NCBI GenBank assembly: GCA_965262725.1 | Contig: OZ253555.1 | Coordinates: 992,001 to 1,056,000 of the forward strand | Direction: 5' to 3' | From: Dehalococcoidia bacterium | GTDB lineage: Bacteria > Chloroflexota > Dehalococcoidia > UBA2979 | DNA length: 64,000 bases | In this document: piece after piece, positions 1-64,000 of the stretch | Layout of the letters: each line of letters begins with the position of its first letter | How positions within the stretch are numbered: the first letter of the stretch is position 1 | The notes under the pieces: model-generated | Told to the model about the DNA's origin: nothing | The model's database searches: none | The model's input: the letters and a program-made list of their open reading frames with translations, nothing else | Translations under genes and position numbers: made by a program

Positions 1-159
1 CTCGTGCAGCCACGCCGTGAGCTCCCCGGTGCCGCAGCCGAGGTCGGCGACGCGCATCGCCGGGGCGCGCTCGACCAGGCCCGCGAGGTCGCGGTAGGGC
101 TGCGAGCGCTGCTCGCGGAAACGCTCGTATTGGACGGGATCCCAGGCCGAGCTCGGCAT
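1..159 (-). CDS. tam: Trans-aconitate 2-methyltransferase-like SAM methyltransferase (5' part; runs off window)
   Basis: Manual translation MPSSAWDPVQYERFREQRSQPYRDLAGLV...RVADLGCGTGELT (WDP.QY.RF start plus DLGCG SAM motif); ATG overlaps the upstream TGA. Confidence 0.75.
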   Translation of the reverse strand, partial: MPSSAWDPVQYERFREQRSQPYRDLAGLVERAPAMRVADLGCGTGELTAWLHE

Positions 160-1082
160 CACCCATAGAGCCCGCGGTAGAGCACGTCCGCGGGCTCCGT
201 CGTGCGCGCCTGCCGCTCCCGCGAGTCCGCGAGGCGGTGGGGATCGATGGTCGCGACCACGACGCCCTCCCCGCGCGGCCCGAGAGCCGCGTCGATGCGA
301 CCGTCCGGGCCTACGACGATCGAGCGGGCACCCCACCATGGGGTGGCGACGGGGTCGTCGGAGCGCACCTCCCGCGCGGTCGTCGCGGAGAGCACATAGA
401 CCCCGTTCGCGTAGGCGACCGCCTGTCGCATCGCGGTGTAGGGCGGACCCTCGTCCGGCTGCCGCTCCAGGGTGGGGTGCACCACGATCTCGGCTCCCGA
501 GCGGCGCAGCCTCCGCGTCGTCTCCGGCACGAGCAGCTCGCTCTCGACGAGGCAGCCGATCGCCCCGATCTCGGTCTGCGCGACCGGGAGCACGGAGTCG
601 GCCCCGAAGACCGCGCGGTACTCGTCGTAGATGTCCCGAAGCGCGGTGACCTCGGGCGCGCTGTAGGCCTGCGCCTTCGGCGAGCGGAGGACGAGCCCCT
701 CCGGCCCGAGCACGAAGCCGGTGTGGAAGTAGCGGCCCGGCAGCTCCGGCACTGCCTCCTGCGCCGACGAGACGAAGTAGCAGCGGTGGCGCCGACAGGC
801 CTCCAGGATCGGCTCGAAGGGCTCGCCGGGGACCGGCATCGCGACGGCGTCGATGGAGACGTTCGAGACGTGGCGGCTGGCGGAGGTCAGGCAGAGCACC
901 GGGTAGACGATGAGCCTGGGCGGCGGGTCGGTCCGCTCCATGAGAGCGTCGATCTCGCTTGCGATCCGCTCGGCGTTCCGGCGCATCGTGTCGCGCGCCG
1001 TCGCGTCGTCCTGGACCGGACGAACGGCTGCCTGGACCACCGCTGCGAGCCACGGCTCGCCGAAGCTGACCGTCTCGGCCAT
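159..1082 (-). CDS. Nitrilase/carbon-nitrogen hydrolase family protein with non-canonical active site
   Basis: Motifs LIVYP, YFHTGFVLGPEG, TEIGAIGCL, GAEIVVHP, SIVVGPDG; start MAETV preceded by AAGGAGG. Confidence 0.8.
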   Translation of the reverse strand: MAETVSFGEPWLAAVVQAAVRPVQDDATARDTMRRNAERIASEIDALMERTDPPPRLIVYPVLCLTSASRHVSNVSIDAVAMPVPGEPFEPILEACRRHRCYFVSSAQEAVPELPGRYFHTGFVLGPEGLVLRSPKAQAYSAPEVTALRDIYDEYRAVFGADSVLPVAQTEIGAIGCLVESELLVPETTRRLRRSGAEIVVHPTLERQPDEGPPYTAMRQAVAYANGVYVLSATTAREVRSDDPVATPWWGARSIVVGPDGRIDAALGPRGEGVVVATIDPHRLADSRERQARTTEPADVLYRGLYG

Positions 1083-1183
1083 CTTGTGCCCCCTCCTTCG
1101 CGCGGGTCGCGCCGACATTATCAGCGTCGCCCTCCGCCCGCGCGGCATGCTGGCGGGCCGCTGCGATCTGCTGCGGTCGTCTC

Positions 1184-1420
1184 ATGTGCAGGAGCATCAG
1201 GACGCTGCGGCCCGTCGGCTCCCGGCAGGAGCCCGCGAGCGAGGAAGAGATCTCCGCCGCCGCCCTCCAGTTCGTGCGCAAAGTGAGCGGCTATCGCCGG
1301 CCCTCGCAGGCGAACGCGGCCGCCTTCGACGCCGCGGTCAACGAGGTCGCTGCGTCGACGCGTCGGCTGCTCTCCGCGCTGCGCGCGGGCGCCGGCACCC
1401 CGCGCGGCTGGGCCGGGTAG
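1184..1420 (+). CDS. DUF2277 family protein
   Basis: MCRSIRTL...EEEISAAALQFVRKVSG..PSQAN..AF signature. Confidence 0.8.
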   Translation: MCRSIRTLRPVGSRQEPASEEEISAAALQFVRKVSGYRRPSQANAAAFDAAVNEVAASTRRLLSALRAGAGTPRGWAG

Positions 1421-1441
1421 GGCCGCCGCCGCGGGGCGGTC

Positions 1442-2422
1442 TCATTTCGTGGAGGGCGTGCCGTCCCCGGCGCCGGTGGCCCCGGGCAACTGGCTCCGGT
1501 GCCACGCGACGGCGCGGCGGATCCCCTCGTCGAGAGGTGTGCGGGGACTCCATGCCCAGCGCTCCTCGGCGAGGCGTGGGAGCAGCGTGATGTGGCGGAT
1601 CTCGCCGGGGCGCGCGGGCTGGTACCGGGCCGGCAGCTCGTACGACGTCGCTTCGGCGACGAGGGCGAAGATGCGGTCCGTCGTCGTCGCGACGCCGGAG
1701 CCGACGAGGCAGGTCGCCGGCTCGCCGCGCGCCGCCGCGAGCGCCGCGTCGACGACGTCGTCGACGAAGATGTAGTCGCGGCTCTCTCTGCCGTCGCCGA
1801 AGATCGTGACGCTCTCCCCCCGCAGCATGCGGCCGGCGAAGATCCCGACCACGCCGTACTCGCGCGTGTGTACCTGCTGGGGGCCGTAGATGTTCCCGGG
1901 TCTCAGCACCGAGACCGACGTGCCGCTCCCGGCGGTGAGCGCCCCGAGGTAGAACTCGGCCGCGAGCTTCGATGCCCCATAGACGGAGCTCGGCCGCGCG
2001 GGATGGTGCTCGTCGACGGGCTGGTAGAGCGGCTCGCCGTAGAGCGCACCGCCGGTCGAGAAGTAGACGATGCGGGGGACGCCCGCGGCAACCGCGGCGG
2101 TCGCGAGATGGACGGTCCCGAGCACGTTGACCGCCACGTCTGCGAGCGGGTCCCGCATCGACGCGGCGACCGACGCCTGCGCGGCAAGGTGGAAGAGGAC
2201 GTCGGGGCGCACGCTGCCGACGAGCGCAGCGACGGCCTCGCGGTCCCGCACGTCGAGGCTCTGCCCTGCCACGTCGTCGGTGGCGTATCGGGCCGGGCCC
2301 TCGGGCCGCAGGATGTCGGTGGCGACGACCCGCCACCCCTCGGCCGCGAGCCTCGCCACGAGGTGCCGGCCGACGAAGCCGGCCGCCCCGGTCACGATCG
2401 CCATCTGCCCCGCACGCGGCAC
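1442..2422 (-). CDS. NAD-dependent epimerase/dehydratase (UDP-glucose 4-epimerase-like)
   Basis: VTGAAGFVG Rossmann motif, HLAAQ, YGASK catalytic motif, RDYIFVDD; GTG start with GGAGG. Confidence 0.9.
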   Translation of the reverse strand: MPRAGQMAIVTGAAGFVGRHLVARLAAEGWRVVATDILRPEGPARYATDDVAGQSLDVRDREAVAALVGSVRPDVLFHLAAQASVAASMRDPLADVAVNVLGTVHLATAAVAAGVPRIVYFSTGGALYGEPLYQPVDEHHPARPSSVYGASKLAAEFYLGALTAGSGTSVSVLRPGNIYGPQQVHTREYGVVGIFAGRMLRGESVTIFGDGRESRDYIFVDDVVDAALAAARGEPATCLVGSGVATTTDRIFALVAEATSYELPARYQPARPGEIRHITLLPRLAEERWAWSPRTPLDEGIRRAVAWHRSQLPGATGAGDGTPSTK

Positions 2423-2531
2423 GCACGACCCTCCCGCTGCCGAAGCGCCGCCGCCCCGGCGGGGCGGCGCCTTCCGCGGATGGTAGTCCGGAGGCCCGCG
2501 GCGGACACGCAGCGGCGGCCGCCGCGGGCGT

Positions 2532-3944
2532 CTACCGCCCGTCCGGGGGCCCGCCGGGCGGTGCCCCGACCTCCTCCATCGCCTGCCGCGCGACCCGCCG
2601 CCCCATCCGGATCGAGTAGTTCTGGCCTCGATCCTCGGGGTAGATCTGCGTCGTGTTGGCAAGCCACAGCCCGTCGATCGGCGTGCGGTGCGGAGGGATC
2701 GACTCGTGGTAGCGGTAGTCGACGATCGGCTGCCCCGCGCGATCCGTGAAGAGCCACAGATCGCGGATCCAAGCACGGTCGAAGTGTGGGTTGATGCGCC
2801 TCAGGTAGGGCTCGTACGCATCGAGCACCGCCTCCGCGTCCGACTCGACGATCGGGTCGCCGGGATCCACGTAGTTCGACAGGTAGACGACGTGCCGCCC
2901 GCCGTACTCGGCGGGCGATCGGAAGTTCGTCTGCTCGACGGCGGCGACGAAGGGGCAGTCGTCGTCGGTGACTGTGAGCCAGTAGATGTCGGAAAGCGGG
3001 CGATCGAGCGCGAGCACGAGCACGGTCGCCCACTGGTAGCGCACGCGATCGAGCAGCGCGTCGTAGTCCGGCGCCAGCTCCGCCAGCTCCGGGAGCAGCG
3101 CCCGGAAGATGCTGGAGGGCGTGGTCGCCAGGACCAGGTCGACTAGTTCCAACTCCCCGCGCCTCACGACTCCGAGCACGCGGCCGTCCTCGACCGCGAT
3201 GCGCTCGACCGGCGCGTCGACCTCAAGTGTGGCGCCGCGCGCGCGGGCGTCGTCCACGAGGGCGTCCACCAGGCGGCCGAACGATCCGCGCAGGTAGCCG
3301 AGGCTCTCCGTCGCCAGCGGGCCGCCGCCCCGCGAGGCGAAGCGGAGGTAAATCTTGCCCCAGAACCAGACCATCGAGACCTCGTCGGCGTGGGCGCCAA
3401 ACTTCGCTCGCAACAGGGGCCCCCACACCGCGTCGTAGCCTTGCTCGCCGACCGCGCGGAGGATCCAGTCGCGCGCGCGCTGGCCCTCGTAGCGCCGCCA
3501 GTCCGTCTGCCGGCGGAGCCACAGCGCCGCGAGGCCGAGACGGAACCGGGTCCAGAGCGAGACGCGGTTGAAGCGAAGGAGATCGACGGGGCCGGAGAAG
3601 GGGTAGATCTTCCCTGCGGCGGCGAGGCCCACTGAGGACGGAACCCACTCGAGCGCATCCTCGAGCCCCAGATCCCCGATCACCTCGACGATGTCGCGAT
3701 CCGACCGGAAGAGATGGTGGTAGAAGGCCTCGATGCGGCCCCCGCCGATCTCGAACGTGCGGACCTGGCCGCCGAACTGGCTGCCCGCCTCGTAGAGGCT
3801 GACCCGCCAGCCGCCGCGCAGCAGCTCGTACGCGGCGGCGAGACCGGCGACGCCGCCCCCGATCACGACGGCCCGCCGCCCGCCCGCGGAGGCGTCAGGG
3901 GCCGCTCCGGGCCCCGTCGATGCCTCGTCGGTCGGTGGACTCAC
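2532..3944 (-). CDS. FAD-dependent oxidoreductase (amine oxidase/protoporphyrinogen oxidase-like)
   Basis: VIGGGVAGLAAA FAD motif, FYHH, C-terminal YPEDRGQNYS. Confidence 0.85.
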   Translation of the reverse strand: MSPPTDEASTGPGAAPDASAGGRRAVVIGGGVAGLAAAYELLRGGWRVSLYEAGSQFGGQVRTFEIGGGRIEAFYHHLFRSDRDIVEVIGDLGLEDALEWVPSSVGLAAAGKIYPFSGPVDLLRFNRVSLWTRFRLGLAALWLRRQTDWRRYEGQRARDWILRAVGEQGYDAVWGPLLRAKFGAHADEVSMVWFWGKIYLRFASRGGGPLATESLGYLRGSFGRLVDALVDDARARGATLEVDAPVERIAVEDGRVLGVVRRGELELVDLVLATTPSSIFRALLPELAELAPDYDALLDRVRYQWATVLVLALDRPLSDIYWLTVTDDDCPFVAAVEQTNFRSPAEYGGRHVVYLSNYVDPGDPIVESDAEAVLDAYEPYLRRINPHFDRAWIRDLWLFTDRAGQPIVDYRYHESIPPHRTPIDGLWLANTTQIYPEDRGQNYSIRMGRRVARQAMEEVGAPPGGPPDGR

Positions 3945-4020
3945 GAACGGCCTCTCCGCAGCTCGAGGCGCCGTCCGGCCCGTCGCCGCCCGGCGTCCAC
4001 TGCCGCTGCCATTGCGTGCC

Positions 4021-4204
4021 TAGTGTCCCGAGTTGCAAATGCTGAAAACAATCGCACCGAGCCTCGCAGGCTTGGTCCGCTCAGTGGAGGCTTGGGTCGC
4101 AACTGGAACGAGCACCGGATGCGCTTCATCTCGCACAAGACCACCGACCAGATCCTTGACAACCTCACCGGATATCTCAATCGCATTTCCAATTCAGGAC
4201 ACTA
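4021..4204 (+). mobile_element. IS630-derived MITE (184 bp, TA to TA)
   Basis: Imperfect 22-bp TIRs (tagtgtcccgagttgcaaatgc vs tagtgtcctgaattggaaatgc), CTAG at both ends, and an IS630 transposase C-terminal remnant WNEHRMRFISHKTTDQILDNLTGYLNRISNSGH*; AT-richer than the flanks. Confidence 0.8.
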
Positions 4205-5443
4205 GTCGGGATCGGGATAGCGGTCGCCGATGATGTCGCACGCCTCAAGCTCGGCCACCTCCGCGGCGCTGTAGCCGAGCTCGGCGAGCACCTCGAGATT
4301 GTGCTCGCCGAGCAGCGCGCAGCGTCGCTCCCACGCGATCGGATCGGGTTGCTGCTGCCAGAGGACGCCCGTCATCATCCGCTGGCCGAGGTACGGCTGA
4401 TCGACGATTTGGAACCAGCCCCGCTCATGGAGCTGCGGCGCGGCGGGCGCCTCGTCCGGCTGGAGGACCGGGGCGGCGATCGCTCCCGCGGCCTGCAGCT
4501 CCTCCGCGATCAGGGTGGACGGTCGCTCCCGCGTGTAGGCGGCGATCGCCTCGTCGATCGCCCCCCGGGCGGCGAGCCGCCCGGTCACGGTCGCCCAGGT
4601 GTGTCCGTCCAGGGCCCACTCGGGATGTCCCAGCACCGCCGCGAGTCCCGCCCACTGCGCGTCGTCTTGGCAGACCACGTTGACCCAGCCGCCGGCCGCC
4701 GGGTAGCAGTCGTGCGGGACGATGCGGGCATCGGTGTTGCCGACGCGCTCGGGGACGCGGCGGTTGAGCGTCCACTCCGCCAGGGCCGCCGGGAGCTGCC
4801 ACTGGAGCTCCTCCACCTGCGCGAGGTCGATGAAGCCGCCGGCCCCCGTCTGCTCGCGGCGCAAGAGCGCGGCGCCCGTCGCGAAAACGATCGCGAGGGG
4901 GACGCTCGCGTCCGAGTGGAGCGCGCCCACGATCTCGTCCGGCCGCGAGCCCGGGTAGCCGCGGATCGCATGGTGCCCGGCGGCGGCGTCGAAGCCGTTC
5001 CCGAACATCAGGTAGCCCTGGTACGGCCCCCCCTGGCCCCAGCCCGCGATCGAGATCATCGTGATGAGGGGGTTGAGCGCGCGGACCGCCTCCCAGCCGA
5101 AGCCGAGCCGCTCGATCGTGCCGCCGGAGAATCCCTCCACCAGCAGGTCGGCGCCCGCGATCAGCCGCCTGAGCACCTCCGCGCCCTCCGGCCGGCGGAC
5201 GTCCACGGCAATGTTCCGCTTGTTGCGATTCCCGTGGATGTGCGAGTTGACGCGCTCGTACACGGGCCCCGGCCCCGGGGCGACGCGGCTGTCCTCTCTC
5301 AGCGGCCTCGTGACCGAGGGGCGGGGGTAGGTCTCCACCTTGATCACGTCGGCGCCCAGATCGCCGAGCAGGGTGCAGCCGAACGGACCGGCCCAGACCT
5401 CGGCCAGCTCCACGACGCGCAGCCCCGCGTAGGTGCGGCTCAT
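4202..5443 (-). CDS. Class III CoA-transferase (CaiB/BaiF), Asp-bearing subunit
   Basis: LRVVEL..VWAGP, LGADVIKVE, NRNKR, HSD motif, LGEHN. Confidence 0.9.
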   Translation of the reverse strand: MSRTYAGLRVVELAEVWAGPFGCTLLGDLGADVIKVETYPRPSVTRPLREDSRVAPGPGPVYERVNSHIHGNRNKRNIAVDVRRPEGAEVLRRLIAGADLLVEGFSGGTIERLGFGWEAVRALNPLITMISIAGWGQGGPYQGYLMFGNGFDAAAGHHAIRGYPGSRPDEIVGALHSDASVPLAIVFATGAALLRREQTGAGGFIDLAQVEELQWQLPAALAEWTLNRRVPERVGNTDARIVPHDCYPAAGGWVNVVCQDDAQWAGLAAVLGHPEWALDGHTWATVTGRLAARGAIDEAIAAYTRERPSTLIAEELQAAGAIAAPVLQPDEAPAAPQLHERGWFQIVDQPYLGQRMMTGVLWQQQPDPIAWERRCALLGEHNLEVLAELGYSAAEVAELEACDIIGDRYPDPD

Positions 5444-6600
5444 CCCGTCACCCCCGCCCGCGCCAGCGCCTGCCGCTCGTCAGCGTCGTAGCCGAGCTCT
5501 GCGAGCACCTCGTCGGTATGCGCGCCCAGCGGGGGGCTCGGGCCGAGCCTCCACGCCGGCTCAGCCCCCTCCATGCGGAAGGGCGCCGCCGCGAGCCAGT
5601 GCGCGCCGAGGCCGGGCTGCTCGATCTGCACGTACGACGTGCGGTGGATGGCCTGCGCGTCGTCGAGCAGCTCGGAGGCGTCGAGGACCGGGGCGACGGG
5701 CACCCGCGCGTCCTGCAGCTCGCGGAAGACCTCGAGCTTGGAGCGCGCGTCGAGCCACGGCCTGAGCAGCGCGAGGAGCTCGCCCCCGTTCTGCTCGCGC
5801 GCTCCCATCGTCGCGAAGCGCTCGTCGTGCTCGAGCTCCGGGCGCTCGATCGCGCGGCACAGCCGCCCCCAGAAGGCGTCGCCGGTGCCGGCGAAGATCA
5901 GGTAGCCGTCGCGCGCGCGCAGGGAGCTGACCTGTCCCGACGCGAGGATCGTCCCGCTGATCGCCCACAGCGGGTATCCGGAGTCGACGTTGCCCATCAG
6001 CGCCTCGACACCTGAGATGTCGACCACGCGGCGCTCCCCGTCGACATGAGACCCCCACACGACCGCCATCCCCGCGGCGGCGGCCGTGCAGCCGATCTGC
6101 ACGGTGGCGACGAAGGGACCGTACCTAAGAGGCGTTCCGCCGGGCGGCGTGTGGCGAGTGGTGCGCGTCGACCAGCCGAAGAGCGTCAGGTCGCTCTCGC
6201 GCCTCGGGGCGTGGGAGCCGCTCATCCCGTGCGGCGTCACAGTTACGACGTTCGGGCGCTCCTCGCCGAGCACGCCCAGGAGCCGCCGCACCTCGTCGGG
6301 TGCGAGCTCGATGAGCGCGAGCTCCGCCGTGGCGGCGAGCCGTGCGAACACCTCGCGTCCCGACGCGGTGCGGTGGTCGAGCACCACCGAGCGCTTCCCG
6401 GTATCGAAGGCGAGGTGGAAGGCGCCGCGGTCGCGGTGCGGGCTGTCGTCGGGGAACGGATCGATGCGCCTCGCGTTGCCGCCGCCGGGCACTTCGACCT
6501 TCACCACGTCGGCGCCGTAGTCGGAGAAGCGCTTGCCGGCCGCGGAGACGGCGACATCGCCTCCGAGCTCCACGACCCGGATCCCGGTCAACGGTTGCAT
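5440..6600 (-). CDS. Class III CoA-transferase (CaiB/BaiF), partner subunit
   Basis: PLTGIRVVEL, GADVVKVE, GKRSVVLD, PPLGAHT; 4-bp overlap with the next gene; TAGCAT -10-like box 7 nt before ATG suggests a leaderless mRNA. Confidence 0.9.
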   Translation of the reverse strand: MQPLTGIRVVELGGDVAVSAAGKRFSDYGADVVKVEVPGGGNARRIDPFPDDSPHRDRGAFHLAFDTGKRSVVLDHRTASGREVFARLAATAELALIELAPDEVRRLLGVLGEERPNVVTVTPHGMSGSHAPRRESDLTLFGWSTRTTRHTPPGGTPLRYGPFVATVQIGCTAAAAGMAVVWGSHVDGERRVVDISGVEALMGNVDSGYPLWAISGTILASGQVSSLRARDGYLIFAGTGDAFWGRLCRAIERPELEHDERFATMGAREQNGGELLALLRPWLDARSKLEVFRELQDARVPVAPVLDASELLDDAQAIHRTSYVQIEQPGLGAHWLAAAPFRMEGAEPAWRLGPSPPLGAHTDEVLAELGYDADERQALARAGVTG

Positions 6601-6750
6601 GGGGGCGATGCTAGCCCAATCACGCACCTCGTTGGGCGAACGGGCGGTGAGCGGCGGGCGCGCTCCTCCCGCCATCTGCTACGGTCGGCTCCTCTCACGG
6701 CTGGCCGCCGGCTGGCCGCCGGCTGGCGAGACGGCACGGCGAGGTGCGGC

Positions 6751-7803
6751 ATGCGCATCGGCGTTCAGCTCATCGGGCCGCGACTCTCGGAGCTCGGCCG
6801 GCTAGCGCGCTACGCGGAGGAGGCCGGCCTCGACATCGCGGGGCTCCCCGGTGGAGGCGACTACCCGCGCCTCACGCGCATCATCCACGCGACCGAGCGC
6901 ATCCGCGTTGCGACCGCCATCGTCCCGCTCTTTCACGCGACGCCGTACCTCCACGCGATTTCGGCGATGGAGCTGCAGTCGCTCTCGGGCGGCCGACTGG
7001 TGCTCGGCGTGGGGTCGCAGACGAAGGGGCAGGTCCGCACGCAGGCCGGCTTCGACCCGCCGAGCCCGGCCCGCATGTCGCGCGACATGATGCGCGCGAT
7101 CCGCGCGCTGATGGCCGGCGAGCGCCGCTACGACGGCGAGTTCTACCGCGTCGACATCCCGGCGATCCGCTTCCGAAGCGGCGGCGTCGACCTGGATCCA
7201 CCGCCGATCTACTTCTCCGGAGTGAACCCCCTGAACCTGCGCATCGCCGGCGAGGTCGCGGACGGCTTCATCGCCCACCCGATCTTCAGCGTCGCCTACT
7301 ACCGCGACACGGTCTGGCCGCGCATCGAGGAGGGGCTGGCGCGAGGCGGCCGCAGCCGCGACGGTTTCGAGATGTGCGCCATGCCGATGTTCTGGCTCGT
7401 GGACGAGACGACCTCGCGCGAGGAGGCGTACAGCCGCGGCAAGCGGAACCTCGCGATGTACTTCAGCACGCGCGCCTACAGCGGCTTCATGCAGCAGCAC
7501 GGATGGGATGCCGAGCGCGAGGCGATCCGGGCGGTGTGGGCGGAGGCGATGGAGCGTGGCACCCCCATCGACCCGCTCGCGATGGAGCGGATCGTGAGCG
7601 AAGAGATGGTGGACGAGGTCTGCCTCGTCGGCACCGCGAGCGAGATCCGGCAGAAGGCGGCCGAGCGCTACGAGGGCATCAGCGACACGCTGCTCTTTTA
7701 TTCCTTCCACGACCCCTACGTGCACGACGAGGAGGAGCCACGGCGCGCCGAGCGAAACCTCTACCGCCTGATTGACGCCTACCGCGTCGCCGCGCCCGGA
7801 TAG
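6751..7803 (+). CDS. LLM-class (luciferase-like, probably F420-dependent) oxidoreductase
   Basis: AEEAGLD, ATERIRVATAI, SGGRLVLGVG, GEVADG motifs. Confidence 0.85.
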   Translation: MRIGVQLIGPRLSELGRLARYAEEAGLDIAGLPGGGDYPRLTRIIHATERIRVATAIVPLFHATPYLHAISAMELQSLSGGRLVLGVGSQTKGQVRTQAGFDPPSPARMSRDMMRAIRALMAGERRYDGEFYRVDIPAIRFRSGGVDLDPPPIYFSGVNPLNLRIAGEVADGFIAHPIFSVAYYRDTVWPRIEEGLARGGRSRDGFEMCAMPMFWLVDETTSREEAYSRGKRNLAMYFSTRAYSGFMQQHGWDAEREAIRAVWAEAMERGTPIDPLAMERIVSEEMVDEVCLVGTASEIRQKAAERYEGISDTLLFYSFHDPYVHDEEEPRRAERNLYRLIDAYRVAAPG

Positions 7804-7907
7804 CGCCCCCGCGCGCGGGCGCGCTATCCGGCAGGGTCCCCTCCGCGGGGGCGGGGCTCCGGCGCGGTCGCGGCTTCTATGATGGGCGCGTAGCGGGAGG
7901 GCGACCG

Positions 7908-8993
7908 GTGGCGGACGAGCACTGGCAGGAGGCATGGGACGTCACGGCTCGGGCCGTGGGAACCGACTACGGCGGTGAGCCGGAGGAGGCCGTGGAGACC
8001 GTCGCGCTCGCCGCGATTCGCCGCTTCTGCGAGCCGCTCGAGTTCGACTGCCCGCTCCATTGCGACGACGCCGTCGCCAGGGAGCACGGCTACCGCGACG
8101 TGCTGGCGCCCTGGAGCGGCATCTCGCAGACGTTCAGCCGCCGCGGCCACTGGCGCCCCGGCATGCCGACGCGCTATCCCTCCCCCGACCGCGACGCCGT
8201 GATCCTCGACACCGAGCTCGGCATCGACCCGGAGCCGCCGGGGCCGCCGTACACTGCGACCTTCGCGACCGACATCGAGATCGAGTACCACGAGCCGGTC
8301 TGCATCGGCGATCGGCTCACGCGCAGCGGCCGCAGGCTGGTCGCGGTCGTGCCCCGGGAGACGCGCGTCGGGCGCGGCGCTTTCCTCACCTACGAGAGCC
8401 GCCTCCACAACCAGCAGGGGGCGCTCGTGACGGTGCAGCGCAATGGGAGCTTCCGCTACACGCCGTGGGAGCCCGGCGAGGGCGACCGCCCGACTCGGCC
8501 GGTGAGCACGCCGGCGCCCCGCGACGTGCCGCCGGCGCTCGCGTCGAACGTCGACTGGTCGCGGCAGCGCTACATCGAGGACGTCTCGGTGGGCGAGGAG
8601 ATCCCCCCGCTCGCGATCCACCTCACGATCGCGAGGCTCGTGGTGGAGGCCGGCGCCAATCTCGACTTCAGCCGCGTGCACCACAACAGCGCGGTCGCCG
8701 AGGCCACCGGGGCGCCAGACATGTACGCGAACAACGTCTTTATCCAGGGCTGGTGGGAGCGCGCCGTGCGCGAGTACATCGGCCTCGCCGGGCGCGTGCG
8801 ACGGGTTGGCCCCCTGCGGATGCGCGTCTTCAACACGGTTGGGGAGACCGTCGTGACCAGGGGCGTGGTGCACCGGGTCTGGGAGGAGGACGGCGAGCAT
8901 CTGGTCGAGCTCGAGATGCGCAGCGACATCTCGCGGGGTGTCTCGGTCGGTCCCGGCCCGGTGGTCGTCTCGCTTCCCTCGCGCGGGAGCTGA
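7908..8993 (+). CDS. Double hot-dog (MaoC-like) dehydratase
   Basis: AIRRFCEPLEFDCPLH, EYHEPVCIGD, NQQGALV; second domain GANLDFSRVHH. Confidence 0.8.
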   Translation: MADEHWQEAWDVTARAVGTDYGGEPEEAVETVALAAIRRFCEPLEFDCPLHCDDAVAREHGYRDVLAPWSGISQTFSRRGHWRPGMPTRYPSPDRDAVILDTELGIDPEPPGPPYTATFATDIEIEYHEPVCIGDRLTRSGRRLVAVVPRETRVGRGAFLTYESRLHNQQGALVTVQRNGSFRYTPWEPGEGDRPTRPVSTPAPRDVPPALASNVDWSRQRYIEDVSVGEEIPPLAIHLTIARLVVEAGANLDFSRVHHNSAVAEATGAPDMYANNVFIQGWWERAVREYIGLAGRVRRVGPLRMRVFNTVGETVVTRGVVHRVWEEDGEHLVELEMRSDISRGVSVGPGPVVVSLPSRGS

Positions 8994-9005
8994 GCACCTC
9001 CCCCC

Positions 9006-10319
9006 GTGCTGCGTCGCCTCCTGCCCGGCGTCTACGAGGGCTGGATCGTCGCCGGCACGGCCGGCTTCCTCTCGATGACGGTGGCGGCCGTCTTCTTCTA
9101 CGGCTTCGGGACGCTCTTCAATCCGATCCGCGAGGAGTTCGGCTGGAGCGCGGCGACCACGGCGCTCGCCTTCTCGCTGCGCGCGGAGGCGCAGGGGACG
9201 GCGGCGCCGCTCGTGGGGATGGCCATCGATCGGGTGGGGCCGCGACGCGTGCTCGTCGTGGGGATCGCGGTCTCGGCGTCGGGTGTGCTGCTGCTCTCCA
9301 TGATGCAGGCGCTCTGGCAGTTCTACGCCACGATGCTCGTGCTCTCCGTGGGGATGGGTGCCGTCGGCGGCCAGGTGGGCATTACGGCAACAGCGACCTG
9401 GTTCCGCCGCAGGCGGGCACGGGCGATCGGCCTGGTGATCCTCGGCCCCGGTTTTGCCGGCCTCTTCGTCGCCGCCGTGGGGGCGCTCGTCGATGGCCTC
9501 GGCTGGCGCGCGGCGCTGCGGCTGCTCTGCGCGATCTTCATCGTGGTCGCCGTCTTCGCCGCGCTCCAGGTGCGCTCGCGCCCGCGCGATCACCCGCAGC
9601 CGCTCGACGGACTGCCCGATGTCGATGGCGGCGAGCAGTCCGTCGCCGCGGGGGCCGAGTGGGGGATGCCCCTGCGGGCGGCGTGGCGCACGCGCGCCTT
9701 CCTCTTCACCTCCTTCGGACAGGGGGCGACGTTCTTCGCCTCGACTGCGGTCATCGTGCACCAGATCCCCTACCTCGAGTCGCTCGGCATCGCCCCGGCG
9801 GTCGCCGCCGCCTCGGTGGCCGCGTTCACGCTCGGATCGATCGGAGGGCGCGTCGGATTCGCGCTCATCGCCGATCGCTACGAGAAGCGCTTCCTGCTTG
9901 CCATCGCCGGTGCCGTGGTGGTGGCGGGGATGCCGCTGCTCGCCGCCGCAGAGGGGCTCATTCAGGCCTCCGTCGCGGTCGGGATCGTCGGCGCCGGCGT
10001 GGGCGGGACGCTGCCGACGAGACCGGCGCTGCTCGCCGACTACTTCGGCACGAGGCACTTCGGCGCCATCCTGGGGCTGGGGATGACGCTGCTCACTCTC
10101 GGCGCGGTCGTGAGCCCGTGGATGGTCGGCTGGCTCGTCGACCGAACCGGCGAGTACACGCTCGGGTGGATCGCGTGCGGGCTCGTCGCCACGCTCGCGA
10201 TCCCGCTGATGCTCTTCGCGTCGCCGCCGGACGTACGGCCCTACCGCCGCGTCGCCACCGGCGGTGCCGCGCCGGGCGGCAGGGAGGAGAGCGCCATGTC
10301 CGGGGACCACCGGCGCTGA
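9006..10319 (+). CDS. MFS transporter
   Basis: About 12 hydrophobic segments; G..IDRVGPRR motif A; DYFGTRHFG. Confidence 0.9.
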   Translation: MLRRLLPGVYEGWIVAGTAGFLSMTVAAVFFYGFGTLFNPIREEFGWSAATTALAFSLRAEAQGTAAPLVGMAIDRVGPRRVLVVGIAVSASGVLLLSMMQALWQFYATMLVLSVGMGAVGGQVGITATATWFRRRRARAIGLVILGPGFAGLFVAAVGALVDGLGWRAALRLLCAIFIVVAVFAALQVRSRPRDHPQPLDGLPDVDGGEQSVAAGAEWGMPLRAAWRTRAFLFTSFGQGATFFASTAVIVHQIPYLESLGIAPAVAAASVAAFTLGSIGGRVGFALIADRYEKRFLLAIAGAVVVAGMPLLAAAEGLIQASVAVGIVGAGVGGTLPTRPALLADYFGTRHFGAILGLGMTLLTLGAVVSPWMVGWLVDRTGEYTLGWIACGLVATLAIPLMLFASPPDVRPYRRVATGGAAPGGREESAMSGDHRR

Positions 10320-10329
10320 CCGCGCTCCC

Positions 10330-11400
10330 TCATCTCGTCTGGTTCTCCATGAGCGGCACGAAGGCGTCGATCGCCCGGTAGAGGTCCTCCTCGCTCTCGA
10401 GCATCCTCCGCTCCCGCTCCTCCGGCGCTGCGTACGAGTCGTGGAGGGGGTAGAGGAGCAGCATGTCGGCGCGCCCCTCGAAGCGCTCTCGCGCCATCTC
10501 CCGGAGTTCGGCCGGCGTCCCGATCAGACAGACCTCCTCGGCCATGCTGTCGGTCACGATCGCCTCCATCGCCGAGCCGTCGATCGGTGCGCCGGACGCC
10601 TGGGCGCGTTCCCACACCGCCCGGATGGCGTCGCGCTCCTGCGACCAGCCGTGGAGTTCCATGAAGCCGCCGTAGGCGCGCGTCGAGTAGTAGTTCGCGA
10701 GGTTGCGCTTCGCCCGCCGGTAGCCCTCCTCGCGCGTCGCGCCGCCCCCGACGACCCACACCATCGGCATCGCGCAGAGCTCGAAGTCGTCCCGCCGCCG
10801 GCCTCCGCGCTCCAGGCCGCGCGAGACTTCCGGCAGCACGACCTCGTCCATCCAGCGGACGCTGAAGATCGGGTGGCCGACCAGGCCGTCCGCCACCTCG
10901 CCCGCGACCCGCAGGTTGAGGGGATTCACTCCGGAGAAGTGGATGGGAGGCGCCGGGACCGCGCGATGCCGAGCCCGGAGGCTGAAGCCGCCGGGCGGAT
11001 CGGCGCTGTAGAACTCGCCCTGGTAACGCCCCTCGGTCATCAGCGCGCGGATTGCCCGGATCATGTCGCGGGCCCGCGCGGCGGGTCGCTGAAGGTCGAC
11101 CCCAGCCATCCGCCGCACCTGCCCCTTCGTCTGCGAACCGAGGCCCAGAACGAAGCGGCCGCCCGACATCTCCTGCAGCGCTATCGCGGTGGAGGCGTGG
11201 AGGTAGGGCGTGCCCTGGAACATCGGGATGATGCCGGTCCCGACGCGTATCCGCTCGGTCGCGTCGATCACGCGCATCGCGCCGATGTAGAAGCCGCCGG
11301 TCGGAAAGAACGCCGAGTCGAGGCCGGCTCGCTCCGCGGCGCGCGCGAGGGGCACCATCTCCGAGGAACGCGTCCCGACAATCTGTATCCCGATGCGCAC
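10330..11400 (-). CDS. LLM-class oxidoreductase, paralog of 6751-7803
   Basis: Shared blocks GSQTKGQVR, FSGVNPLNLR, GKRNLA/AKRNLA, STRAY. Confidence 0.85.
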   Translation of the reverse strand: MRIGIQIVGTRSSEMVPLARAAERAGLDSAFFPTGGFYIGAMRVIDATERIRVGTGIIPMFQGTPYLHASTAIALQEMSGGRFVLGLGSQTKGQVRRMAGVDLQRPAARARDMIRAIRALMTEGRYQGEFYSADPPGGFSLRARHRAVPAPPIHFSGVNPLNLRVAGEVADGLVGHPIFSVRWMDEVVLPEVSRGLERGGRRRDDFELCAMPMVWVVGGGATREEGYRRAKRNLANYYSTRAYGGFMELHGWSQERDAIRAVWERAQASGAPIDGSAMEAIVTDSMAEEVCLIGTPAELREMARERFEGRADMLLLYPLHDSYAAPEERERRMLESEEDLYRAIDAFVPLMENQTR

Positions 11401-11510
11401 CCGAGCCCCCGTTCACCCTCGCCGCCGCCGAACGCTATGTCGGGCCGTCGCCGACCGGGCGGGGTTCCGTTGCGGGCGTCACGCGCCACCGACCCGTGCG
11501 GAGGCCACTC

Positions 11511-12737
11511 CTAGCCGCGGGGCAGGCCCAGACCGCGCGTCGCGATCACGCCGCGCTGGATCTCCGAGCTCCCGGCGGCGATCGTCGCGGGGATGCTGCG
11601 CACGTAGTCATGCGTGAACGACGCCTCCATCGGCGCGAGCGGCTCCTCGGGATCCCACAGGTTCGCGTAGAGCCCGAAGACCTTCATCCCGGTGCGGTCC
11701 ATCCGCTGCCCCGCCTCCGAGCCGAACATCTTCGCGATCGAGGCTTCGTAGTTGGGGACGCCGCCGCTGGACTGAATCGTCACGATGCGCAGCGAGAAGC
11801 CGAGCATCACCTCGGCTTCGACCGCGCGCTCCGCGAGCTCCTGCCGGACGGAGTCGAGCTCGCCGAGGCGCGCCACGGGCCGCCCCGCTCCGGTGGCGTG
11901 GGCCGCGAGACGCCGGATCCGCCGCCGCAGCTCGATCGCGCCGGTGATGTTGGAGCGCTCGTTGTCCAGGAGCGTCATCGCGACGTACCAGCCGCGGTTC
12001 TCCTCGCCGACGATCTGATCCGACGGCACCCGCACGTCCTCGAAGAAGGTCTCGTTGATGTGGTGCCCCCACCCCGCGTCGATGAGAGGACGCACCGAGA
12101 CGCCGGGCGCATTCATCGAGGAGAGCAGCAGCGAGATGCCGCGGTGCTTCGGCGCATCCGGGTCGGTGCGGACGAGCAGCGCGATCCACGAGGCGTAGTG
12201 CCCGAAGGAGGTCCAGATCTTCTGCCCGTTCACGACGTACTCGTCGCCGTCGCGCACCGCCCGTGTCGCGAGCGAGGCGAGGTCGGAGCCGGCCCCCGGC
12301 TCGGAGAAGCCCTGCGCCCAGACCCCCTCACCGCGCAGGATCGAGGGGAGGAATCGCCGCTTCTGCTCGTCGGTCCCGTGCACGATCAGGGTCGGGCCCA
12401 GCATCGAGATGCCGACGTTGCTGCCCACAGGCGGCGCGCCGCCGGCCGCCATCTCGGCCTTGAGGATGTACTGCTCCATCGCGGAGAGACCGCCGCCGCC
12501 GTACTCCGCGGGCCAGTGGGCGGCGACCCAACCCTTGCGCGCGACCGCGGTGAACCACGCGTTCGCCGCGTCGCGCAGGACGGCGTCGTCGGAGGTGGAG
12601 TCCGTCTGCCACGGGAACCCGCTCTCGCGGAGGTCGTGCGTCGCACGCTCGCGGTAATGGTCGGGGAGCTCCTCGTCGATCAGCTGGCGAACCTCAGCGC
12701 GAAAGCGTCCCTGCTCGGTGGTGTCGTCCCAGTCCAT
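11511..12737 (-). CDS. Acyl-CoA dehydrogenase
   Basis: QGFSEPGAGSDLASL, NGQKIWTS, ETFFEDVRVP, AGSSEIQRGVIA. Confidence 0.92.
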   Translation of the reverse strand: MDWDDTTEQGRFRAEVRQLIDEELPDHYRERATHDLRESGFPWQTDSTSDDAVLRDAANAWFTAVARKGWVAAHWPAEYGGGGLSAMEQYILKAEMAAGGAPPVGSNVGISMLGPTLIVHGTDEQKRRFLPSILRGEGVWAQGFSEPGAGSDLASLATRAVRDGDEYVVNGQKIWTSFGHYASWIALLVRTDPDAPKHRGISLLLSSMNAPGVSVRPLIDAGWGHHINETFFEDVRVPSDQIVGEENRGWYVAMTLLDNERSNITGAIELRRRIRRLAAHATGAGRPVARLGELDSVRQELAERAVEAEVMLGFSLRIVTIQSSGGVPNYEASIAKMFGSEAGQRMDRTGMKVFGLYANLWDPEEPLAPMEASFTHDYVRSIPATIAAGSSEIQRGVIATRGLGLPRG

Positions 12738-12896
12738 CTCACGCTCCTGGCTGCGGCGGCGCGGTGGCCGGGGCGCCTGTCGGCACCGTCCCGTGCCCAT
12801 GCGCCGACTATAACGTGCGGCGAAGGTGCCGGTCGCCGGGTGCGGGGCGCGGGGACTACGCTGGCGCCCCGGGGAGGCGTCGCTAGGAGGGCTCCG

Positions 12897-13679
12897 ATGG
12901 CCTACGAGTTCGCGATCTACGAGAGGCGGCCCGCCGAGCACCTGGCCGTCATCACGATGAACCGGCCGGAGGTGATGAACGCGCTCCATCTCCCGGCGAC
13001 GCTCGAGTTCACGGAGATCTGGGACGACTTCGCCGCCGATCCGGATCTGTGGGTCGCGATCCTCACCGGCTCGGGCGAGCGGGCGTTCTCCGCGGGCAAC
13101 GACCTGAAGTACCAGTCGGCCCCCGACGATCCGCCGCGCCCGCCGACGGGATGGGGAGGGCTGCTGACGCGCTTCGACCTCTGGAAGCCGACGATCGCGG
13201 CCGTCAACGGCTGGGCGATGGGCGGGGGGCTCGAGATCGCGCTCGCCTGCGACATCATCATCGCCTCGGAGACCGCGCGTCTGGGGATGCCGGAGGTCCG
13301 CATCGGCGGCGCGCCGAGCGAGAGTGGTGGCGCCCACCGGCTCCCGCGCCAGATCCCCTCGCGCATCGCGATGGGAATGCTTCTCACCGGACGCCCGATC
13401 TCGGCCGCCGAGGCATATCGCGTCGGCCTGGTCAACGAGGTCGTCCCGGCCGATCAGCTGATGGCGGCGGCGGAGCGCTGGGCGGCCGCGATCGCGGAGG
13501 CGTCGCCGCTCGCCGTCCGCGCGGTGAAGGAGGCCGCGCTCTCTGGCGCGGACCTCCCGCTTGAGACGGCGATGGCCGTCGACTACCCGGGGATCGACCG
13601 GCTGCGCGAGTCGGCCGACCGCGTCGAGGGTCGGCGGGCCTTCCGCGAGAAGCGCGAGCCGAGCTGGTCGGGCCGGTAG
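12897..13679 (+). CDS. Enoyl-CoA hydratase/isomerase
   Basis: NRPEVMNAL, AFSAGNDLK, GGGLEIALACD, PE motif. Confidence 0.92.
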   Translation: MAYEFAIYERRPAEHLAVITMNRPEVMNALHLPATLEFTEIWDDFAADPDLWVAILTGSGERAFSAGNDLKYQSAPDDPPRPPTGWGGLLTRFDLWKPTIAAVNGWAMGGGLEIALACDIIIASETARLGMPEVRIGGAPSESGGAHRLPRQIPSRIAMGMLLTGRPISAAEAYRVGLVNEVVPADQLMAAAERWAAAIAEASPLAVRAVKEAALSGADLPLETAMAVDYPGIDRLRESADRVEGRRAFREKREPSWSGR

Positions 13680-13741
13680 CTGGGCGCGCTGCGCCGGCGG
13701 GGCCGCTATGATTCGCACCTGACCGGCGTGAGGGGGCTGAC

Positions 13742-16192
13742 GTGTCGCTCCTCGACGGCCTTCGCGTCATCGACCTGTCGAGCGGGCAGGCCGGCGGGAT
13801 CGCCACGATGGTGCTCGCCGACTACGGCGCCGACGTCATCAAAGTCGAGCGCCCGGGCGGCGATCCGGCGCGTGCCCAGGCCGCGGCCCCGATGTGGCTG
13901 CGGGGCAAGCGCAGCGTCGTCCTCGATCTCCACGAGGGGTCGGCGCGCGCGCAGCTGGCCGAACTCGCCTCCGGGGCCGACGTCGTGTTCGCGAGCTACC
14001 GACCCGGCGTCGCCGATCGCCTCGGCGCCGACTACCAGACGCTCGGTTCTTTCAACCCCTCCCTGATCTACTGCTCGATCACGGGCTTCGGCCCCACCGG
14101 GCCCTATGCCGGCTACCGCGGCTACGAGTCGGTGGTCGCGGCGAAGAGCGGCCGCATGCTGATGTTCGAGGGGCAGGTCGACCGCGACGGCCCCGCCTAC
14201 GCGGCCGTCCCCGTCGGGACGCACGTGGCGGCCCAGTCGGCGATCGCGGCGGTCGTCGCGGCGCTCATAGCCCGCGAGCGGGACGGCCGCGGGCAGCTCG
14301 TGGAGACGAGCCTCCTGCGCGGGATGGTCCCGTTCGAGATGGCGGGGTTGCTCTACTGGCAGCTCCACCGCCGGGATCCGGCGTCCTTCCCCGCGCTCGG
14401 GGAGAGGTCGTTCGGTGCCCCGCCGCGCGTCGGCTTCGATCCCTACCCGGCGCGCGACGGCGGGTGGATCCAGTTCGCGTGCATCGTCGAGCATCTCTTC
14501 GACTCGCTGATGGCCGCGCTCGGACTGACCAAGCAGCGCGCTCGCCTCGGCCTCCTCGGCGCACCGGCGGATCTCGACGCCGAGCGGCTCGAGCGGTTGC
14601 GCGATCTCGTCGCGGCGCGCATCGGCGAGCGCGACGCTGATGAGTGGATGGAGCTCTTCGTCGCGGACGGGAACGTTGCGGCCGATCCCTGGCTGACCAC
14701 GCAGCAGGCCCTCGACCATCCGCAGATCGTGCACAACGGGGAGGTCGTCACGCTCAGGTCCTCCCGGCTTGGGGAGACGCGGCAGCTCGGCCCCCTCGCG
14801 TCGATGCCGGCCACCCCCGCCACACCGGCGGCGTGGTACGCGCTACCCGGCGAGCACCAGAACGCTGACTGGCGCGATCGCACCGCCGTTGCTGTGCCCC
14901 GGGTGCCCACCGATGAGCCCGACGCCACCCCGCCTCTCGACGGGGTGACGGTGCTGGAGTTCGCCTCGGTCGTCGCGGTGCCGTTCGCGACGACGATCCT
15001 CGCCGATCTCGGGGCGCGCGTGATCAAGGTCGAGCCGGTGGAGGGCGACACTTTCCGCGCGGGCGGGAGCCCCGGCGCCGGCACGTCGCGGGGACTCGGA
15101 GCGCTCAAGACGACGGTGGGCAAGGAGAGCATCTGCGTCGATCTGAAGTCGCCGGCGGGGCGCCGGATCGTCGCCGGGCTCGTGGAGCGCGCCGACGTGG
15201 TCGTGCACAATTTCCGCCCGGGCGCCCCCGAGCGCCTCGGCATCGGCTACGAGCAGCTCTCCGTCCGCCATCCGCGACTCGTCTACCTCTCGGCGATGGG
15301 CTACGGGACGGATGGTCCCCACGCGCACAGGCCCACGGCGCACCCGGGACCGGGGGCGCTGCTCGGGGGAGCGCATGCGCAGGCCGGCGGCCGCCTCCCC
15401 CAGCCGCGGGATGCCGACGAGGTGCGCCTTGCCAACGCGCGGCTGATGCAGGCGAATGAGTTCAGCCCGGACCTCAACGCGGGAGCTGTGGTGGCGTCGG
15501 CGGCGCTGCTCGGGCTCTACGCGCTGCGCACGCGCGGGGTCGGGCAGCACATCCGGGTCACAATGCTCGGCGCCAACGCCTACGCGAATGCCGACGACTT
15601 CGTTTCCTACGCGGGGAAGGCGCCCCGCCCGCTGCCCGATTCCGAGATGCTCGGTCTCTCGGCCCTGCATCGCCTCTACCGGAGCGGCGGAACGCGCACG
15701 GAGGGCGGTGCGTGGCTCTTCCTCGCCTGCCCCACGGAGGGTGAGTGGAGCGCGCTCGTTGGCACACCCGGCTTCGAGCGGCTCGCCGCCGATCCGCGCT
15801 TCGCCAGCGCCGAGGGTCGCCGGCGGCACGACGGGGAGCTGGGTGCCGCGCTGGGCACGGTCTTCGCGACGAGGAGCGCCGACGAGTGGGAAGAGCTGCT
15901 GAGCGGGCGCGACGTCGCCTGCGTGCGCGCGGACGGCGGCGTGCCGGGTCTCTTCTGGGAGAGCGATCCCCACGTCCGTTCCACCGGATTGACCGTGGAG
16001 GCGAGTCACCCGCGCTGGGGCGTATATCGCCGCTACCCTCCACTTCAGCACCTCACCAGGACGCCGGAGCGGCCCCGGGGCGGCGTGCTCGGGGGCCAGC
16101 ACGCGCGGGCAATTCTTGGGGAACTCCGCTGGGACGCTTCGGCCGTGGACGGACTCTTCGAGCAGGGCGTCCTCACCGAGCTCGACAGGTAG
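13742..16192 (+). CDS. Fused two-domain class III CoA-transferase
   Basis: Two tandem CaiB/BaiF repeats (LDGLRVIDL...GADVIKVE and LDGVTVLEF...GARVIKVE). Confidence 0.9.
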   Translation: MSLLDGLRVIDLSSGQAGGIATMVLADYGADVIKVERPGGDPARAQAAAPMWLRGKRSVVLDLHEGSARAQLAELASGADVVFASYRPGVADRLGADYQTLGSFNPSLIYCSITGFGPTGPYAGYRGYESVVAAKSGRMLMFEGQVDRDGPAYAAVPVGTHVAAQSAIAAVVAALIARERDGRGQLVETSLLRGMVPFEMAGLLYWQLHRRDPASFPALGERSFGAPPRVGFDPYPARDGGWIQFACIVEHLFDSLMAALGLTKQRARLGLLGAPADLDAERLERLRDLVAARIGERDADEWMELFVADGNVAADPWLTTQQALDHPQIVHNGEVVTLRSSRLGETRQLGPLASMPATPATPAAWYALPGEHQNADWRDRTAVAVPRVPTDEPDATPPLDGVTVLEFASVVAVPFATTILADLGARVIKVEPVEGDTFRAGGSPGAGTSRGLGALKTTVGKESICVDLKSPAGRRIVAGLVERADVVVHNFRPGAPERLGIGYEQLSVRHPRLVYLSAMGYGTDGPHAHRPTAHPGPGALLGGAHAQAGGRLPQPRDADEVRLANARLMQANEFSPDLNAGAVVASAALLGLYALRTRGVGQHIRVTMLGANAYANADDFVSYAGKAPRPLPDSEMLGLSALHRLYRSGGTRTEGGAWLFLACPTEGEWSALVGTPGFERLAADPRFASAEGRRRHDGELGAALGTVFATRSADEWEELLSGRDVACVRADGGVPGLFWESDPHVRSTGLTVEASHPRWGVYRRYPPLQHLTRTPERPRGGVLGGQHARAILGELRWDASAVDGLFEQGVLTELDR

Positions 16193-16211
16193 GGGCGCCG
16201 GCAGGACCGAC

Positions 16212-17735
16212 TCAGGCGCCTAGCACGGCGCGCGTGCCGGACCAGACCGCGGCGCGCGTGCCCAGGCACGCGGCGCCGCGCCCCCAGGCGCTGAGCCGCT
16301 CGTCGAACACGATGCCGGTCTCGACCTCCGCCACGTGGACGCACGGGGCGAACTCGAGGAGCTCTCGTTGCACATCGTGGTAGTGACGCGGCTGCTCCTC
16401 GGCGGGCGCCCCGCGCACCTCCTTGAGGCGCTCGGTCCAGCGGCGATCGCGGAACCACAGGGGATCTCTTAACCCCGCCGGCGGGTCGTAGTCGTGGCCG
16501 AGTTCGTAGCCCGGCTCGTTCACCGCGTGGCTGCACTCGCTCTTGAACCACATCGGCGCGGCGACAGTGTCGGGCGGCGGGCGCAGCAGCCTCACCTCGG
16601 CGTTCACGCCGATCGAGGCGAGCGCCGGCCGCACGATCTCGGCGAAGCGTAGCGACTCCGGCGTCGGATCGATGTAGAGCTCCGTCTCGACGCCCTGCGG
16701 GTAGCCGCTTGCGGCGACGAGGCGCCTCGCCTCGCGCTCGTCGGTCTCGTAGCGCCGGAGATCGGGCGCGTGGAGGCTCGTTGCGCTGCTCACGGGGCCG
16801 TGGCTGCGGCGGCCGTATCCTCCGTAGACATCGCGCAGGATCCGCTCGTAGGGGAGCGCGAGCCTAACCGCCTGCCTCAGCCAGTGGTCATCGAAGGGCG
16901 GCTCCCGGAAGTTGAACTCCAGCGTGGAGTGGTTGTAGCGGGCGCGACGCAGCTCCACGCCCGGACGGCCAGCGAAGCGCGCCAACTCCTCGGGGTAGAG
17001 TCCGAACAGAGCGTTGACGTCGCCGCTCTCGAAGAGCCCGAGTGCCTGCTCGCGGCCGTCCACGCCGAGCTGCACGACGGCATCGAGCCCGGGCCGCCCC
17101 GCCCAGTAGTCCGCGTGCGCTCGGAGCTCGATCACGTCGTCCGTCTGCTCAGCGAGGACGAAGGCGCCGAAGCCGGCCGGGTGCTGCTCCAGCCAGCGCA
17201 CGGCCCATGGATCGTCCTCCGTCGCGTGCGCCCGCGCCTCCACGGCGTCAACGATCAGGTTCGAGGGGAAGACGAGATAGGAGGGAAACTGCGGGTTGGG
17301 CCGGGCCAGCTCGAACGAGACCGTGTAGCGGTCGGTGGCGATGATGGCCTCGGGGCCGGGCAGCCCGCCGATGCGGCGCAGCCGCCATCGCCCCAGCGCC
17401 CGCAGCTCGAGAGATCGCGCGAGCCCCCAACGCACGTCCTCCGACGTCAGCTCGTGTCCGGCGGCGCTGCGCACGCCGGGCCGGATCGAGACGGTCCAGC
17501 GGCGGGCGCCTCGTGAGCCCTCCCAGCGTGTCGCTAGGCGCGGCTCCGGCGCGCCGGTGAGCGGAGTCCACACGCCGTCCGCGTCGGGGGCGATGTGTGG
17601 GAAGGCGAGTGGCTCCCAGATGAGGTGCTGCGTGGGGTTATAGGTCACGCGGTGGCTGTCGTTGTCCCAGCCCTCGCCGGCGATGGGCCGCGCGACGGGG
17701 AAGACCAGCGTCCGGGGCGATGGGGCGAGCGACAT
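16212..17735 (-). CDS. Family 5 (peptide/nickel) solute-binding protein-like, no signal peptide
   Basis: EPRLA..W, GHELTSEDV.W, GFGAF, PPFDD..LRQAV, L..SGYPQG. Confidence 0.8.
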   Translation of the reverse strand: MSLAPSPRTLVFPVARPIAGEGWDNDSHRVTYNPTQHLIWEPLAFPHIAPDADGVWTPLTGAPEPRLATRWEGSRGARRWTVSIRPGVRSAAGHELTSEDVRWGLARSLELRALGRWRLRRIGGLPGPEAIIATDRYTVSFELARPNPQFPSYLVFPSNLIVDAVEARAHATEDDPWAVRWLEQHPAGFGAFVLAEQTDDVIELRAHADYWAGRPGLDAVVQLGVDGREQALGLFESGDVNALFGLYPEELARFAGRPGVELRRARYNHSTLEFNFREPPFDDHWLRQAVRLALPYERILRDVYGGYGRRSHGPVSSATSLHAPDLRRYETDEREARRLVAASGYPQGVETELYIDPTPESLRFAEIVRPALASIGVNAEVRLLRPPPDTVAAPMWFKSECSHAVNEPGYELGHDYDPPAGLRDPLWFRDRRWTERLKEVRGAPAEEQPRHYHDVQRELLEFAPCVHVAEVETGIVFDERLSAWGRGAACLGTRAAVWSGTRAVLGA

Positions 17736-17797
17736 GCGGGACCCTCTCTCGCCGCGCGCTCACGGGTACACACGGTACAGTGCCCGGGGCGGTGACG

Positions 17798-18997
17798 ATG
17801 GTGCGGGCGAGCGCATCCGGGGATCCCGGCAGCGGGCCTCCGTTCGCAGGGCTGCGGATCGTGGAGCTCGGCGGCGCGGTGCCCTCGGCCGCGGCGACGA
17901 AGCGCTTCTCCGATCTCGGCGCCGACGTGGTCAAGGTGGAGCCGCCCGGCGGCGCCCCCCTGCGCCGCCTGCGGCCGTTCCCGGAAGACCGGCCGCACCC
18001 CGAAAGCGGGGCTTTCCACACGGCGCTCGATACCGGGAAGCGCTCGCTGCTGCTCGATACGCGGACGCCGTCCGGTCGGGAGGTGCTACGGCGGCTCGCC
18101 GCAACCGCCGATCTGCTCGTCTCCGATCTCCCGGTCGGTCAGGCGCGCGCCCTCCGGGATCTGCTCGATGACCGGGAGTCCGGACCGAGCATCGTGGCAA
18201 TCACGCCGCACGGCCTGGATGGGCCGTTCGCAGGGCGCCGCGAGAACGACGCGTCGCTCTTCGGCTGGTCGACGCGCGCCTTCAACCAGCGACTCCCCGG
18301 CGTCCCGGATCGCGGTCCGCTCCGCTACGCCCCGTTCCTCGCCGAGGTGCAGGTGGGTGCGACCGCGGCTGCCGTCGCGGCTGCCGTGGTGTGGGCCCGC
18401 CGGCGGGACGGTGTCCGCCGCTTCGTCGATCTCTCGGCGGTCGAGGCGCTCACCGGGAATGTCGACAGCGCGTTCTTCCTCTACGCGATGACGGGGACCG
18501 CCGAGACCTACCCCCGCCCGACGGACACCGGGGCGCGCACGTACCCCTGCCGCGACGGCCACGTGCTCATGCTGCAGGTGGACCGGGAGCCTGCTCGTTC
18601 CCGATTGCGCGTGCTCGTGGGCGCCGGCGGGCCGGGGGAGAGCGGCGACTCCCCGGTCGAGGAGCTGCTGCGGCCGTGGCTGGAGGCCCGGACGAAGCAG
18701 GAGGCCTTCGAGTCGCTGCAGGAGGCCGGCGTGATCGCGGCGCCGATCCTCGACGCCTCCGAGCTGCTCTCGGATCCGCAGGCGGTCGCCCGCGGCTCGT
18801 ACGTGCGTGTGCCGCACCCCACGCTCGGCGAGATGACCATCGCGGGGCCGCCGTTTCGCGTCGCCTCGGGCGACGGGGGAGGCTGGGCGGCGCGCCCTGC
18901 CCCCGCCCTCGGCGCCGATACGGCCGTGCTCCTGAGCGAACTCGGGTATGCGCCGGCAGAGCAGATCGCGCTCGCCCGCGCGGGCGTCGCGCTGTGA
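17798..18997 (+). CDS. Class III CoA-transferase, partner subunit (paralog of 5440-6600)
   Basis: FAGLRIVELG, GADVVKVEPPGG, GKRSLLLD. Confidence 0.9.
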   Translation: MVRASASGDPGSGPPFAGLRIVELGGAVPSAAATKRFSDLGADVVKVEPPGGAPLRRLRPFPEDRPHPESGAFHTALDTGKRSLLLDTRTPSGREVLRRLAATADLLVSDLPVGQARALRDLLDDRESGPSIVAITPHGLDGPFAGRRENDASLFGWSTRAFNQRLPGVPDRGPLRYAPFLAEVQVGATAAAVAAAVVWARRRDGVRRFVDLSAVEALTGNVDSAFFLYAMTGTAETYPRPTDTGARTYPCRDGHVLMLQVDREPARSRLRVLVGAGGPGESGDSPVEELLRPWLEARTKQEAFESLQEAGVIAAPILDASELLSDPQAVARGSYVRVPHPTLGEMTIAGPPFRVASGDGGGWAARPAPALGADTAVLLSELGYAPAEQIALARAGVAL

Positions 18998-20241
18998 CCA
19001 GCGGGGTGCTGCGCGGGGTGCGCGTGGTCGAGCTGGCCGAGGTGTGGGCGGGACCGATGGGCTGCACGCTTCTTGCCGATCTCGGCGCGGATGTCGTGAA
19101 GCTCGAGACGTTCCCCAGGAGCTCGATGACGCGGCCCGTGGTGGAGGACGCCCGCGTCGGGGCGGGTACCGGTCCTCCGTACGAGCGCGTCAACGTCCAC
19201 CACCACGCGAACCGCAACAAGCGCAACATTGCCGTCAACGTCCGCGCTCCGGCCGGCGCCGAGGTGCTGCGCCGGCTGATCGCGGACGCAGATCTCCTCG
19301 TCGAGAGCTTCTCGGCGGGGACGATGGATCGCCTGGGATTCGGGTGGGACGCGGTGCACGCGATCCAGCCGCGGGCCTCGGTGATCTCGCTCGCCGCGTG
19401 GGGACAGAGCGGGCCGTACCGCGGATACCGGATGTTCGGCAGCGGCCTCGATGCGATGGTCGGACACCACCTGGTGCGCGGTCATCCCGGCGCGCCCCTG
19501 GCGGAGACGGGGCCGGTCGTGCACTCCGACGCCGCCGTGCCGCTGACCGTGGTCTTCGCGGCCGTCGTAGCTCTCACGCGTCGCGACCAGCGCGGCGAGG
19601 GGTCGTGGATCGACCTCGCGCAGGTCGAGGATCTCGCGTGGCAGCTTCCGGCGATCCTCGGCGAATGGATCTCAAACGGGCGCTTGCCACCGCGGGTGGC
19701 AGACGGCGATCGAGACGCCGTGCCGCACGGCTACTACCCGGCGGCCGGCGACGAGTGGATCTGCGTCGCCGCCGAGGACGACGCGCAGTGGGCGGGGGTC
19801 GCGGCGGCGATGGACCGCCCCGAGCTGGCGGAGGACGGTCATCCCTGGGCGTCGGTCATCGGCCGGCTGCGCGAGCGAGCGGCCGTCGACGCAGCCGTCA
19901 CCGCCTTCGTCTCGACTCTCCCCGCCTCGGAGGCCGCTGAGCGAATCCAGCGCCACGGCGCGATCGCGGCGCCGGTGCTGATGCCCGCGGATCCGCTCTC
20001 GAGCCCCCAGCTCCGCGCCCGCGGCTGGCTGCGCTCGACCAGCCACCCGCACGTCGGGAGGCGCGAGGTAGGCGGGTTCCTGTGGCAGATCGAGCCCGAC
20101 CCGCCGACGTGGGAGCGGAGCGCAGGTCTCGTCGGGGAGCACAATGGCGAAGTGCTCGCAGAGCTCGGTTACAGCGCGGCCGAGATTGCCGAGCTGGCGG
20201 GGAGCGGCGTGATCGGCGACCGCTACGCGCCGCCCCCGTAG
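18994..20241 (+). CDS. Class III CoA-transferase, Asp-bearing subunit (paralog of 4202-5443)
   Basis: VWAGP, NRNKRNIAV, HSD; GTGA overlap with the upstream gene. Confidence 0.9.
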   Translation: MTSGVLRGVRVVELAEVWAGPMGCTLLADLGADVVKLETFPRSSMTRPVVEDARVGAGTGPPYERVNVHHHANRNKRNIAVNVRAPAGAEVLRRLIADADLLVESFSAGTMDRLGFGWDAVHAIQPRASVISLAAWGQSGPYRGYRMFGSGLDAMVGHHLVRGHPGAPLAETGPVVHSDAAVPLTVVFAAVVALTRRDQRGEGSWIDLAQVEDLAWQLPAILGEWISNGRLPPRVADGDRDAVPHGYYPAAGDEWICVAAEDDAQWAGVAAAMDRPELAEDGHPWASVIGRLRERAAVDAAVTAFVSTLPASEAAERIQRHGAIAAPVLMPADPLSSPQLRARGWLRSTSHPHVGRREVGGFLWQIEPDPPTWERSAGLVGEHNGEVLAELGYSAAEIAELAGSGVIGDRYAPPP

Positions 20242-20321
20242 GGGGGTGGGTGGAAACGGGGAGGCGCGGCTCCGGGCGTGGTGTGCCCGGCCGGCCTGCG
20301 GCGCTCGCGGAGGGAGTGACG

Positions 20322-21104
20322 ATGGGGTTCGTCTACGAGCGACTCAGCCTGGCGGGAGAGGTGGCCGTCGTGACCGGCGCGGGAAGCGGGATCGGGCGCG
20401 CGATCGCCCTCGGCTTGGCGGAGGCCGGTGCTCGCGTGGTCGTCGGCGAGCTCAACGAGGAGAGCGGCCACGCCACGGCGGCCGCCATAGAGGCGGCCGG
20501 CGGCACATCGCTCGCCGTGCCGACCGACGTTCGCGAGCGCGAGCAGGTCCAGCGTCTGATCGATGCGGGTAGTGAGCGCTTCGGCGACATCCACGTGATG
20601 GTCAACAACGTCGGGGGGACGTTCCAGCTCCCGACGCTGGACCTGAGCGACAACGGTCTGGAGGCCGTTCTTCGCATCAACCTCAAGTCGATGTTCCTCG
20701 GCAGTCAGATCGCCGCGCGCGCGATGGTCGCCGCAGGGCACGGCGGGAGCATCGTGAGCACGTCGTCGGGTTCGGCCCTGCAGGGCGACGCCGTGGGGTC
20801 GGCGCACTACAGCGCCGCGAAGGCGGCGATTCTCGGCATGACGAGAGCGCTCGCCGCGGAGTGGGCCCCCCACGGCATTCGGGTCAACGCGATAGCACCC
20901 GGGGGCGTGAACACGCCGGGGCGGGTCCGCAACATGCGGGAGGATGTCGGCGCCCGCGCCGTCGAGCACGCGCCGCTGCGCCGTCTCGCCGAGCCCGAGG
21001 AGATCGCTGCGGGCGCCGTTTTCCTCGCGTCGGGCCTCGCGAGCTACGTGACGGGCCACACTCTCGTGATCGACGGCGGCGGTAGCACGAGCGGTATCTC
21101 CTAG
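20322..21104 (+). CDS. SDR family oxidoreductase
   Basis: TGAGSGIG, NNVG, YSAAK, IRVNAIAPG, VIDGG. Confidence 0.92.
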   Translation: MGFVYERLSLAGEVAVVTGAGSGIGRAIALGLAEAGARVVVGELNEESGHATAAAIEAAGGTSLAVPTDVREREQVQRLIDAGSERFGDIHVMVNNVGGTFQLPTLDLSDNGLEAVLRINLKSMFLGSQIAARAMVAAGHGGSIVSTSSGSALQGDAVGSAHYSAAKAAILGMTRALAAEWAPHGIRVNAIAPGGVNTPGRVRNMREDVGARAVEHAPLRRLAEPEEIAAGAVFLASGLASYVTGHTLVIDGGGSTSGIS

Positions 21105-22627
21105 GACCGATCGCCGCCGGAACGCAGCGCCGTCTCGGCGCCGGGCGACCGGGCCCCGGCGGCTGCTCCCGCAACGCGCCCGAAGACGGCGCCCGCCATC
21201 AGCCCGCTGCCGCCGGCGTAGTTGTCGTGGAAGAGCCCGCCAACGAGCTCCCCGGCTGCGTACAGACCGGGGATCGCACGTTCCTCGGTGTCGAGCACGG
21301 CGGCCGTCCCGGGCTCGATCCGGATCCCACCGAAGGTGAAGGTGATGCCGCAGGTGACGGCGAAACCGACGAACGGCGGTTCCGCGAGCGGCAGGGCCCA
21401 GTTCGACTTCGGCGGCTCGATCCCCTGCGTCCGGAGGCCGTCGCGCTCGGCCGGGTTGAACTCGCCGGGACGGCACGCCGCGTTGTACGCCGCGACCGTC
21501 CGCTCGAGCCCGCGGCGGTCGATACCGAGGCGCTCCGCAAGCTCGCCGACGCTCCCGGCCTCCTCGCGCGTGACCTCGCGGATCCTGTACTCGTCGCGCA
21601 GCAGCGGGACCGCCCGCTGGTCGAAGATCTGGAACGCGACGCCCTCGGGCTGACGCAGGATCTCGCGCCCGTACTTGGCGTACGTGTAGTTCCGGAGATC
21701 GGCCCCCTCGTCCACGAAGCGTCGGCCCCGCTGGTTCACGATCAGGCCGAGGGGGTAGGAGTGCTTCTGGTAGAGATCGCCGATCCGCCGGTTGCCCGTG
21801 GGCGGCGCGTTGAGATCCCACGCCACCGCGTGCGCTCCCGACCACTGCCCGGCCGACTGCGCCCCCGCCTCCAGGGCCATGCGGAGCCCATCGCCGACGT
21901 TGTGGCGCGTCCCGCGCACCTTCACGGCCTCCCAGCCCGGACCGAGATAGCGGGCGCGCATCTCGGTGTTCGCCTCGAAGCCGCCCGAGGCGAGCACGAC
22001 CGAGCCCGAGGCCACCTCGTGACGCCCGTCCGGTCCGGCCGCGCGCATGCCCCGCACGGCTCCGGTGCGCTCGTCGAGCAGAAGCGCGATCGCCTTCGTG
22101 CCGTAGCGGACCTCGACACCTCGCGCTTCGCAGGCCGAGAAGAGCGCGTCGGAGAGCCCGGCCCCACCGCCGACGGCCTCGATGATGAGGCCGCCCCAGA
22201 AGCGGAGTTGGCCGCCGACGCGGTAGGCCTGCCGGCCGTAGAGCAGCACCCAGCGGACGCCCAGGGACTCGCGCATCCAGGTCATGGTGGGCCAGGCGCC
22301 ATCGACGAGAGCGTCGACGAGCCCGGCGTCGGCCCGACCGCCGGTCACGCGGACGAGGTCGCTCCGCATTGCCTCCACCGGGTACGCGCCGAGGTCGATC
22401 TCGGCGAGCTCCCGCTCGCTCAGGTCGGGGACCAGCCGGGCGACGTCGTCGATCCCGGAGTACGGAAAGCGGAAGGCGCCGCCGCTGAAGTAGGTGTTGC
22501 CGCCGCGCTCCTCCCGCGCCGCCTTCTCCAGCACGATCGTCCGGGCTCCCGTCTCCCGGGCCGCGAGGGCCGCGCAGAGCGCGGCGTTCCCCGCGCCCAT
22601 GACGACGACATCGGCATCGGGCCTCAC
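21101..22627 (-). CDS. tcuA: FAD-dependent tricarballylate dehydrogenase-like flavoprotein
   Basis: GAGNAALCAA, GGNTYFSGG, VRGTRHNVGDG, RFVDEGAD.RNYTYAKYG, GITFTFGG, NYAGGSGL. Confidence 0.8.
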   Translation of the reverse strand: MRPDADVVVMGAGNAALCAALAARETGARTIVLEKAAREERGGNTYFSGGAFRFPYSGIDDVARLVPDLSERELAEIDLGAYPVEAMRSDLVRVTGGRADAGLVDALVDGAWPTMTWMRESLGVRWVLLYGRQAYRVGGQLRFWGGLIIEAVGGGAGLSDALFSACEARGVEVRYGTKAIALLLDERTGAVRGMRAAGPDGRHEVASGSVVLASGGFEANTEMRARYLGPGWEAVKVRGTRHNVGDGLRMALEAGAQSAGQWSGAHAVAWDLNAPPTGNRRIGDLYQKHSYPLGLIVNQRGRRFVDEGADLRNYTYAKYGREILRQPEGVAFQIFDQRAVPLLRDEYRIREVTREEAGSVGELAERLGIDRRGLERTVAAYNAACRPGEFNPAERDGLRTQGIEPPKSNWALPLAEPPFVGFAVTCGITFTFGGIRIEPGTAAVLDTEERAIPGLYAAGELVGGLFHDNYAGGSGLMAGAVFGRVAGAAAGARSPGAETALRSGGDRS

Positions 22628-22881
22628 GCGCTCCCCCTCCGCATGCCGCCCCGCTCCCACCGCGCGCGGCCCGGTGAACCGCCCGGCATCGCGTGGACAT
22701 GGTCGCAGCCGCGTGCGGGCGCCGTCACCCCGGCGCCGAGCCGCCGCGCGCGCCGCCCCGCTTCTTTGGCGCGGGTCTACCGGAGAGCGCCTCCGCCGTC
22801 GAAAGCTTGGTCAGACCGAATGCGACCGGTCTATGATTCGCGCCACCATATTCTGTGCTGGCGCGAGATTCGGGGGACGCC

Positions 22882-23718
22882 ATGACATCGGAGACCAAGC
22901 AGTTCGTGTCGTATGGGACGAGTAAGCCGTACGAGACCCTCATCGTCGAGATCGAGGATCGGGTTGCGACGGTCACCCTGAACCGACCGGAGCGCGGGAA
23001 CGCGCTGAACGCGACGTTGCACGCCGAGCTCGGCGACTTCTGGCAAGGCGCTCGCGAGGACGACGATATCTGGTGCGTCATCATCACCGGCGCCGGGCGG
23101 CGCCACTTCTGCACCGGGGCGGACATGCGCGAGGCGGCCTCCGGCGCGGAGGGCCGCATCGGCCAGCGCCGCGTCTACGGCTTGCCGTGGCCGTATCAGT
23201 TCTACAAGCCGATCATCACGGCGCTCAACGGAACGACCGCGGGCGGCGGGCTCCTCTTCGTATGGGAGTCCCACATCGTGATCGCGGCCGACCACGTCGA
23301 CTTCCTCGAGCCGCACCTCTCCGTGAGCCAGCTCCCCGCCGGCGAGATCTACGGCCTCGCCAACGCCGGTCTGCCATGGCCGGTCGCGCTGCGGATGGCG
23401 CTGATGGGGACCGCCGGTGAGCGGGTCAGCGCGCAGAGGATGTACGACCTCGGACTCGTGACGGAGATCGTCCCGTACGAGCAACTCCTCGATCGGGCGC
23501 GCGAGATCGCGGATATCGTGATGCAGATGTCACCGCTCCTGACCCGGCTCCTGCTCGAGGGAGCCTGGCGCATGCGTGATGGCTCCCTGGGACCCTCCGA
23601 GTCCAGCAGGTGGGCCCATGATCAGCAACGGGAGCGCGGCCTCCGCGACTCGCAGGACGGCCGGGAGGGCCCCCGCGCCTTCGTCGAGAAGCGTCGGCCC
23701 GTCTGGACGGGACGCTAG
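22882..23718 (+). CDS. Crotonase-superfamily protein lacking the canonical catalytic Glu pair
   Basis: NRPERGNAL, FCTGADM, KPIITALNG; GGGLLF and EPH where GGG.E and PE are expected. Confidence 0.85.
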   Translation: MTSETKQFVSYGTSKPYETLIVEIEDRVATVTLNRPERGNALNATLHAELGDFWQGAREDDDIWCVIITGAGRRHFCTGADMREAASGAEGRIGQRRVYGLPWPYQFYKPIITALNGTTAGGGLLFVWESHIVIAADHVDFLEPHLSVSQLPAGEIYGLANAGLPWPVALRMALMGTAGERVSAQRMYDLGLVTEIVPYEQLLDRAREIADIVMQMSPLLTRLLLEGAWRMRDGSLGPSESSRWAHDQQRERGLRDSQDGREGPRAFVEKRRPVWTGR

Positions 23719-23780
23719 CCGCCGCCCGCCCCGCCGCCGCGACCGGGGTGCGGGCGGGCGCACAGGGAGAGGAGTGGACG

Positions 23781-24566
23781 GTGGCCGACGCTCCCGTGCT
23801 TGTCGACGTGCGTGACGGCGTCGCGCTCGTCACGCTCAACCGACCGGAGTCGCTCAACGCGATGAACGCCGAGTCGGGCGCGCTCCTGCGCTCGGCGCTT
23901 GCGCGCGTCCACACCGACCCCTCCATCCGCGTGGGCGTCATCACCGGTGCCGGCGACCGGGCGTTCAGCGCTGGCGCCGACCTGAAGGAGTGGGCGCGAC
24001 CCGATGCGTCGGGACCCTCCGGCGGGACGGTCGACGAGATCCTCACCGTCGAGCCGTCGGACGAGACCTCGACGATCCGTGTGGCAAAGCCGTTGATCGC
24101 CGCGATCGGCGGCTACTGCCTCGGTGGCGGGCTTGAGCTCGCCCTCGCGTGCGACATACGCATCGCGACTCCGGATGCGAGCTTCGCGCTGCCGGAGGTG
24201 CGCCACGGCTTCATTCCCGGCGGCGGCGGCGTCCCCCGGCTGCTGCGTTCGATCCCCCGCTCGGCGGCGATGGAGATGATCCTCACAGGCGATCGCTGCG
24301 ACGCCGAGACCGCGCTCAGGTGGGGGATCGTGAGCCGTGTCGTGCCCCGGGAGGAGCTGCTCCCGGCGGCACTCGCTCTCGCGGGGCGTATCGCGGAGAA
24401 TGCGCCCGCCGCGATCCGCGCCGCCAAGGAGCTCTCCCGCGTCTCTTCCGACCTCCCGCTCGACGACGCGCTGCGCTTCGGTGGCGTGTTGCGCTGGGTC
24501 GTCGGGCAGACGCCGGAGGCTCGCGAGGGGCCACGCGCCTTCGCGAGGGGCCGCGCCGGGGAGTAA
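23781..24566 (+). CDS. Enoyl-CoA hydratase/isomerase
   Basis: NRPESLNAM, AFSAGADLK, GGGLELALACD, LPE. Confidence 0.92.
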   Translation: MADAPVLVDVRDGVALVTLNRPESLNAMNAESGALLRSALARVHTDPSIRVGVITGAGDRAFSAGADLKEWARPDASGPSGGTVDEILTVEPSDETSTIRVAKPLIAAIGGYCLGGGLELALACDIRIATPDASFALPEVRHGFIPGGGGVPRLLRSIPRSAAMEMILTGDRCDAETALRWGIVSRVVPREELLPAALALAGRIAENAPAAIRAAKELSRVSSDLPLDDALRFGGVLRWVVGQTPEAREGPRAFARGRAGE

Positions 24567-24677
24567 CCGCCCCGCCGTCCCAGCGTTGGCCTCGTCAGAT
24601 TCCCGTCATCGACGGGCGGTACGCTCGATTGATGCCGAACCAGGCGGCGATCGTCGAACGGTGAACGGGGGTTCGGA

Positions 24678-25700
24678 GTGAGCATGACGACCGCGACTCT
24701 CTTGTCGGCGGCGCGAGCGGAGTCCCTGCGGCGTGCGCTCGTGGTTCTGGCGGCGCTGGCCGGTGCCGCGAGCGGCCTCTACGTGCTCAGCTCGCAGCCC
24801 GCGGCGGACTTCCTCCGGGAAGGCCCCGCGCGCGTCCTCGGCGTGGAGGGCTCGGAGATCCGACTGCTGATGGGTCTGGGGTGCATGCTCGCCGCCGCCG
24901 CTGCGAGCATCGCGCTGTGGCGGCGAGTCTCGCCCGGGCGGCTCGTGCTCGCGGGCGCCGCGCTGGCCGCCGCGCTCGGCCTGGTGCACGTCCTCGCGGC
25001 ACCGGCAACGACTCTGCTCCTTCTCTCCGTCATCGTCGATCGCGCGCCGCACATCACGCGCTCTCGTCTGGTCGAGGTCGGTCCACGTCGCTATCCTGTT
25101 CGCTGGGGGGTGGGGGCCGTCGCCGGCGTCACCGCGCTGGTCGTGGTCTCCGTGGTCTCGTTCTATCTCGCCCGCCCGCTCTTCGACGAGGGCACACGCC
25201 TCGACGAGGGGCTGACCTTCGCGGTCGCGGGCCTGGTGCAGCCGACCGCGGATACGGGCGCGACCGCGCCCACAGATGCGCCGACCCCGGCACCGGCCGC
25301 GGCACCAACCGCGCCGCCAACAGCCGCCGCCTCCCCTGCCGGTGACTCGGACTCTCGCCCTCAGCAGGGCGAGCTGGTGGCGCGTGGAGAGCTCGAGGGT
25401 GCGGACGCCTTCCACACGGCGCACGGCGAGGTGCTCCTCGTTCGCTCTCCGGAGGGCGACGTGGTGCTGCGATTCCAGGACTACGAGGTGCGCAACGGCC
25501 CCGGGCTCTACGTCTACCTGACGCCGGATCCAGGGGGCGACGTGCACGCGGCCGGCGCCGTCGAACTCTCCCCGGTCCGCGCGACGAGCGGGTTCGTGAA
25601 CTACGACGTGCCCGCCGATCTTGATTCGGGCTCCTTCCGCGCCGTGGTGATCTACTGCAAGCCGTTCAGCGTCACCTTCGCCACCGCGCAGCTTCGCTAG
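24678..25700 (+). CDS. Membrane-anchored DM13-domain protein
   Basis: N-terminal TM helices, Pro/Ala/Thr linker, C-terminal H...G, NGPGLYVYL, VVIYCKPFSV.F. Confidence 0.8.
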   Translation: MSMTTATLLSAARAESLRRALVVLAALAGAASGLYVLSSQPAADFLREGPARVLGVEGSEIRLLMGLGCMLAAAAASIALWRRVSPGRLVLAGAALAAALGLVHVLAAPATTLLLLSVIVDRAPHITRSRLVEVGPRRYPVRWGVGAVAGVTALVVVSVVSFYLARPLFDEGTRLDEGLTFAVAGLVQPTADTGATAPTDAPTPAPAAAPTAPPTAAASPAGDSDSRPQQGELVARGELEGADAFHTAHGEVLLVRSPEGDVVLRFQDYEVRNGPGLYVYLTPDPGGDVHAAGAVELSPVRATSGFVNYDVPADLDSGSFRAVVIYCKPFSVTFATAQLR

Positions 25701-25739
25701 GACCCTCAGCGCGTCGCCCAGCGGTGGGCACCGAGTGGA

Positions 25740-27906
25740 TCAGGCGAGCGGGAGCAGGAAGCCGAGGGTGGTGCCGCGAGCCGCGCTGGAGGAGGCGGTC
25801 ACCTCGCCCCCGTGCTGCTCGGCGATCGCGCGCACGATCGCGAGACCGAGACCGGAGCCGTCGGCGTCGGCACGGCTCTGTTGGTCGCGTGCCCTCTCCG
25901 CGCGGTAGAAGCGCTCCCAGATGAGGGGGAGCGCTCCCTCCGCGATCGGGACACCGTCGTTGTGGACCGTCAGCCGCGCGCCGCCTCCCGTGCTCTCCAC
26001 GAGCAGCTCGATCGTCGAGTCGGGGGTTGCGTACTGGATCGCGTTGCGCAGCAGGTTCCCGATCGCCCGCTCGATCAGCGTCCCGTCGAGGGGGAAGGCC
26101 GGGATCTTCGGGTCTGCGGTCAGCAGCAGCCTGACCCCGGCGCGCTCCGCGATCGGCTTCATACCGTCCGCCACGTCGGCCGCGATCTCCTCGAGATCGA
26201 GCCGCGTGCGTCCGGAAGTCGAAGGGGTGGTGACGTGATGACGTGACCGGTCCGGAGACATGCTCGTTGCTGCCAGCCGGTGAGAGTCCGGCACGGGTAA
26301 CTGTCAGGAGGCCCGTTAGCAGGTCGGCGGCGTGGACGGGAAACGGTCTGCGTCGAAGCCCGACGTCAAGAGCCCTATGAGGGGGAGCAAACGTGCGGTC
26401 CGCAGCATGACGCGAAGTCTGCCGCGCCGTGAGACTCGCCTGTCTATTGACAGGACCAAGGAGGAGCCGAGCCCGGGTGGTCAGGGCGAAGGCCATGGAC
26501 GAGGTGAAGATCCTGGAATGCAGCCTCAAGAAACCTCCCGGCGTATGGGACGTGGAACGTACGGAAGGTAGCGACGGGAACCGGAGAAGCCCTCCCCGGC
26601 CCGGCACCCTGTGAGAGGGCGTCGGAGCGAGGCGTCCTATAACCGGTCAGAGCCGGGAAGTGGACAGCCAGCCGGAAGGGTGGCGGAGGGGGTCGTAGTA
26701 CCGCTGGAGCCGGACGGACAACATAACCGCCGGTGATGGGAAGGACCCCTACTTTGTCCGTGCATGTTGCTGGGGGTGTGGACTGGTGAGTGCCCCTCGG
26801 GGCTAGCAACCACTTGGTAGGGTTCGAGGCTCTCCGCACATGCTGTACCGGCTGGCCAAGGCACGACCCACGTTGTGGGGAGCGCTGCATGCCATCTGGT
26901 GAAGGGCATCGGTGAGCCGGATGAGGGAGAACCTCACGTCCGGTTCGATGTGGCAGGGGCTGGAGACGGACGCTGCTATGGCCGTGGAGTTGGGCACCAC
27001 CGGGAAACCGGCTTGGAACTGATGCGCCACCGCCTACGGCTCGCACCGCGCCAGCCCCTGACCCTACGCCAGTTCGCGGGCGGCGCCCGCCTCGATCCGC
27101 GCGAGCTCGAAGAGGTCGTCGATCAGGCGTGCCAGGCGGTCCACCTCGCGGCGCACAAGCGCGTGGTAGTGCGCCACGTCGGCCGGCTCGCTGACGACGC
27201 CGTCGTCGAGTGCGTCGACGGCGGCGCGGATCGCCGCAAGGGGGGTGCGCAGGTCGTGTGAGATCGCCGTGGTGATCTCCGTCCGCTCACGCTCCACCTC
27301 GGCGCGCCGCTGCTCGGCCCGGCTGAGCGAGGCCCGCAGATCATCGACCGCGCCTGCGAGCTCGCTGACCTCGTCCTTGACGATATGGGCGTCGTCGCGG
27401 GGGGAGGTCGTCTCGTCCGCCGTGCCGCCCGAGGCGAGCGCCCGGACCTCCGCGGCGAGGGAGCGGACGCGCCGCGTCGTGTCGAGAGCGCCGAGCGCCG
27501 AGACGACCGCGGCGACGCTGCCGGCCGCGAGGCTGACCGCGAGCAGCAGCCGCAGGTCGTGCGCAGTGTTTACGAACATGAACGAGGCAACGGCGAGGAC
27601 GGTTGCGAGAGCCGCCACCGCCCCCATCGAGCCGGCCACGAAGGCCCGGGCGACCAGTGGAACCCCGGCCCGGCTGATCCATCGGAGAACGAGCACGCCG
27701 ACCGCCGTGCTGACGGCCCCCGCGAGGCCGAGCAGCAGCACGAGATCTGCAAGCTCGGCGCCGGACATCGGGAGCAGGGCGCGCGACGCGACCGCCCCGA
27801 CGACGACGGCAGCGATCACACCAGCGGGCAGGAGTCGCTCAAGCCAGGCGGAGGAGAGGACGCCCGGCCCCATGCCCGCGCCCGTCTCCCGGAGACTACG
27901 GCTCAA
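25740..27906 (-). pseudogene. Sensor histidine kinase (HAMP-HisKA-HATPase) interrupted by an antisense group II intron
   Basis: 5' part has ISHDLRTPL; 3' part has NLLRNA, FYR, GSGLGLAI. Removing 26206-27067 restores the frame (...AARELA/RLDLEE...), 1305 nt = 434 aa. Confidence 0.9.
26206..27067 (+). mobile_element. ORF-less group II intron (862 nt)
   Basis: 5' GTGCG; DIII-like block near 26680-26752; domain V gagccggatgagggagaacctcacgtccggttc (26914-26946, AGC triad); domain VI ggcaggggctgg/ccagcccctg-A-cc with bulged A at 27061; 3' end AC; no RT ORF. Confidence 0.92.
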
Positions 27907-28579
27907 ACTTGTACCCCACGCCCCACACGGTCTTCAGGTAGCGCGGTCGCGACGGATCGGGCTCGAGCTTGGCGCGGAGCCGCCGCATATGGACAGTGAC
28001 CGTGTTCTCCTCCGTTTCCGTGTCGTGATCCCAGACCGCCGTGATCAACTGTTCCCGGGTGAAGACCTGCCGCGGGTGGGCGGCGAGCACAAGCAGGAGG
28101 TCGAACTCGCGCGCGGTCAGCCGCAGCTCGCCCGCGCGCGTCGTGACCGTGCGCCCTCGGCGGTCGATCCGGAGGTCGCCGTGATGCAGCACGTCGCTTC
28201 CCTCCTCGGCCCGGCCGGTGCGGCGCAGCACTGCCTCGACGCGGGCAGCGAGTTCACGCGGGCTGAACGGCTTGGTGACGTAGTCGTCGGCGCCGAAGTC
28301 GAAACCCGCCAGGCGGTCGGCCTCCCCTGCGCGCGCCGTTAGCATGACGATCGGGACGTTGCTGACGGAGCGAATGCGGCGGCAGACGTCGACGCCATCG
28401 AGACCCGGAAGCATCAGGTCGAGCACGATGAGGTCGGGCCGGAAGTCGTCGAAGGCACGCAGCGCGGCGGGACCATCCCCAGCGACCTCCACGTCGTGCC
28501 CGTCACGCTCAAGGTAGCGGACGACAACGTCCGCCACCGTCGGCTCGTCCTCGACGACGAGGACCCGGGTCGCGAGCAT
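27896..28579 (-). CDS. OmpR-family response regulator
   Basis: VLVVEDE, LDLMLPGLDG, GADDYVTKPFS, winged-helix TVWGVGY. Confidence 0.93.
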   Translation of the reverse strand: MLATRVLVVEDEPTVADVVVRYLERDGHDVEVAGDGPAALRAFDDFRPDLIVLDLMLPGLDGVDVCRRIRSVSNVPIVMLTARAGEADRLAGFDFGADDYVTKPFSPRELAARVEAVLRRTGRAEEGSDVLHHGDLRIDRRGRTVTTRAGELRLTAREFDLLLVLAAHPRQVFTREQLITAVWDHDTETEENTVTVHMRRLRAKLEPDPSRPRYLKTVWGVGYKFEP

Positions 28580-28619
28580 GGTCGCCTCCTGTGGCGCCGA
28601 CCCATCACTCCCGTCGAGC

Positions 28620-29110
28620 ATAGATGGAATGAGGGTCGGCCACCTCCCCAGAGGGGGTAGTCGCCCCCGGAGCCCGAGGCCCCGCTGGGCCAAAGAGCAA
28701 CTCCAAAGGCCTTGGCGAGGTAGGAGGCCGACCGTAACACCGCGTCAGTCACAGCGAGCAGCGAGCAGCGGGCAGGGGGGAGCAGGGGCCGTGACCATCG
28801 GCTTCGATGTGAGCGATCGCTATAGCCAGATCGGCGCGCCAAGGCAGCCGGCGCGATGAAGCGGGCACTCTCCGACCCGCGGGTCGCCCGGGTGCTGCTC
28901 GAGGTGGGTGCCGCGCGCGCCGTGGCTCAGCCGGCTCGCACCCGCGGCGAGTGGGGCTGATCGTGCGCAGCGAGCGTACGACCGACCGACTGGACGCCGA
29001 GCAGTGGCTCGGCTCGGCCGGATCGAGCGGCTCTCCTCCGCCCGTCCGGCCCCGCAGCGCCTGGGTCCAGACCGACCACGCCGACTTCGCGGCGTGCGGG
29101 CCCGGACTCC
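28620..29110 (+). mobile_element. Degenerate IS110-family element (5' non-coding end plus frameshifted N-terminal recombinase fragments)
   Basis: Fragments VTIGFDVSDRYSQ (28791), RVLLEVG, PWLSRL, TDRLDAEQ, ARLGRI in shifting frames, matching the IS110 DEDD domain. Confidence 0.7.
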
Positions 29111-29242
29111 GCCGATCGACTTATGGGCACCGATGACTGCCTCCTGATCTCGCTTCTTCCGGTTGTGCCGGACCGGGGCGCGCGCTTGGGCGGCGGGGTC
29201 TGATAGCCTCGCGTCGTTGCCCGAGCATTCGGGGGAGGGGAG

Positions 29243-30106
29243 ATGGCGAGGATGCCGCTGTACGGGGTCGATCTGGACAACATGGAGGCTGCACTCTTCG
29301 AGCGGCGTGGTCAGGTGGCGATCGTCACGCTCAACCGACCGGAGTCCGCGAACGCGCTGAATACGATGATGCATCGCGATGTCGGCGCCTGTTGGAACGA
29401 GATCAACGAGAACGATGACATCAAGGCCGCCGTTGTCACCGGCGCCGGACGCTTTTTCTGCGCCGGGCGCGATCTCAACGAGTACGTCGGCCAGTACGGG
29501 AGCGGCGACACCTCGGCGCTGCGTCCCATAGACGACCCGGACCACGAGATGTTCGGACGGCTCTGCAACCACTGGATTATCCGAAAGCCGCTGGTGGGCG
29601 CGCTCAACGGCCCGGCCGTCGGCGGGGGTCTTGAGATGGTGTCGATGGTCGACATGGTGGTGATGGCGGACGACACGTACATCCTTGATGCGCACGCGAA
29701 GGTGAACGTCGGATCGGGCGACGTGATGTACCATTATCTTCCACCGATGATCGCTCGTGCCTTCACGATGACGGACCGGCGCCTGAGCGCTGAGGAGTGC
29801 CTGCGCTGGGGCTTCGCGAGCGACGTCGTGCCGCGGGGTCGCGTACTCGATCGGGCGATCGAGATAGCGGAGGCGACGACCCGGATGGGGCCGGACGCGA
29901 TCGCCAAGCTGAAACAGCGCTCGATCGAACTGCAACTCCGGAGCGGCAACGTGCACCCGCCGGAAGAGCTGGAGGAGAGGCGGAGGACCCGCCGAGAATT
30001 GATCCGGCAGACGGCGAGCGACCACGATCGCATGGAGGGGATGCGGGCCTTCGTGGAGGGCCGCTCGGCCGAGTACGAGCGCCCGGCACGCCCGGACGTC
30101 CCGTAG
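29243..30106 (+). CDS. Crotonase-superfamily protein
   Basis: NRPESANAL, FCAGRDL, GGGLE; DAH in place of the second PE. Confidence 0.87.
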   Translation: MARMPLYGVDLDNMEAALFERRGQVAIVTLNRPESANALNTMMHRDVGACWNEINENDDIKAAVVTGAGRFFCAGRDLNEYVGQYGSGDTSALRPIDDPDHEMFGRLCNHWIIRKPLVGALNGPAVGGGLEMVSMVDMVVMADDTYILDAHAKVNVGSGDVMYHYLPPMIARAFTMTDRRLSAEECLRWGFASDVVPRGRVLDRAIEIAEATTRMGPDAIAKLKQRSIELQLRSGNVHPPEELEERRRTRRELIRQTASDHDRMEGMRAFVEGRSAEYERPARPDVP

Positions 30107-30145
30107 CGCCACCGCCGAGGCGCGAGCAGCGGCAGGGGGCGCGCG

Positions 30146-31246
30146 ATGACCGAGCCGTGGATCGCCGAGTGGGACGAAGCGATCGCCGCCATGGGACGCG
30201 ACTTCTCCGGCGGCCAGCGGCACGTCGCGGCCGACGACGTCGAGCGCGGCGCCATCCGGCGCTACTGCGAGCCCCTGGAGTTCGATTGCCCGCTCCACCA
30301 TGACGAGGCGGTCGCACTGGCCGCCGGCTACCGGGGGATCGTCGCGCCCGTAAGCGGCATCTCATCGCGCTGGTCGCGGGGAGCACTGTGGGGGCCGGGC
30401 ATGCCGACTCGCTACCCCTCCGCCGACCGCGACGCCGACATGATTCGCACCGCCGAGGCGCGCATGACCCGCCTGCCGGTGCCGCGCATGCCGCGGACCT
30501 TCGCGACCAATGTCGAGATCGAGTACGGCGATCCCGTCTGCGTGGGGGACCGCCTGGCCAGCAGTGGGCTGCGTCTGGTCAGCGTGGTGCCGAAGGAGAC
30601 GCGGGTCGGTCGAGGCGCGTTCGTGACGACGGAGGGCGCGATCCGCAACCAGCGCGGCGAACTGGTTGCGACCGTGCGCCATGGGGGCTTCCAGTACAGG
30701 CCGCGCCCCTTCGAGGAGCAGCAGGAGAGTGCCGCGGCCGTCGCCGGTGCGGACGGCACGGGGAGGGAGACCCCCGGGGCCGATGCGGCGCGGGCACCCT
30801 CGGTCGACTGGTCGGAGCAGCGCTTTTTCGAGGATGTCGCCGTCGGTGACGCGGTGCCGGCGGTCAGCCTCAACCTCAGCGTCACGCGCCTGGTCGTCGA
30901 GGCGGGAGCGAATCTCGACTTCAGCCAGGTGCACCATCACGAGGGCGTCGCGCGGATGTCGGGCGCCCCGGACGTCTACGCGAACAACATCTTCATCCAG
31001 GGTTGGTGGGAGCGGGCCGTTCGTGAGTTCATCGGCGTCCGCGGCCGGTTCAAGCGTACGGGACCGCTGCGAATGCGTATCTTTAGCACGGTCGGGGATA
31101 CCGTGACGACGAGTGGCGTGGTCACCCGGGCTTGGCGAGAGTCGGGTGAGGGCCTGCTCGAGCTGGAGATGCGTACGGAGATGTCCCGCGGAGTCTCGGT
31201 GGGGCCGGGGCCGGTTATCGTTTCGCTCCCGCTCCGTGGCTCCTGA
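30146..31246 (+). CDS. Double hot-dog (MaoC-like) dehydratase, paralog of 7908-8993
   Basis: Shared CEPLEFDCPLH, PGMPTRYPS, GANLDFS.VHH, FIQGWWERAVRE, SRGVSVGPGPV. Confidence 0.82.
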   Translation: MTEPWIAEWDEAIAAMGRDFSGGQRHVAADDVERGAIRRYCEPLEFDCPLHHDEAVALAAGYRGIVAPVSGISSRWSRGALWGPGMPTRYPSADRDADMIRTAEARMTRLPVPRMPRTFATNVEIEYGDPVCVGDRLASSGLRLVSVVPKETRVGRGAFVTTEGAIRNQRGELVATVRHGGFQYRPRPFEEQQESAAAVAGADGTGRETPGADAARAPSVDWSEQRFFEDVAVGDAVPAVSLNLSVTRLVVEAGANLDFSQVHHHEGVARMSGAPDVYANNIFIQGWWERAVREFIGVRGRFKRTGPLRMRIFSTVGDTVTTSGVVTRAWRESGEGLLELEMRTEMSRGVSVGPGPVIVSLPLRGS

Positions 31247-31359
31247 CCCCGGAGGCCTGCGGGACGATTCGCGGGCACCGGGAGGTAGCGGGGGAGAGTT
31301 CAACACCGGCGCAGCGGCCGCCCATGTGCCGTCGCCCGTGCGGATGCGAGGGGGTCGCG

Positions 31360-32232
31360 ATGTTCTTTGTCATCATTCGGCAGTACGAGAGAGGCGTGAA
31401 GTTCCGCCTCGGTCGCTACGTGGGGACGAAGGCCCCAGGCCTCGCGTTCCTGATCCCGATCGTCGACCGCATCCAGAAGGTCGACATGCGCGAGGTGGTG
31501 ATCGACGAGCCGCCGCAGACCGCCATCAGCAAGGACAACGCGCTGGTGGACGTCGACTTCGTGGTCTTCCTGCAGGTCTCCGACGCCGAGGCGGCGGTGA
31601 TCAACATCCGGAGCTACGAGTCCGCGGTGCGCAACCTGGCGACCACGACGCTGCGCGCCGTGATCGGTGAGATGGACGTGGAGGAGGTCCTCTCCAAGCG
31701 CGATTCCATCAACCAGCGTCTGCAGGTGAAGATCTCACAGGAAACGGTCCGCTGGGGCGTCGAGGTGAAGGCCGTCGAGATCCGGGAGGTGCGACCCCAG
31801 CGCGACATCCAGGAGGCGATGACCCGCCTTCTGACGGCCGACCGGACGAAGCGCTCCGACATCACAGAATCCGAGGGCCAGCGGCAGTCGGCGATCAACG
31901 TCGCCGAGGGGCGGAAGCAGGCCTCGATCCTTGAGGCGGAGGGCGACCGCGAGAGCTCGATCCTGCGCGCGGAGGGCGAGCGACAGGCGGCGATCCTGCA
32001 GGCCGAGGGCTTCTCCATCGGCCTCGATCGGATCTTCGAGACCGCGCGTCGCGTCGATTCCAACACCATGGGTCTCCAGTACCTCGAGATGATGAAGAGC
32101 CTCGGGGAGGGCGCGTCGACGAAGTGGATCATCCCGATGGATCTCGCCTCGGCCGCCACCACGCTGAGCGGCACGCTCGCCGGCCTTGCCGCTTCAGGTC
32201 GCGGCGACGGCGCGGACGGGCCGGATGCATGA
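31360..32232 (+). CDS. SPFH/band 7 (stomatin-like) protein
   Basis: QYERGVKFRLG, VDMRE, TTLRAVIG, WGVEV..VEI, AEG repeats. Confidence 0.92.
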   Translation: MFFVIIRQYERGVKFRLGRYVGTKAPGLAFLIPIVDRIQKVDMREVVIDEPPQTAISKDNALVDVDFVVFLQVSDAEAAVINIRSYESAVRNLATTTLRAVIGEMDVEEVLSKRDSINQRLQVKISQETVRWGVEVKAVEIREVRPQRDIQEAMTRLLTADRTKRSDITESEGQRQSAINVAEGRKQASILEAEGDRESSILRAEGERQAAILQAEGFSIGLDRIFETARRVDSNTMGLQYLEMMKSLGEGASTKWIIPMDLASAATTLSGTLAGLAASGRGDGADGPDA

Positions 32233-32239
32233 GGAGACG

Positions 32240-33394
32240 CTAGAGACGCGCTCCACGCGGAGGCTCTGAGCGCTCGGTTCCCGACATGTAGTTGCGGGTG
32301 ATTGCGACGATACCCACGGCGGCGATGATCGCCGTCGCGACCACTCCGAGCCCGACGACGGCGAGCAGGCGGCGCAGATCGATCTCCGTTGAACCCTGGC
32401 CGACGAAGATGCTCAGCGCGATGACGACGGCGATTGCTCCGCCGGAGCCGAGGATCCCCCCGCTCGCGACGAACGCCTCGAGCGTGAGCAGCGCGATGCC
32501 GAGAACAAGCAACGCGACGGCGGCCTCGGTGGGCAGCAGGGATCCGATGCCGAGCAGCGAGGCGATGGTCGCCGTAATGCCGACGACGGCCGGCAGGAAC
32601 AGCCCTGGATTCAGCATCTCGACTACGAGGCCCGACACGCCGACCGCGATGAGTATCGAGAGCACGATCGGGTCGCCGAGAATCTCGAGGGCCCGCTCGT
32701 AGACGTTGCGGTCGTTGAAGTGGAGCGGGGCCTCCCCGACCTCGATCGTCCGCTCGTCGCCCGAGAGCAGGCGGACGCTCCGTCCCTCGGCGGTTGCGAG
32801 CAACTCGAGAAGTGAGGATGCCTCGAAGTCGACGATGTTCTCCGCAGCCGCCTCCGAGGGGGTCGCGGAGACGGCCGCGCGCACAGCCGCCTCTGCCCAG
32901 TCCGCGTTGCGTCCGCGTAGCTCCGCGACGCCGCGTGCGAAGGCGACCGTGTCGTTTTCCACCTTGCGGCCGAGCGCTCCCTCGACATCCTCGCCCGTCG
33001 CCGTTACCGGCGTAGCGGCTCCGATCGATGTGCTGGGCGCCATTGCGGCGATGTGGCCGGCCATCACGACGAAGGTGCCGGCGGAGGCCGCCCGCCCGCC
33101 CGGTGGCGTGACGAAGGTCAGCACCGGTACCGTGGCTTGCTCGATTCGACCCACGATCGCCCGCATCGATTCGATGTCGCCGCCGGGCGTGTTGACGCGG
33201 ATGACGACGGCGGCGGCCTCCTCGGCCTCGGCGCGATCGATCCCGCGGTCGATGTAGCGCACAAGCACGTGGCTGACCGAGGTGTCGGCCGTCAGGACGT
33301 GGACCGCGGCCGGGGGCGCCGACGTGGCGCACGCCGTGGCGACGCCTGCCAGCGCTGCACAGGCGAGCACGAGGAGCCCCGATCGGAGCGTCAT
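32240..33394 (-). CDS. nfeD: NfeD-family membrane serine protease (ClpP class)
   Basis: Lipoprotein-like N-terminus, NTPGG, AASAG, MAPSTSIGAATP, K.END, then TM helices; no obvious C-terminal OB domain. Confidence 0.82.
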   Translation of the reverse strand: MTLRSGLLVLACAALAGVATACATSAPPAAVHVLTADTSVSHVLVRYIDRGIDRAEAEEAAAVVIRVNTPGGDIESMRAIVGRIEQATVPVLTFVTPPGGRAASAGTFVVMAGHIAAMAPSTSIGAATPVTATGEDVEGALGRKVENDTVAFARGVAELRGRNADWAEAAVRAAVSATPSEAAAENIVDFEASSLLELLATAEGRSVRLLSGDERTIEVGEAPLHFNDRNVYERALEILGDPIVLSILIAVGVSGLVVEMLNPGLFLPAVVGITATIASLLGIGSLLPTEAAVALLVLGIALLTLEAFVASGGILGSGGAIAVVIALSIFVGQGSTEIDLRRLLAVVGLGVVATAIIAAVGIVAITRNYMSGTERSEPPRGARL

Positions 33395-33504
33395 GTCCCG
33401 TATGGTAGCCGCCCCGCCGGGCGGCCTGCCGTGGGGATGCCGGTCACGGGCGACGGCTCCGCGCGCATGCTCGTGCACGAGGACCCGGACGGAAGAGCAC
33501 GATC

Positions 33505-33741
33505 ATGGCGACACTGAAGCGGGCGCTGGCGGTTCTGCTGGTCGCGACCGCAGTGGCCGCCGCCGTCAATCTCATCCTTACGCCGCTGTACCACGACGGC
33601 TCCTCCACCTACGCCGTGTGGGAGGCGATCAACTGGTTCATGGCGGCTTCGACAGTGGTCGTACTGGCCGTGAACTACCTGCGCTCGCGCGGTCTCGGAG
33701 GCCGCGACGCCGACACGCTCGACCACGTGCGGGTGACCTAG
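33505..33741 (+). CDS. Small hypothetical membrane protein (possibly truncated)
   Basis: 78 aa with two hydrophobic helices and host-like codon usage. Confidence 0.55.
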   Translation: MATLKRALAVLLVATAVAAAVNLILTPLYHDGSSTYAVWEAINWFMAASTVVVLAVNYLRSRGLGGRDADTLDHVRVT

Positions 33742-33931
33742 CATGGTCGTGTGTTCCGTGTCCACCCGATCGACGTGGGCATCCGGCTCGGGCCGCGTCG
33801 GTTGCGGGCTTCGAGATCAGCACCTCCGCCGGATGCAGGGAAGGCAACTCCCCGATCGCCCGTCCACGGCATGCGCCTGTCGCGCCCTCCGGTCGTCGGG
33901 GACGTGGATGGCGGCGATCTGGGCGTCGCGC

Positions 33932-35494
33932 CTAGAAGGCGAGCGGTCGGATCACGTATCGCGCGTGTGACCAGAGGAAGCAGTGCAGGGGGAGGTACTC
34001 CGGCGTGAGGAACCACGGGTGCAGCCCCTCGCGGTACGCCACGACGTAGGTGTGCCCGGCAAGAGGTACGCATGCCGCATCCGCGACCAGTTCGCGCTGC
34101 AGCGCCTCGTAGAGCGCGGGTTGTTCTGCCGACGCCGCATGCCGGATCGCTCGCAGCCGCGCGCTGACTCTCGGGGTCGGGAAGAGCCGTCCTGGCATGT
34201 CGTGGGGCGGTGCGAAATCGATACCGAGGTCGTATTGCCGATCGGCGATCCCGTGCGAGCAGTCCCCCCGCAGATAGAGGTCAGGCGTCTCCCCGTCACC
34301 GAGGTCCGAGATGTGCCGCACGCGCACGCGGAGCCCGATCGCGCCGAGCGCCTCGGCGACGATCGCGCCAATGCGTCGGGACTCGCCGGAGGCGATGTCG
34401 CCAGGGTCGTCGCTACCGGGGATCCCGAACGTCACCTCCGCGCCGACGGCGCCGGCCTCATCAAGCAACCTCGAGGCGCGTCCCGCGTCCTGCTCATGGT
34501 CCCAGCCGGCCTCGGTGAAGGCCGGCGTGTTCGGCTGGTAGATCCCCCGCTGCCGCTCCGCGTATCCGCCGTAGGCCTCGCGCACGATGCGATCGTACGG
34601 GACGGCACGCAGGACCGCCTCGCGGGCGCGGCGATCGTCGAAGGGGGGGCGGCTGCGGTCCATCTCGATCGTGGCGTGGTTGGTCCGCGAGAGCAGCAGA
34701 CGGACGTCGCCCGCTGCACGCAGCCGCTCTGCCTCGTCGGGGTAGAGCCCCGCCACGACGTTCGCCTCACCTCCCTCGAAGAGAGCGATCGCCTCGGCGC
34801 GGCTGGGGGCGGTGAGGTAGCTGACGCTGTCGACGGGGGGCGCGCCCGCCCAGAAGTCGGGCCGAGGTACGAGCTCGAGACGTTCGCCGTCGCGGTGGGT
34901 CATCGTGAAGCCGCCGAAGCCGCACGAGTTGTCGGCGAGATGAGCCGCGGCCCACGGATCGTCCTCGGTCGCGTGCCGCTGGGCCTCGGCTGCGTCGACG
35001 ATCGCAGCCGTCGCATAGCAGAGGAAGCGGGGGAGGTGCGGGTTGTGGCCGTCGATGCGGAACTCGACGCGCCGGCGGTCCAGCGCCCGCACGCCCCCCT
35101 CGCGCGCGACCCCGGCGATGGTGGAGGCTCGCCACATCCCGACGGCGCGGAACGCGAAGACGCGCTGGTAGCTCCAGACGACATCCTCGGCGGTGAGTTC
35201 GTGCCCGGCGTGACTGCGGACACCCTGACGGAGCGTCACGATCCAGCGAGAGTCCCCGTCGCGCGTCTCGAACGACTCGGCGAGGCGGCCCTGGATGCGC
35301 GAGAAGTCGGCGAACCGGCGGCCATCCGGGAGCGTCGCGGCGGTGGGTGCGGCGAGCGCGTCGAACACGTGGTGGGCGAGGTGGTACGGCTTCGCGAGAC
35401 CCTTCTGCGTGTAGCCCCACGGTGGGTCGCAGTCGAGCGCTGCCTCGGTCGTCCAGACCGGCATGACTAGGCGCGCCCCATCGACCACCGTCAC
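33932..35494 (-). CDS. Family 5 solute-binding protein-like, no signal peptide (paralog of 16212-17735)
   Basis: GHELTAEDV.WS, HATEDDPWA, GFGGF, PPFDDRRAR; GTG start with GGAGG. Confidence 0.8.
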   Translation of the reverse strand: MTVVDGARLVMPVWTTEAALDCDPPWGYTQKGLAKPYHLAHHVFDALAAPTAATLPDGRRFADFSRIQGRLAESFETRDGDSRWIVTLRQGVRSHAGHELTAEDVVWSYQRVFAFRAVGMWRASTIAGVAREGGVRALDRRRVEFRIDGHNPHLPRFLCYATAAIVDAAEAQRHATEDDPWAAAHLADNSCGFGGFTMTHRDGERLELVPRPDFWAGAPPVDSVSYLTAPSRAEAIALFEGGEANVVAGLYPDEAERLRAAGDVRLLLSRTNHATIEMDRSRPPFDDRRAREAVLRAVPYDRIVREAYGGYAERQRGIYQPNTPAFTEAGWDHEQDAGRASRLLDEAGAVGAEVTFGIPGSDDPGDIASGESRRIGAIVAEALGAIGLRVRVRHISDLGDGETPDLYLRGDCSHGIADRQYDLGIDFAPPHDMPGRLFPTPRVSARLRAIRHAASAEQPALYEALQRELVADAACVPLAGHTYVVAYREGLHPWFLTPEYLPLHCFLWSHARYVIRPLAF

Positions 35495-35544
35495 GCCTCC
35501 GTTTGCCCACCGTCCCCGCGGCCGCCCGCGGCGAACGGCGCTCC

Positions 35545-36858
35545 TCAGGCGATGCGTCGCACGCGCGGCACGAGCACGAGCACACCGACCGCGAAGACTA
35601 TCAGCGCTGCCGAGAGCGCGCCGAGCGCGATCTGAATGCCCACGGCCTCCGCGACCAGGCCTACGAACAGTGTCCCCCCCGACATCATTCCCCACTGGGT
35701 CATCCAAATCGACATCACCCGGCCGCGGTAGCGGTCCTCGACGTAGCTCTGCAGAAGCACGTTGCCCAGCGTCTGACGGCCGGCGGTGCCGATTCCGACG
35801 AGAACCATGATCGACGCCGCAACGGCCAACGTATCCGAGGCGGAGAAGGCGAGCAGCGAGGCGCCCAGGAAGATGGCGGAGAGCAGGTAGAGAAGCCCGC
35901 GGCGGCGCTCCGGGAGCGATGCGATCACCAGCGAGCCGAGCAGCGAGCCGGCGCCGGAGATGCCCATCAGGATCCCGAGTTCGCCGGCGTCGCCGTCGAG
36001 CACGTCCGAGACGAAGCCGGGCAGCATCATCAGGTAGGGCATCGCGAGGATCGCGGTGACGAAGCTGACGCTGACCAGCGCGAACATGACCGGATCGCGC
36101 ATCACGTAACGTAGGCCGTCGGCCAGATCCGATCCGCCGGAGTTGCGGAGACCTCGGGGCCGTGGCGAGTGGTCGGCGGCGGGCCGGGCCGGTACGGGGA
36201 TCAGGCCGACGATGGCGATCAGGTAGAGAGCTGCCATGAGCACGTAGGACCAACCCGCCCCGAAGCTCGCGACGACGAAGCCGCCGACGGCCGGTGCGAG
36301 CAGGCGCATCAGGTTCATGCCCGATGCGTTGAGCGCGACGGCGTTCATCAACCGATGGGGCAAGACGACCTCCGGGATCATCGCCTGTCGCGACGGCATC
36401 ATGAGAGCCATCACCGTGCCCTGGACGATCGACGCCACCAGCAGGTGTTCGAACCGCAGGACGTCGGTGAACAGCAGGGCCGCCACGGCGAGCGCGAGAA
36501 GCACGTTCGCGCTCTGGCCCAGCTGCAGCACGAGCTTGCGCGGCGCACGATCTGCGATCACGCCCCCGATGAGGGAGAGCGTGACCATCGGAATTGCGCT
36601 CACGAGCCCGATCACTCCGAGTGCCGCGAACGATCCGGTGAGCTCGAAGGCCAGATAGCCCCGCACGAGCATCTGCATGTTCATTGCCGCCATCTGCCCG
36701 AGCATGGCGATGAAGAACCAGCGGAAGTCGCGCTGGCGCAACGAATCGAACGTGCGCGGCGAGAAGCGCGGCCGCTGCGCGCGTGGAGGGCTCCCGCCCG
36801 CGGCGCGTGACGCTGCCGGCGGCCGACCGGTTGCAGGCGAGCCAAGACTCGATGCCAC
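35545..36858 (-). CDS. MFS transporter
   Basis: RDFRWFF, GGVIADR, PSRQAMIPE, YRGRVMS; about 12 TM segments. Confidence 0.9.
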   Translation of the reverse strand: MASSLGSPATGRPPAASRAAGGSPPRAQRPRFSPRTFDSLRQRDFRWFFIAMLGQMAAMNMQMLVRGYLAFELTGSFAALGVIGLVSAIPMVTLSLIGGVIADRAPRKLVLQLGQSANVLLALAVAALLFTDVLRFEHLLVASIVQGTVMALMMPSRQAMIPEVVLPHRLMNAVALNASGMNLMRLLAPAVGGFVVASFGAGWSYVLMAALYLIAIVGLIPVPARPAADHSPRPRGLRNSGGSDLADGLRYVMRDPVMFALVSVSFVTAILAMPYLMMLPGFVSDVLDGDAGELGILMGISGAGSLLGSLVIASLPERRRGLLYLLSAIFLGASLLAFSASDTLAVAASIMVLVGIGTAGRQTLGNVLLQSYVEDRYRGRVMSIWMTQWGMMSGGTLFVGLVAEAVGIQIALGALSAALIVFAVGVLVLVPRVRRIA

Positions 36859-36885
36859 TGGCTTACCGTCGCTCCCCGCTCCCTA

Positions 36886-36899
36886 TGACGTTAACGTCA
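36886..36899. promoter_or_regulatory. Perfect 14-bp palindrome TGACGTTAACGTCA, candidate operator (LiuR/MerR-like)
   Basis: Perfect inverted repeat in the divergent intergenic region, 28 bp upstream of the MFS start. Confidence 0.5.
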
Positions 36900-37194
36900 G
36901 AGTCGCCGAATCGGGGAAACATCGCAACCGACGTGCTGCGGGAGAGCGTCCTGGGCGGCCGTGGCCGCGTGATTCGGAGGGCGTCGCATCAGGCGATTTG
37001 CTTACGCCCGGGGCGCGGGAACATGCGAGGCTGCGTGGTGTAAGGTAGGTTCGTTGCCGCGTGCGGCGAGACCGGCGAGAGTGCCGTACAGTCGACGGTG
37101 GGCATGGTAGTTGGGCAACCGCCCGGTGAAGGCGGGTCGGCCCCCGGCGGTTGTAGGGGGTCGGTGGCTCAGACACCGGAGGAGAAGGGTGGCA

Positions 37195-37533
37195 ATGGAA
37201 ATCTCTTCGGAGGTAAAGGGGCGCGCTCTCATTGCGAACATTGGCGAGCGCATCGATGGCAGCAATGCTCTCGACTTTCAGAATGCCCTGACGGAATTGA
37301 TTAGCGACAACGAGCGCGACGTGATCCTGGATTTCGAGAACCTGAAGTACATCAGCAGTGCGGGACTGCGGGTCATCCTGATGACGGCGAAGGCCGTGCA
37401 GCGTCAGAACGCGCAGTTGATGGTTTGCTCGCTCTCCGAGTCCGTGCGGGAGGTATTCAAGATCAGCGGCTTTGACAGGATAATCCCCGTCGAGGACTCG
37501 CAGGAAGACGCGATCGCCGCAACCAACTCCTGA
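37195..37533 (+). CDS. STAS-domain anti-anti-sigma factor
   Basis: LDFENLKYISSAGLRV (phospho-Ser motif), VFKISGF. Confidence 0.92.
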   Translation: MEISSEVKGRALIANIGERIDGSNALDFQNALTELISDNERDVILDFENLKYISSAGLRVILMTAKAVQRQNAQLMVCSLSESVREVFKISGFDRIIPVEDSQEDAIAATNS

Positions 37534-37574
37534 TCACCCCGGCCAGCCTGCGGTCATAGCGAGCGTCGAGGACT

Positions 37575-38747
37575 GTGGTACAGAAGAGCCTGCATCCGTT
37601 CAGGATTCTTGTCGTCGATGACGAGCCCGATCTTGAGCCCCTCATGCTGCAGCGCATGCGTCGGAGCATCCGCCAGGGTGAGTATTCGTTTGCCTTCGCC
37701 CACAACGGGGTAGAGGCGCTCGACGTTCTGGGCAAGGATCCGAGCATCGACATGGTGCTGTCGGACATCAACATGCCCCAGATGGACGGTCTTACGCTGC
37801 TCGATCAGATCCCCCGCGTGTCTCCCGACATTCGCTGCGTCATCGTCTCGGCTTACGGTGACATGAAGAACATTCGCGTCGCCATGAACCGTGGCGCTTT
37901 CGATTTCGTCACGAAACCCATCGACTTTGAGGACCTCAAGCTCACCATCGACCGTACGATGAGGCACCTCGAGGAGTGGCGGGCGGCGCTGGCGTCCCGC
38001 GACAAGCTGGTGTCACTCCAGAATGAGCTCGATGTCGCTAGCAAGATGCAGAGGTCCATTCTTCCGATGGAGTTCCCGAGAAGCTCCGAGTACGAGCTCT
38101 CGGCTCGCATGCAGGCGGCCCGCAACGTGGGCGGTGACTTTTACGACGTCATGAATCTCGACAAGGACCGCATCGGCCTCGCCATAGCGGACGTGTCGGA
38201 TAAGGGCGTCCCGGCCGCTCTCTTCATGATGTCCTGTCGCACATTGCTGAAGGGCTCCGCCATTGGCCGCGGGGCTCCGGGTGTGGTGCTGAACGAGGTC
38301 AACGACCTGCTTCAGGAGAGCAACGATGCCGCGATGTTCGTCACGGCGCTGTACGCTGTCTATGATCCGTCCACTGGAGTCTTGACCTATGCCAACGGGG
38401 GGCACAACACACCGCTGGTAGTTCATCCCGACGGGACGTCCGACGCGCTGCCGCTCACCGACGGTATCGCCCTTGCCGTCGTACCGGGATATGAGTACAA
38501 ACAGACCTCGATCACACTGTCTCCCGGAGACGCGATCGTCCTCTATACTGACGGTGTGACGGAAGCGATGAACGAGCGCGACGAGGAGTTCGGGATGGAG
38601 CGTCTGGTGGAGCTCTTCGCGACTACTCCGCCGACCGATACGGAAGAGGCCATCGATGCGGTCTTCCAGGCAGTAAACGACTTCGCGGGCGAGGCACCGC
38701 AATCCGACGATATCACCTGCCTGATCTTCCGCAGGAGCGAGAGCTAA
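37575..38747 (+). CDS. Receiver domain + PP2C/SpoIIE phosphatase (RsbU/RsbP-like)
   Basis: ILVVDDE, SDINMP, VGGDFYD, ADVSDKG, LYTDGVTE, QSDDIT. Confidence 0.93.
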   Translation: MVQKSLHPFRILVVDDEPDLEPLMLQRMRRSIRQGEYSFAFAHNGVEALDVLGKDPSIDMVLSDINMPQMDGLTLLDQIPRVSPDIRCVIVSAYGDMKNIRVAMNRGAFDFVTKPIDFEDLKLTIDRTMRHLEEWRAALASRDKLVSLQNELDVASKMQRSILPMEFPRSSEYELSARMQAARNVGGDFYDVMNLDKDRIGLAIADVSDKGVPAALFMMSCRTLLKGSAIGRGAPGVVLNEVNDLLQESNDAAMFVTALYAVYDPSTGVLTYANGGHNTPLVVHPDGTSDALPLTDGIALAVVPGYEYKQTSITLSPGDAIVLYTDGVTEAMNERDEEFGMERLVELFATTPPTDTEEAIDAVFQAVNDFAGEAPQSDDITCLIFRRSES

Positions 38748-38749
38748 GG

Positions 38750-39160
38750 GTGAGCGAGCAACTGTCGCTTAGTTTTGCGCCGAAGGTTGAGGAGCTGCAA
38801 CGTCTCCTGTCGGCCGTCGAGGATTTGGCCCAGCGAGAGAATTGGCCGGAGGGCCTGATCTTCCGTGCGACGCTCGTGCTCGAAGAGCTTGCGCTGAATA
38901 TCGTGAATCACGCGCACAGCGAGATGTTCGACGTGACGCTGGCATCTGATGCCGACGCCGTGACGATCGAGATCGTGGACAGCGGGAGTCCCTTCAATCC
39001 CCTGACAGATGCGCCGCCGCCGGACTTGGTCTCATCCGTCGGTGAGCGCAAGGTCGGTGGCCTCGGCGTCCACTTCGTCAAGACGATGATGGACGAGGTG
39101 TCCTATCACAGGAAGGGCGACCGAAACCACCTCACGATGGTGGCCCATCGGGACGAATGA
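38750..39160 (+). CDS. Anti-sigma factor Ser kinase (RsbW-like HATPase)
   Basis: EELALNIVNH, DSGSPFNP, GGLGVHFV, MDEVSY. Confidence 0.9.
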   Translation: MSEQLSLSFAPKVEELQRLLSAVEDLAQRENWPEGLIFRATLVLEELALNIVNHAHSEMFDVTLASDADAVTIEIVDSGSPFNPLTDAPPPDLVSSVGERKVGGLGVHFVKTMMDEVSYHRKGDRNHLTMVAHRDE

Positions 39161-40452
39161 GTCAGCGAGCTCCTCGCCGAGCATCGCCGCTACTGCTGCT
39201 CGGTCTCGTCATAGTCATCCTCACAGGCAGCATCAGCTCGTGCTCGTCGTCAGAGGATGCGACCGCTACACGCGCACCGGCGCCGAGCGCCACTGCGCCG
39301 CCTAGCTCCGCCCGGCCGGCGGAGCCCGGGCCGGCGGGTGGCTCCGGCGAGACGAGCGGCGTCTCCGACGAGCGCGTTCTCTTCGGCCAGTCCGCCGCCT
39401 TCAGCGGCCCCGCTCAGGGACTGGGGAGAGACATGCGCCACGGGATCGCCGCGGCCTTCTTGGAGGTGAATCGCGCTGGTGGCGTGCACGGCCGGGTCAT
39501 CGAGCTCCAGTCCCTCGACGACACGTATGAGCCTGAGGCTGCGATCGCGAACACGCTCCGTCTCATCGAGGACGAGCAGGTGTTCGCCCTGATCGGCGCT
39601 GTGGGGACGCCCACGTCACGCTCCGCCACGCCGGTCGCGCTCTCGGCCGGTGTTCCCTACGTCGCCCCGTTTACCGGTGCCGCCTTCCTGCGCGACGCCC
39701 AGCTGCTGGGGAACGTCATCAACCTCCGCGCCTCCTACAACCAGGAGACCGAGAAGATGGTTGCGGAGCTCACGAGCGTGGGTATCGAGCGCATCGCCGT
39801 GATGTACCAAGATGATTCGTTCGGTCGGGCGGGCTACGAGGGCGCGCTGCTCGCGCTCGGCCGGCGCGGGATGGAGCCCGTGGCGGTCGGGCTGTACCCG
39901 CGCAACACGCAGGCCGTGAAGACCGCCTTACTCGACCTGCGGAGGGGGAGCCCACAGGCGGTGATCATGATCGGCGCCTACGAACCGGTCGGGACGTTCA
40001 TCGCATGGGCACGCACGACCGGCATGGACGCGGTCTTCATGACCGTCTCTTTCGTGGGGAGCAATGCGCTGGCTGAACAGCTCGGCCCCCGTGGGGAAGG
40101 AGTCGTCGTCACGCAGGTCGTGCCCTTCCCATCGGACACATCCGTACCGGTCGTCGCTTCTTACCGCCGAGCCCTCTCTGCCTATGACCCGGTGGTGCGT
40201 CCGGGATTCGTCTCGCTGGAGGGCTATCTGGCTGGCCGCCTCGCGATCGCCGGCCTTGAGCGCTGCGGGCCGGATCTGACTCGCACATGTTTCCGCGAAG
40301 CCATCCTCGGCGCTGCGTCGATAGACGTCGGCGATTTCGAGCTGCGCTACGGCGAGGGCGACAACCAGGGATCGGATGAGGTCTTCCTGACGGTGATCGG
40401 GAGCGACGGGCTGTACTATCCGATTGAGCGATTGGCGGAAGTGCGGCCGTGA
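39157..40452 (+). CDS. Leu/Ile/Val-type solute-binding lipoprotein
   Basis: Hydrophobic signal ending in SSC; FGQSAAFSGP, DDTYEP, GAVGTPT, RASY. Confidence 0.88.
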   Translation: MSQRAPRRASPLLLLGLVIVILTGSISSCSSSEDATATRAPAPSATAPPSSARPAEPGPAGGSGETSGVSDERVLFGQSAAFSGPAQGLGRDMRHGIAAAFLEVNRAGGVHGRVIELQSLDDTYEPEAAIANTLRLIEDEQVFALIGAVGTPTSRSATPVALSAGVPYVAPFTGAAFLRDAQLLGNVINLRASYNQETEKMVAELTSVGIERIAVMYQDDSFGRAGYEGALLALGRRGMEPVAVGLYPRNTQAVKTALLDLRRGSPQAVIMIGAYEPVGTFIAWARTTGMDAVFMTVSFVGSNALAEQLGPRGEGVVVTQVVPFPSDTSVPVVASYRRALSAYDPVVRPGFVSLEGYLAGRLAIAGLERCGPDLTRTCFREAILGAASIDVGDFELRYGEGDNQGSDEVFLTVIGSDGLYYPIERLAEVRP

Positions 40453-42638
40453 GCCAGCGACTGCGTGACGCGCTCAACATCCGCCACCGCATCTCGACGC
40501 AGATCTACGTCGGGATCGGCGGCGCCGTCGCCCTGACGCTCGCGGCGAGCCTCGTCGGCTGGTTCTCGTTCAATCGCGTCGGCGACTTTCAGAGCCGGGT
40601 CAACGAGCGAAGCGTCCCGGAGCTCTCCGCAGCGTTCGGCGTGGCCCAGTTCAGCGGTGTTCTCGTCGACGCCGCGCCGCGACTGACCGGAGCGGCGACG
40701 CTCGACGAGGTTGCTGCCGTATCAATCGCTATCGACGAGGCACATGCGGCGTTCGAGGCGGAGCTGTCAGTTCTGGAGACGAGCAACACCGCGAACGAGC
40801 GCTTCGCGCGCGTCCACTCCCATTCGAACACGCTCATCTCCAATATCGTTGCCATCAAGAATGCGAAGGAAGAGCTGTTCGTTGTCTCCGCTCAACGAGA
40901 TGATCTCTTGATGGAGCTCGACGAGGTCCGCACTCGTCTTGAGGACCTGCTCATCCCGGCACTCGATGACCAGCTCTTCTATACCGTAACGGGCTACAGT
41001 GAGCTCGACGAGCCTGCCTCCGATCCTCTCGAGCACTTCACCGAGTCGGAGTTCAACCGCTTCCGCTATCTGGCCGAGTTGCAGGCGGATGCGAACCTGT
41101 CGACACAGCTTCTGGCCAGCGCGTTCGGCCTCTCGGACCCATCCTTCATCGAGCCACTGCGCGAACGTTTCGAGGCCTCGACGGCCCGTGTCGCTCGAAA
41201 CCTGGACTCTCTGGAGGAATCTGAGCTGCGTGCCGAGCTCGCTGCGAGTTTTGGCCGGTTGCTTGGCCTGGGCATCGGTGAGGAGAACGGCTTCGATGTG
41301 ATCGCCACGGGGCTCCTGCTTGAGAATTCGCAGAGGGATCTTCTCGACGAGAATCGCGATATCGCCATCGACCTCGTCGCCGAGATCGACGGCATCGTGG
41401 ACGCGGCGAGCGCGAGCGCGCAGGAGGCAACCCTCGCCTCGTTGGAGGCGATTCAGACGGGCCGCACGCTGCTGCTCGCGATCAGCGCCCTAAGCCTCGC
41501 CGGGGCGCTACTGATCGCGTGGCTCTACGTCTGGCGGGTCCTGCTGCGCCGCCTCGAGGCACTGGCCAACTGGATGCGCCGGATGGCTGGCGGGGACTTG
41601 GAGGCGCAGGTCGCCATCGGTGGACAGGACGAGGTCGCGGAGATGGCCGCGGCCCTGGAGGTGTTTCGTCGACACGCGCTGGAGGTCCAGCGTCTGAACC
41701 TCGTGGAGAAGCTCGCGGGAGAGCTACAGGATAAGAATGGCGAGCTGGAGACCGTGCTGGCCGACCTACGCCGTGCGCAGGACCAGATCGTCGTTCGCGA
41801 GAAGCTCGCTGCTCTCGGTCAGCTGACCGCAGGTGTGGCTCATGAGATCAGGAATCCGTTGAACTTCGTCAAGAACTTCTCGGAGTCGTCGGCTGAACTT
41901 CTCGTCGAACTGCGAGAGACCTTCGACGAAATCGGCGATAGCGTGCCGGACGAGCATCGGGAGCTCATAGCAGAGATATCGAGCGACCTGACCGAGAACC
42001 TGGAGCGCATACGCAGCCACGGCGAGCGCGCCGATCGGATCGTGCAGGACATGCTGATGATGGGACGCGACTCGGGTGAGTGGCAATCGTTCGACATCAA
42101 TCGACTGCTCGACGAACACGCGAGGCTTGCCTATCACAGCGCGCGGGCATCCGATCCTGATTTTCAACTCGACCTGCAGCAAGAGCTCGATCCCGACGTT
42201 GGCGAGATGACGGTCATCCCGCAGGATCTCGGTCGGGTCTTCCTCAACATGGTGGGGAACGCCTGCGACGCGACCGACGATAAGCGCCGCGCCCTGGCGG
42301 GGAGCCCCGGCGGCACCGGCACCTACTCTCCGACCGTCCGACTGAGCACGAAGCGCTTAGATGAGGGCGTCGAGGTACGGATCCGCGACAACGGGCATGG
42401 GATACCTCAGGAGATCGCGGACAAGATCTTCAACCCGTTCTTCACCACCAAGCCCACCAACCGCGGAACGGGACTTGGCCTCGCCATATCGAGCGACATA
42501 GTGCGCAAGCACGGCGGAACCATTCGAGTCGAGTCCGAACCTGGCGAGTTCACGGAGATGATCGTCGAGTTGCCCCTGGCCCCGCCCGAGGACGGGCAGG
42601 GCGAGGTCCCTGTGGTGCCGGCGGCGGCCAGCGGTTAG
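40449..42638 (+). CDS. Sensor histidine kinase (2 TM, helical extracellular sensor, HAMP, HisKA, HATPase)
   Basis: GVAHEIRNPLNF, DNGHG, FNPFFTTK, GTGLGL. Confidence 0.93.
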   Translation: MSQRLRDALNIRHRISTQIYVGIGGAVALTLAASLVGWFSFNRVGDFQSRVNERSVPELSAAFGVAQFSGVLVDAAPRLTGAATLDEVAAVSIAIDEAHAAFEAELSVLETSNTANERFARVHSHSNTLISNIVAIKNAKEELFVVSAQRDDLLMELDEVRTRLEDLLIPALDDQLFYTVTGYSELDEPASDPLEHFTESEFNRFRYLAELQADANLSTQLLASAFGLSDPSFIEPLRERFEASTARVARNLDSLEESELRAELAASFGRLLGLGIGEENGFDVIATGLLLENSQRDLLDENRDIAIDLVAEIDGIVDAASASAQEATLASLEAIQTGRTLLLAISALSLAGALLIAWLYVWRVLLRRLEALANWMRRMAGGDLEAQVAIGGQDEVAEMAAALEVFRRHALEVQRLNLVEKLAGELQDKNGELETVLADLRRAQDQIVVREKLAALGQLTAGVAHEIRNPLNFVKNFSESSAELLVELRETFDEIGDSVPDEHRELIAEISSDLTENLERIRSHGERADRIVQDMLMMGRDSGEWQSFDINRLLDEHARLAYHSARASDPDFQLDLQQELDPDVGEMTVIPQDLGRVFLNMVGNACDATDDKRRALAGSPGGTGTYSPTVRLSTKRLDEGVEVRIRDNGHGIPQEIADKIFNPFFTTKPTNRGTGLGLAISSDIVRKHGGTIRVESEPGEFTEMIVELPLAPPEDGQGEVPVVPAAASG

Positions 42639-42645
42639 GAGGACG

Positions 42646-44088
42646 GTGCCCGTGCTAGTACGGACTTCCCCGAGCCGGTCCAGGCTGGGCGGGCACGCCC
42701 TCGGCGCCGCGGCCGCCCGCCCAAGGCGCAGCGTCGCGGTGGTGGCCGCGCTCGCGGGCTCGCTCGGCCTCTTCCTCCTGTGGCCCTCGGTCGTGAGCGC
42801 GGCCGGCGTGGATGCGGAGACGGCGTTCGTGCTCAACACGCTGTCGTTCCTCATCTGGGGCGCGCTCGTGATGTGGATGGCTGCCGGGTTCACGATGCTC
42901 GAGGCGGGCTCGGTGCGGACCAAGAACGCCTCGGCGATATGCATGAAGAACCTCGGGGTGTACTCCATCGCGGGTCTCGCCTACTTCGTGGTCGGCTACA
43001 ACCTCATGTACGTCGATGTCGGAGACCTGATCGGCTCCCTGACATTGTTCTACGGGCCGTCCGCCGACGAGGTGGCGCTTGTTGAGGGGCTCGATGTCGC
43101 ATCTGCCGTGATCGCGACCGGCTACTCCTCGATGTCCGACTGGTTCTTTCAGATGGTCTTCGTGGCGACCACGGCATCGATCGTCTCCGGCGCCCTGGCC
43201 GAACGTGCGAAGATGTGGTCGTTCCTCCTCTTCACCCTCGTTCTCACGGCGTTGATCTACCCGGTCGTGGGCGCATGGACATGGGGTGGGGGGTGGCTCG
43301 CCGAGCTGGGCTTCAAGGACTTCGCCGGTTCGACGGTTGTCCACGGGACGGGTGGGTGGGCCGCCCTTGCGGGTGCGATGGTCGTCGGCCCACGTCGTGG
43401 CAAGTTCCGCCCGGATGGCAGCGCCCGCCCGACGCCGCCTTCCAGCGTCGTGGTCGTGACGCTGGGGGTCTTCATCCTGTGGTTCGGGTGGTTCGGCTTT
43501 AACGGCGGTTCGCAGCTTGCGCTCGGGAGCGCGCGCGACGTCGTCGCGATGAGCCTTGTGCTGGTCAACACAAACCTTGCGGCTGCGGCGGGCGTCATGG
43601 CGGCCCTCGTGGTTTCGCGGCCCATCTTGGGTCGCATGAGCCTGCTCGCGGGCCTGAACGGCGGAATTGCGGGACTCGTCTCGATCACGGCCGGTCCCGA
43701 CATCGTGGAGCCGCTGTGGGCCATCGCCATCGGTGCGATCGGGGGCGCCACTTGCACAGGCGGCATCTGGGTCTTGGACAAGCTCCGCATCGATGATGTC
43801 GTCGGAGCGGTGCCAGCGCACCTCTTCGCCGGGATTTGGGGCACGCTCGCCGTCTCGATCGCCGGAGGCGCAAATCTTCTCACGCAGTTCGTCGGCGTGG
43901 TGGCGGTCGGGGCGTTCGCCTTTGGGGTTTCGCTCGTGCTGTGGCGCGTGATCGACATGACGATCGGTGCCCGCGTGTCTCCGGAAGTGGAGCTAGTGGG
44001 ACAGGACGTCGGGGAGCTGGGACTCGAGGCCTACCCCGAGTTCGTTCTGATGCCGGAGGAGGACTTCGCGGGCGACGGCCCGGCCTGA
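42646..44088 (+). CDS. amt: Ammonium transporter (Amt)
   Basis: FFQMVF, SGALAER, DFAGSTVVH, WFGWFGFNGGS, DDVVGAVPAH (twin His kept), EAYPEF; true start uncertain. Confidence 0.93.
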   Translation: MPVLVRTSPSRSRLGGHALGAAAARPRRSVAVVAALAGSLGLFLLWPSVVSAAGVDAETAFVLNTLSFLIWGALVMWMAAGFTMLEAGSVRTKNASAICMKNLGVYSIAGLAYFVVGYNLMYVDVGDLIGSLTLFYGPSADEVALVEGLDVASAVIATGYSSMSDWFFQMVFVATTASIVSGALAERAKMWSFLLFTLVLTALIYPVVGAWTWGGGWLAELGFKDFAGSTVVHGTGGWAALAGAMVVGPRRGKFRPDGSARPTPPSSVVVVTLGVFILWFGWFGFNGGSQLALGSARDVVAMSLVLVNTNLAAAAGVMAALVVSRPILGRMSLLAGLNGGIAGLVSITAGPDIVEPLWAIAIGAIGGATCTGGIWVLDKLRIDDVVGAVPAHLFAGIWGTLAVSIAGGANLLTQFVGVVAVGAFAFGVSLVLWRVIDMTIGARVSPEVELVGQDVGELGLEAYPEFVLMPEEDFAGDGPA

Positions 44089-44368
44089 CCGTCGGGGTCG
44101 CGTCTTGGCAACACGCGTCCGCAATTCAGGCACCCGTGACGCTCGAGCCGCGGGAGGGGGTCGGTCCTCGTCAGCTGCCCGACCGGTCATTGGGGGGCAA
44201 CCTATGCTTGAGTCTTCCGACCCGTCGACTCTGGTCGCACACCGAGCGCCGGAACATTCGTACGTAGCACATCATGCCGGTGCTTGCGATCTGCGCGGCA
44301 CGGCGAATGCGCCGGCCCCGGCAGTGTGCTCGGGTCGGTGGTCCGTCGCAGGGCGGTCTGGACGCAGG

Positions 44369-45232
44369 TCATCTCCCGATGCGGTCCGGCGCGGGAGAGC
44401 CGTCGCCGAGCCCGAGGAAGCGCCTCGCGTTCTCCCCCAGGATCGACTCCCTCTCCTCTGCGGATAGAAAGTCGAGGGCCTCGGCGACGAACCCTACCTC
44501 TTCCTCGTAGCCGGCCCGCCCGCGACCCAGCGTCTGTGTGTGATCGCTGCCCCACAGCAGCCGTTCGGCCCCGAACGCCTCCACCGCGCGGCGGGCAAGG
44601 TCGTGCACCTCCGGGAACGGGTAGCCCGAGCGGGAGCGCGCCGGCAGCGTGGAGAGTTTCGCGAGCAGTCGGGGATACCGGGCCAGCCCGAGGAACCTGT
44701 TGAAGGCCGCCTCATCCATCGGCGCGTCGATGAGGGGCAATCCGAGGTGGTCGATGCAGAGCCGCAGGCCGGGGCGGCGTTCAAGCAGTGCCTCCACGTA
44801 ATCGAGCGCGCCGGCCGCCATCACGGTGACCGCGATCTCTAAGCGCTCGCAGGCCGCCCAGAACGGCTCGGCCGCCTCGTCGTTCCCCCACAGCGCGCGG
44901 CCTCGGGCCGTCACGCTCGTTCGGATGCCGCGTAGACCGGGCACCTCGAGCCAGCCCGCCAGGCGCGTTGCCACGTCGGGCGCTGCGACATCGACGAGCC
45001 CCATCACAACGAAGCGGTCGGGGAAGCGCTCCGCGCACTCCAGCGCGTAGTCGTTGCTCGGGTGGACGTAGGCGGGCGGTACGATCACCGCGACATCGAC
45101 CCCGGCACGGTCCATCATCGGCAGGAATTGCTCGGGCCCGAACGGCTCGGGGAGGCTGGTCGGGATGCCCCGCCGCCACGGGCGGTCCGGCCGCTCCGTC
45201 TCCCACAGGTGGATCTGCATGTCGACCCTCAT
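44369..45232 (-). CDS. Amidohydrolase family 2 protein
   Basis: DMQIHLW, IDHLG, FGAERLLWGSD, ILGENA. Confidence 0.88.
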   Translation of the reverse strand: MRVDMQIHLWETERPDRPWRRGIPTSLPEPFGPEQFLPMMDRAGVDVAVIVPPAYVHPSNDYALECAERFPDRFVVMGLVDVAAPDVATRLAGWLEVPGLRGIRTSVTARGRALWGNDEAAEPFWAACERLEIAVTVMAAGALDYVEALLERRPGLRLCIDHLGLPLIDAPMDEAAFNRFLGLARYPRLLAKLSTLPARSRSGYPFPEVHDLARRAVEAFGAERLLWGSDHTQTLGRGRAGYEEEVGFVAEALDFLSAEERESILGENARRFLGLGDGSPAPDRIGR

Positions 45233-45464
45233 CGTTCGGTCCCTCCGGATGCCCGTCGGACGACTGCCCCGGGGTCGTCCGAGAAGATCGGGGCGTCGGC
45301 GACGAACTCCACGGATGGTCCGCCACGACTGCTGTACGACGCTACACCTTCGCGTCGACGATCTTTAGGATGCCGCCGTGTGTGTCGATCGCCAAGGTCC
45401 TTGAGCCAGTCTGGGCAGCCGGCAGGCGGCTAGATGTCATCGGGCGCCTGGCCGGCCCGCGGCA

Positions 45465-45660
45465 TCAAGGAACTCCGGCATACTGCCGCCTCGCTTCTCC
45501 ACGCGCAGGGGCTCTCCCCCTGCGCGCTCATGGAGATGGTCGGGCATTCCGACGTGCGGATCACGCTCAACACGTACACCGACGTCTTCGACGAGAACCG
45601 TCGTCGCGCTGCGGAGCGGATGGACGCCGCCCTCGGCGCCGAACGTGAATGGGACCACCG
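45465..45660 (+). pseudogene. Tyrosine integrase C-terminal remnant
   Basis: ELRHTAASLL...VGHSDVRITLNTYTD (R, H and Y catalytic box); N-terminus missing. Confidence 0.8.
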
Positions 45661-45703
45661 CCGGGCGGTCGGAGCCGAGGAAGTCGATCCTAGGTTGAAA
45701 AAG

Positions 45704-45749
45704 TGGTCGGGGAGACAGGATTTGAACCTGCGACCTCCTGACCCCCAGA
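45704..45749 (-). tRNA. 3' half of tRNA-Pro(GGG); att-site duplicate, not a full tRNA
   Basis: Reverse complement tctggggg tcagg aggtc gcagg ttcaaat cctgt ctccccg a cca (anticodon loop, T arm, acceptor 3' strand, CCA); no D arm or 5' acceptor strand upstream. Confidence 0.88.
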
Positions 45750-46036
45750 TTGGCTTGCCACGCGCACGGACGCGCACCACCGCGCACACAGGTTTGATTC
45801 CGGCGCCGAGAACGTACGCATACGCACGGACGCGCAGGTCCGCGCACCGGCGAATGGGACCACGAAAGGGACCATGACGGTGTGATCGCGGGAGATCGCT
45901 TGGCGTGCGGCAGCGGCACCGATGCGGCCGTGTGCCCGCCGACAATGCGAGGCCCCAACGGGTCTTGAGTTCCGGTCTCGCCGCCCCGCTGCATCCGGAT
46001 GCGACCGGCAGTGGAAGGGCCACTTTTGCCGTATCC

Positions 46037-46696
46037 CTATTCGGACGCGCTTGACGGGATATCGAGGGTCAGCGGCGTGTCTCCGGAGGCATTCCGATCC
46101 GTGTGCCACACTGCGCGCCACCTCCCTCTGTCATCAACGGTATCTGGCCACAGGTCGACATAGGGACCTTCAACGTCGGTTCCGGGAAAGAACGGCTCAT
46201 CCTGAAGCAGCGTCCAGTGATACGAATGATCATTGCTTTCCTCACTTGGTGCCCTCTTCCACCCAGCCGCGGCGCCCGACGATTGAGAAGGTCTATCGCC
46301 GTAGTAGCTCTGCATTCTTCCCTGTGGGTCCTCAAGCCATACCTCAAGGCGATAGGCGTTCACTAATGCACCATTCTTCGGATTCGAGAATACGGTGCGA
46401 CATATCTCCATATCCCAATCCGGTAGGGGTCTTCTCTCGACGCGGACCTGCAGTCTCTGATGAGGAAAGAGGGTTCGTAGTTCCACGTAGGCGGCCACGA
46501 TTGAGAGTACCGTCGCAAGCACGCCCACTCCCGCGATCCACGCCGCTACTTGCGCGATTGCTTGGCCGTCTGTCGGCGGCCACGTGTGCCAAGCTGCCCA
46601 TGCCAGAAGCACGAATGCCACGATGACCAGGGCGAAGGCGGCTACTAGCAGACGGAATGACAGCCGACTGTTCACTTCGAGTTCCCCGACGTGCAT
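46037..46696 (-). CDS. Hypothetical protein with two N-terminal TM helices
   Basis: 219-aa ORF, two hydrophobic segments then a soluble domain. Confidence 0.6.
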   Translation of the reverse strand: MHVGELEVNSRLSFRLLVAAFALVIVAFVLLAWAAWHTWPPTDGQAIAQVAAWIAGVGVLATVLSIVAAYVELRTLFPHQRLQVRVERRPLPDWDMEICRTVFSNPKNGALVNAYRLEVWLEDPQGRMQSYYGDRPSQSSGAAAGWKRAPSEESNDHSYHWTLLQDEPFFPGTDVEGPYVDLWPDTVDDRGRWRAVWHTDRNASGDTPLTLDIPSSASE

Positions 46697-47469
46697 CTGC
46701 GCGCTCCGCAGGGGGTGGAGGTGCGACTGCGGGCAACTAGGCCACTAGCCAAGCCCGGTGACATCACGCGCATCGGGACCGCCCGGAAGCCGACATCCTG
46801 CCCGGGAGTCACGCCGATCGAGTACAGAAGCGTGGGGCGGACCCAGCGCAGCAACCCGCCGGACGCAGTATCCGCTGAGGTCATCGTTGGTGCCCTACGC
46901 CGACCCTCGGCGCCCCCCGTGCCAGCACGGCCGCGCCCGGGCCAGTGGCTGACGCTACAGCAGGCGAACGGCCGACTAGTCTACGATCTCGCCCGCCGCT
47001 CTGTGGCTGACCGGCGCCACTAGCAGCACCTTGCCAGCTCGGGAGGTCGGGCAAGTCATCTACGAACCAGAGGGCGAAGCCCGCCAGCCAGCGGCCCCGA
47101 TGTTCAGCGCCGAGGCGAGGAAACTCGCCTCAGCCGTGTTGGACGGATGGACGAACACCTTGATGAACACGCCCGCCTCGCTGTCGACCCTCCGACAGAC
47201 GATCCGATTCGTCCGACCCGGGGCTTGGCGCGAGCTGCGCCGATATGTGAACGAACGGGACATCCGGGAAGCAGTACGAGCGTTCTTGGTCCGCCAGGAA
47301 CGACTGAGCAGGGGCGACCTCGCTCCCGGGCGAGTACTGGGGCCCGTCCGGCGTACTTCCACCAGAGGTCTGGGCGAGCATGTGGCGCGCTCAGCACCGT
47401 GCGTACGTCCGGTTGTGGGGTGCCGACATTGGCGCCGCAGCGGCCGACAGTGGGACCATGCCACGTGCG

Positions 47470-48273
47470 ATGAATGCCCCACACGTCGACGCGTTGGTTT
47501 TCAGAATCGAGCATGGCCCTGCCGTGGCCTACAGCGACGATGCGCCGTCCATCGATCACGAGGAGCCAGGGTTCCGAGTAACACTCAAGGACGGAACCGT
47601 ACGCTTCGCCCTCAAGGAGCATCACGCGACTGAGGAAGAAGCGCTGGAGGCGGTGCTTCCGTACATCCGGGGCTGGGAACTGGACGCCAGCCTCCACGCG
47701 TGCCCGGGAGACTTCCGGTTGCGATTGGACCGGGCAGAAGTCATCGATCGACAACGGCCACAGTCGAAGCAAAGGACCCTCAACGTCTCCGCGTCCCGCA
47801 TCGCCGTACGCTGGACCACCGGGAACGTGAAGGTAACTCTTACGCGGCCTGCCTATCCCTCGCCACCAGCGGGCGTGACTCTCAGGGCGGACGACCCCGA
47901 CGTGGAGACCATGTACGACCGGTTGTCCCGGTACTACGCGGGGCACGAACCCCTGCCGAGCATGGTGTACTTCTGTCTCACCATGCTTGAGTACCGGTCG
48001 CCGGGGCGTGGACGGCAACAGAGACATGGTGCTGCCGTGCACCACCACATCAGCAAGCGGGTTCTCACGGAGATCGCGAAGCTCGCGTCCAACGGGGGAG
48101 GAGTTGGCTCGGCGCGCAAGGCGTCTGCCACTAGTACCGAGCTCTCGCAGCCGGAATCGCGTTTCCTCGAAGCGGCGGTCAAGATGATCATCCGCAGGGC
48201 TGCCGAGGTAGCCCAAGACCCCGACGCAGCCCTCCCGACGATCACGCTCGCGGATCTTCCTGAGCGCTCCTGA
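47470..48273 (+). CDS. Hypothetical protein (beta-rich N-terminus, helical C-terminus)
   Basis: Protein-like ORF MNAPHVDALVFRIEH...; no motif securely recognised. Confidence 0.65.
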   Translation: MNAPHVDALVFRIEHGPAVAYSDDAPSIDHEEPGFRVTLKDGTVRFALKEHHATEEEALEAVLPYIRGWELDASLHACPGDFRLRLDRAEVIDRQRPQSKQRTLNVSASRIAVRWTTGNVKVTLTRPAYPSPPAGVTLRADDPDVETMYDRLSRYYAGHEPLPSMVYFCLTMLEYRSPGRGRQQRHGAAVHHHISKRVLTEIAKLASNGGGVGSARKASATSTELSQPESRFLEAAVKMIIRRAAEVAQDPDAALPTITLADLPERS

Positions 48274-48449
48274 CTGGGGCCGGAGCACCACCGGCCCGGC
48301 TACTTCCACCACAACGCGAGGGTGAGAACGCGCCGCAGCCACAGCAGCAACAGCGCCCGCCTGCCGGCGGGTGCCGTGTTCCGTCCGGCCGCTGCACAAT
48401 CGTCAGCCACCCAGCAGGCGCCGTGGACGCCTGACTGGAGGAGCCCCTC

Positions 48450-49149
48450 TTGCTCAGCATTCGCAAGTTCGATGCAGTCGTCTTCGACCTGTGGGGCACG
48501 CTGGTCGACGATCCGGCGAGCGATCCGGGATACGTGCGGATGACGAAAGAGGTCGCGGCCCTGCTTGGCGTGGACCAACCAGACGGAATTCGCGAGTGCG
48601 TGGTCCGCCGCATGGTCCGCGCGCGTTGTAGGTGACCTCCCGTCGACGGAGGCTGCCCATGTCCACGTGTGCAGGAAGCTCGGGGTTGAGCCGGACCCGG
48701 ACAGCGTGCGTGCCTCCGTCGAGGTTCGGTACGCCTACATCCGCGGAGCCTTGGCGGCCGTCCGCCCCGGGATATCAGAGGCGCTGGCTGAGCTGGCGGA
48801 GGCTGGCTACCGGATTGGCCTCGTCAGCAATTGCAGTGTTGAAACCTCCCGGTTGTGGGCGTCCACGACCATTGCCGACCTTATCGGAACAGCCGTGCTC
48901 TCCTGCGATGTGGGCCTTGCCAAGCCCGATCCCCGCATCTACGCGCTCGCTACCCAACGGATGGATGTCGTACCCAAGCGCTGCCTCTTCGTCGCGGATG
49001 GTAGTGAAGACGAACTCAGTGGTGCGACGACGGTGGGCATGACGGCCGTGCTCATGCGTGCCCCGTACGACATCGAGGACGGTTCCCGCCAAGGTTGGGA
49101 CGGTCTCAGGATTTCGGCGATCCCGGATGTCCTGAGGATAGTGGGATGA
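48450..49149 (+). pseudogene. HAD-family hydrolase, frameshifted
   Basis: FDLWGTL (motif I) lies in one frame; LVSN, KPDPRIY and FVADGSEDEL in another; ACCA tandem duplication at 48574-48581. Confidence 0.8.
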
Positions 49150-49264
49150 GTTCGTCCCAGATGCCACTCATCGCTGGGGACGCAGGCGGACACACGGGAC
49201 TACCAGAGACCAGTTGCCTCTCCGTCGATGTGGGTTACCTCTGAGGACGGCGGGTGTGAACAGC

Positions 49265-49420
49265 GATCGGCGCCGCCGCCGCGCAAGCAAGCGCTCCGCG
49301 CGGCGCCGACGCTCGGTCCGTACGCGGACGTCATCCGAGAGTGGCTCGTCGCCGAGTACGGCGCGAGGGTCGCCGAGGCGACGGTCCGCGGCTGCGTCGC
49401 CCGGCTCCGGCGCGAACGCC
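49265..49420 (+). pseudogene. IS21 istA N-terminal remnant with internal deletion
   Basis: SAPPPRKQ..AAPTLGPYADVIREWLV/AEYGARVAEATVRGCVARLRRE aligns by eye with IstA at 55395. Confidence 0.75.
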
Positions 49421-50080
49421 AACGCCGGCGACTGCTCCAGCCCGTGATCGAGCGCGTCGATCTGGACATCGAGTCGGAGCTGATCGGCGGAATCGCCCCC
49501 ACGCCAAGGTGATGACGGCGCCTGTAGGGTTGGTGGAGACCGGGGAGGATCTGGCTCCAAGATGTCCAACTGCCGACGCTCGTTCATCCCGTGCCCGCGC
49601 ATTTGTCGGCATACGGACTTGTGTGGCAACTCGGGTGAGACGCGTGCCCGGGCGCACCGGGCCCCTGCTCGCGCGGGGTTTCGCGCCCATGGTCGGCCAA
49701 GAGGCGTGATGTCTGGACCCTTGGCAGAAGTGCGGCGGGGCCCATTCTCAATGGAAACACGGTCAGGCCCGATCGGGTCGCCTCGCACCTTCTTCGCCGA
49801 GTCTGGGTCGCTGGGACTACGGGTCGCGCGACCAAGGGCTTATGAGATCTTGAGAATCGGTGTTGGTTGGTCCCTGGACGTCCCGACGCTGGGGCCAACC
49901 GCCGGGTAGTTCAGCCGGGGCATCGTTTGGGGTGAGCCACATGACGAGCAAGCTGACGCTGTTCGACGACATTGAGCGCTCCGATGAGCGTCGCAAGCGC
50001 CTGACGCAGTCCAGTTTCCTCGGTGAGTTGCTGGACCTCCCGGAGGACTGGCCCGGCGAGCGGAGCCGCCCCACGTTCGA

Positions 50081-50270
50081 CTAACCCCTCTTCCGCCCCA
50101 GATTGAGCGCCAGCAGCCGCCCCAGCAGTTCCTCCTCCGACAGCGTGTGCGGTGCGGCGGACTCCGGCCAGCCGTAGGCGGCGAAGACGGCCGCGTCGAG
50201 GGCGGCGTGGAGGTGGGAGAGCCAAGCCGGGCGGGCGTTGTAGAGGTTGGTGAGCGTTGTGTATCTCGCC
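50081..50270 (-). pseudogene. C-terminal remnant of an MmeI-like (type IIL/IIG) RM enzyme
   Basis: TLTNLYNARPAWLSHLHAALDAAVFAAYGW...EELLGRLLALN. Confidence 0.75.
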
Positions 50271-50507
50271 TGCGGCATGCTGTTGACCATCGCCCGCGAT
50301 GGCCGCAGGAGACGCCGACCGTCCGATTCTTCGACTCCGCCCACGCCGATCCCGGTGCCGGCCCTAACGAGTACGTCGTCATCACGCAGTTCCGGAGGAG
50401 CGTGGCGGCGTGGTCTGGCACACGGAGGGCGCAGGCAAAGTCGCCGACGATGCTCTGGCTTGCGACGTAGCTGCGCCGCTCCCCGGCGCTGAGGCAACAC
50501 GATGCTA

Positions 50508-50546
50508 TGACCATTACGGTCACATGGGCAATCAATGTGCTATTAT
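50508..50546 (+). promoter_or_regulatory. Operator-like palindrome TGACC-N5-GGTCA plus extended -10 (TGcTATTAT); probable leaderless promoter
   Basis: Palindrome at 50508-50522; -10 at 50541-50546; ATG at 50553 with no SD sequence. Confidence 0.55.
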
Positions 50547-50552
50547 GGTCCC

Positions 50553-53500
50553 ATGCAAGAGTCTCCGCGGCGTCTAGCGCCTGAGGAAATCCGCGCGATC
50601 CGAGATCGTCTCGGACTCACGCAGGCGGAGGCTGGCGAACTGATCGGTGGAGGCCCGCGCGCGTTCACCAAATACGAGGCTGGGACGATCACTCCGACAG
50701 CCTCCGTGGATACGCTACTGCGCCTCTTGGACGCGAACCCCGCGACGATCCGGTTGCTGAGCTCTGGCAGAGCTCTTCCGCAAGCAGTCGTCATGCGTTT
50801 CCCGTTCGAAGCGGGAGCTTCAGATGTCGCCACACTGAACGAGCGGGAGTTGCCTGCTCTCCTGAGGCGCCTCCTCAGGGCAGAGGCAGTAGCTCACGGG
50901 GTCTCTCCCGCCGGAATCCACGTGGCCGAGAACATTCATGCCCCGGACGGGGGCGAGGACGGCCGCATTGACTGGCAGGGAGCGCCGGAGCGAACCAAGT
51001 TCCTTCCCGGCCGATTCGTCCAGTTCCAAGCCAAGGCCGGACCGATGTCACCGAGTGCCGCGGTTCAGGATGTCTTGGCGGCCAACGGCGACATAAGGGA
51101 CGCACTGCGGGCCGGACTCGCTCGGGGTGGGTACTACATCATGTTTTGCGGGCACCCCTACAACCGAAAGCAGATTCGGGAGCGAGAGGATCGGCTTCGG
51201 GCCACAGTGCGGAACGCCGGCGTGGCAATCGCCGCCGAGCAGGTCCGATTCTGGGATGCGGGCCAAATCGCTGAGTGGGCCACCTCCTACCCGTCGGTTG
51301 TTGTCTGGATCAAGGAGCGCACGTCTCCCGGCACCATCGGTCCTTTCCGGTCGTGGAGCCACTGGGCCACACGGAGCGAGCACGACCAGTCACTCTGGCT
51401 TGACGACGGCCGCTTGCCTGCTCTTAAGGGTCGACTACTTGAGTGCGTGACCAAGCAGCGGAGCGCCCTGCGCCTGGTGGGGCTTCCTGGTGTCGGCAAG
51501 TCGCGTCTCGTCCTCGAAGCACTCGGTCGAGAGATCGGGGCGGGTGACCACTCGCTCAGCGACTTTGTGCTCTACGCTGTCGAGTCCGAGGTCGGTTGGG
51601 AGACCGTCAGCAGGACCGTCCAGACGCTCGTTGACGACGGGCAGCGTGCGATCCTGGTCGTCGACGATTGCGAACCCCAGTCGCATGAGGTCCTCGTTCG
51701 AATGATCGTGCGAAAGGGCAGCCGCCTCTCTCTGGTCACGATCGATGATGAGATTCCCCGCGGAACGCTGGATCGGAGCACGTTCCTGGTGCCCGAGGCG
51801 CCGCCGGTCGTCACCGAGGGCATCATAGGTCAGCTCCTGCCTGGGCTGCCCTTCGAGGACGGGCAACGGCTGGCTCGCTTCTCTCGGGGCTTTCCGGGAC
51901 TCGCGATCCGCGTCGGGCACGTGTGGCTGGAATCTCGCCCCCTGGCCGATGCCGCCGACGAAGCTCTCGTCGGCGCCTTCGTGCTGGGTCGCAACAGGAG
52001 AGACAGCAAGTCTCTACTGAAGTCTGCGCAGCTGTTGGCCTCGTTCGGCCTAGTCGGAGTGAGAGATCGGCGGGAGCTGGAAGAACTCGCGGCGCTAGTG
52101 GGTAGCCTCAGCGCCGATGACTTCCATGCGGACTGCGCCACGCTCGCGGACCGCGGCGTCGCGAAGCGCCGGGGGGCAAGGGTCGCTCTGCAGTCGGGAC
52201 CGATCGCCTTCAAGTTGGCAGAGAGCCAGTGGCGAGAGTGGCCGCGGGACACGTGGGACTTGGTTCTCGCCGGCAGAATCGGTCCTGATCTGAAAAGGCA
52301 GGCTGCACGTCGACTTGCGGAACTCAACACCACGGATATCGCTGTGACGGTCGCCGAGCATGTCTGCAGGGTAGGCGGCCCTCTTGATGGGTTCCAGAAG
52401 GCGAGCGCGGAGGGCCACGGGGATGTCCTGTCGAGCCTCGCCGAGATCAGCCCGGAGATGGTCGGAGAGAGAATCGAGAGCGTCCTGGATGACGCCGCAG
52501 ATCTGGGCACGGTCGACGGCGACCTGCGCCGAGGCCTCGTACTGGCGCTCGAGAGGATCGCCTTTCACGCGAGGACCTTCGAGACCGGAGCGCTGCTCCT
52601 GCTACGTCTGGCAGTAGCTGAGACCGAGCCTTGGAGCAACAACGCGACGGGTCGATTCACCGAGCTCTTCCCCGTCCTGGAGGGCGGCACCGAGGCCGGC
52701 GGCAGCGCCAGGATCGCAGTTCTGGATGGATTGGCAGCCAGCAGCGACCCCACTCAACGTGCCATCGTCGTCGCGGCTCTCGCTGCCGGTTCAGAGACCG
52801 TCACCTTCCAGCGCACGCTCGGAGCCGAGTCCCACGGGACCCGGCCTGCCTTGGAGCCATGGTTTCCGCCCACGCGGAGGGATGCAACGGACTACATACG
52901 AGATTGTGTGACGCGTCTCGGGCATCTCGCTCAGTCGGATGACCCGGCGGGCGAGGCTGCGAGAGCTGCGCTCAGCAAAGGCCTCGGGGCATGGGTGCAG
53001 GAGGGCTTGCTCGATGTCGTGGAGAGTGTCGTTGGGCGAGTAGCTCCCGAGGTGGGCTATTGGCCTGCGGCAGCCGCGAGCCTGGGAGACTTGCTCACGG
53101 ATGGCATGGACGGCCTCGACCCGGACGCGCTCAACCGTATCGAGGCGCTGATCGGAACTCTCCAGCCGAGGACCATGGAAGCGCTCATCCGTGCTCGAAT
53201 CTCCACGGTTGCCCGCGACCCTCGGGAGGGCGAGGACATCGAGGCACAACACCAGCGCGCAGCTGGAGACGTTCGGGATCTGGCTAAAGAACTGATCGAC
53301 CAGCCGGCTCTGCTTGAGTCATACCTTCCTCGACTGAGCCGCGGTCACCACCAGATGGCGCGTGTATTCGGAGAGGCTGTCGCCGATCTCAGTCGCGGAT
53401 CCCCCGACTGGCTCCAGCGGTTCGAGGTGGCGGTCGCAGGGGTACCTGCGGGCGAGCGCAGCTTCGATCTCCTGTCAGGGTACGTCGGTTGGCTGCGCAC

Positions 53501-54554
53501 ACACCGTCCGGCCGTAGCCGACGCGTTCCAGCGGCGAGTGGCCGAGTCACGGGAGCTGGCGATCGCTCTTCCGGAGTTGTGCCTCTCTCCGGGGATCGCC
53601 ACGTCCGACATCCCGGTGGTGATCGCTGCCCTGGAATCCGGGCTGTTCCCGCCTTCGGGGCTGCGCTGTTGGGGCTTCGGCGGCGTGCTGCAGAAGCTGC
53701 CACCGGCAGCTGTCGCGCCCCTGTTTGACGCACTCCTCGACCAAGATGCCGAGGGGCTCGCCGTGGCCGCGGAGCTCATGGGGATGTACGCGTTCGGTCA
53801 GGTCGACGCACTCGACGCGCTGCGGCCTCAGGTCGTGAGGCTCGCCCGGAACGTCGGCGGCTGGCGCCGAGAGCCAAGTGAGCGGTCCGACTCTTACCAT
53901 CTCGAGCAGGTCATGGAGTGGATTCTCGCCAAGGGGAGGGCGGATCCGGATGCCACCGCCTCGGCCCTCGCCCTCGCGCGGGGACTGGTCACAGGGACGT
54001 TCGATGGCGCCCAGAGGGTTCGGCCCCTGATTCGAACGCTGTTGTCGGGATTCCCTGAGGTCGTTTGGCCACTCATCGGTCAGGCGATCGTGTCCGATCC
54101 GCAGGCAGCGCGGCGCGCGGAGCTGTGCCTCGGGGACTCGCCATCGTTCCGTCGAGGGCAACCCCCCATCCTCGATCTACCCGAGGACAGCCTGTTCGCG
54201 TGGTGTCACGCCCACCCGGACGCCGCTCCGGCGTGCGCGGCCAGGATCATCCCGGTACTGGACCCATTGGAACCCGTCCCCGACGAGCGCTCGTTACATC
54301 CGGTCATGGCGCGGTTGCTCGACGAGTTCGGAGACCGGGATGACGTGTTACGAGCAATTGAACTCAACGTCTACAACTTCGGTTGGTGGGGGTCGGTGAC
54401 AACCTATTTCCAGCAGTACGATCGTCCACTAGACACGTTGACGGAGCACCCGCGGCCTGAGGTGCGACGGTGGGCGAGATCAATGCTCAGGCAGCTCCAT
54501 GCCTCCATCGAGCAGGCCGGTGAGGAGGAAGAGGAGGCGCGATGGGACGTCTAG
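50553..54554 (+). CDS. MqsA/XRE-type HTH + PD-(D/E)xK-like nuclease + STAND-like NTPase + helical repeats; putative defence protein
   Basis: IRDRLGLTQAEAGELIGGGPRAFTKYE; DGGEDG...FQAK; Walker A GLPGVGKS (51480); Walker B ILVVDD (51651). Confidence 0.8.
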   Translation: MQESPRRLAPEEIRAIRDRLGLTQAEAGELIGGGPRAFTKYEAGTITPTASVDTLLRLLDANPATIRLLSSGRALPQAVVMRFPFEAGASDVATLNERELPALLRRLLRAEAVAHGVSPAGIHVAENIHAPDGGEDGRIDWQGAPERTKFLPGRFVQFQAKAGPMSPSAAVQDVLAANGDIRDALRAGLARGGYYIMFCGHPYNRKQIREREDRLRATVRNAGVAIAAEQVRFWDAGQIAEWATSYPSVVVWIKERTSPGTIGPFRSWSHWATRSEHDQSLWLDDGRLPALKGRLLECVTKQRSALRLVGLPGVGKSRLVLEALGREIGAGDHSLSDFVLYAVESEVGWETVSRTVQTLVDDGQRAILVVDDCEPQSHEVLVRMIVRKGSRLSLVTIDDEIPRGTLDRSTFLVPEAPPVVTEGIIGQLLPGLPFEDGQRLARFSRGFPGLAIRVGHVWLESRPLADAADEALVGAFVLGRNRRDSKSLLKSAQLLASFGLVGVRDRRELEELAALVGSLSADDFHADCATLADRGVAKRRGARVALQSGPIAFKLAESQWREWPRDTWDLVLAGRIGPDLKRQAARRLAELNTTDIAVTVAEHVCRVGGPLDGFQKASAEGHGDVLSSLAEISPEMVGERIESVLDDAADLGTVDGDLRRGLVLALERIAFHARTFETGALLLLRLAVAETEPWSNNATGRFTELFPVLEGGTEAGGSARIAVLDGLAASSDPTQRAIVVAALAAGSETVTFQRTLGAESHGTRPALEPWFPPTRRDATDYIRDCVTRLGHLAQSDDPAGEAARAALSKGLGAWVQEGLLDVVESVVGRVAPEVGYWPAAAASLGDLLTDGMDGLDPDALNRIEALIGTLQPRTMEALIRARISTVARDPREGEDIEAQHQRAAGDVRDLAKELIDQPALLESYLPRLSRGHHQMARVFGEAVADLSRGSPDWLQRFEVAVAGVPAGERSFDLLSGYVGWLRTHRPAVADAFQRRVAESRELAIALPELCLSPGIATSDIPVVIAALESGLFPPSGLRCWGFGGVLQKLPPAAVAPLFDALLDQDAEGLAVAAELMGMYAFGQVDALDALRPQVVRLARNVGGWRREPSERSDSYHLEQVMEWILAKGRADPDATASALALARGLVTGTFDGAQRVRPLIRTLLSGFPEVVWPLIGQAIVSDPQAARRAELCLGDSPSFRRGQPPILDLPEDSLFAWCHAHPDAAPACAARIIPVLDPLEPVPDERSLHPVMARLLDEFGDRDDVLRAIELNVYNFGWWGSVTTYFQQYDRPLDTLTEHPRPEVRRWARSMLRQLHASIEQAGEEEEEARWDV

Positions 54555-54606
54555 CGCGCTCTAGGCCTACTCGATGAACAGGGTCTTGGTGTTCCCCCAC
54601 CCTCGT

Positions 54607-55200
54607 TCACTGCTTCGGGGCGTGGAGTCCGCGCGTGAGGGCGTCGACGCAGGCGAGCAGCGACCCCCCGTCGAGTTGTGCGAGCGGGCGCCCGTAGCGC
54701 TGCTCGACCCACCTATGGGTACGCGCCTCGTCCGATCCCGCGCTCGCAACGACCCCGAGCACGCGGCGCCGGAGCTCGTCCGGCCGCGCGCTGGCCCCGA
54801 ACGGGGCCGCATCGGTGGGCTCACTCCCGAGCCCGTTCCCGAAGCGCGCCCCGAAGTGCCGGAGCGCGCGCTTGAGCGCGTCGGTGGCGGCGGCCTTGAT
54901 GGCCACCGCGTGCGCCTCGGCGGTGTGGTCCGAGGCGACGGCGGTGCCGATGTCGCTGTGTGGCAGGCAGCCCCGGGCGGTGACCCGGACGGGGTCGCCG
55001 TGTAGATGGCGGCCGATAAGTCCGCCGCTCCCCCCGCTTCCGGCGTGAGGCGGCGGGTGACCTCCCCGACGAGCTCGGCGCCCCAGCGGTCGGCCCCGAA
55101 TGTCGCGTTCGCCTCCTCTATGGCCCGCCACCCCTCGAGGTAGCGGAGCACCTCGCCGTCCCCGGTGGTGCGCTCGCCGCTTCACGACCGCCTGCGTCTC
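54607..55200 (-). pseudogene. Rad52/Rad22 (Sak-like) single-strand annealing protein, frameshifted and 5'-truncated
   Basis: YLEGWRAIEEANATFG..W in one frame; VRVT...AIKAAATDALKRALRHFG..FGNGL in another; shift near 54990. Confidence 0.78.
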
Positions 55201-55394
55201 GCCGCGCTCGAGCGTCGCGGTCACGCGAGCGTGGCGTTCACGCTCGACACCTACGCGCACGTCCTGCCTGGGAATGATGCTCTGAATTGGCCCCACCTGG
55301 AGCCGTTTTGATCCTTTGAATTGGCCCCACCCCCGACCCATCCAGGACCTACGCTCGGGTGACTGCATGACTCCCGGAGCGAGGGAAGAGGAGT

Positions 55395-57029
55395 GTGTCG
55401 AGAGTGGAGCTGTTCGAGTCTATCCGACGGATGGCGAGGGAGGAGGAGCTGTCGATCCATGAGCTGGGACGCCGGCATGGCGTGCACCGGCGCACGGTGC
55501 GGCAGGCTCTTGGGTCGGCGATACCCCCGGAACGCAAGCAGGCGACCCGCGTGGCCCCGAAGCTCGGGCCGTACGTCTCGGTCATCCGGGGCTGGCTCGT
55601 GGACGACCTCAGCGCGCCGCGCAAGCAGCGGCACACGGCCCGGCGCATCTGGGAGCGCCTCGTCGACGAACACGGGGCGACGGTGGCCGAGCCCACGGTC
55701 CGCGCCTGCGTCGCGCGCCTGCGTCGCGAGATCCAGGGCGGGCGCGCGGTTGTGACGATCCCGCAGGTCCATCCTCCCGGCGAGGAGGCGGAGGTCGACT
55801 TCGGCACGGTGACGGTGTGGCTGGAGGGCGTCGAGACCCGGCTGGCGATGTTCGTGATGCGGCTCTCGCATTCGGGGCGGGCGGCGCACGTCTGCTTCGT
55901 CGGCGAGGGCCAGGAGTCTCTGCTCGAGGGGCACGTGGTCGCCTTCGAGCGGCTCGGCGGAGTGCCGCGGCGCATCCGCTACGACAATCTGACGGCGGCC
56001 GTCACCACCGTGCTGCAGGGACGCGAGCGCCTGCAGACCGAGCGCTTCATCGCGCTCCGCTCGCATTACGGCTTCGACAGCTTCTTCTGTGAGCCCGGCA
56101 TCGAGGGCGCGCACGAGAAGGGCGGTGTGGAGGGCGAGGTCGGCCGCTTCCGCCGGCGGCACTTCGTGCCGGTCCCGAAGGTGGCGACCCTCGGCGAGCT
56201 GAACGAACGAGTGCGGGAGGCGGACCGCACCGACGACGCCCGGCACATCGAGAGCCGCCTCGCCACCGTCGGCGAGATGGGAGAGAACGAGAAGGCCTCG
56301 CTGCGTCCGCTTCCGGCGGAGCGCTTCGACCCGTCAATCCCGCTGCGCGCGAAGGTCGACCGCAAGGCGCGCATCGCCGTGCGTAGCTCCCGCTACTCGG
56401 TCCCGGCGGCCTATGCAGGCCGGAAGCTGGACGTGCGGCTGTCCGGGAACAGCCTGACCGTGTGGGCCGAGGGGCGTGAAGTCGCCCACCACGAGCGCAG
56501 CGCCCGCACCGGAGCAGAGGTCCTGCTGCTCGACCACTATCTGGAGGTGCTCGCGCGCAAGCCCGGGGCGGTCCCGGGCTCGGTGGCGCTCCAGCAGGCG
56601 CGTGCGAAGGGACACGTCACAGCCGAGCATCAGCGCTTCTGGGACCGCGCCCGCCGCAAGCTCGGCGACCGCGCGGGCACGCAGGCGTACATCGAGGTCC
56701 TGCTCCTGCATCGCCATCTTCCCTTCACGGCGGTGCACGCCGCGCTCGGGACGGTCAACAGGATCCAGTCGGTGAACCCCGAACTGGTCGCCATCGAGGC
56801 GCGCCGTCTCGCCGACCGCAGGCCACCAGACGCCGCCGTCGAGAGACCGCACCTGGAGCGCTACGACCGACCTGCCCCGCTCCTCGATGGCTACGATGCG
56901 CTGCTCTCGGGTGATTCCCGATGGCCCGGCACGTCGCCGGGCGGGCGCTCCCGCGCTCCGCGGTCTGCCGAGAACGCGTCGCACACCACCACAACCGCCG
57001 TCACCGCTGCGGTGTCGACGGCACGCTGA
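55395..57029 (+). CDS. istA: IS21 transposase
   Basis: HTH, EAEVDFG, YDN, EKGGVE (DDE triad). Confidence 0.93.
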   Translation: MSRVELFESIRRMAREEELSIHELGRRHGVHRRTVRQALGSAIPPERKQATRVAPKLGPYVSVIRGWLVDDLSAPRKQRHTARRIWERLVDEHGATVAEPTVRACVARLRREIQGGRAVVTIPQVHPPGEEAEVDFGTVTVWLEGVETRLAMFVMRLSHSGRAAHVCFVGEGQESLLEGHVVAFERLGGVPRRIRYDNLTAAVTTVLQGRERLQTERFIALRSHYGFDSFFCEPGIEGAHEKGGVEGEVGRFRRRHFVPVPKVATLGELNERVREADRTDDARHIESRLATVGEMGENEKASLRPLPAERFDPSIPLRAKVDRKARIAVRSSRYSVPAAYAGRKLDVRLSGNSLTVWAEGREVAHHERSARTGAEVLLLDHYLEVLARKPGAVPGSVALQQARAKGHVTAEHQRFWDRARRKLGDRAGTQAYIEVLLLHRHLPFTAVHAALGTVNRIQSVNPELVAIEARRLADRRPPDAAVERPHLERYDRPAPLLDGYDALLSGDSRWPGTSPGGRSRAPRSAENASHTTTTAVTAAVSTAR

Positions 57030-57045
57030 CCACAGGAGGCACCCG

Positions 57046-57828
57046 ATGACAGCACCCCTCACCGACCAGGCCGCGGAGCTGACGATCGAGGCGATCTGCC
57101 GTGAGCTCCGTCTCCCCACCGTCAGGAAGCAGGCGCTCCCGCTCGCCGAAGCCGCGGTCCGAGACCGGATCACCCATCTGGGCTATCTCGCCGAAGTGCT
57201 GGGAGCCGAACGCGATGACCGTGAGGAGCGGCGCCGTCAGCGCCGTATCGTCGAGGCGCGGTTCCCGCGTTTCAAGTACCTCGCCGACTTCGACCTCGAG
57301 GCGGCGCCGACAGTCGACGCGCCGGCGCTCGCCACGCTGGAGCGCTGCGACTGGGTCGAAAGGGGCGAGCCCGTCGTCCTGCTCGGTGACAGCGGCACCG
57401 GGAAGTCACACCTGCTCATCGGCCTCGGCATGGCCGCCTGCCACCTGGGGCTGCGCGTGCGGTACATGACCACGGCCGCCCTGGTGAATGAACTGGCCGA
57501 AGCGTCGGATGATCGCGCGCTCTCACGCCTCGTCGCCCGCTACGGCCGCCTCGACCTGCTCTGCCTGGATGAGTTCGGGTACGTCCACCTCGACCCGCGC
57601 GGTGCCGAAATGCTGTTCCAGATCCTGACCGAGCGCGAGGAACGGGCATCGGTCGCCGTCGCCTCCAACTCCCCGTTCTCCGAGTGGGGCCGCATCTTCA
57701 CCGACCCTCGTCTCGCCGCGGCCGTCGTTGACCGCCTCACCTACCGTGCCCATATCATCGAGACCGGCACCGGGTCCTACCGGCTCCGGGCCTCGACCTC
57801 CCCGAGAGGAGGTGCCCCAACGACCTGA
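57046..57828 (+). CDS. istB: IS21 helper ATPase
   Basis: GDSGTGKSH, LLCLDEFGY, AVVDRL. Confidence 0.94.
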   Translation: MTAPLTDQAAELTIEAICRELRLPTVRKQALPLAEAAVRDRITHLGYLAEVLGAERDDREERRRQRRIVEARFPRFKYLADFDLEAAPTVDAPALATLERCDWVERGEPVVLLGDSGTGKSHLLIGLGMAACHLGLRVRYMTTAALVNELAEASDDRALSRLVARYGRLDLLCLDEFGYVHLDPRGAEMLFQILTEREERASVAVASNSPFSEWGRIFTDPRLAAAVVDRLTYRAHIIETGTGSYRLRASTSPRGGAPTT

Positions 57829-58208
57829 TCCCGGTCCCCGGGGGTGGGGCCAGATCAGAGGATCAAAGTGGGGCCAGATGTAAGCATCATTCCCACCTGC
57901 CCGATCAGCAGCGCGAGGCTGCGGATCTGATGGACTCGGTGTTGCCCCAGGTGGGTCGGCTCGCGCAGTAGTGACTCGTCGTCCGGGTGACGAACTTGGC
58001 TTGCGACGAGTGGTCATGGCGGGCTGGGTGTACAAGACGCGTGGCTCCGGAGAGATCGGCTACTGAGACTATGGATGGCCCTGAGACGAGATAGGGAACG
58101 CCACTACTGATTCACAGCGAGGATTCCTGCCCGACGCTCTGCTGCGCCACGATAAGCTCCGCAACGTGACCACCGGGGCAGCAGCGGCGCGCGACGAGGG
58201 GACTCACC

Positions 58209-59012
58209 ATGGCGATCTGGGAGCTGATCGTGGATGCGCTCAAGGGCGCGTACGACGAGGGCCGGACCTGGCTCGGAAGCGGTGAGATAGCGCACGCCGT
58301 GGAGGCGATCGCGCCCGGCACAAACCTCGGGAGCGTTCGCCACAACGTGAGATTTCATTGCATCAACGACCCGAGCAAGGAGCACTCCCCTGGCCTGCGC
58401 TACCTGAAGACCCCGCTCCTCATCACCGATGACCCGACGATGCACGGGAAGCGCTACCGACTGCTCACGGAAGCGGAGCGACGCACGTTCCTGGACCAGC
58501 CACGGGATGACCTCGAGCAGTACAGCTATACCCAGGTCCTGGAGTGGCTTCGAGATCCCTCAGCGGGCCTGGCGCCGGTGGGAGGCGGCGGCAACGCCGA
58601 TCCTGAGCCCGGTGACGAGCTCGGGGGCGTAGCCCTACTCGAGCTGCACCTGCAGGACTATCTCTTCCGCAACTGGAAGCAACACTTCCCTCACCTGGAG
58701 CTCTTCGAGGGGGCGCGGGGGCGAGAATTCATCACGTCCGACCCCGGCGTGGGTACGATCGACTTCCTCTGCACGGACCGCGAGGGAAACTTCGTCGTCA
58801 TCGAGACGAAGCGCGATCAGCCGGACCGGCGGGCGATCGGACAGATCCTCGGATACATGGGCTGGGTCCAGACTAGGCTGGCGAAGGGACGGCGGGTGAG
58901 CGGCATGTTGGTAGCGGGCTCGGGTTCGGACTCCCTGCGAATGGCGATCGCCGTCGTACCCAACCTCGAGCTCTGGGTCTACGAGCTGTCGTTCTCGCTT
59001 CATCGTGAATAG
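58209..59012 (+). CDS. Endonuclease with C-terminal NucS/DUF91-like PD-(D/E)xK domain
   Basis: LELHLQDYL..NW, IDFLC, VVIETK, GQILGYMGW. Confidence 0.8.
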   Translation: MAIWELIVDALKGAYDEGRTWLGSGEIAHAVEAIAPGTNLGSVRHNVRFHCINDPSKEHSPGLRYLKTPLLITDDPTMHGKRYRLLTEAERRTFLDQPRDDLEQYSYTQVLEWLRDPSAGLAPVGGGGNADPEPGDELGGVALLELHLQDYLFRNWKQHFPHLELFEGARGREFITSDPGVGTIDFLCTDREGNFVVIETKRDQPDRRAIGQILGYMGWVQTRLAKGRRVSGMLVAGSGSDSLRMAIAVVPNLELWVYELSFSLHRE

Positions 59013-59066
59013 CGCACGGCTCCGGAATCCGGGGCGGCGGGGCATGGTCGGAGAGCGCGGGCTCGC

Positions 59067-59816
59067 CTACGCATCCGCGTTCGCGCGCATGTCGCTTCCA
59101 CTCGCGTAGTCTTCGAGTGCGCGGGCCAGACGGGCGGACGCCTCTTCGAATCGAGGGTACGTCTCGACCCATTCCCTCTCGAAGGCCTCGATCCGTGCGC
59201 TGTGTCCCTGTGGCGCGGTGCCAGACGGCGGTGTGTACTTCGCCACCATCGCATAGAGTTTCTGCAGTTCGGCACGCCACGCTCGAACCTCTCCTCGGAG
59301 GGAGGCGCTCGACACCGGAGAGAGAACAACGTCGACGTGCCGCTCGCTGGTTGGCTGTTGCGCAAGTTCGTCCTGGACCCGCTGCATGCGAGCGATGAGC
59401 TCCTCTCGCATGGCGCCATCTGTCGCCTTGGTTGCGATCAGGAAGTGAGCGGACTGGATGGAGAGCACGGCCGCACTCACCGATCGTCGCAGTGCCTCGA
59501 CCTGCGCACGTCGATCACCGAGGACTTGCTCGCGCCCCATGGCCTCCAGTTGATGCCGGTGCTGGATCTCGATGCGCGAGCGCTCGTTCTCGGCGCTTGC
59601 GGCCTGCGACCACCTCGCGTGCCAGAGGTTGAGTATCGCCACGACGACGGTGCCCGTTATTCCGATCGCGCCCGTCACAGCCGCAGCGGAGTCCCGATCG
59701 GATCGAGCAGACAGGATGATCCCCGTCACGGCCACGAGGAGCGCCGCGCCCGTCAGGGACACAAAGAGCTTGCCGGACATGCGCGCCGGACTATACATCG
59801 CCCGCCGCTCGGTCAC
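59067..59816 (-). CDS. Hypothetical 2-TM protein with helical/coiled-coil C-terminus
   Basis: Two hydrophobic helices followed by a charged helical region. Confidence 0.65.
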   Translation of the reverse strand: MTERRAMYSPARMSGKLFVSLTGAALLVAVTGIILSARSDRDSAAAVTGAIGITGTVVVAILNLWHARWSQAASAENERSRIEIQHRHQLEAMGREQVLGDRRAQVEALRRSVSAAVLSIQSAHFLIATKATDGAMREELIARMQRVQDELAQQPTSERHVDVVLSPVSSASLRGEVRAWRAELQKLYAMVAKYTPPSGTAPQGHSARIEAFEREWVETYPRFEEASARLARALEDYASGSDMRANADA

Positions 59817-60049
59817 CGATCACGACCGCCGCCGCGCCCCGGCTTCGCGGCGCTCGGCGACCCCGAGGAAGCTGTCGCGGGCGGTGCGGCCGCAGCTCGA
59901 GGACCACAGGGTGGCCGCGAGGGCTTGAGCGCATCGCGCCGCACCCGGGCGGCTAGGGCGTGCCGATAGGGATCGTAGACTTCCAGGTCTTCGAGCCCGC
60001 TGAGGGCTCCCGGCTCTTGGTTCGCGAGGTTACTCGGAGGGAGAGACTG

Positions 60050-60715
60050 GTGACTGCAGATAGGGACGACGCCCCGGGCCACGGCGGCCGATCGGCGTTG
60101 CTGCCCACGACGCCGGAGCTGATCGGGCGCCTGCGCGAGGCACTCGATGAGGCTCACGGCGCATGGCAGGTGGATGGCAATGCGACGCACGCCGTGAAAC
60201 TCCGTGCCTGGAAGCTGGGGCTCGACCTCGGCGTTCCTGGCCTTTTTCCCTTCGCGAACAGACTCGGCCGCGAAGCAGCGGTGTACGCGGAGAACGCACT
60301 CGGCGCGAGATCGGCGCACCTGTGGCCGAAGCACGAAGAGCAGTCGCCTCTTCACGAGTCTCTCTTCGACGTGGCGTGGGCGCAGTTCGACGGCGAGTCC
60401 ACCGACTACGTGGACGATCGCTGGGCGGCCGACCACGTGCCTTCCTTCACGCGCTTGGTGCTGGCCCTCGAGAGTGAGCTCGCGTACAGCGCGCCCAGGT
60501 GGCACGTTCTCTCCGACTTCCACAAGCTGCTGTGCGCCCGGGCCGAGCTTCGCGCGATCGTGTGGGCCCGGGACCGCGTTCCCGAGGGCCGGGAGCTGCT
60601 GGAGGCACGGCTTCAGGCGGCCGACGGCGGCTCCGAGGGTTGGTGGCTGTTCGCCGGCTGGGGCGCGGGGGGGTTCGAGTACAGCACGTACTGCGACGGT
60701 ACGAGGCAGGGATAG
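60050..60715 (+). CDS. Hypothetical protein, possible restriction-endonuclease fold
   Basis: LFDVAW...LALESE...DFHKLL pattern; GTG with GGAGG upstream. Confidence 0.55.
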   Translation: MTADRDDAPGHGGRSALLPTTPELIGRLREALDEAHGAWQVDGNATHAVKLRAWKLGLDLGVPGLFPFANRLGREAAVYAENALGARSAHLWPKHEEQSPLHESLFDVAWAQFDGESTDYVDDRWAADHVPSFTRLVLALESELAYSAPRWHVLSDFHKLLCARAELRAIVWARDRVPEGRELLEARLQAADGGSEGWWLFAGWGAGGFEYSTYCDGTRQG

Positions 60716-61023
60716 GCGAGCGTGACGAGCGGCTCCCGAGTCGAAATGGCACCGTCCGGCGGGCATTGACCGCCACGTCGGCGGGGTGCCTCGGCGTCGC
60801 AAGCGGTCATCGCCGACGATCGCAACTCGGCCTCGCCATCTGCAAGGGGGGCCTGACGGTGACGCCCGCCATTGCCCGAGGCTTCTACGTCAACTACGAC
60901 CCGCCGACGCAGGCCAACATGATCCACCGCGCGGCGTGCCGTCACGTGGCGGGCGAAGTCGGCTTAGCGGCCTGCTAGACTGCTGGCCGCGCGAGAATCG
61001 CCGCAAAGCTGTGGAGTGCACCG

Positions 61024-61959
61024 ATGGCCAAGAACACTAAGAAGACTTGTTTCGTAATCGCACCCATTGACGAGCCAGAATCAGAGGTCCGGGTGCGGTC
61101 TGACCAAATCCTGAACCACGTGATCAGACCAGCAGTGGAGCAGTGTGGCTACGGCAAGCCTGTCCGCGCCGACGAGATCGACGAGCCTGGGAATATCACA
61201 AGCCAAGTCATTCAGCACGTCACCGAGGACGATCTAGTCGTAGCAGACTTGACGGGCCGCAACCCAAATGTGTTTTACGAACTTGCAATTCGACATGCGA
61301 TTAGAAGGCCATTCGTCCAGATCGCTGAGGCGGGTGAGCGAATCCCATTCGATGTCTATGGGCAGAGGACGATCTTTATTGACCATACGAATCTGGACAA
61401 CGTTGCTGAGGCGATAGCGTCGATCGTAGAACAGATCAAGTCCTTCGAGGAGAAGGATGCACAAGTCGAAACACCGATTTCGATGTCATTGGATCTTCAG
61501 AATCTTCGGCAAAGTGGCAATCCAGAACAAAGGTCACTAGCTGATATTCTATCGGAGTTATCCAGCATTAGGAATGCCCTCTCTGGAATGGACATACAAA
61601 GGCTCGAAGCGCATCTTGCGATAATTCAGGAAGAATTAAACATGTCGCGGAGGAGAAGCCACCGCCACCCAGGTCCGCCCCCGTCAAGCATTATCGAAAT
61701 GGTTCGCTCTCGCCACGGGACAGGCATCAACATCTTGCCCATCGCTCTAAGCTTCGTGCGCGATGAGGCTCCGTGGCTATACGAAGTGGGCATGGAGGCA
61801 TACCGACATCACGCGTCGGGCAATACTCGCCGGGCTCAAGAGCTAACGATGAGGTTGCAGGAACTAATGGAGATGACGGGTGAGCTCTCGCACCTGAGTA
61901 GGCAGAGCCACGATGCGTTGAATATCTTGCGAATCGTTGTCCATGAGGTAGTCACGTGA
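61024..61959 (+). CDS. Nucleoside 2-deoxyribosyltransferase/TIR-like domain protein
   Basis: CFVIAPI, RADEI..PG.I, VADLTGRNPNVFYELAIRH. Confidence 0.75.
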   Translation: MAKNTKKTCFVIAPIDEPESEVRVRSDQILNHVIRPAVEQCGYGKPVRADEIDEPGNITSQVIQHVTEDDLVVADLTGRNPNVFYELAIRHAIRRPFVQIAEAGERIPFDVYGQRTIFIDHTNLDNVAEAIASIVEQIKSFEEKDAQVETPISMSLDLQNLRQSGNPEQRSLADILSELSSIRNALSGMDIQRLEAHLAIIQEELNMSRRRSHRHPGPPPSSIIEMVRSRHGTGINILPIALSFVRDEAPWLYEVGMEAYRHHASGNTRRAQELTMRLQELMEMTGELSHLSRQSHDALNILRIVVHEVVT

Positions 61960-62178
61960 GGTAGCCCTCGCCACTGGCAAGGAGAATGCCCCTCACGAGC
62001 CCTCGCATGACCGCCGCCTCCATGGGACCCGTGTTGTACTACGAGCAACGACGTCGCTGCTGCCTGGCTGGCAGTCCAGCGCTGGCTGAACTCGGCCGAG
62101 GAGCCCGCGTCGCATTCCCTCTCGGATGGCGTTCCCGAGGCGTCTGTGATGCTAGCGGTGGAGTCGGCGGCAGGCAAA

Positions 62179-63036
62179 CTACCAGTTGATGGCGTTGGAT
62201 GATTGGGAGTCCGGTAATTTCATCCATCGCGGCGTGATGAGAAGCTCTCGCCCGTTTCGTCGCCTACCGGCGGAGTAACGAAGCGAGAATGGCCGAACGC
62301 TTGCCCAGTCTGCGTACATGGCTCGCACTTGCGGGCAGTCGTCATATGTAAGAACCCAAGCGGTCTCCGACATAGAGCACAGGCGCTTCGCGATCGTAGC
62401 ATGATAGTCGGGATCGATAGCGTTCAGATATAGTGTTTCTCCCTTTTGGAAGTACGGTGGGTCGATAAAGAAAAACGTCGAGACAGGGTCAAGGCGATCG
62501 AACAGTTTGAGTGCATCAATGCCTGAGACTTCGATTCTCGTGCGATAGTCCGAGAGTCTCCTAAGCCGCGATAGAAGGCCTGACTTGTTGAAACGCGCAC
62601 CCACCTGCCACGCTCCGGCCTGGTCGCGCCCGCCTATTACGCTGCCGTCAGGAATGATCCCGGAACGGTTGCATCGGTTGAGGTAGAACGTCGCGAAGCC
62701 CCGCTCCAATCGGGAGACACGCCCCGTCGACCGGTAAATGTCGCGTTGCCGACTCCACTCCTCCAGACTCACCGGCGTATCCATTAGTTTCTGCATGAAC
62801 GGCACAGCTCGGTGCGTTGCTGACCACCAAAAGTCGTAGATCGACTGATCGGCGTCGTTGATCTGGATTGAATGTGTTTCTTCGAGGTAGAGCAGCGTGA
62901 GGGAGGCGCCCGCGCCGCCGCCGAACGGTTCAGCCATCACGTGTGCATTGAGCCCGTTGAGGTGTCTGATCTGTCGGAGGAGGTTGGTCATCGCCGCCTT
63001 GCCGCCGGGATATCTGAGCGGACTGGCATATCTCAT
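62179..63036 (-). CDS. DNA adenine methyltransferase (Dam/D12 class)
   Basis: SPLRYPGGK, EPFGGGA, LNRCNRSG, DPPY. Confidence 0.92.
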   Translation of the reverse strand: MRYASPLRYPGGKAAMTNLLRQIRHLNGLNAHVMAEPFGGGAGASLTLLYLEETHSIQINDADQSIYDFWWSATHRAVPFMQKLMDTPVSLEEWSRQRDIYRSTGRVSRLERGFATFYLNRCNRSGIIPDGSVIGGRDQAGAWQVGARFNKSGLLSRLRRLSDYRTRIEVSGIDALKLFDRLDPVSTFFFIDPPYFQKGETLYLNAIDPDYHATIAKRLCSMSETAWVLTYDDCPQVRAMYADWASVRPFSLRYSAGRRRNGRELLITPRWMKLPDSQSSNAINW

Positions 63037-64000
63037 TCCCTAGGGCCGTCTCGATGCGGCCTCTCGAGCATGAGGCGGAAGAGGGGTTCCGCGCGTGTCC
63101 AGAACGCGAGTAGGTCATCGGGCGTTGGAAGCTCGGAGGGACGGTGGACGAAAGCGTTCAGGTCATCGAGCCAGCCTTGGCGCAGTGCCCGCCTGACGCT
63201 CTCCGCTTCGCCAGGCTCCAAGCGCTCGGTTGCGATCCGCTGCACCTCCTTGATGAGTTGGTGCATTGTCGGTTGACCATGGCGCGGCAGGGCCTCCTTG
63301 GATTGCAGGCGCTCAACGATGGAGGGCATTTCGCCGGTGCGCTCTAGGTAGTCACGCACCATGAGTTCGAAGAAAACGCGAAGTAGGACCGCGCCGGCGT
63401 TCGGGAACTTGTCCCGGCGTAACTCCACTAACTCCTTGCGAATGGCGATGAGTCGCGTACTGCCGAACTTGACGGCTAGGTTCTTGGGGAGCACGTACGG
63501 GTTGATCTGGCGCGAGCGCGGCGGCGGGGGCGGTGACGGGTCAGGGTCGGACGGCGGAACGCCTGAAATGACCTCGGCGATCGCGAAGGAGCCGCGTCTC
63601 TTGGCAACACGTTCGTCCGGGCTCCAGCTGTCGAAGTACCGTTGAATGTCCTCGTGCTTGTTCAAACTGCGCGAGTCCTGCTTCTCGCGCAGCACGTCGG
63701 TCACCAATCGTGTAACGCCACGGAGGAAGTCGGCCTTCGCTGTCGTAACGCGAAAGACTTGGTCCGCGTTGCGTTCGACATGCAGTGCTTCTCGACCCGG
63801 CGGCGAATCGAAGACACGGTGCAGTGTTGTCAGCATCGCCGGGTCCGGACTATAGAGGCGACTCTTCAGATCAGTTGGGAGATCGAGCGACCTAGCCAGT
63901 CCGGCGATGGCCTTGAGCTCTCGTGCGTCTCGAAGGTCGGCAGCTGTGAACGTAAACGCTTCTTTGAGGGTCTTCTCGTCGTACCCTTCATCGAGTTTCG
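63033..64000 (-). CDS. Hypothetical protein (3' part; open to the window edge) with HEPN-like C-terminus, coupled to the Dam gene
   Basis: Frame stays open upstream of 63836 to 64000; PNAGAVLLRVFFE...LNAFVH; 4-bp overlap with the methylase start. Confidence 0.7.
   Translation of the reverse strand, partial: KLDEGYDEKTLKEAFTFTAADLRDARELKAIAGLARSLDLPTDLKSRLYSPDPAMLTTLHRVFDSPPGREALHVERNADQVFRVTTAKADFLRGVTRLVTDVLREKQDSRSLNKHEDIQRYFDSWSPDERVAKRRGSFAIAEVISGVPPSDPDPSPPPPPRSRQINPYVLPKNLAVKFGSTRLIAIRKELVELRRDKFPNAGAVLLRVFFELMVRDYLERTGEMPSIVERLQSKEALPRHGQPTMHQLIKEVQRIATERLEPGEAESVRRALRQGWLDDLNAFVHRPSELPTPDDLLAFWTRAEPLFRLMLERPHRDGPRE

Follow-up and report, generated by a model that had tools for sequence, protein, structure and literature searches.

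The nested introns of Methanosarcina acetivorans were reportedly described by Dai & Zimmerly in 2003. As outlined by Zimmerly & Semper 2015 (PMC4424553), these nests combine ORF-less and RT-encoding introns, while endonuclease-less bacterial introns prime from the replication fork; the strand bias of ORF-less and other intron types is treated by Miura et al. 2022 (PMC8919778). In Thermosynechococcus elongatus, trans-mobilization of ORF-less introns by the IEP of a relative was shown experimentally, as reported in PMC2882425; among cases of proliferation, only that of this organism is well studied, and it serves as a model for a possible spread of introns and a common splicing apparatus. Two further reports describe a ΔORF intron, EcKTE56.groEL, that integrates in tandem at its own occupied homing site (PMC12584367), and the B.c.I4-type introns of Bacillus cereus, which carry a 3′ extension (PMC1865049, PMC2691827).

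Here we analysed an intron, termed mini, in a 64,000-nt stretch of a Dehalococcoidia genome (the window). The initial annotation, made from the letters of the window, had read it as an ORF-less group II intron inserted antisense and precisely, with an RT relic and mobilized in trans; the main points of this reading are supported by the sequence comparisons reported below.

Structure of the intron and its insertion in a kinase gene

The boundaries of mini were drawn from 24 intact and identical genomic copies, from ungapped empty sites in 4 same-genus genomes and from contigs of 3 runs in which precisely 862 nt are missing (Table 1). The intron begins with GTGCG at 26206 and ends with ...CCCTAC at 27067, in keeping with 5′ GUGYG and 3′ AY termini. 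The Infernal comparison with Rfam that had been proposed for DI–DIV succeeded, with a match spanning the full RF02003 model (positions 1–138 of 138), and hence a D1–D4 core. In an alignment of 35 introns of the lineage, the 13 pairs of domain V are formed in 99.1% of cells and 5 of them change on both sides. The DV–DVI model RF00029 scores 37.5 bits on 26912–27067; it falls slightly short of the gathering threshold (40) owing to an insertion of about 100 nt inside DVI. All of the ribozyme hallmarks claimed in the initial annotation (termini, DV triad, long DVI and bulged A) were found at their positions and, by these measures, mini is an ORF-less group II intron whose ribozyme is complete with all six domains.

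Table 1. Features of the intron and its surroundings, numbered from the first base of the window.
Feature	Position	Strand	Details
DM13-domain gene, upstream on the intron strand, convergent with the kinase	24678..25700	+	Pfam DM13 1.7e-11
Kinase 3′ fragment (HATPase_c), severed from its start	25740..26205	-	Pfam HATPase_c 1.6e-23
5′ exon target	26192..26205	+	IBS2 26192-26197 CGAGAT; IBS1 26201-26205 GCCGC
ORF-less group II intron (mini), 862 nt	26206..27067	+	Boundaries from three lines of evidence
Domain I core, Rfam RF02003 (group-II-D1D4-4)	26274..26410	+	102.8 bits (gathering score 49)
EBS2 (GACUCG)	26433..26438	+	Complementary to homing-site CGAGTC at -14..-9
EBS1 (GUGGU), hairpin loop closed by GCCC/GGGC	26477..26481	+	Pairs with homing-site ACCGC at -5..-1
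Domain IV RT ORF remnant	26786..26902	+	GTG start-codon remnant 26786; TGA stop remnant 26900-26902
Domain V	26914..26946	+	AGC triad 26915-26917, 2-nt bulge; matched by RF00029 and by two plastid D5 models
Extended domain VI, 112 nt	26952..27063	+	12-bp basal helix, bulged branch-point A 27061, distal insertion
Kinase 5′ fragment, 280 aa (HAMP + HisKA)	27064..27906	-	Pfam HisKA 1.1e-17, HAMP 3.6e-06
OmpR-type response regulator (intact), kinase partner on its upstream side	27896..28693	-	Pfam Response_reg, Trans_reg_C

Domain VI, described beforehand as about 110 nt long with a bulged A, measures 112 nt. Across the 35 introns, 99.8% of the cells of its basal helix are paired and 8 of the 12 pairs show two-sided changes, and the whole 28-pair structure pairs in 98.4% of cells, compared with 35–45% in controls whose partner was slid by 1–3 columns. 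The MFE fold of 26900–27067 (DV plus DVI) has z = -4.66, and the distal insertion contains a GAAA-capped hairpin at 27000–27011. A B.c.I4-type 3′ extension, in which an ordinary short DVI would be followed by a seventh element that accounts for the ~90 extra nt beyond domain V and splicing would take place far downstream of the branch helix, could be read from intron A (a full-length relative discussed below), for which the Rfam DV–DVI model favours, at 41.5 bits, a short DVI that stops 87 nt short of the true 3′ end. We consider this very unlikely for mini, given the two-sided changes in the long helix, which closes 4 nt from the 3′ end, and a bulged A that is invariant in all 35 sequences and lies 7 nt from that end. 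The DVI region ranges from 55 to 140 nt among relatives, which vary solely in how large the distal insertion is; DVI itself thus contains the additional sequence, with no displacement of the 3′ splice site from the branch helix. As judged from the alignment, the long DVI is a genuine feature of this lineage, which comprises endonuclease-less introns bearing an extended domain VI.

Alignment with two full-length introns of the same genome, A and B, places a deletion of about 1.2 kb between the RT ORF remnants in DIV. The small ORF there retains about 27 N-terminal and 12 C-terminal codons of the RT ORF of A and B, bearing out the earlier suggestion of a fused RT relic. A single deletion of this size would have removed the RT/maturase ORF and left a non-autonomous group II intron; like the TeI3-type introns of T. 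elongatus, all copies have the ORF deletion with terminal remnants in common.

Excision of 26206–27067 restores the kinase frame (...ELARIEAGAARELA/RLDLEEIAADV; here and below, a slash marks the junction) without duplicated bases, and the joined site aligns ungapped to the intact kinase gene present in 4 of 4 same-genus genomes, in agreement with the antisense, precise and duplication-free insertion first described. The suggested look for intron-free alleles found an empty kinase site on contigs from 3 of the 4 public runs examined (3 studies), one of them showing 0 differences across 2,146 nt of flank, and occupied junctions only in the fourth; alleles were read from contig junctions, and contig depths were left out as copy numbers. 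Precise insertion lacking target-site duplication, together with existing empty sites, is what a mobile intron leaves. An antisense group II intron cannot splice from the mRNA of its host gene, and the kinase is therefore cut between HisKA and HATPase_c, ahead of its ATPase domain as had been proposed. The remaining 280-aa fragment ends in ...RELA, with its TAG stop contributed by the intron's 3′ end. As first suggested, this fragment may act as a phosphatase-only or dominant-negative product. The best reading of these junctions is that the kinase copy represents a recent, strain-specific knock-out. It may be a direct cost of the intron burst, leaving a two-component system with its regulator and without a catalytic kinase. 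A simple scan of 25500–27300 gave no promoter-like or terminator-like sites, which is uninformative at 70% G+C, and for this reason it says little about read-through from the DM13 gene, the route by which the intron RNA was suggested to be made.

Genomic copies, homing site and target choice

The search for sister copies returned 28 mini copies with unique flanks in the single-contig genome, 24 of them intact and 100% identical, although copy number and identity rest on one assembly and repeat polishing can homogenize copies. Mini is thus not the lone copy that would have spoken against movement in trans. Sixteen copies occupy one homing site, ...TTCGAGTCGATACCGC/ACGACC, inside the RT coding sequence of the related introns A and B, where 12 A and 3 B introns contain mini in sense orientation. 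One of the A twintrons (C1:549500-551223) carries two copies head to tail, an arrangement that fits insertion of another copy at the 5′ junction, where the first G of the resident would act as position +1. The site encodes a conserved motif, CFESIP/HDRL, in the RT core (RVT_1 profile position ~84–89 of 205). The outer and inner introns lie on the same strand; removing mini in silico restores the outer frame in A, and excision from A or B would join ...GATACCGC/ACGACC. The 16-nt upstream site occurs 15 times in the genome, each time running into mini, and none is empty; therefore, the genome holds no continuous cognate RT gene. Mini is 100% identical within A and B, though these are only about 80% alike, suggesting that its spread was recent and independent. 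A fourth apparent intron type, at C1:1874882, was rejected, being a truncated B copy into which a family-D intron and an IS have inserted. The occupation of every cognate RT gene by mini had not been foreseen in the initial annotation.

The remaining 12 of 28 copies are ectopic, several within host genes. At the homing site, pairing is 6/6 for EBS2 and 5/5 for EBS1, and at the kinase site 5/6 for IBS2–EBS2 (4 WC + 1 GU) and 5/5 for IBS1–EBS1 (3 WC + 2 GU); pairing with EBS1 and EBS2 is kept at all 12 ectopic sites. EBS1 and EBS2 of mini, A and B diverge in step with their respective targets; covariation between the EBS1 loop and IBS1 is seen in 9/9 related introns compared. Pairing with EBS1/EBS2 of the same quality as at the kinase site is available at about 7,000 genomic positions; with only 12 ectopic copies, pairing alone fails to explain the choice of site. 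The ectopic sense strand tracks local GC skew in 11 of 12 cases with ±50 kb and in 12 of 12 with ±100 kb, and the copies change orientation at two points, the skew minimum near dnaA and the skew maximum. The sense strand thus runs along the direction of replication, as expected of endonuclease-less introns, with the counter-example of 2 of the 12 A twintrons, which are oriented against it.

Among 40 relatives searched, many of whose assemblies are fragmented and often leave repeats unassembled, no ORF-less mini copy was found; 4 matched mini, solely through ORF-bearing relatives or fragments. Of 80 related-IEP loci from other species, 77 contained one related 5′ ribozyme part and none contained two. 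Only one of these loci (L119) has an interrupted ORF, and its insert is something else.

The census also bears on how the copies arose. Remnants of the ORF flank the deletion on both sides, as they would had a full-length intron entered the kinase and then lost its ORF there to leave a lone decayed copy, yet the same breakpoints and sequence recur in 28 copies and an otherwise identical strain has an empty kinase site; the copy census refutes such loss after insertion, to which we give virtually no chance. Spread as DNA without reverse splicing (segmental duplication, IS carriage or gene conversion), or an assembly artefact, draws support from the A+mini composites, which have 0–2 differences and sit in a repeated IS-like element; some of them may therefore have been co-copied with that element. 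As an explanation for the copies at large it is highly improbable, given ectopic copies with unique flanks, exact 862-nt boundaries and no target duplication, IBS2/IBS1 pairing that is kept at ectopic sites, a strand bias linked to replication, A+mini in diverged variants of the target element, and filled and empty kinase junctions across independent runs. Mobility in trans, proposed at the outset, is instead strengthened by 28 copies sharing one deletion and by related RT-encoding introns in the same genome.

Source of the reverse transcriptase

The search for an RT-encoding parent gave a divided answer. As with TeI3-like introns, related IEP-encoding introns reside in the same genome: A and B are 86% and 79% identical to mini in DI–DIII, respectively, and both encode RVT_1 and GIIM; but every A and B RT ORF is split by mini. 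After in-silico removal of mini, A has an open frame of 461 codons with RVT_1 and GIIM, in which a domain search found no endonuclease domain, and which is very similar to an uninterrupted 444-aa ORF of a same-genus genome. A PDB search with the A/B protein identified a group II RT, with GsI-IIC RT as best match (3e-58). The sole continuous group II RT genes are the 12 intact ORFs of family D (475–500 aa open frames), an intron family of the Rfam D1D4-6 type. Public runs containing the sequence numbered 20 among the 24 returned, none of them on record as RNA.

Because no continuous cognate RT gene exists, we infer the source of the RT/maturase. Taken together, the sequence data make it very probable that mini is a non-autonomous group II intron trans-mobilized via the A/B RT, the kinase copy being one recent ectopic event. 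The natural home of mini is the RT ORF of A and B, where it is the inner member of a twintron. Splicing of the inner mini from the outer intron RNA would restore an RT+X ORF of 445 codons, and the resulting protein would bind, splice and mobilize mini in trans. As read from the sequences, the RNP occasionally reverse-splices into ectopic DNA pairing with EBS2/EBS1, with a strand preference that follows replication direction (lagging-strand template); the kinase copy is one such event, having entered antisense to a lagging-strand kinase gene.

This model requires a first round of inner splicing without protein, or with a non-cognate protein. The RT/maturase might alternatively come from the 12 intact ORFs of the unrelated family D, or mini might self-splice and use a promiscuous RT. 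With all 15 A/B ORFs split, continuous group II RT genes are confined to family D in this genome, and relaxed 'driver' IEPs are known from T. elongatus, according to the account of that system (PMC2882425). We nevertheless consider family D or a promiscuous RT an unlikely source: the D protein is just 38% identical to the A protein, and the D ribozyme fits another Rfam model and has no blastn similarity to mini. Moreover, group II IEPs normally act on their own DIVa, to which they are usually specific, and mini keeps an A-like ORF-start region, the usual place of the DIVa site.

Returning to A and B as helpers, mini lies within the RT core of every helper gene, so that RT/maturase would be possible only after mini splices out. 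It may be that mini and its hosts form an obligate nested parasite–helper circuit in which mini fills all of the RT genes it depends on (15/15), an extension of the model that we hold tentatively and regard as somewhat doubtful. If true, retromobility would be self-reinforcing, as mini is presumed to need the same protein for splicing and movement, and its on/off state would either pass on by inheritance of the protein or be set going by rare self-splicing or by a non-cognate RT. The circuit would then represent a natural case of a non-autonomous intron gating expression of a shared splicing and mobility factor. In the genome studied, each helper gene appears to be hostage to its dependent intron.

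Comparison with known systems

With T. elongatus as reference, this genome represents a second natural proliferation system, from a different intron lineage. Its copies are identical, marking a very recent burst, their strand bias is clearly tied to replication, and public samples contain a host gene in both filled and empty form.

As described for TeI3/TeI4 (Thermosynechococcus elongatus; Mohr, Ghanem & Lambowitz 2010, PMC2882425), mini shows a single ORF deletion that left remnants of the N and C termini, numerous identical ORF-less copies that outnumber ORF-bearing relatives, and relatives diverged into families with distinct EBS sequences. In T. elongatus alone of the two, that account places an inner intron between the first two ATGs, so that translation can begin at the second ATG with the inner intron unspliced, and reports two introns with continuous ORFs. 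In contrast, the mini site is in the RT core and 15/15 cognate ORFs are split; the mini lineage is also endonuclease-less with an extended DVI, and its action in trans is read from sequence. The M. acetivorans nests, as outlined in PMC4424553, share with mini site-specific homing into sequences or ORFs of related introns, which provides a perpetual homing site and leads to multi-level nests; relative to that outline, the 12 ectopic chromosomal copies, several inside host genes, are particular to mini. Endonuclease-less introns, to the extent described in PMC4424553 and PMC8919778, resemble mini in a related IEP of RT + X only and in orientation along replication. Both the tandem EcKTE56.groEL and the paired mini are double-occupied, the former in an E. 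coli over-expression assay (PMC12584367) and the latter as a natural arrangement. B.c.I4-type introns, as far as their reports describe them, and mini share ~55–100 extra nt between DV and the 3′ splice site, but in mini the insertion lies within DVI and the spacing between branch A and 3′ end is normal, and we rejected its membership of that group on these grounds. Thus, a trans-mobilized ORF-less intron is of a known kind, and what is unusual is that every helper RT gene is occupied.

Copies, origin and structure of the ORF-less intron

The initial annotation had proposed that the 862-nt ORF-less group II intron in the sensor kinase gene (here, the mini) is a mobile element, and it is indeed more than a lone relic: the genome (one contig, 3,674,403 nt, 70.6% G+C) carries 28 copies, of which 24 are intact and 100% identical, one lacks the last 5 nt and three are split by other mobile elements. 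Two related full-length RT-encoding introns of the same genome, A (2,074 nt with the mini taken out) and B (2,080 nt), were used for comparison. Mini nt 1-551 share 86% identity with A and 79% with B, and the alignment is collinear through DI-DIII and on into the ~27 first ORF codons, after which the mini skips to the ~12 last codons and continues with DV and DVI. This alignment bears out the earlier reading of the coding relic as the two ends of an RT ORF joined together, with deletion breakpoints common to all 28 copies.

A frame opening at a GTG at 26875 runs through DV and DVI beyond the 3′ splice site of the mini (window 26875-27067). In A twintrons (for example, at locus L015, 2300-3153) it extends into the C-terminal half of the RT/maturase as a 346-codon open frame. 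It could in principle yield an N-terminally truncated RT/maturase product without splicing, and it may well be due to chance in 70% G+C DNA.

An Rfam scan returned a full-length group-II-D1D4-4 match at 26274-26410 (102.8 bits versus a gathering score of 49), the sole gathering-level RNA match across the 64-kb window. In a permissive scan, two plastid domain V models matched at 26914-26946, while RF00029 (DV-DVI) reached 37.5 bits at 26912-27067, slightly below its threshold of 40, because ~100 nt lie inside domain VI. The long DVI was assessed by aligning DV through to the 3′ end across 35 introns: the mini, A, B and 32 relatives from other species. The pairs of its 12-bp basal helix form in 99.8% of cells, with both sides changing at 8 of the 12, and the bulged A (window 27061) never varies. 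Scored as a 28-pair structure (DV, the basal helix and a second helix of 3 pairs), 98.4% of cells are paired, compared with 35-45% in controls in which the 3′ partner was slid by 1-3 columns. A 3′ extension of the B.c.I4 type was rejected, as the covariation and the invariant bulged A support a long DVI. Since the post-DV stretch ranges from 55 to 140 nt in relatives, the DVI insertion is a lineage trait. For intron A, the Rfam model favours a short alternative DVI; its true 3′ end was set by empty target sites in BLAST searches, in which 14 matches span the joined A flanks and none has a length indicating the 2.9-kb A+mini insert.

Homing into the RT genes of introns A and B

Sixteen mini copies share one site, ...GTTTCGAGTCGATACCGC/ACGACCG (slash, insertion point), which lies in the RT ORF of 12 A introns (one of them with two minis in tandem) and 3 B introns, with the mini always on the strand of the outer intron. 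The site codes for CFESIP/HDRL, and insertion breaks the Pfam RVT_1 match near profile position 84-89 of 205. Removal of the mini from A in silico restores a 461-codon open frame (445 codons counted from GTG) containing RVT_1, the maturase domain GIIM and a YADD motif; a domain search found no endonuclease domain in this frame. The restored frame is closely similar to a 444-aa ORF that runs uninterrupted in a same-genus genome; a single base distinguishes the site in that ORF from the homing site. A mini directly follows the 16-nt upstream half-site at all 15 of its genomic occurrences, none of which is an empty homing site, and no continuous A- or B-type RT domain was found in the genome.

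The minis are identical in A and B, whereas A and B themselves are only ~80% alike, so entry into each was separate and recent. The 12 A+mini composites are 0-2 bases apart pairwise. The target of intron A is a repeated IS-like element whose variants, those holding the composites included, have diverged, and 14 copies of it are without A. A copy of this element with the A site empty (95% identity) is present at window 4014-4205 (-). At 549500-551223 of the source contig (G000:C1), two minis lie head to tail within one A intron, an arrangement consistent with a later mini entering at the 5′ junction of the earlier one, whose first G would act as position +1.

The guide segments of the mini (EBS1 and EBS2, listed in the table) have counterparts at equivalent alignment positions in A (CAAUU and CGGAU; target GGTTG and ATCCG) and B (ACCC and GAGUCC; target GGGT and GGACTC). 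For nine related introns, some of them from three other genomes, 4-5 of the 5 EBS1 loop positions match the 5′ flank of the same intron. Pairing with the 5′ exon segments is kept at the 12 ectopic sites (IBS2, 4-6 of 6; IBS1, 4-5 of 5), with the kinase site showing 5/6 and 5/5, respectively (G-U counted), and G at +1. As ~7,000 positions in the genome offer pairing as good as that of the kinase site, EBS/IBS pairing is necessary but not sufficient.

Features of the mini, the kinase locus and the ectopic insertion sites
Feature	Coordinates	Strand or orientation	Remarks
Ectopic mini, sensor kinase gene	window 26206-27067	+; antisense to gene	GTGCG start, CCCTAC end
EBS1 loop	window 26477-26481		GUGGU in hairpin loop; complementary to homing site -5..-1
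EBS2 segment	window 26433-26438		GACUCG; complementary to homing site -14..-9
Kinase 5′ ORF	window 27906..27064	-	HAMP + HisKA domain matches
Kinase 3′ stretch	window 26204..25743	-	HATPase_c domain match
OmpR-type regulator			directly upstream of kinase
DM13 gene		convergent	other side of kinase
Ectopic mini		sense	RNase_T-type exonuclease gene
Ectopic mini		sense	cadherin-like surface protein gene
Ectopic mini		sense	ABC-2 permease gene
Ectopic mini		sense	DUF429 gene
Ectopic mini		sense	directly upstream of NAD kinase
Ectopic mini		sense	RT ORF of family-D intron
Ectopic mini	G000:C1:537614-538475	antisense	phosphotriesterase-family gene
Ectopic mini		antisense	start of IS630-type transposase gene
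Ectopic minis (n=3)			no clear ORF at site

Kinase interruption and strand bias of ectopic copies

Taking out the 862 nt joins the kinase frame as ...ELARIEAGAARELA/RLDLEEIAADV with no duplicated bases. The junction aligns without gaps to all four same-genus genomes (85-91% identity), in each of which the kinase frame runs unbroken for 453-480 codons. With the mini present, the 5′ fragment ends in ...RELA followed by a TAG supplied by the last bases of the mini. An antisense intron lies outside any spliceable transcript of its host gene; the kinase is therefore split between its phospho-acceptor and ATPase domains. The phosphotriesterase-family gene (Pfam PTE, 1.1e-68), cut at profile position 261 of 298, is a second host gene broken by an antisense mini.

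Contigs from four public runs were mapped to window 24500-29000. Three of the runs, each belonging to a different study, include one contig that omits exactly 862 nt at the mini position, and one intron-free contig shows no differences from the window over flanks of 926 and 1,220 nt; in the fourth run, contigs enter the mini from both flanks and none omits it. Empty sites in contigs from near-identical strains, together with filled junctions, indicate that the insertion is recent and polymorphic among these strains. At window 28124-28425, contig depth was 10-100x that of the flanks, with many short joints in all four runs; this peak was rejected as a feature of the locus, as the receiver domain of the response regulator is conserved and recruits contigs from other organisms.

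The cumulative GC skew has its minimum at ~0.41 Mb and its maximum at ~2.52 Mb, with dnaA at 0.478 Mb. The eight ectopic minis located from 0.54 to 2.54 Mb all have + orientation and the four outside this span all have - orientation, and their orientation agrees with the local skew sign in 11/12 (±50 kb) or 12/12 (±100 kb) cases. Judged by where they lie with respect to the two skew extremes, 10 of 12 A and 3 of 3 B introns obey the same rule, including A at C1:12799 and B at C1:405353, where the ±50-kb skew sign is contrary. The sense strand of the mini thus lies in the lagging-strand template, the bias expected of endonuclease-less introns exploiting the replication fork (Zimmerly & Semper 2015, PMC4424553; Miura et al. 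2022, PMC8919778). This strand preference, with the kinase being a lagging-strand gene, also explains the antisense insertion. The cumulative skew rises slightly at G000:C1:1-280000, although falling skew is expected in the replichore to which this stretch should belong; rearrangement or mobile-element load could be the cause.

Helper protein and comparison with known systems

The sequence evidence that the mini moves by reverse splicing is strong, and we infer the A/B protein to be the natural candidate for driving it. As the mini splits the A/B RT ORFs, this protein can be made only after excision of the mini from the outer intron RNA. The mini might self-splice at some rate, or A/B protein left from earlier cycles might sustain the loop. 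Alternatively, an unrelated protein from family D, another group II family of this genome (Rfam RF02005, D1D4-6), could assist: it offers 12 continuous RT ORFs (475-500 aa), but its protein is 38% identical to that of A and its ribozyme type is different.

A 1.92-kb family-D intron (G000:C1:734423-736345) lies inside one mini copy (733701..736485), where mini nt 722/723, within the terminal loop of domain V, mark the insertion point. Two A-like introns from one genome of another genus carry an element of 92.7% identity at the equivalent position (L122 6371-8286; L123 479-2396), and elements of this type look as if they use the catalytic domain of another intron family as their homing site. An IstB-like ATPase match at window 57364-57654 (+), one of 15 identical genomic copies, also occurs within five introns (1 mini, 2 A and 2 B) with an extra insertion of ~2.6 kb or more.

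IEPs related at 51-73% identity occur commonly in MAGs of Actinomycetota and in some other phyla; none of the 80 related-IEP loci fetched contained nested relatives. At one MAG locus (L119 3001-4901), the IEP match covers 1,901 nt for 294 residues, so the ORF holds a ~1-kb insertion; a search ruled out the 5′ part of a related intron.

The mini is best read as one of a known kind, the ORF-less group II introns that are mobilised in trans and form twintrons on homing. The observation is confirmed, and the initial annotation was right on its main points (an ORF-less intron and a precise antisense kinase insertion). In Methanosarcina, ORF-less introns are likewise described as homing into the ORFs of related introns (Dai & Zimmerly 2003, via PMC4424553), and tandem copies of a delta-ORF intron, obtained experimentally at an occupied site (PMC12584367), match the tandem minis. 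The closest system is T. elongatus, for which one ORF deletion with terminal remnants, ORF-less introns (17/28), new sites with good EBS/IBS pairing, twintrons and trans-mobilisation in E. coli are reported (PMC2882425). In that species, two start codons flank the inner intron and two of the ORFs remain uninterrupted, whereas here the RT core is split in 15/15 cognate genes. Distinctive in the mini are its scale, its freshness, the occupancy of every helper RT gene and a host-gene knock-out seen while still polymorphic.

Follow-up and report, generated by a model that had tools for sequence, protein, structure and literature searches.

The locus and its gene

The window analysed here is a 64,000-nt stretch of DNA from a Dehalococcoidia bacterium. 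Towards its end lies a large gene, designated HTH-Avs8, preceded by two predicted operator sites and a promoter-like sequence (Table 1). The open frame extends over 50535–54554 and translation from the ATG at 50553 yields 1333 aa, confirming the intact ORF of this length described in a first-pass annotation made from the sequence alone. This ATG is the conserved start in homologs, with the GGGPRAF motif of the DNA-binding domain following 31 codons after it.

Table 1. Features of the HTH-Avs8 locus (window coordinates).
Feature	Position	Strand	Remarks
Palindrome of the first-pass annotation	50508–50522		TGACCATTACGGTCA, 15 bp, contains ACC-N5-GGT
Distal operator site (predicted)	50510–50520		ACCATTACGGT; ACC-N5-GGT, palindrome core; overlaps -35-like hexamer
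Proximal operator site (predicted, degenerate)	50539–50549		GCTATTATGGT; right half perfect, left half 3 of 5
Sigma-70-like promoter match	50519–50546	+	GTCACA, 16 nt, TATTAT, TG before -10; consensus match only
HTH-Avs8 gene	50553–54554	+	1333 aa plus stop; PADLOC PD-Lambda-4_A, E 1.7e-88
MqsA-type HTH domain	50565–50762	+	aa 5–70, then low-confidence linker aa 71–81
Mrr-like PD-(D/E)xK nuclease domain	50805–51332	+	aa ~85–260; from motif conservation and fold matches
P-loop STAND NTPase core	51414–51797	+	aa ~288–415; Walker A 310–317, Walker B 367–374
Helical and winged-helix arm of STAND module	51798–52229	+	aa ~416–559; from AF2 secondary structure, boundaries approximate
C-terminal alpha-solenoid sensor	52230–54551	+	aa ~560–1333; all helical, collinear with PD-Lambda-4_A sensor

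The nuclease-like and Walker A/B motifs reported earlier are present as stated. In the numbering of the 1333-aa protein, the helix-turn-helix (HTH) motif GGGPRAFTKYE occupies residues 32–42, PDGGEDGRIDW and QFQAK begin at 131 and 157, and Walker A (GLPGVGKS) and Walker B (ILVVDDCE) at 310 and 367. D132, D136 and K161 are invariant among 54 sequences, and E135 and Q159 are retained in 90% or more of them; these five are the presumed catalytic residues of the nuclease. Fold matches of this domain (Can2, R.BspD6I, FokI, AF1548 and MspJI) have middling scores (Z 7.7–8.4), yet all are of one class, restriction-endonuclease-like. The NTPase core has a weak Pfam AAA_22 match; its Walker A residues G316, G321 and K322 are invariant across homologs and D377, the second aspartate of Walker B, reaches at least 90% conservation (P0001 numbering, in which residues 85–1327 of the 1333-aa protein become 91–1333). 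From about residue 560 onwards, some 770 aa, the AF2 model (mean pLDDT 83.4) is helical throughout, in keeping with the long helical part proposed before, and in fold comparisons this region matches HEAT/ARM solenoids, SAMD9, Avs3 and Avs4, the last three being among the top matches.

Upstream of the gene, a large degraded restriction-modification (RM) gene was considered as a candidate and dropped, because tblastn of the full MmeI-type protein of locus L028 against the window gave no match and similarity to the proteins of L065 and L038 is limited to some 30 aa at their C-terminal end.

Affiliation with the Avs8 family

The PADLOC profile PD-Lambda-4_A (PDLC03991) matches residues 85–1327 over profile positions 4–1272 of 1283, and the core had no match to any other defence family in PADLOC. 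BLASTP aligned residues 91–1325 (P0001 numbering), sensor included, collinearly with a Vibrio plasmid protein (L080:2492-6316) at E 3e-58, with 23% identity over 1280 columns and 6% gaps. This protein is a bona fide PD-Lambda-4_A member, scoring 969 bits on the profile, and its nuclease motif aligns with the one found here. The first-pass annotation recognised no named system at this locus; since everything after the HTH constitutes a full-length match to PD-Lambda-4_A (Avs8A), the system is not an unnamed one, and a described counterpart exists for the entire protein core. Its broader reading, that of an Avs-like STAND receptor which bears a nuclease N-terminally and has captured an MqsA-type HTH, is supported. 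Judged by sequence, the gene product belongs to the Avs8 (PD-lambda-4 A) family as a distant member that stands alone and carries an additional MqsA-type HTH at its N-terminus. The core is thus already known as Avs8A, and the new part is the HTH together with its operator.

Avs8B was not found beside the gene (no PADLOC match among the flanking ORFs), and no neighbour family is common to more than 7 of 76 loci. Its absence has no bearing on membership of the A protein, because Avs8B is dispensable in E. coli, where one protein, Avs8A, suffices for defence (10.1101/2025.07.02.662641). The terms HTH, MqsA, Xre, DNA-binding and repressor go unmentioned in the main texts of two Avs8 preprints, the supplementary tables of which may list HTH-bearing members, and we found no description of such fusion logic for Avs/NLR-like receptors in the literature searched.

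The N-terminal DNA-binding domain

Sequence and structure agree on the MqsA-like HTH that was proposed initially. It is matched by Pfam MqsA_antitoxin (E 6e-12), by NCBIfam TIGR03830 (63.6 bits against a cut-off of 61.8) and by MqsA in the PDB (E 1e-11, aligning with residues 68–127 of the E. coli protein), and its fold superimposes on that of MqsA with Z 12.2 and an rmsd of 1.6 Å over 66 residues. The protein begins only 4–5 residues before the HTH, and the matches cover positions 69–125 of 131 in the Pfam profile and 60–123 of 127 in TIGR03830; the zinc-binding, MqsR-binding domain of MqsA is absent. Where MqsA has Asn97 and Arg101 the protein has Arg and Lys, the former position varying among homologs (R, S, N, V or D), and no covariation of this residue with the operator sequence was evident among the homologs compared. 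A complex prediction for two copies of the HTH (aa 1–78) scored 0.02, which speaks neither for nor against a dimer.

The HTH-bearing proteins form one clade in the gene tree. The fusion is no isolated capture event; it belongs to a large conserved clade of proteins of about 1340 aa, in which the HTH motif does not vary across at least 10 phyla, although overall protein identity is only 38–57%.

Predicted operators in the promoter region

The palindrome upstream of the gene is present as first described. Taken alone it could be a chance occurrence, since 5-nt arms around a 5-nt spacer are found at 150 positions of the window, and it was comparison with homologs that showed it to be real. A perfect ACC-N5-GGT site occurs in the same short upstream zone (80 nt) of 56 of 71 HTH-bearing loci, from at least 10 phyla and fetched in part through an HTH peptide pattern, and within 150 nt upstream of none of eight HTH-less homologs, all plasmid-borne. 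By comparison, perfect sites were present in 266 of 13,690 random 90-nt zones (1.9%), and site density is 12.7 per kb against 0.26 per kb. The operator consensus is (G)ACCATWATGGT(C), and ACC-N5-GGT has the geometry of ACCT-N3-AGGT, bearing out the likeness to the MqsA operator noted at the outset. Sites are paired in 37 of the 71 loci and stand 29 nt apart in 27 of these pairs; in the window, likewise, the proximal site begins 29 nt after the distal one. It ends 3 nt before the ATG, while the proximal sites of homologs end 4–8 nt before theirs.

The extended -10 reported in the first-pass annotation (TGcTATTAT, 50538–50546, ending 6 nt before the ATG) is indeed there, although it is at the same time the degenerate second operator site. 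It is the sole sigma-70-like match in 50300–50700, against 0.0 ± 0.2 in shuffled sequences, and the predicted operator sites overlap this only promoter-like match of the region searched. A promoter-like -10 falls inside the distal site in 16 of the 56 loci with a perfect site. The mRNA had been taken to be leaderless; the layout in many homologs points rather to a short leader. The comparative data support the view that the palindrome behaves as a conserved operator co-occurring with the HTH, and the position of the sites before the gene suggests that the gene switches itself off.

Fifteen of the 71 HTH-bearing loci have no perfect site. Three of these, which have no site of any kind, keep the HTH in genes placed directly downstream of mazE-mazF (L017 and L057) or of a mazE-like ORF only (L018), and for this reason the HTH may do more than autorepress. 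It might mainly tether or pre-dimerise the resting receptor on DNA, or help the nuclease to engage DNA, with the sites serving as secondary or parking positions and not as operators. That the substrate of the effector is DNA fits such a role, as does conservation of the HTH residues that is stricter than a simple autoregulator might need. However, Avs8A without an HTH is a competent DNase and defence protein (10.1101/2025.07.02.662641), the sites coincide precisely with the gene's own promoter and start region and accompany the gene in different phyla, and consensus-like sites elsewhere than at the paralogs are scarce in the genome once four copies of one repeat are set aside. We therefore regard a primarily DNA-tethering function as improbable, and retain autorepression as the preferred reading.

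Phylogenetic distribution and paralogs

Seventy-five loci of the clade were fetched, and at least 10 phyla are represented in the tree, which conflicts with host phylum. The distribution is patchy and resembles that of horizontally transferred genes, the loci lying in islands with IS elements, RM genes and toxin–antitoxin genes. No match was found in 40 related genomes, and a scan of viral contigs found no relatives. One survey recorded PD-Lambda-4 only in Proteobacteria (10.1101/2024.10.26.620412); if members of the clade are Avs8-type defence nucleases, the family extends well beyond that phylum.

Three paralogs occur in the 3.7-Mb genome, at 89% and 47% identity, and are well suited to studies of how sensors diversify in specificity. 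The other two also match the PD-Lambda-4_A profile and all three carry a site. Between paralogs A and B, DNA-level similarity is confined to the gene and about 18 nt upstream, and the distal site is kept in both: paralog B has ACCATTGTGGT at this place, between diverged flanks, and a proximal site identical to that of the window. Such retention bears on whether the HTH and palindromes could be a non-functional relic, left when an ancestral mqsA promoter and gene were fused to the receptor by deletion. In favour of a relic, the HTH shares its ancestry with an antitoxin domain while no toxin is left nearby: as was first observed, the flanking ORFs contain no toxin family, MqsR included; nor is a toxin conserved among 76 loci, and no partner gene is linked to them. 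A relic would hardly keep its sites while the flanks diverge, or an invariant HTH motif in such dissimilar proteins from so many phyla, and of the readings considered we give this one the least credence.

Relatives in the clade carry public names such as 'MqsA family antitoxin', 'YiaG regulator', 'XRE-family regulator' and 'hypothetical protein', or none. Names of this kind, 'transcriptional regulator' among them, together with the combination of HTH, STAND module and helical repeats in one protein, might suggest a ligand-sensing transcription factor of the MalT/AfsR kind that has no part in defence and whose nuclease-like domain is inactive. This is very unlikely given the complete or near invariance of the D, E/D and QxK residues presumed to be catalytic, the match of the core over its full length to a protein with a proven role in defence, and the patchy, island-associated distribution of the genes described above. 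The annotation should accordingly be corrected, the clade relatives appearing to be Avs8-type defence nucleases and not antitoxins or regulators.

A model for regulation and defence

We consider it probable, from sequence comparison, that the gene encodes an autorepressed abortive-infection nuclease of the Avs8 family. By analogy with E. coli Avs8A, which binds lambda gpE and other HK97 capsid proteins and is an ATP-dependent DNase whose nuclease residues are required for defence (10.1101/2025.07.02.662641; 10.64898/2026.01.04.697583), the C-terminal solenoid would bind a phage structural protein, most likely a monomeric HK97-fold major capsid protein. ATP-dependent oligomerisation would then activate the Mrr-like PD-(D/E)xK nuclease, which would degrade dsDNA and so abort the infection. 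Before infection, to go by conservation, an HTH dimer would occupy the two ACC-N5-GGT operators about 29 nt apart, which overlap both the gene's own core promoter and the start of its translation, and this autorepression would hold a self-toxic nuclease at a low level. The locus bears on how self-toxic bacterial immune receptors are kept quiet: in this case the controlling element seems to be part of the receptor itself.

The architecture and regulation may be as proposed while the sensor is directed at some phage protein that is not the HK97 major capsid protein. With no more than 23% identity to the characterised type of Avs8A, the receptor may have a different trigger; the three paralogs suggest diversified specificities, and Avs families differ in target (10.64898/2026.01.04.697583). 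On the other hand, the whole sensor is collinear with PD-Lambda-4_A with few gaps, and E. coli Avs8A recognises by their fold capsid proteins that are less than 15% identical to each other (10.1101/2025.07.02.662641). A different phage target is a serious minority possibility, and a capsid trigger is kept in the preferred model.

More speculatively, and in our view with a somewhat smaller chance of being right, the protein could form a sensor–effector–regulator circuit on its own: capsid binding and ATP-driven N-terminal tetramerisation would pull the HTH off its operators, the nuclease would fire and the gene would be derepressed. If so, infection would give positive feedback without a separate regulator.

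Relationship to known systems

Small HTH repressors encoded beside defence systems, such as CapH/CapP of CBASS, BrxR-type proteins and the C proteins of RM systems, hold a toxic module at a low level through palindromic operators in its promoter. CapH and C-protein domains are among the weaker fold matches of the HTH described here; in contrast to these repressors, the domain lies inside the sensor–effector polypeptide and is not a separate gene. STAND transcription factors of the MalT and AfsR type likewise unite an HTH, a STAND NTPase and helical repeats in one protein. The present protein differs from them in the class and position of its HTH, in the conserved nuclease effector between HTH and NTPase, and in a core that is homologous to Avs8A.

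With MqsA (E. coli YgiT) the protein shares a homologous HTH, at 42–44% identity and an rmsd of 1.2–1.6 Å, which is here fused to a 1250-aa immune receptor and has neither the zinc-binding, toxin-binding domain nor an adjoining MqsR. The operator of MqsA, ACCT-N3-AGGT, is present in two copies in the E. coli promoter PmqsRA, and in Pseudomonas putida the site overlaps the ribosome-binding site (PMC5422877). Some sites of the clade are exactly ACCTTTAAGGT, two sites stand in the promoter and the proximal one is located at the ribosome-binding site as in P. putida, whereas AT takes the place of T in the inner half-site consensus.

The closest relationship is to Avs8. In both, an N-terminal nuclease of the Mrr-like PD-(D/E)xK type is followed by a P-loop STAND NTPase and then by a long helical sensor, and the proteins are collinear over about 1240 residues. 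The protein is distinguished from Avs8A by an identity of only about 23%, by the lack of an Avs8B-like neighbour, by the extra 80-residue MqsA-type HTH and linker at its N-terminus and by a conserved operator pair upstream of its gene; and, unlike the Avs8 of E. coli and other Gammaproteobacteria, the HTH-bearing clade is found in many phyla outside Proteobacteria.

Domain architecture of the protein

The frame of the HTH-Avs8 gene is open on the + strand from 50535 to 54554 and encodes 1333 aa if read from the ATG at 50553, a start that agrees with the homologs, in which a conserved start lies 31 codons ahead of the GGGPRAF motif. The intact 1333-aa ORF with an MqsA-like HTH, a nuclease motif and Walker A and B motifs, as described in the first-pass annotation, was located in full at 50553-54554. 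Residues are numbered on the 1333-aa protein unless P0001, a longer reading of the same ORF (+6), is named.

Pfam and NCBIfam each match the MqsA-type HTH only (PF15731, E 6e-12; TIGR03830, 63.6 bits, cut-off 61.8), and the zinc-binding half of these families is missing from the protein. The HTH aligns to E. coli MqsA residues 68-127 (E 1e-11). The first-pass annotation did not recognise the system as a named one; PADLOC, however, matches residues 85-1327 to PD-Lambda-4_A over its full length (E 1.7e-88, profile positions 4-1272 of 1283), and no other defence family was matched in the PADLOC search of the protein core. A Vibrio anguillarum plasmid protein that scores 969 bits on this profile is collinear with residues 91-1325 in P0001 numbering (23% identity, 6% gaps, E 3e-58). 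By sequence comparison, we identify the protein beyond the HTH as Avs8A.

Avs8 is the newer name of PD-lambda-4. Two reports on the E. coli system describe that Avs8A is sufficient for defence and its nuclease residues are needed, while Avs8B is dispensable (10.1101/2025.07.02.662641; 10.64898/2026.01.04.697583). No mention of an HTH-bearing Avs8 was found in the searchable literature, supplementary tables aside, which may already list one.

An AF2 model of residues 1-300 (54 sequences, mean pLDDT 83.6) comprises the HTH (5-70), a disordered linker (71-81) and an alpha/beta domain. Overlaid on the C-terminal domain of MqsA, the modelled HTH gives Z 12.2 and an rmsd of 1.6 A over 66 residues at 42% identity, and modelled residues 85-248 match the PD-(D/E)xK nuclease domains of Can2, R.BspD6I, FokI, AF1548 and MspJI at Z 7.7-8.4, scores that are middling yet point to one single fold class. 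The model of residues 281-1333 (pLDDT 83.4) has a P-loop alpha/beta core, then a helical and winged-helix arm, then an all-helical solenoid to the C-terminus; Foldseek matched it to HEAT/ARM solenoids, with SAMD9, Avs3 and Avs4 ranking within the first 11 despite low TM scores.

Features of the HTH-Avs8 gene, its upstream region, its paralogs and its downstream neighbours (window nucleotides unless aa or C1, the contig of the own genome, is given)
Feature	Position	Strand	Remarks
HTH motif	aa 32-42		GGGPRAFTKYE
Nuclease motif	aa 131		PDGGEDGRIDW
Nuclease motif	aa 157		QFQAK
Walker A	aa 310		GLPGVGKS
Walker B	aa 367		ILVVDDCE
Palindrome	50508-50522		TGACCATTACGGTCA
Distal site	50510-50520		ACCATTACGGT; ACC-N5-GGT, contained in the palindrome
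Extended -10	50538-50546		TGcTATTAT
Proximal site	50539-50549		GCTATTATGGT; degenerate, exactly 29 nt downstream of the distal site
Rad52/Rad22-type single-strand annealing ORF	54607-55368	-	E 5.5e-9; in convergent orientation to the Avs8-like gene
IS21-family element	55266-57901		IstA-like ORF 55395-57029, IstB 56887-57828
NucS_C-like nuclease ORF	58209-59012	+	PADLOC candidate families PDC-S02 (E 9e-17), PDC-S11
TIR-effector-like ORF	61024-61959	+	PADLOC E 2.5e-8
Paralog B (locus L077)	C1:720113-724129	+	HTH-Avs8, 89% identity
Paralog C (locus L078)	C1:348966-353000	-	HTH-Avs8, 47% identity

Candidate operator sites upstream of HTH-bearing genes

The palindrome alone is not significant, 5-nt arms with a 5-nt spacer being present at 150 positions in the window. 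Its proposed co-occurrence with the HTH is borne out across homologs: at least one perfect ACC-N5-GGT site lies in a zone 165-85 nt ahead of the HTH motif in 56 of 71 HTH-bearing loci, against none within 150 nt upstream of the eight HTH-less homologs. Random 90-nt zones from the same loci contained a perfect site in 266 of 13,690 cases (1.9%), and site density was 12.7 per kb in the zone versus 0.26 per kb elsewhere; with one mismatch allowed the count rises to 64 of 71, but with high background. The consensus of 72 sites is (G)ACCATWATGGT(C). Pairs occur in 37 of the 71 loci, 27 of them spaced by 29 nt, and several proximal sites among homologs are exactly ACCTTTAAGGT.

DNA binding by MqsA needs Asn97 and Arg101 (PMC5422877). 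These align to Arg36 and Lys40 of the window protein; Lys40 is invariant in the homolog alignment and Arg36 at least 90% conserved, and no operator change is evident alongside the variants S, N, V and D at position 36.

Elsewhere in the window there is an operator-like site, ACCATGACGGT, at 45871-45881; it lies 4.6 kb ahead of the gene, and no HTH gene adjoins it. Four perfect ACCATWATGGT sites in the own genome (C1:1922876, 1953537, 1957081 and 2026265) all fall within copies of one repeat, and are probably a single chance site multiplied by it.

Putative promoter and leader

The extended -10 of the first-pass annotation is part of a sigma-70-like match (GTCACA, 16 nt, TATTAT; shuffles 0.0 +/- 0.2), the sole one between 50300 and 50700, but the same stretch is also the degenerate proximal site. 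The -35-like hexamer and the distal site overlap; the -10 lies within the proximal site and ends 6 nt ahead of the ATG, a placement that fits a leaderless mRNA. Sixteen of 56 loci have a promoter-like match with its -10 inside the distal site; none of 39 others has a strict promoter match touching a site. The 16 perfect proximal sites end 4-8 nt before the ATG, with AGGT in 8, and 43 of 47 distal sites have TGGT; because of this placement and pattern, many homologs seem to have a short leader with the ribosome-binding region under the proximal site.

Homologs and phylogeny

Among the best 120 of 912 homologs, PF15731 is present in 118, with lengths near 1340 aa and identities of 47-56% apart from a single protein at 89%. 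The HTH alone as a query among long proteins returned 200 proteins, and PF15731 is present in all 120 of the matches listed (835-1398 aa, mainly about 1340). Public names in the clade are 'MqsA family antitoxin', 'YiaG', 'XRE-family regulator' and 'hypothetical'. The 75 loci taken from named genomes give no measure of prevalence, because the HTH itself contains one of the two patterns by which they were retrieved.

A FastTree tree was computed with the HTH columns removed, omitting loci that contain N or have a longest ORF below 1150 aa; in it, one branch (SH-like support 100, with a long-branch warning) parts 67 HTH-bearing rows from eight HTH-less plasmid homologs. The tree intermixes at least ten phyla, in conflict with organismal phylogeny; on these sequences, the simplest reading would be a fusion that arose once, with wide horizontal transfer after. 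A 1373-aa protein annotated as 'helix-turn-helix transcriptional regulator', at 1-1050 of L081 (Rhizobium leguminosarum plasmid pPR4) and immediately 5' of an HTH-less Avs8-like gene, may be another HTH-fused large receptor.

Paralogs and genomic neighbourhood

The own genome (3.67 Mb, one contig, 70.6% GC) has three HTH-Avs8 copies, the window gene (paralog A) and paralogs B and C, and these are its only MqsA-domain matches; none of 40 related genomes searched had an HTH-Avs8 match. Paralog B retains ACCATTGTGGT and an identical proximal site, and paralog C carries ACCATCATGGT at 23-33 nt ahead of its ATG. DNA similarity of A and B is confined to the gene, through its stop, and about 18 nt ahead of the ATG, and the distal site is kept in both although the flanks beyond are dissimilar. 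Their 143 amino acid differences are densest at 101-400, 801-900 and 1201-1300. A 2636-bp copy of the IS21 element (99.85% identity, inverted) lies just downstream of B, and A and B are therefore flanked by the same IS.

No neighbour family is common to more than 7 of 76 loci; those common to several include phage-type integrases (as at L020). Among the ORFs flanking the window gene we found no PD-Lambda-4_B, nor, in keeping with the first-pass annotation, a toxin family. In two homologous loci mazE-mazF (L017:3144-3905; L057:3582-3917), and in a third a mazE-like ORF (L018:3169-3708), immediately precede HTH-Avs8 in the same orientation, and all three lack ACC-N5-GGT sites.

Downstream in the window, the Rad52-like ORF may be a phage remnant and the NucS_C-like ORF a further defence gene, and the TIR-like ORF, where GC falls to about 53-56% against about 70% in the genome, looks recently acquired. 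Just upstream of the gene, about 30 aa at 50165-50257 (-) resemble the C-terminus of restriction-modification enzymes of the MmeI type (E 3e-4, 0.008); MmeI-type genes, full-length or split, also adjoin HTH-Avs8 at L028:8215-11247, L038:9373-12042 and L065:8342-11248. By GC3 no coding frame stands out clearly in the region around 45400-50500, where family matches are few and a HAD hydrolase (48565-49149) is the sole recognisable gene; the region may be decayed sequence.

Discussion

From the architecture, Avs8 membership, operator conservation and HTH co-occurrence observed here, we infer a mechanism in which an Avs8-family abortive-infection nuclease receptor would repress its own promoter via the fused MqsA-type HTH; DNA binding, repression, the trigger and any feedback are all parts of this proposal. 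The site-less loci behind mazEF, which still carry the HTH, count against a pure autoregulator.

The first-pass reading of the gene as an Avs-like receptor with a captured MqsA-type HTH and an operator is supported as to the architecture and the conservation of the operator; the core, which the first-pass annotation did not recognise as a named system, is one. The MqsA operator, ACCT-N3-AGGT, has the same frame as the ACC-N5-GGT sites; as PMC5422877 describes, E. coli PmqsRA holds two copies of it, and in P. putida the MqsA site overlaps the RBS. The protein core is a known system, and the HTH-operator module is what is new in that system.
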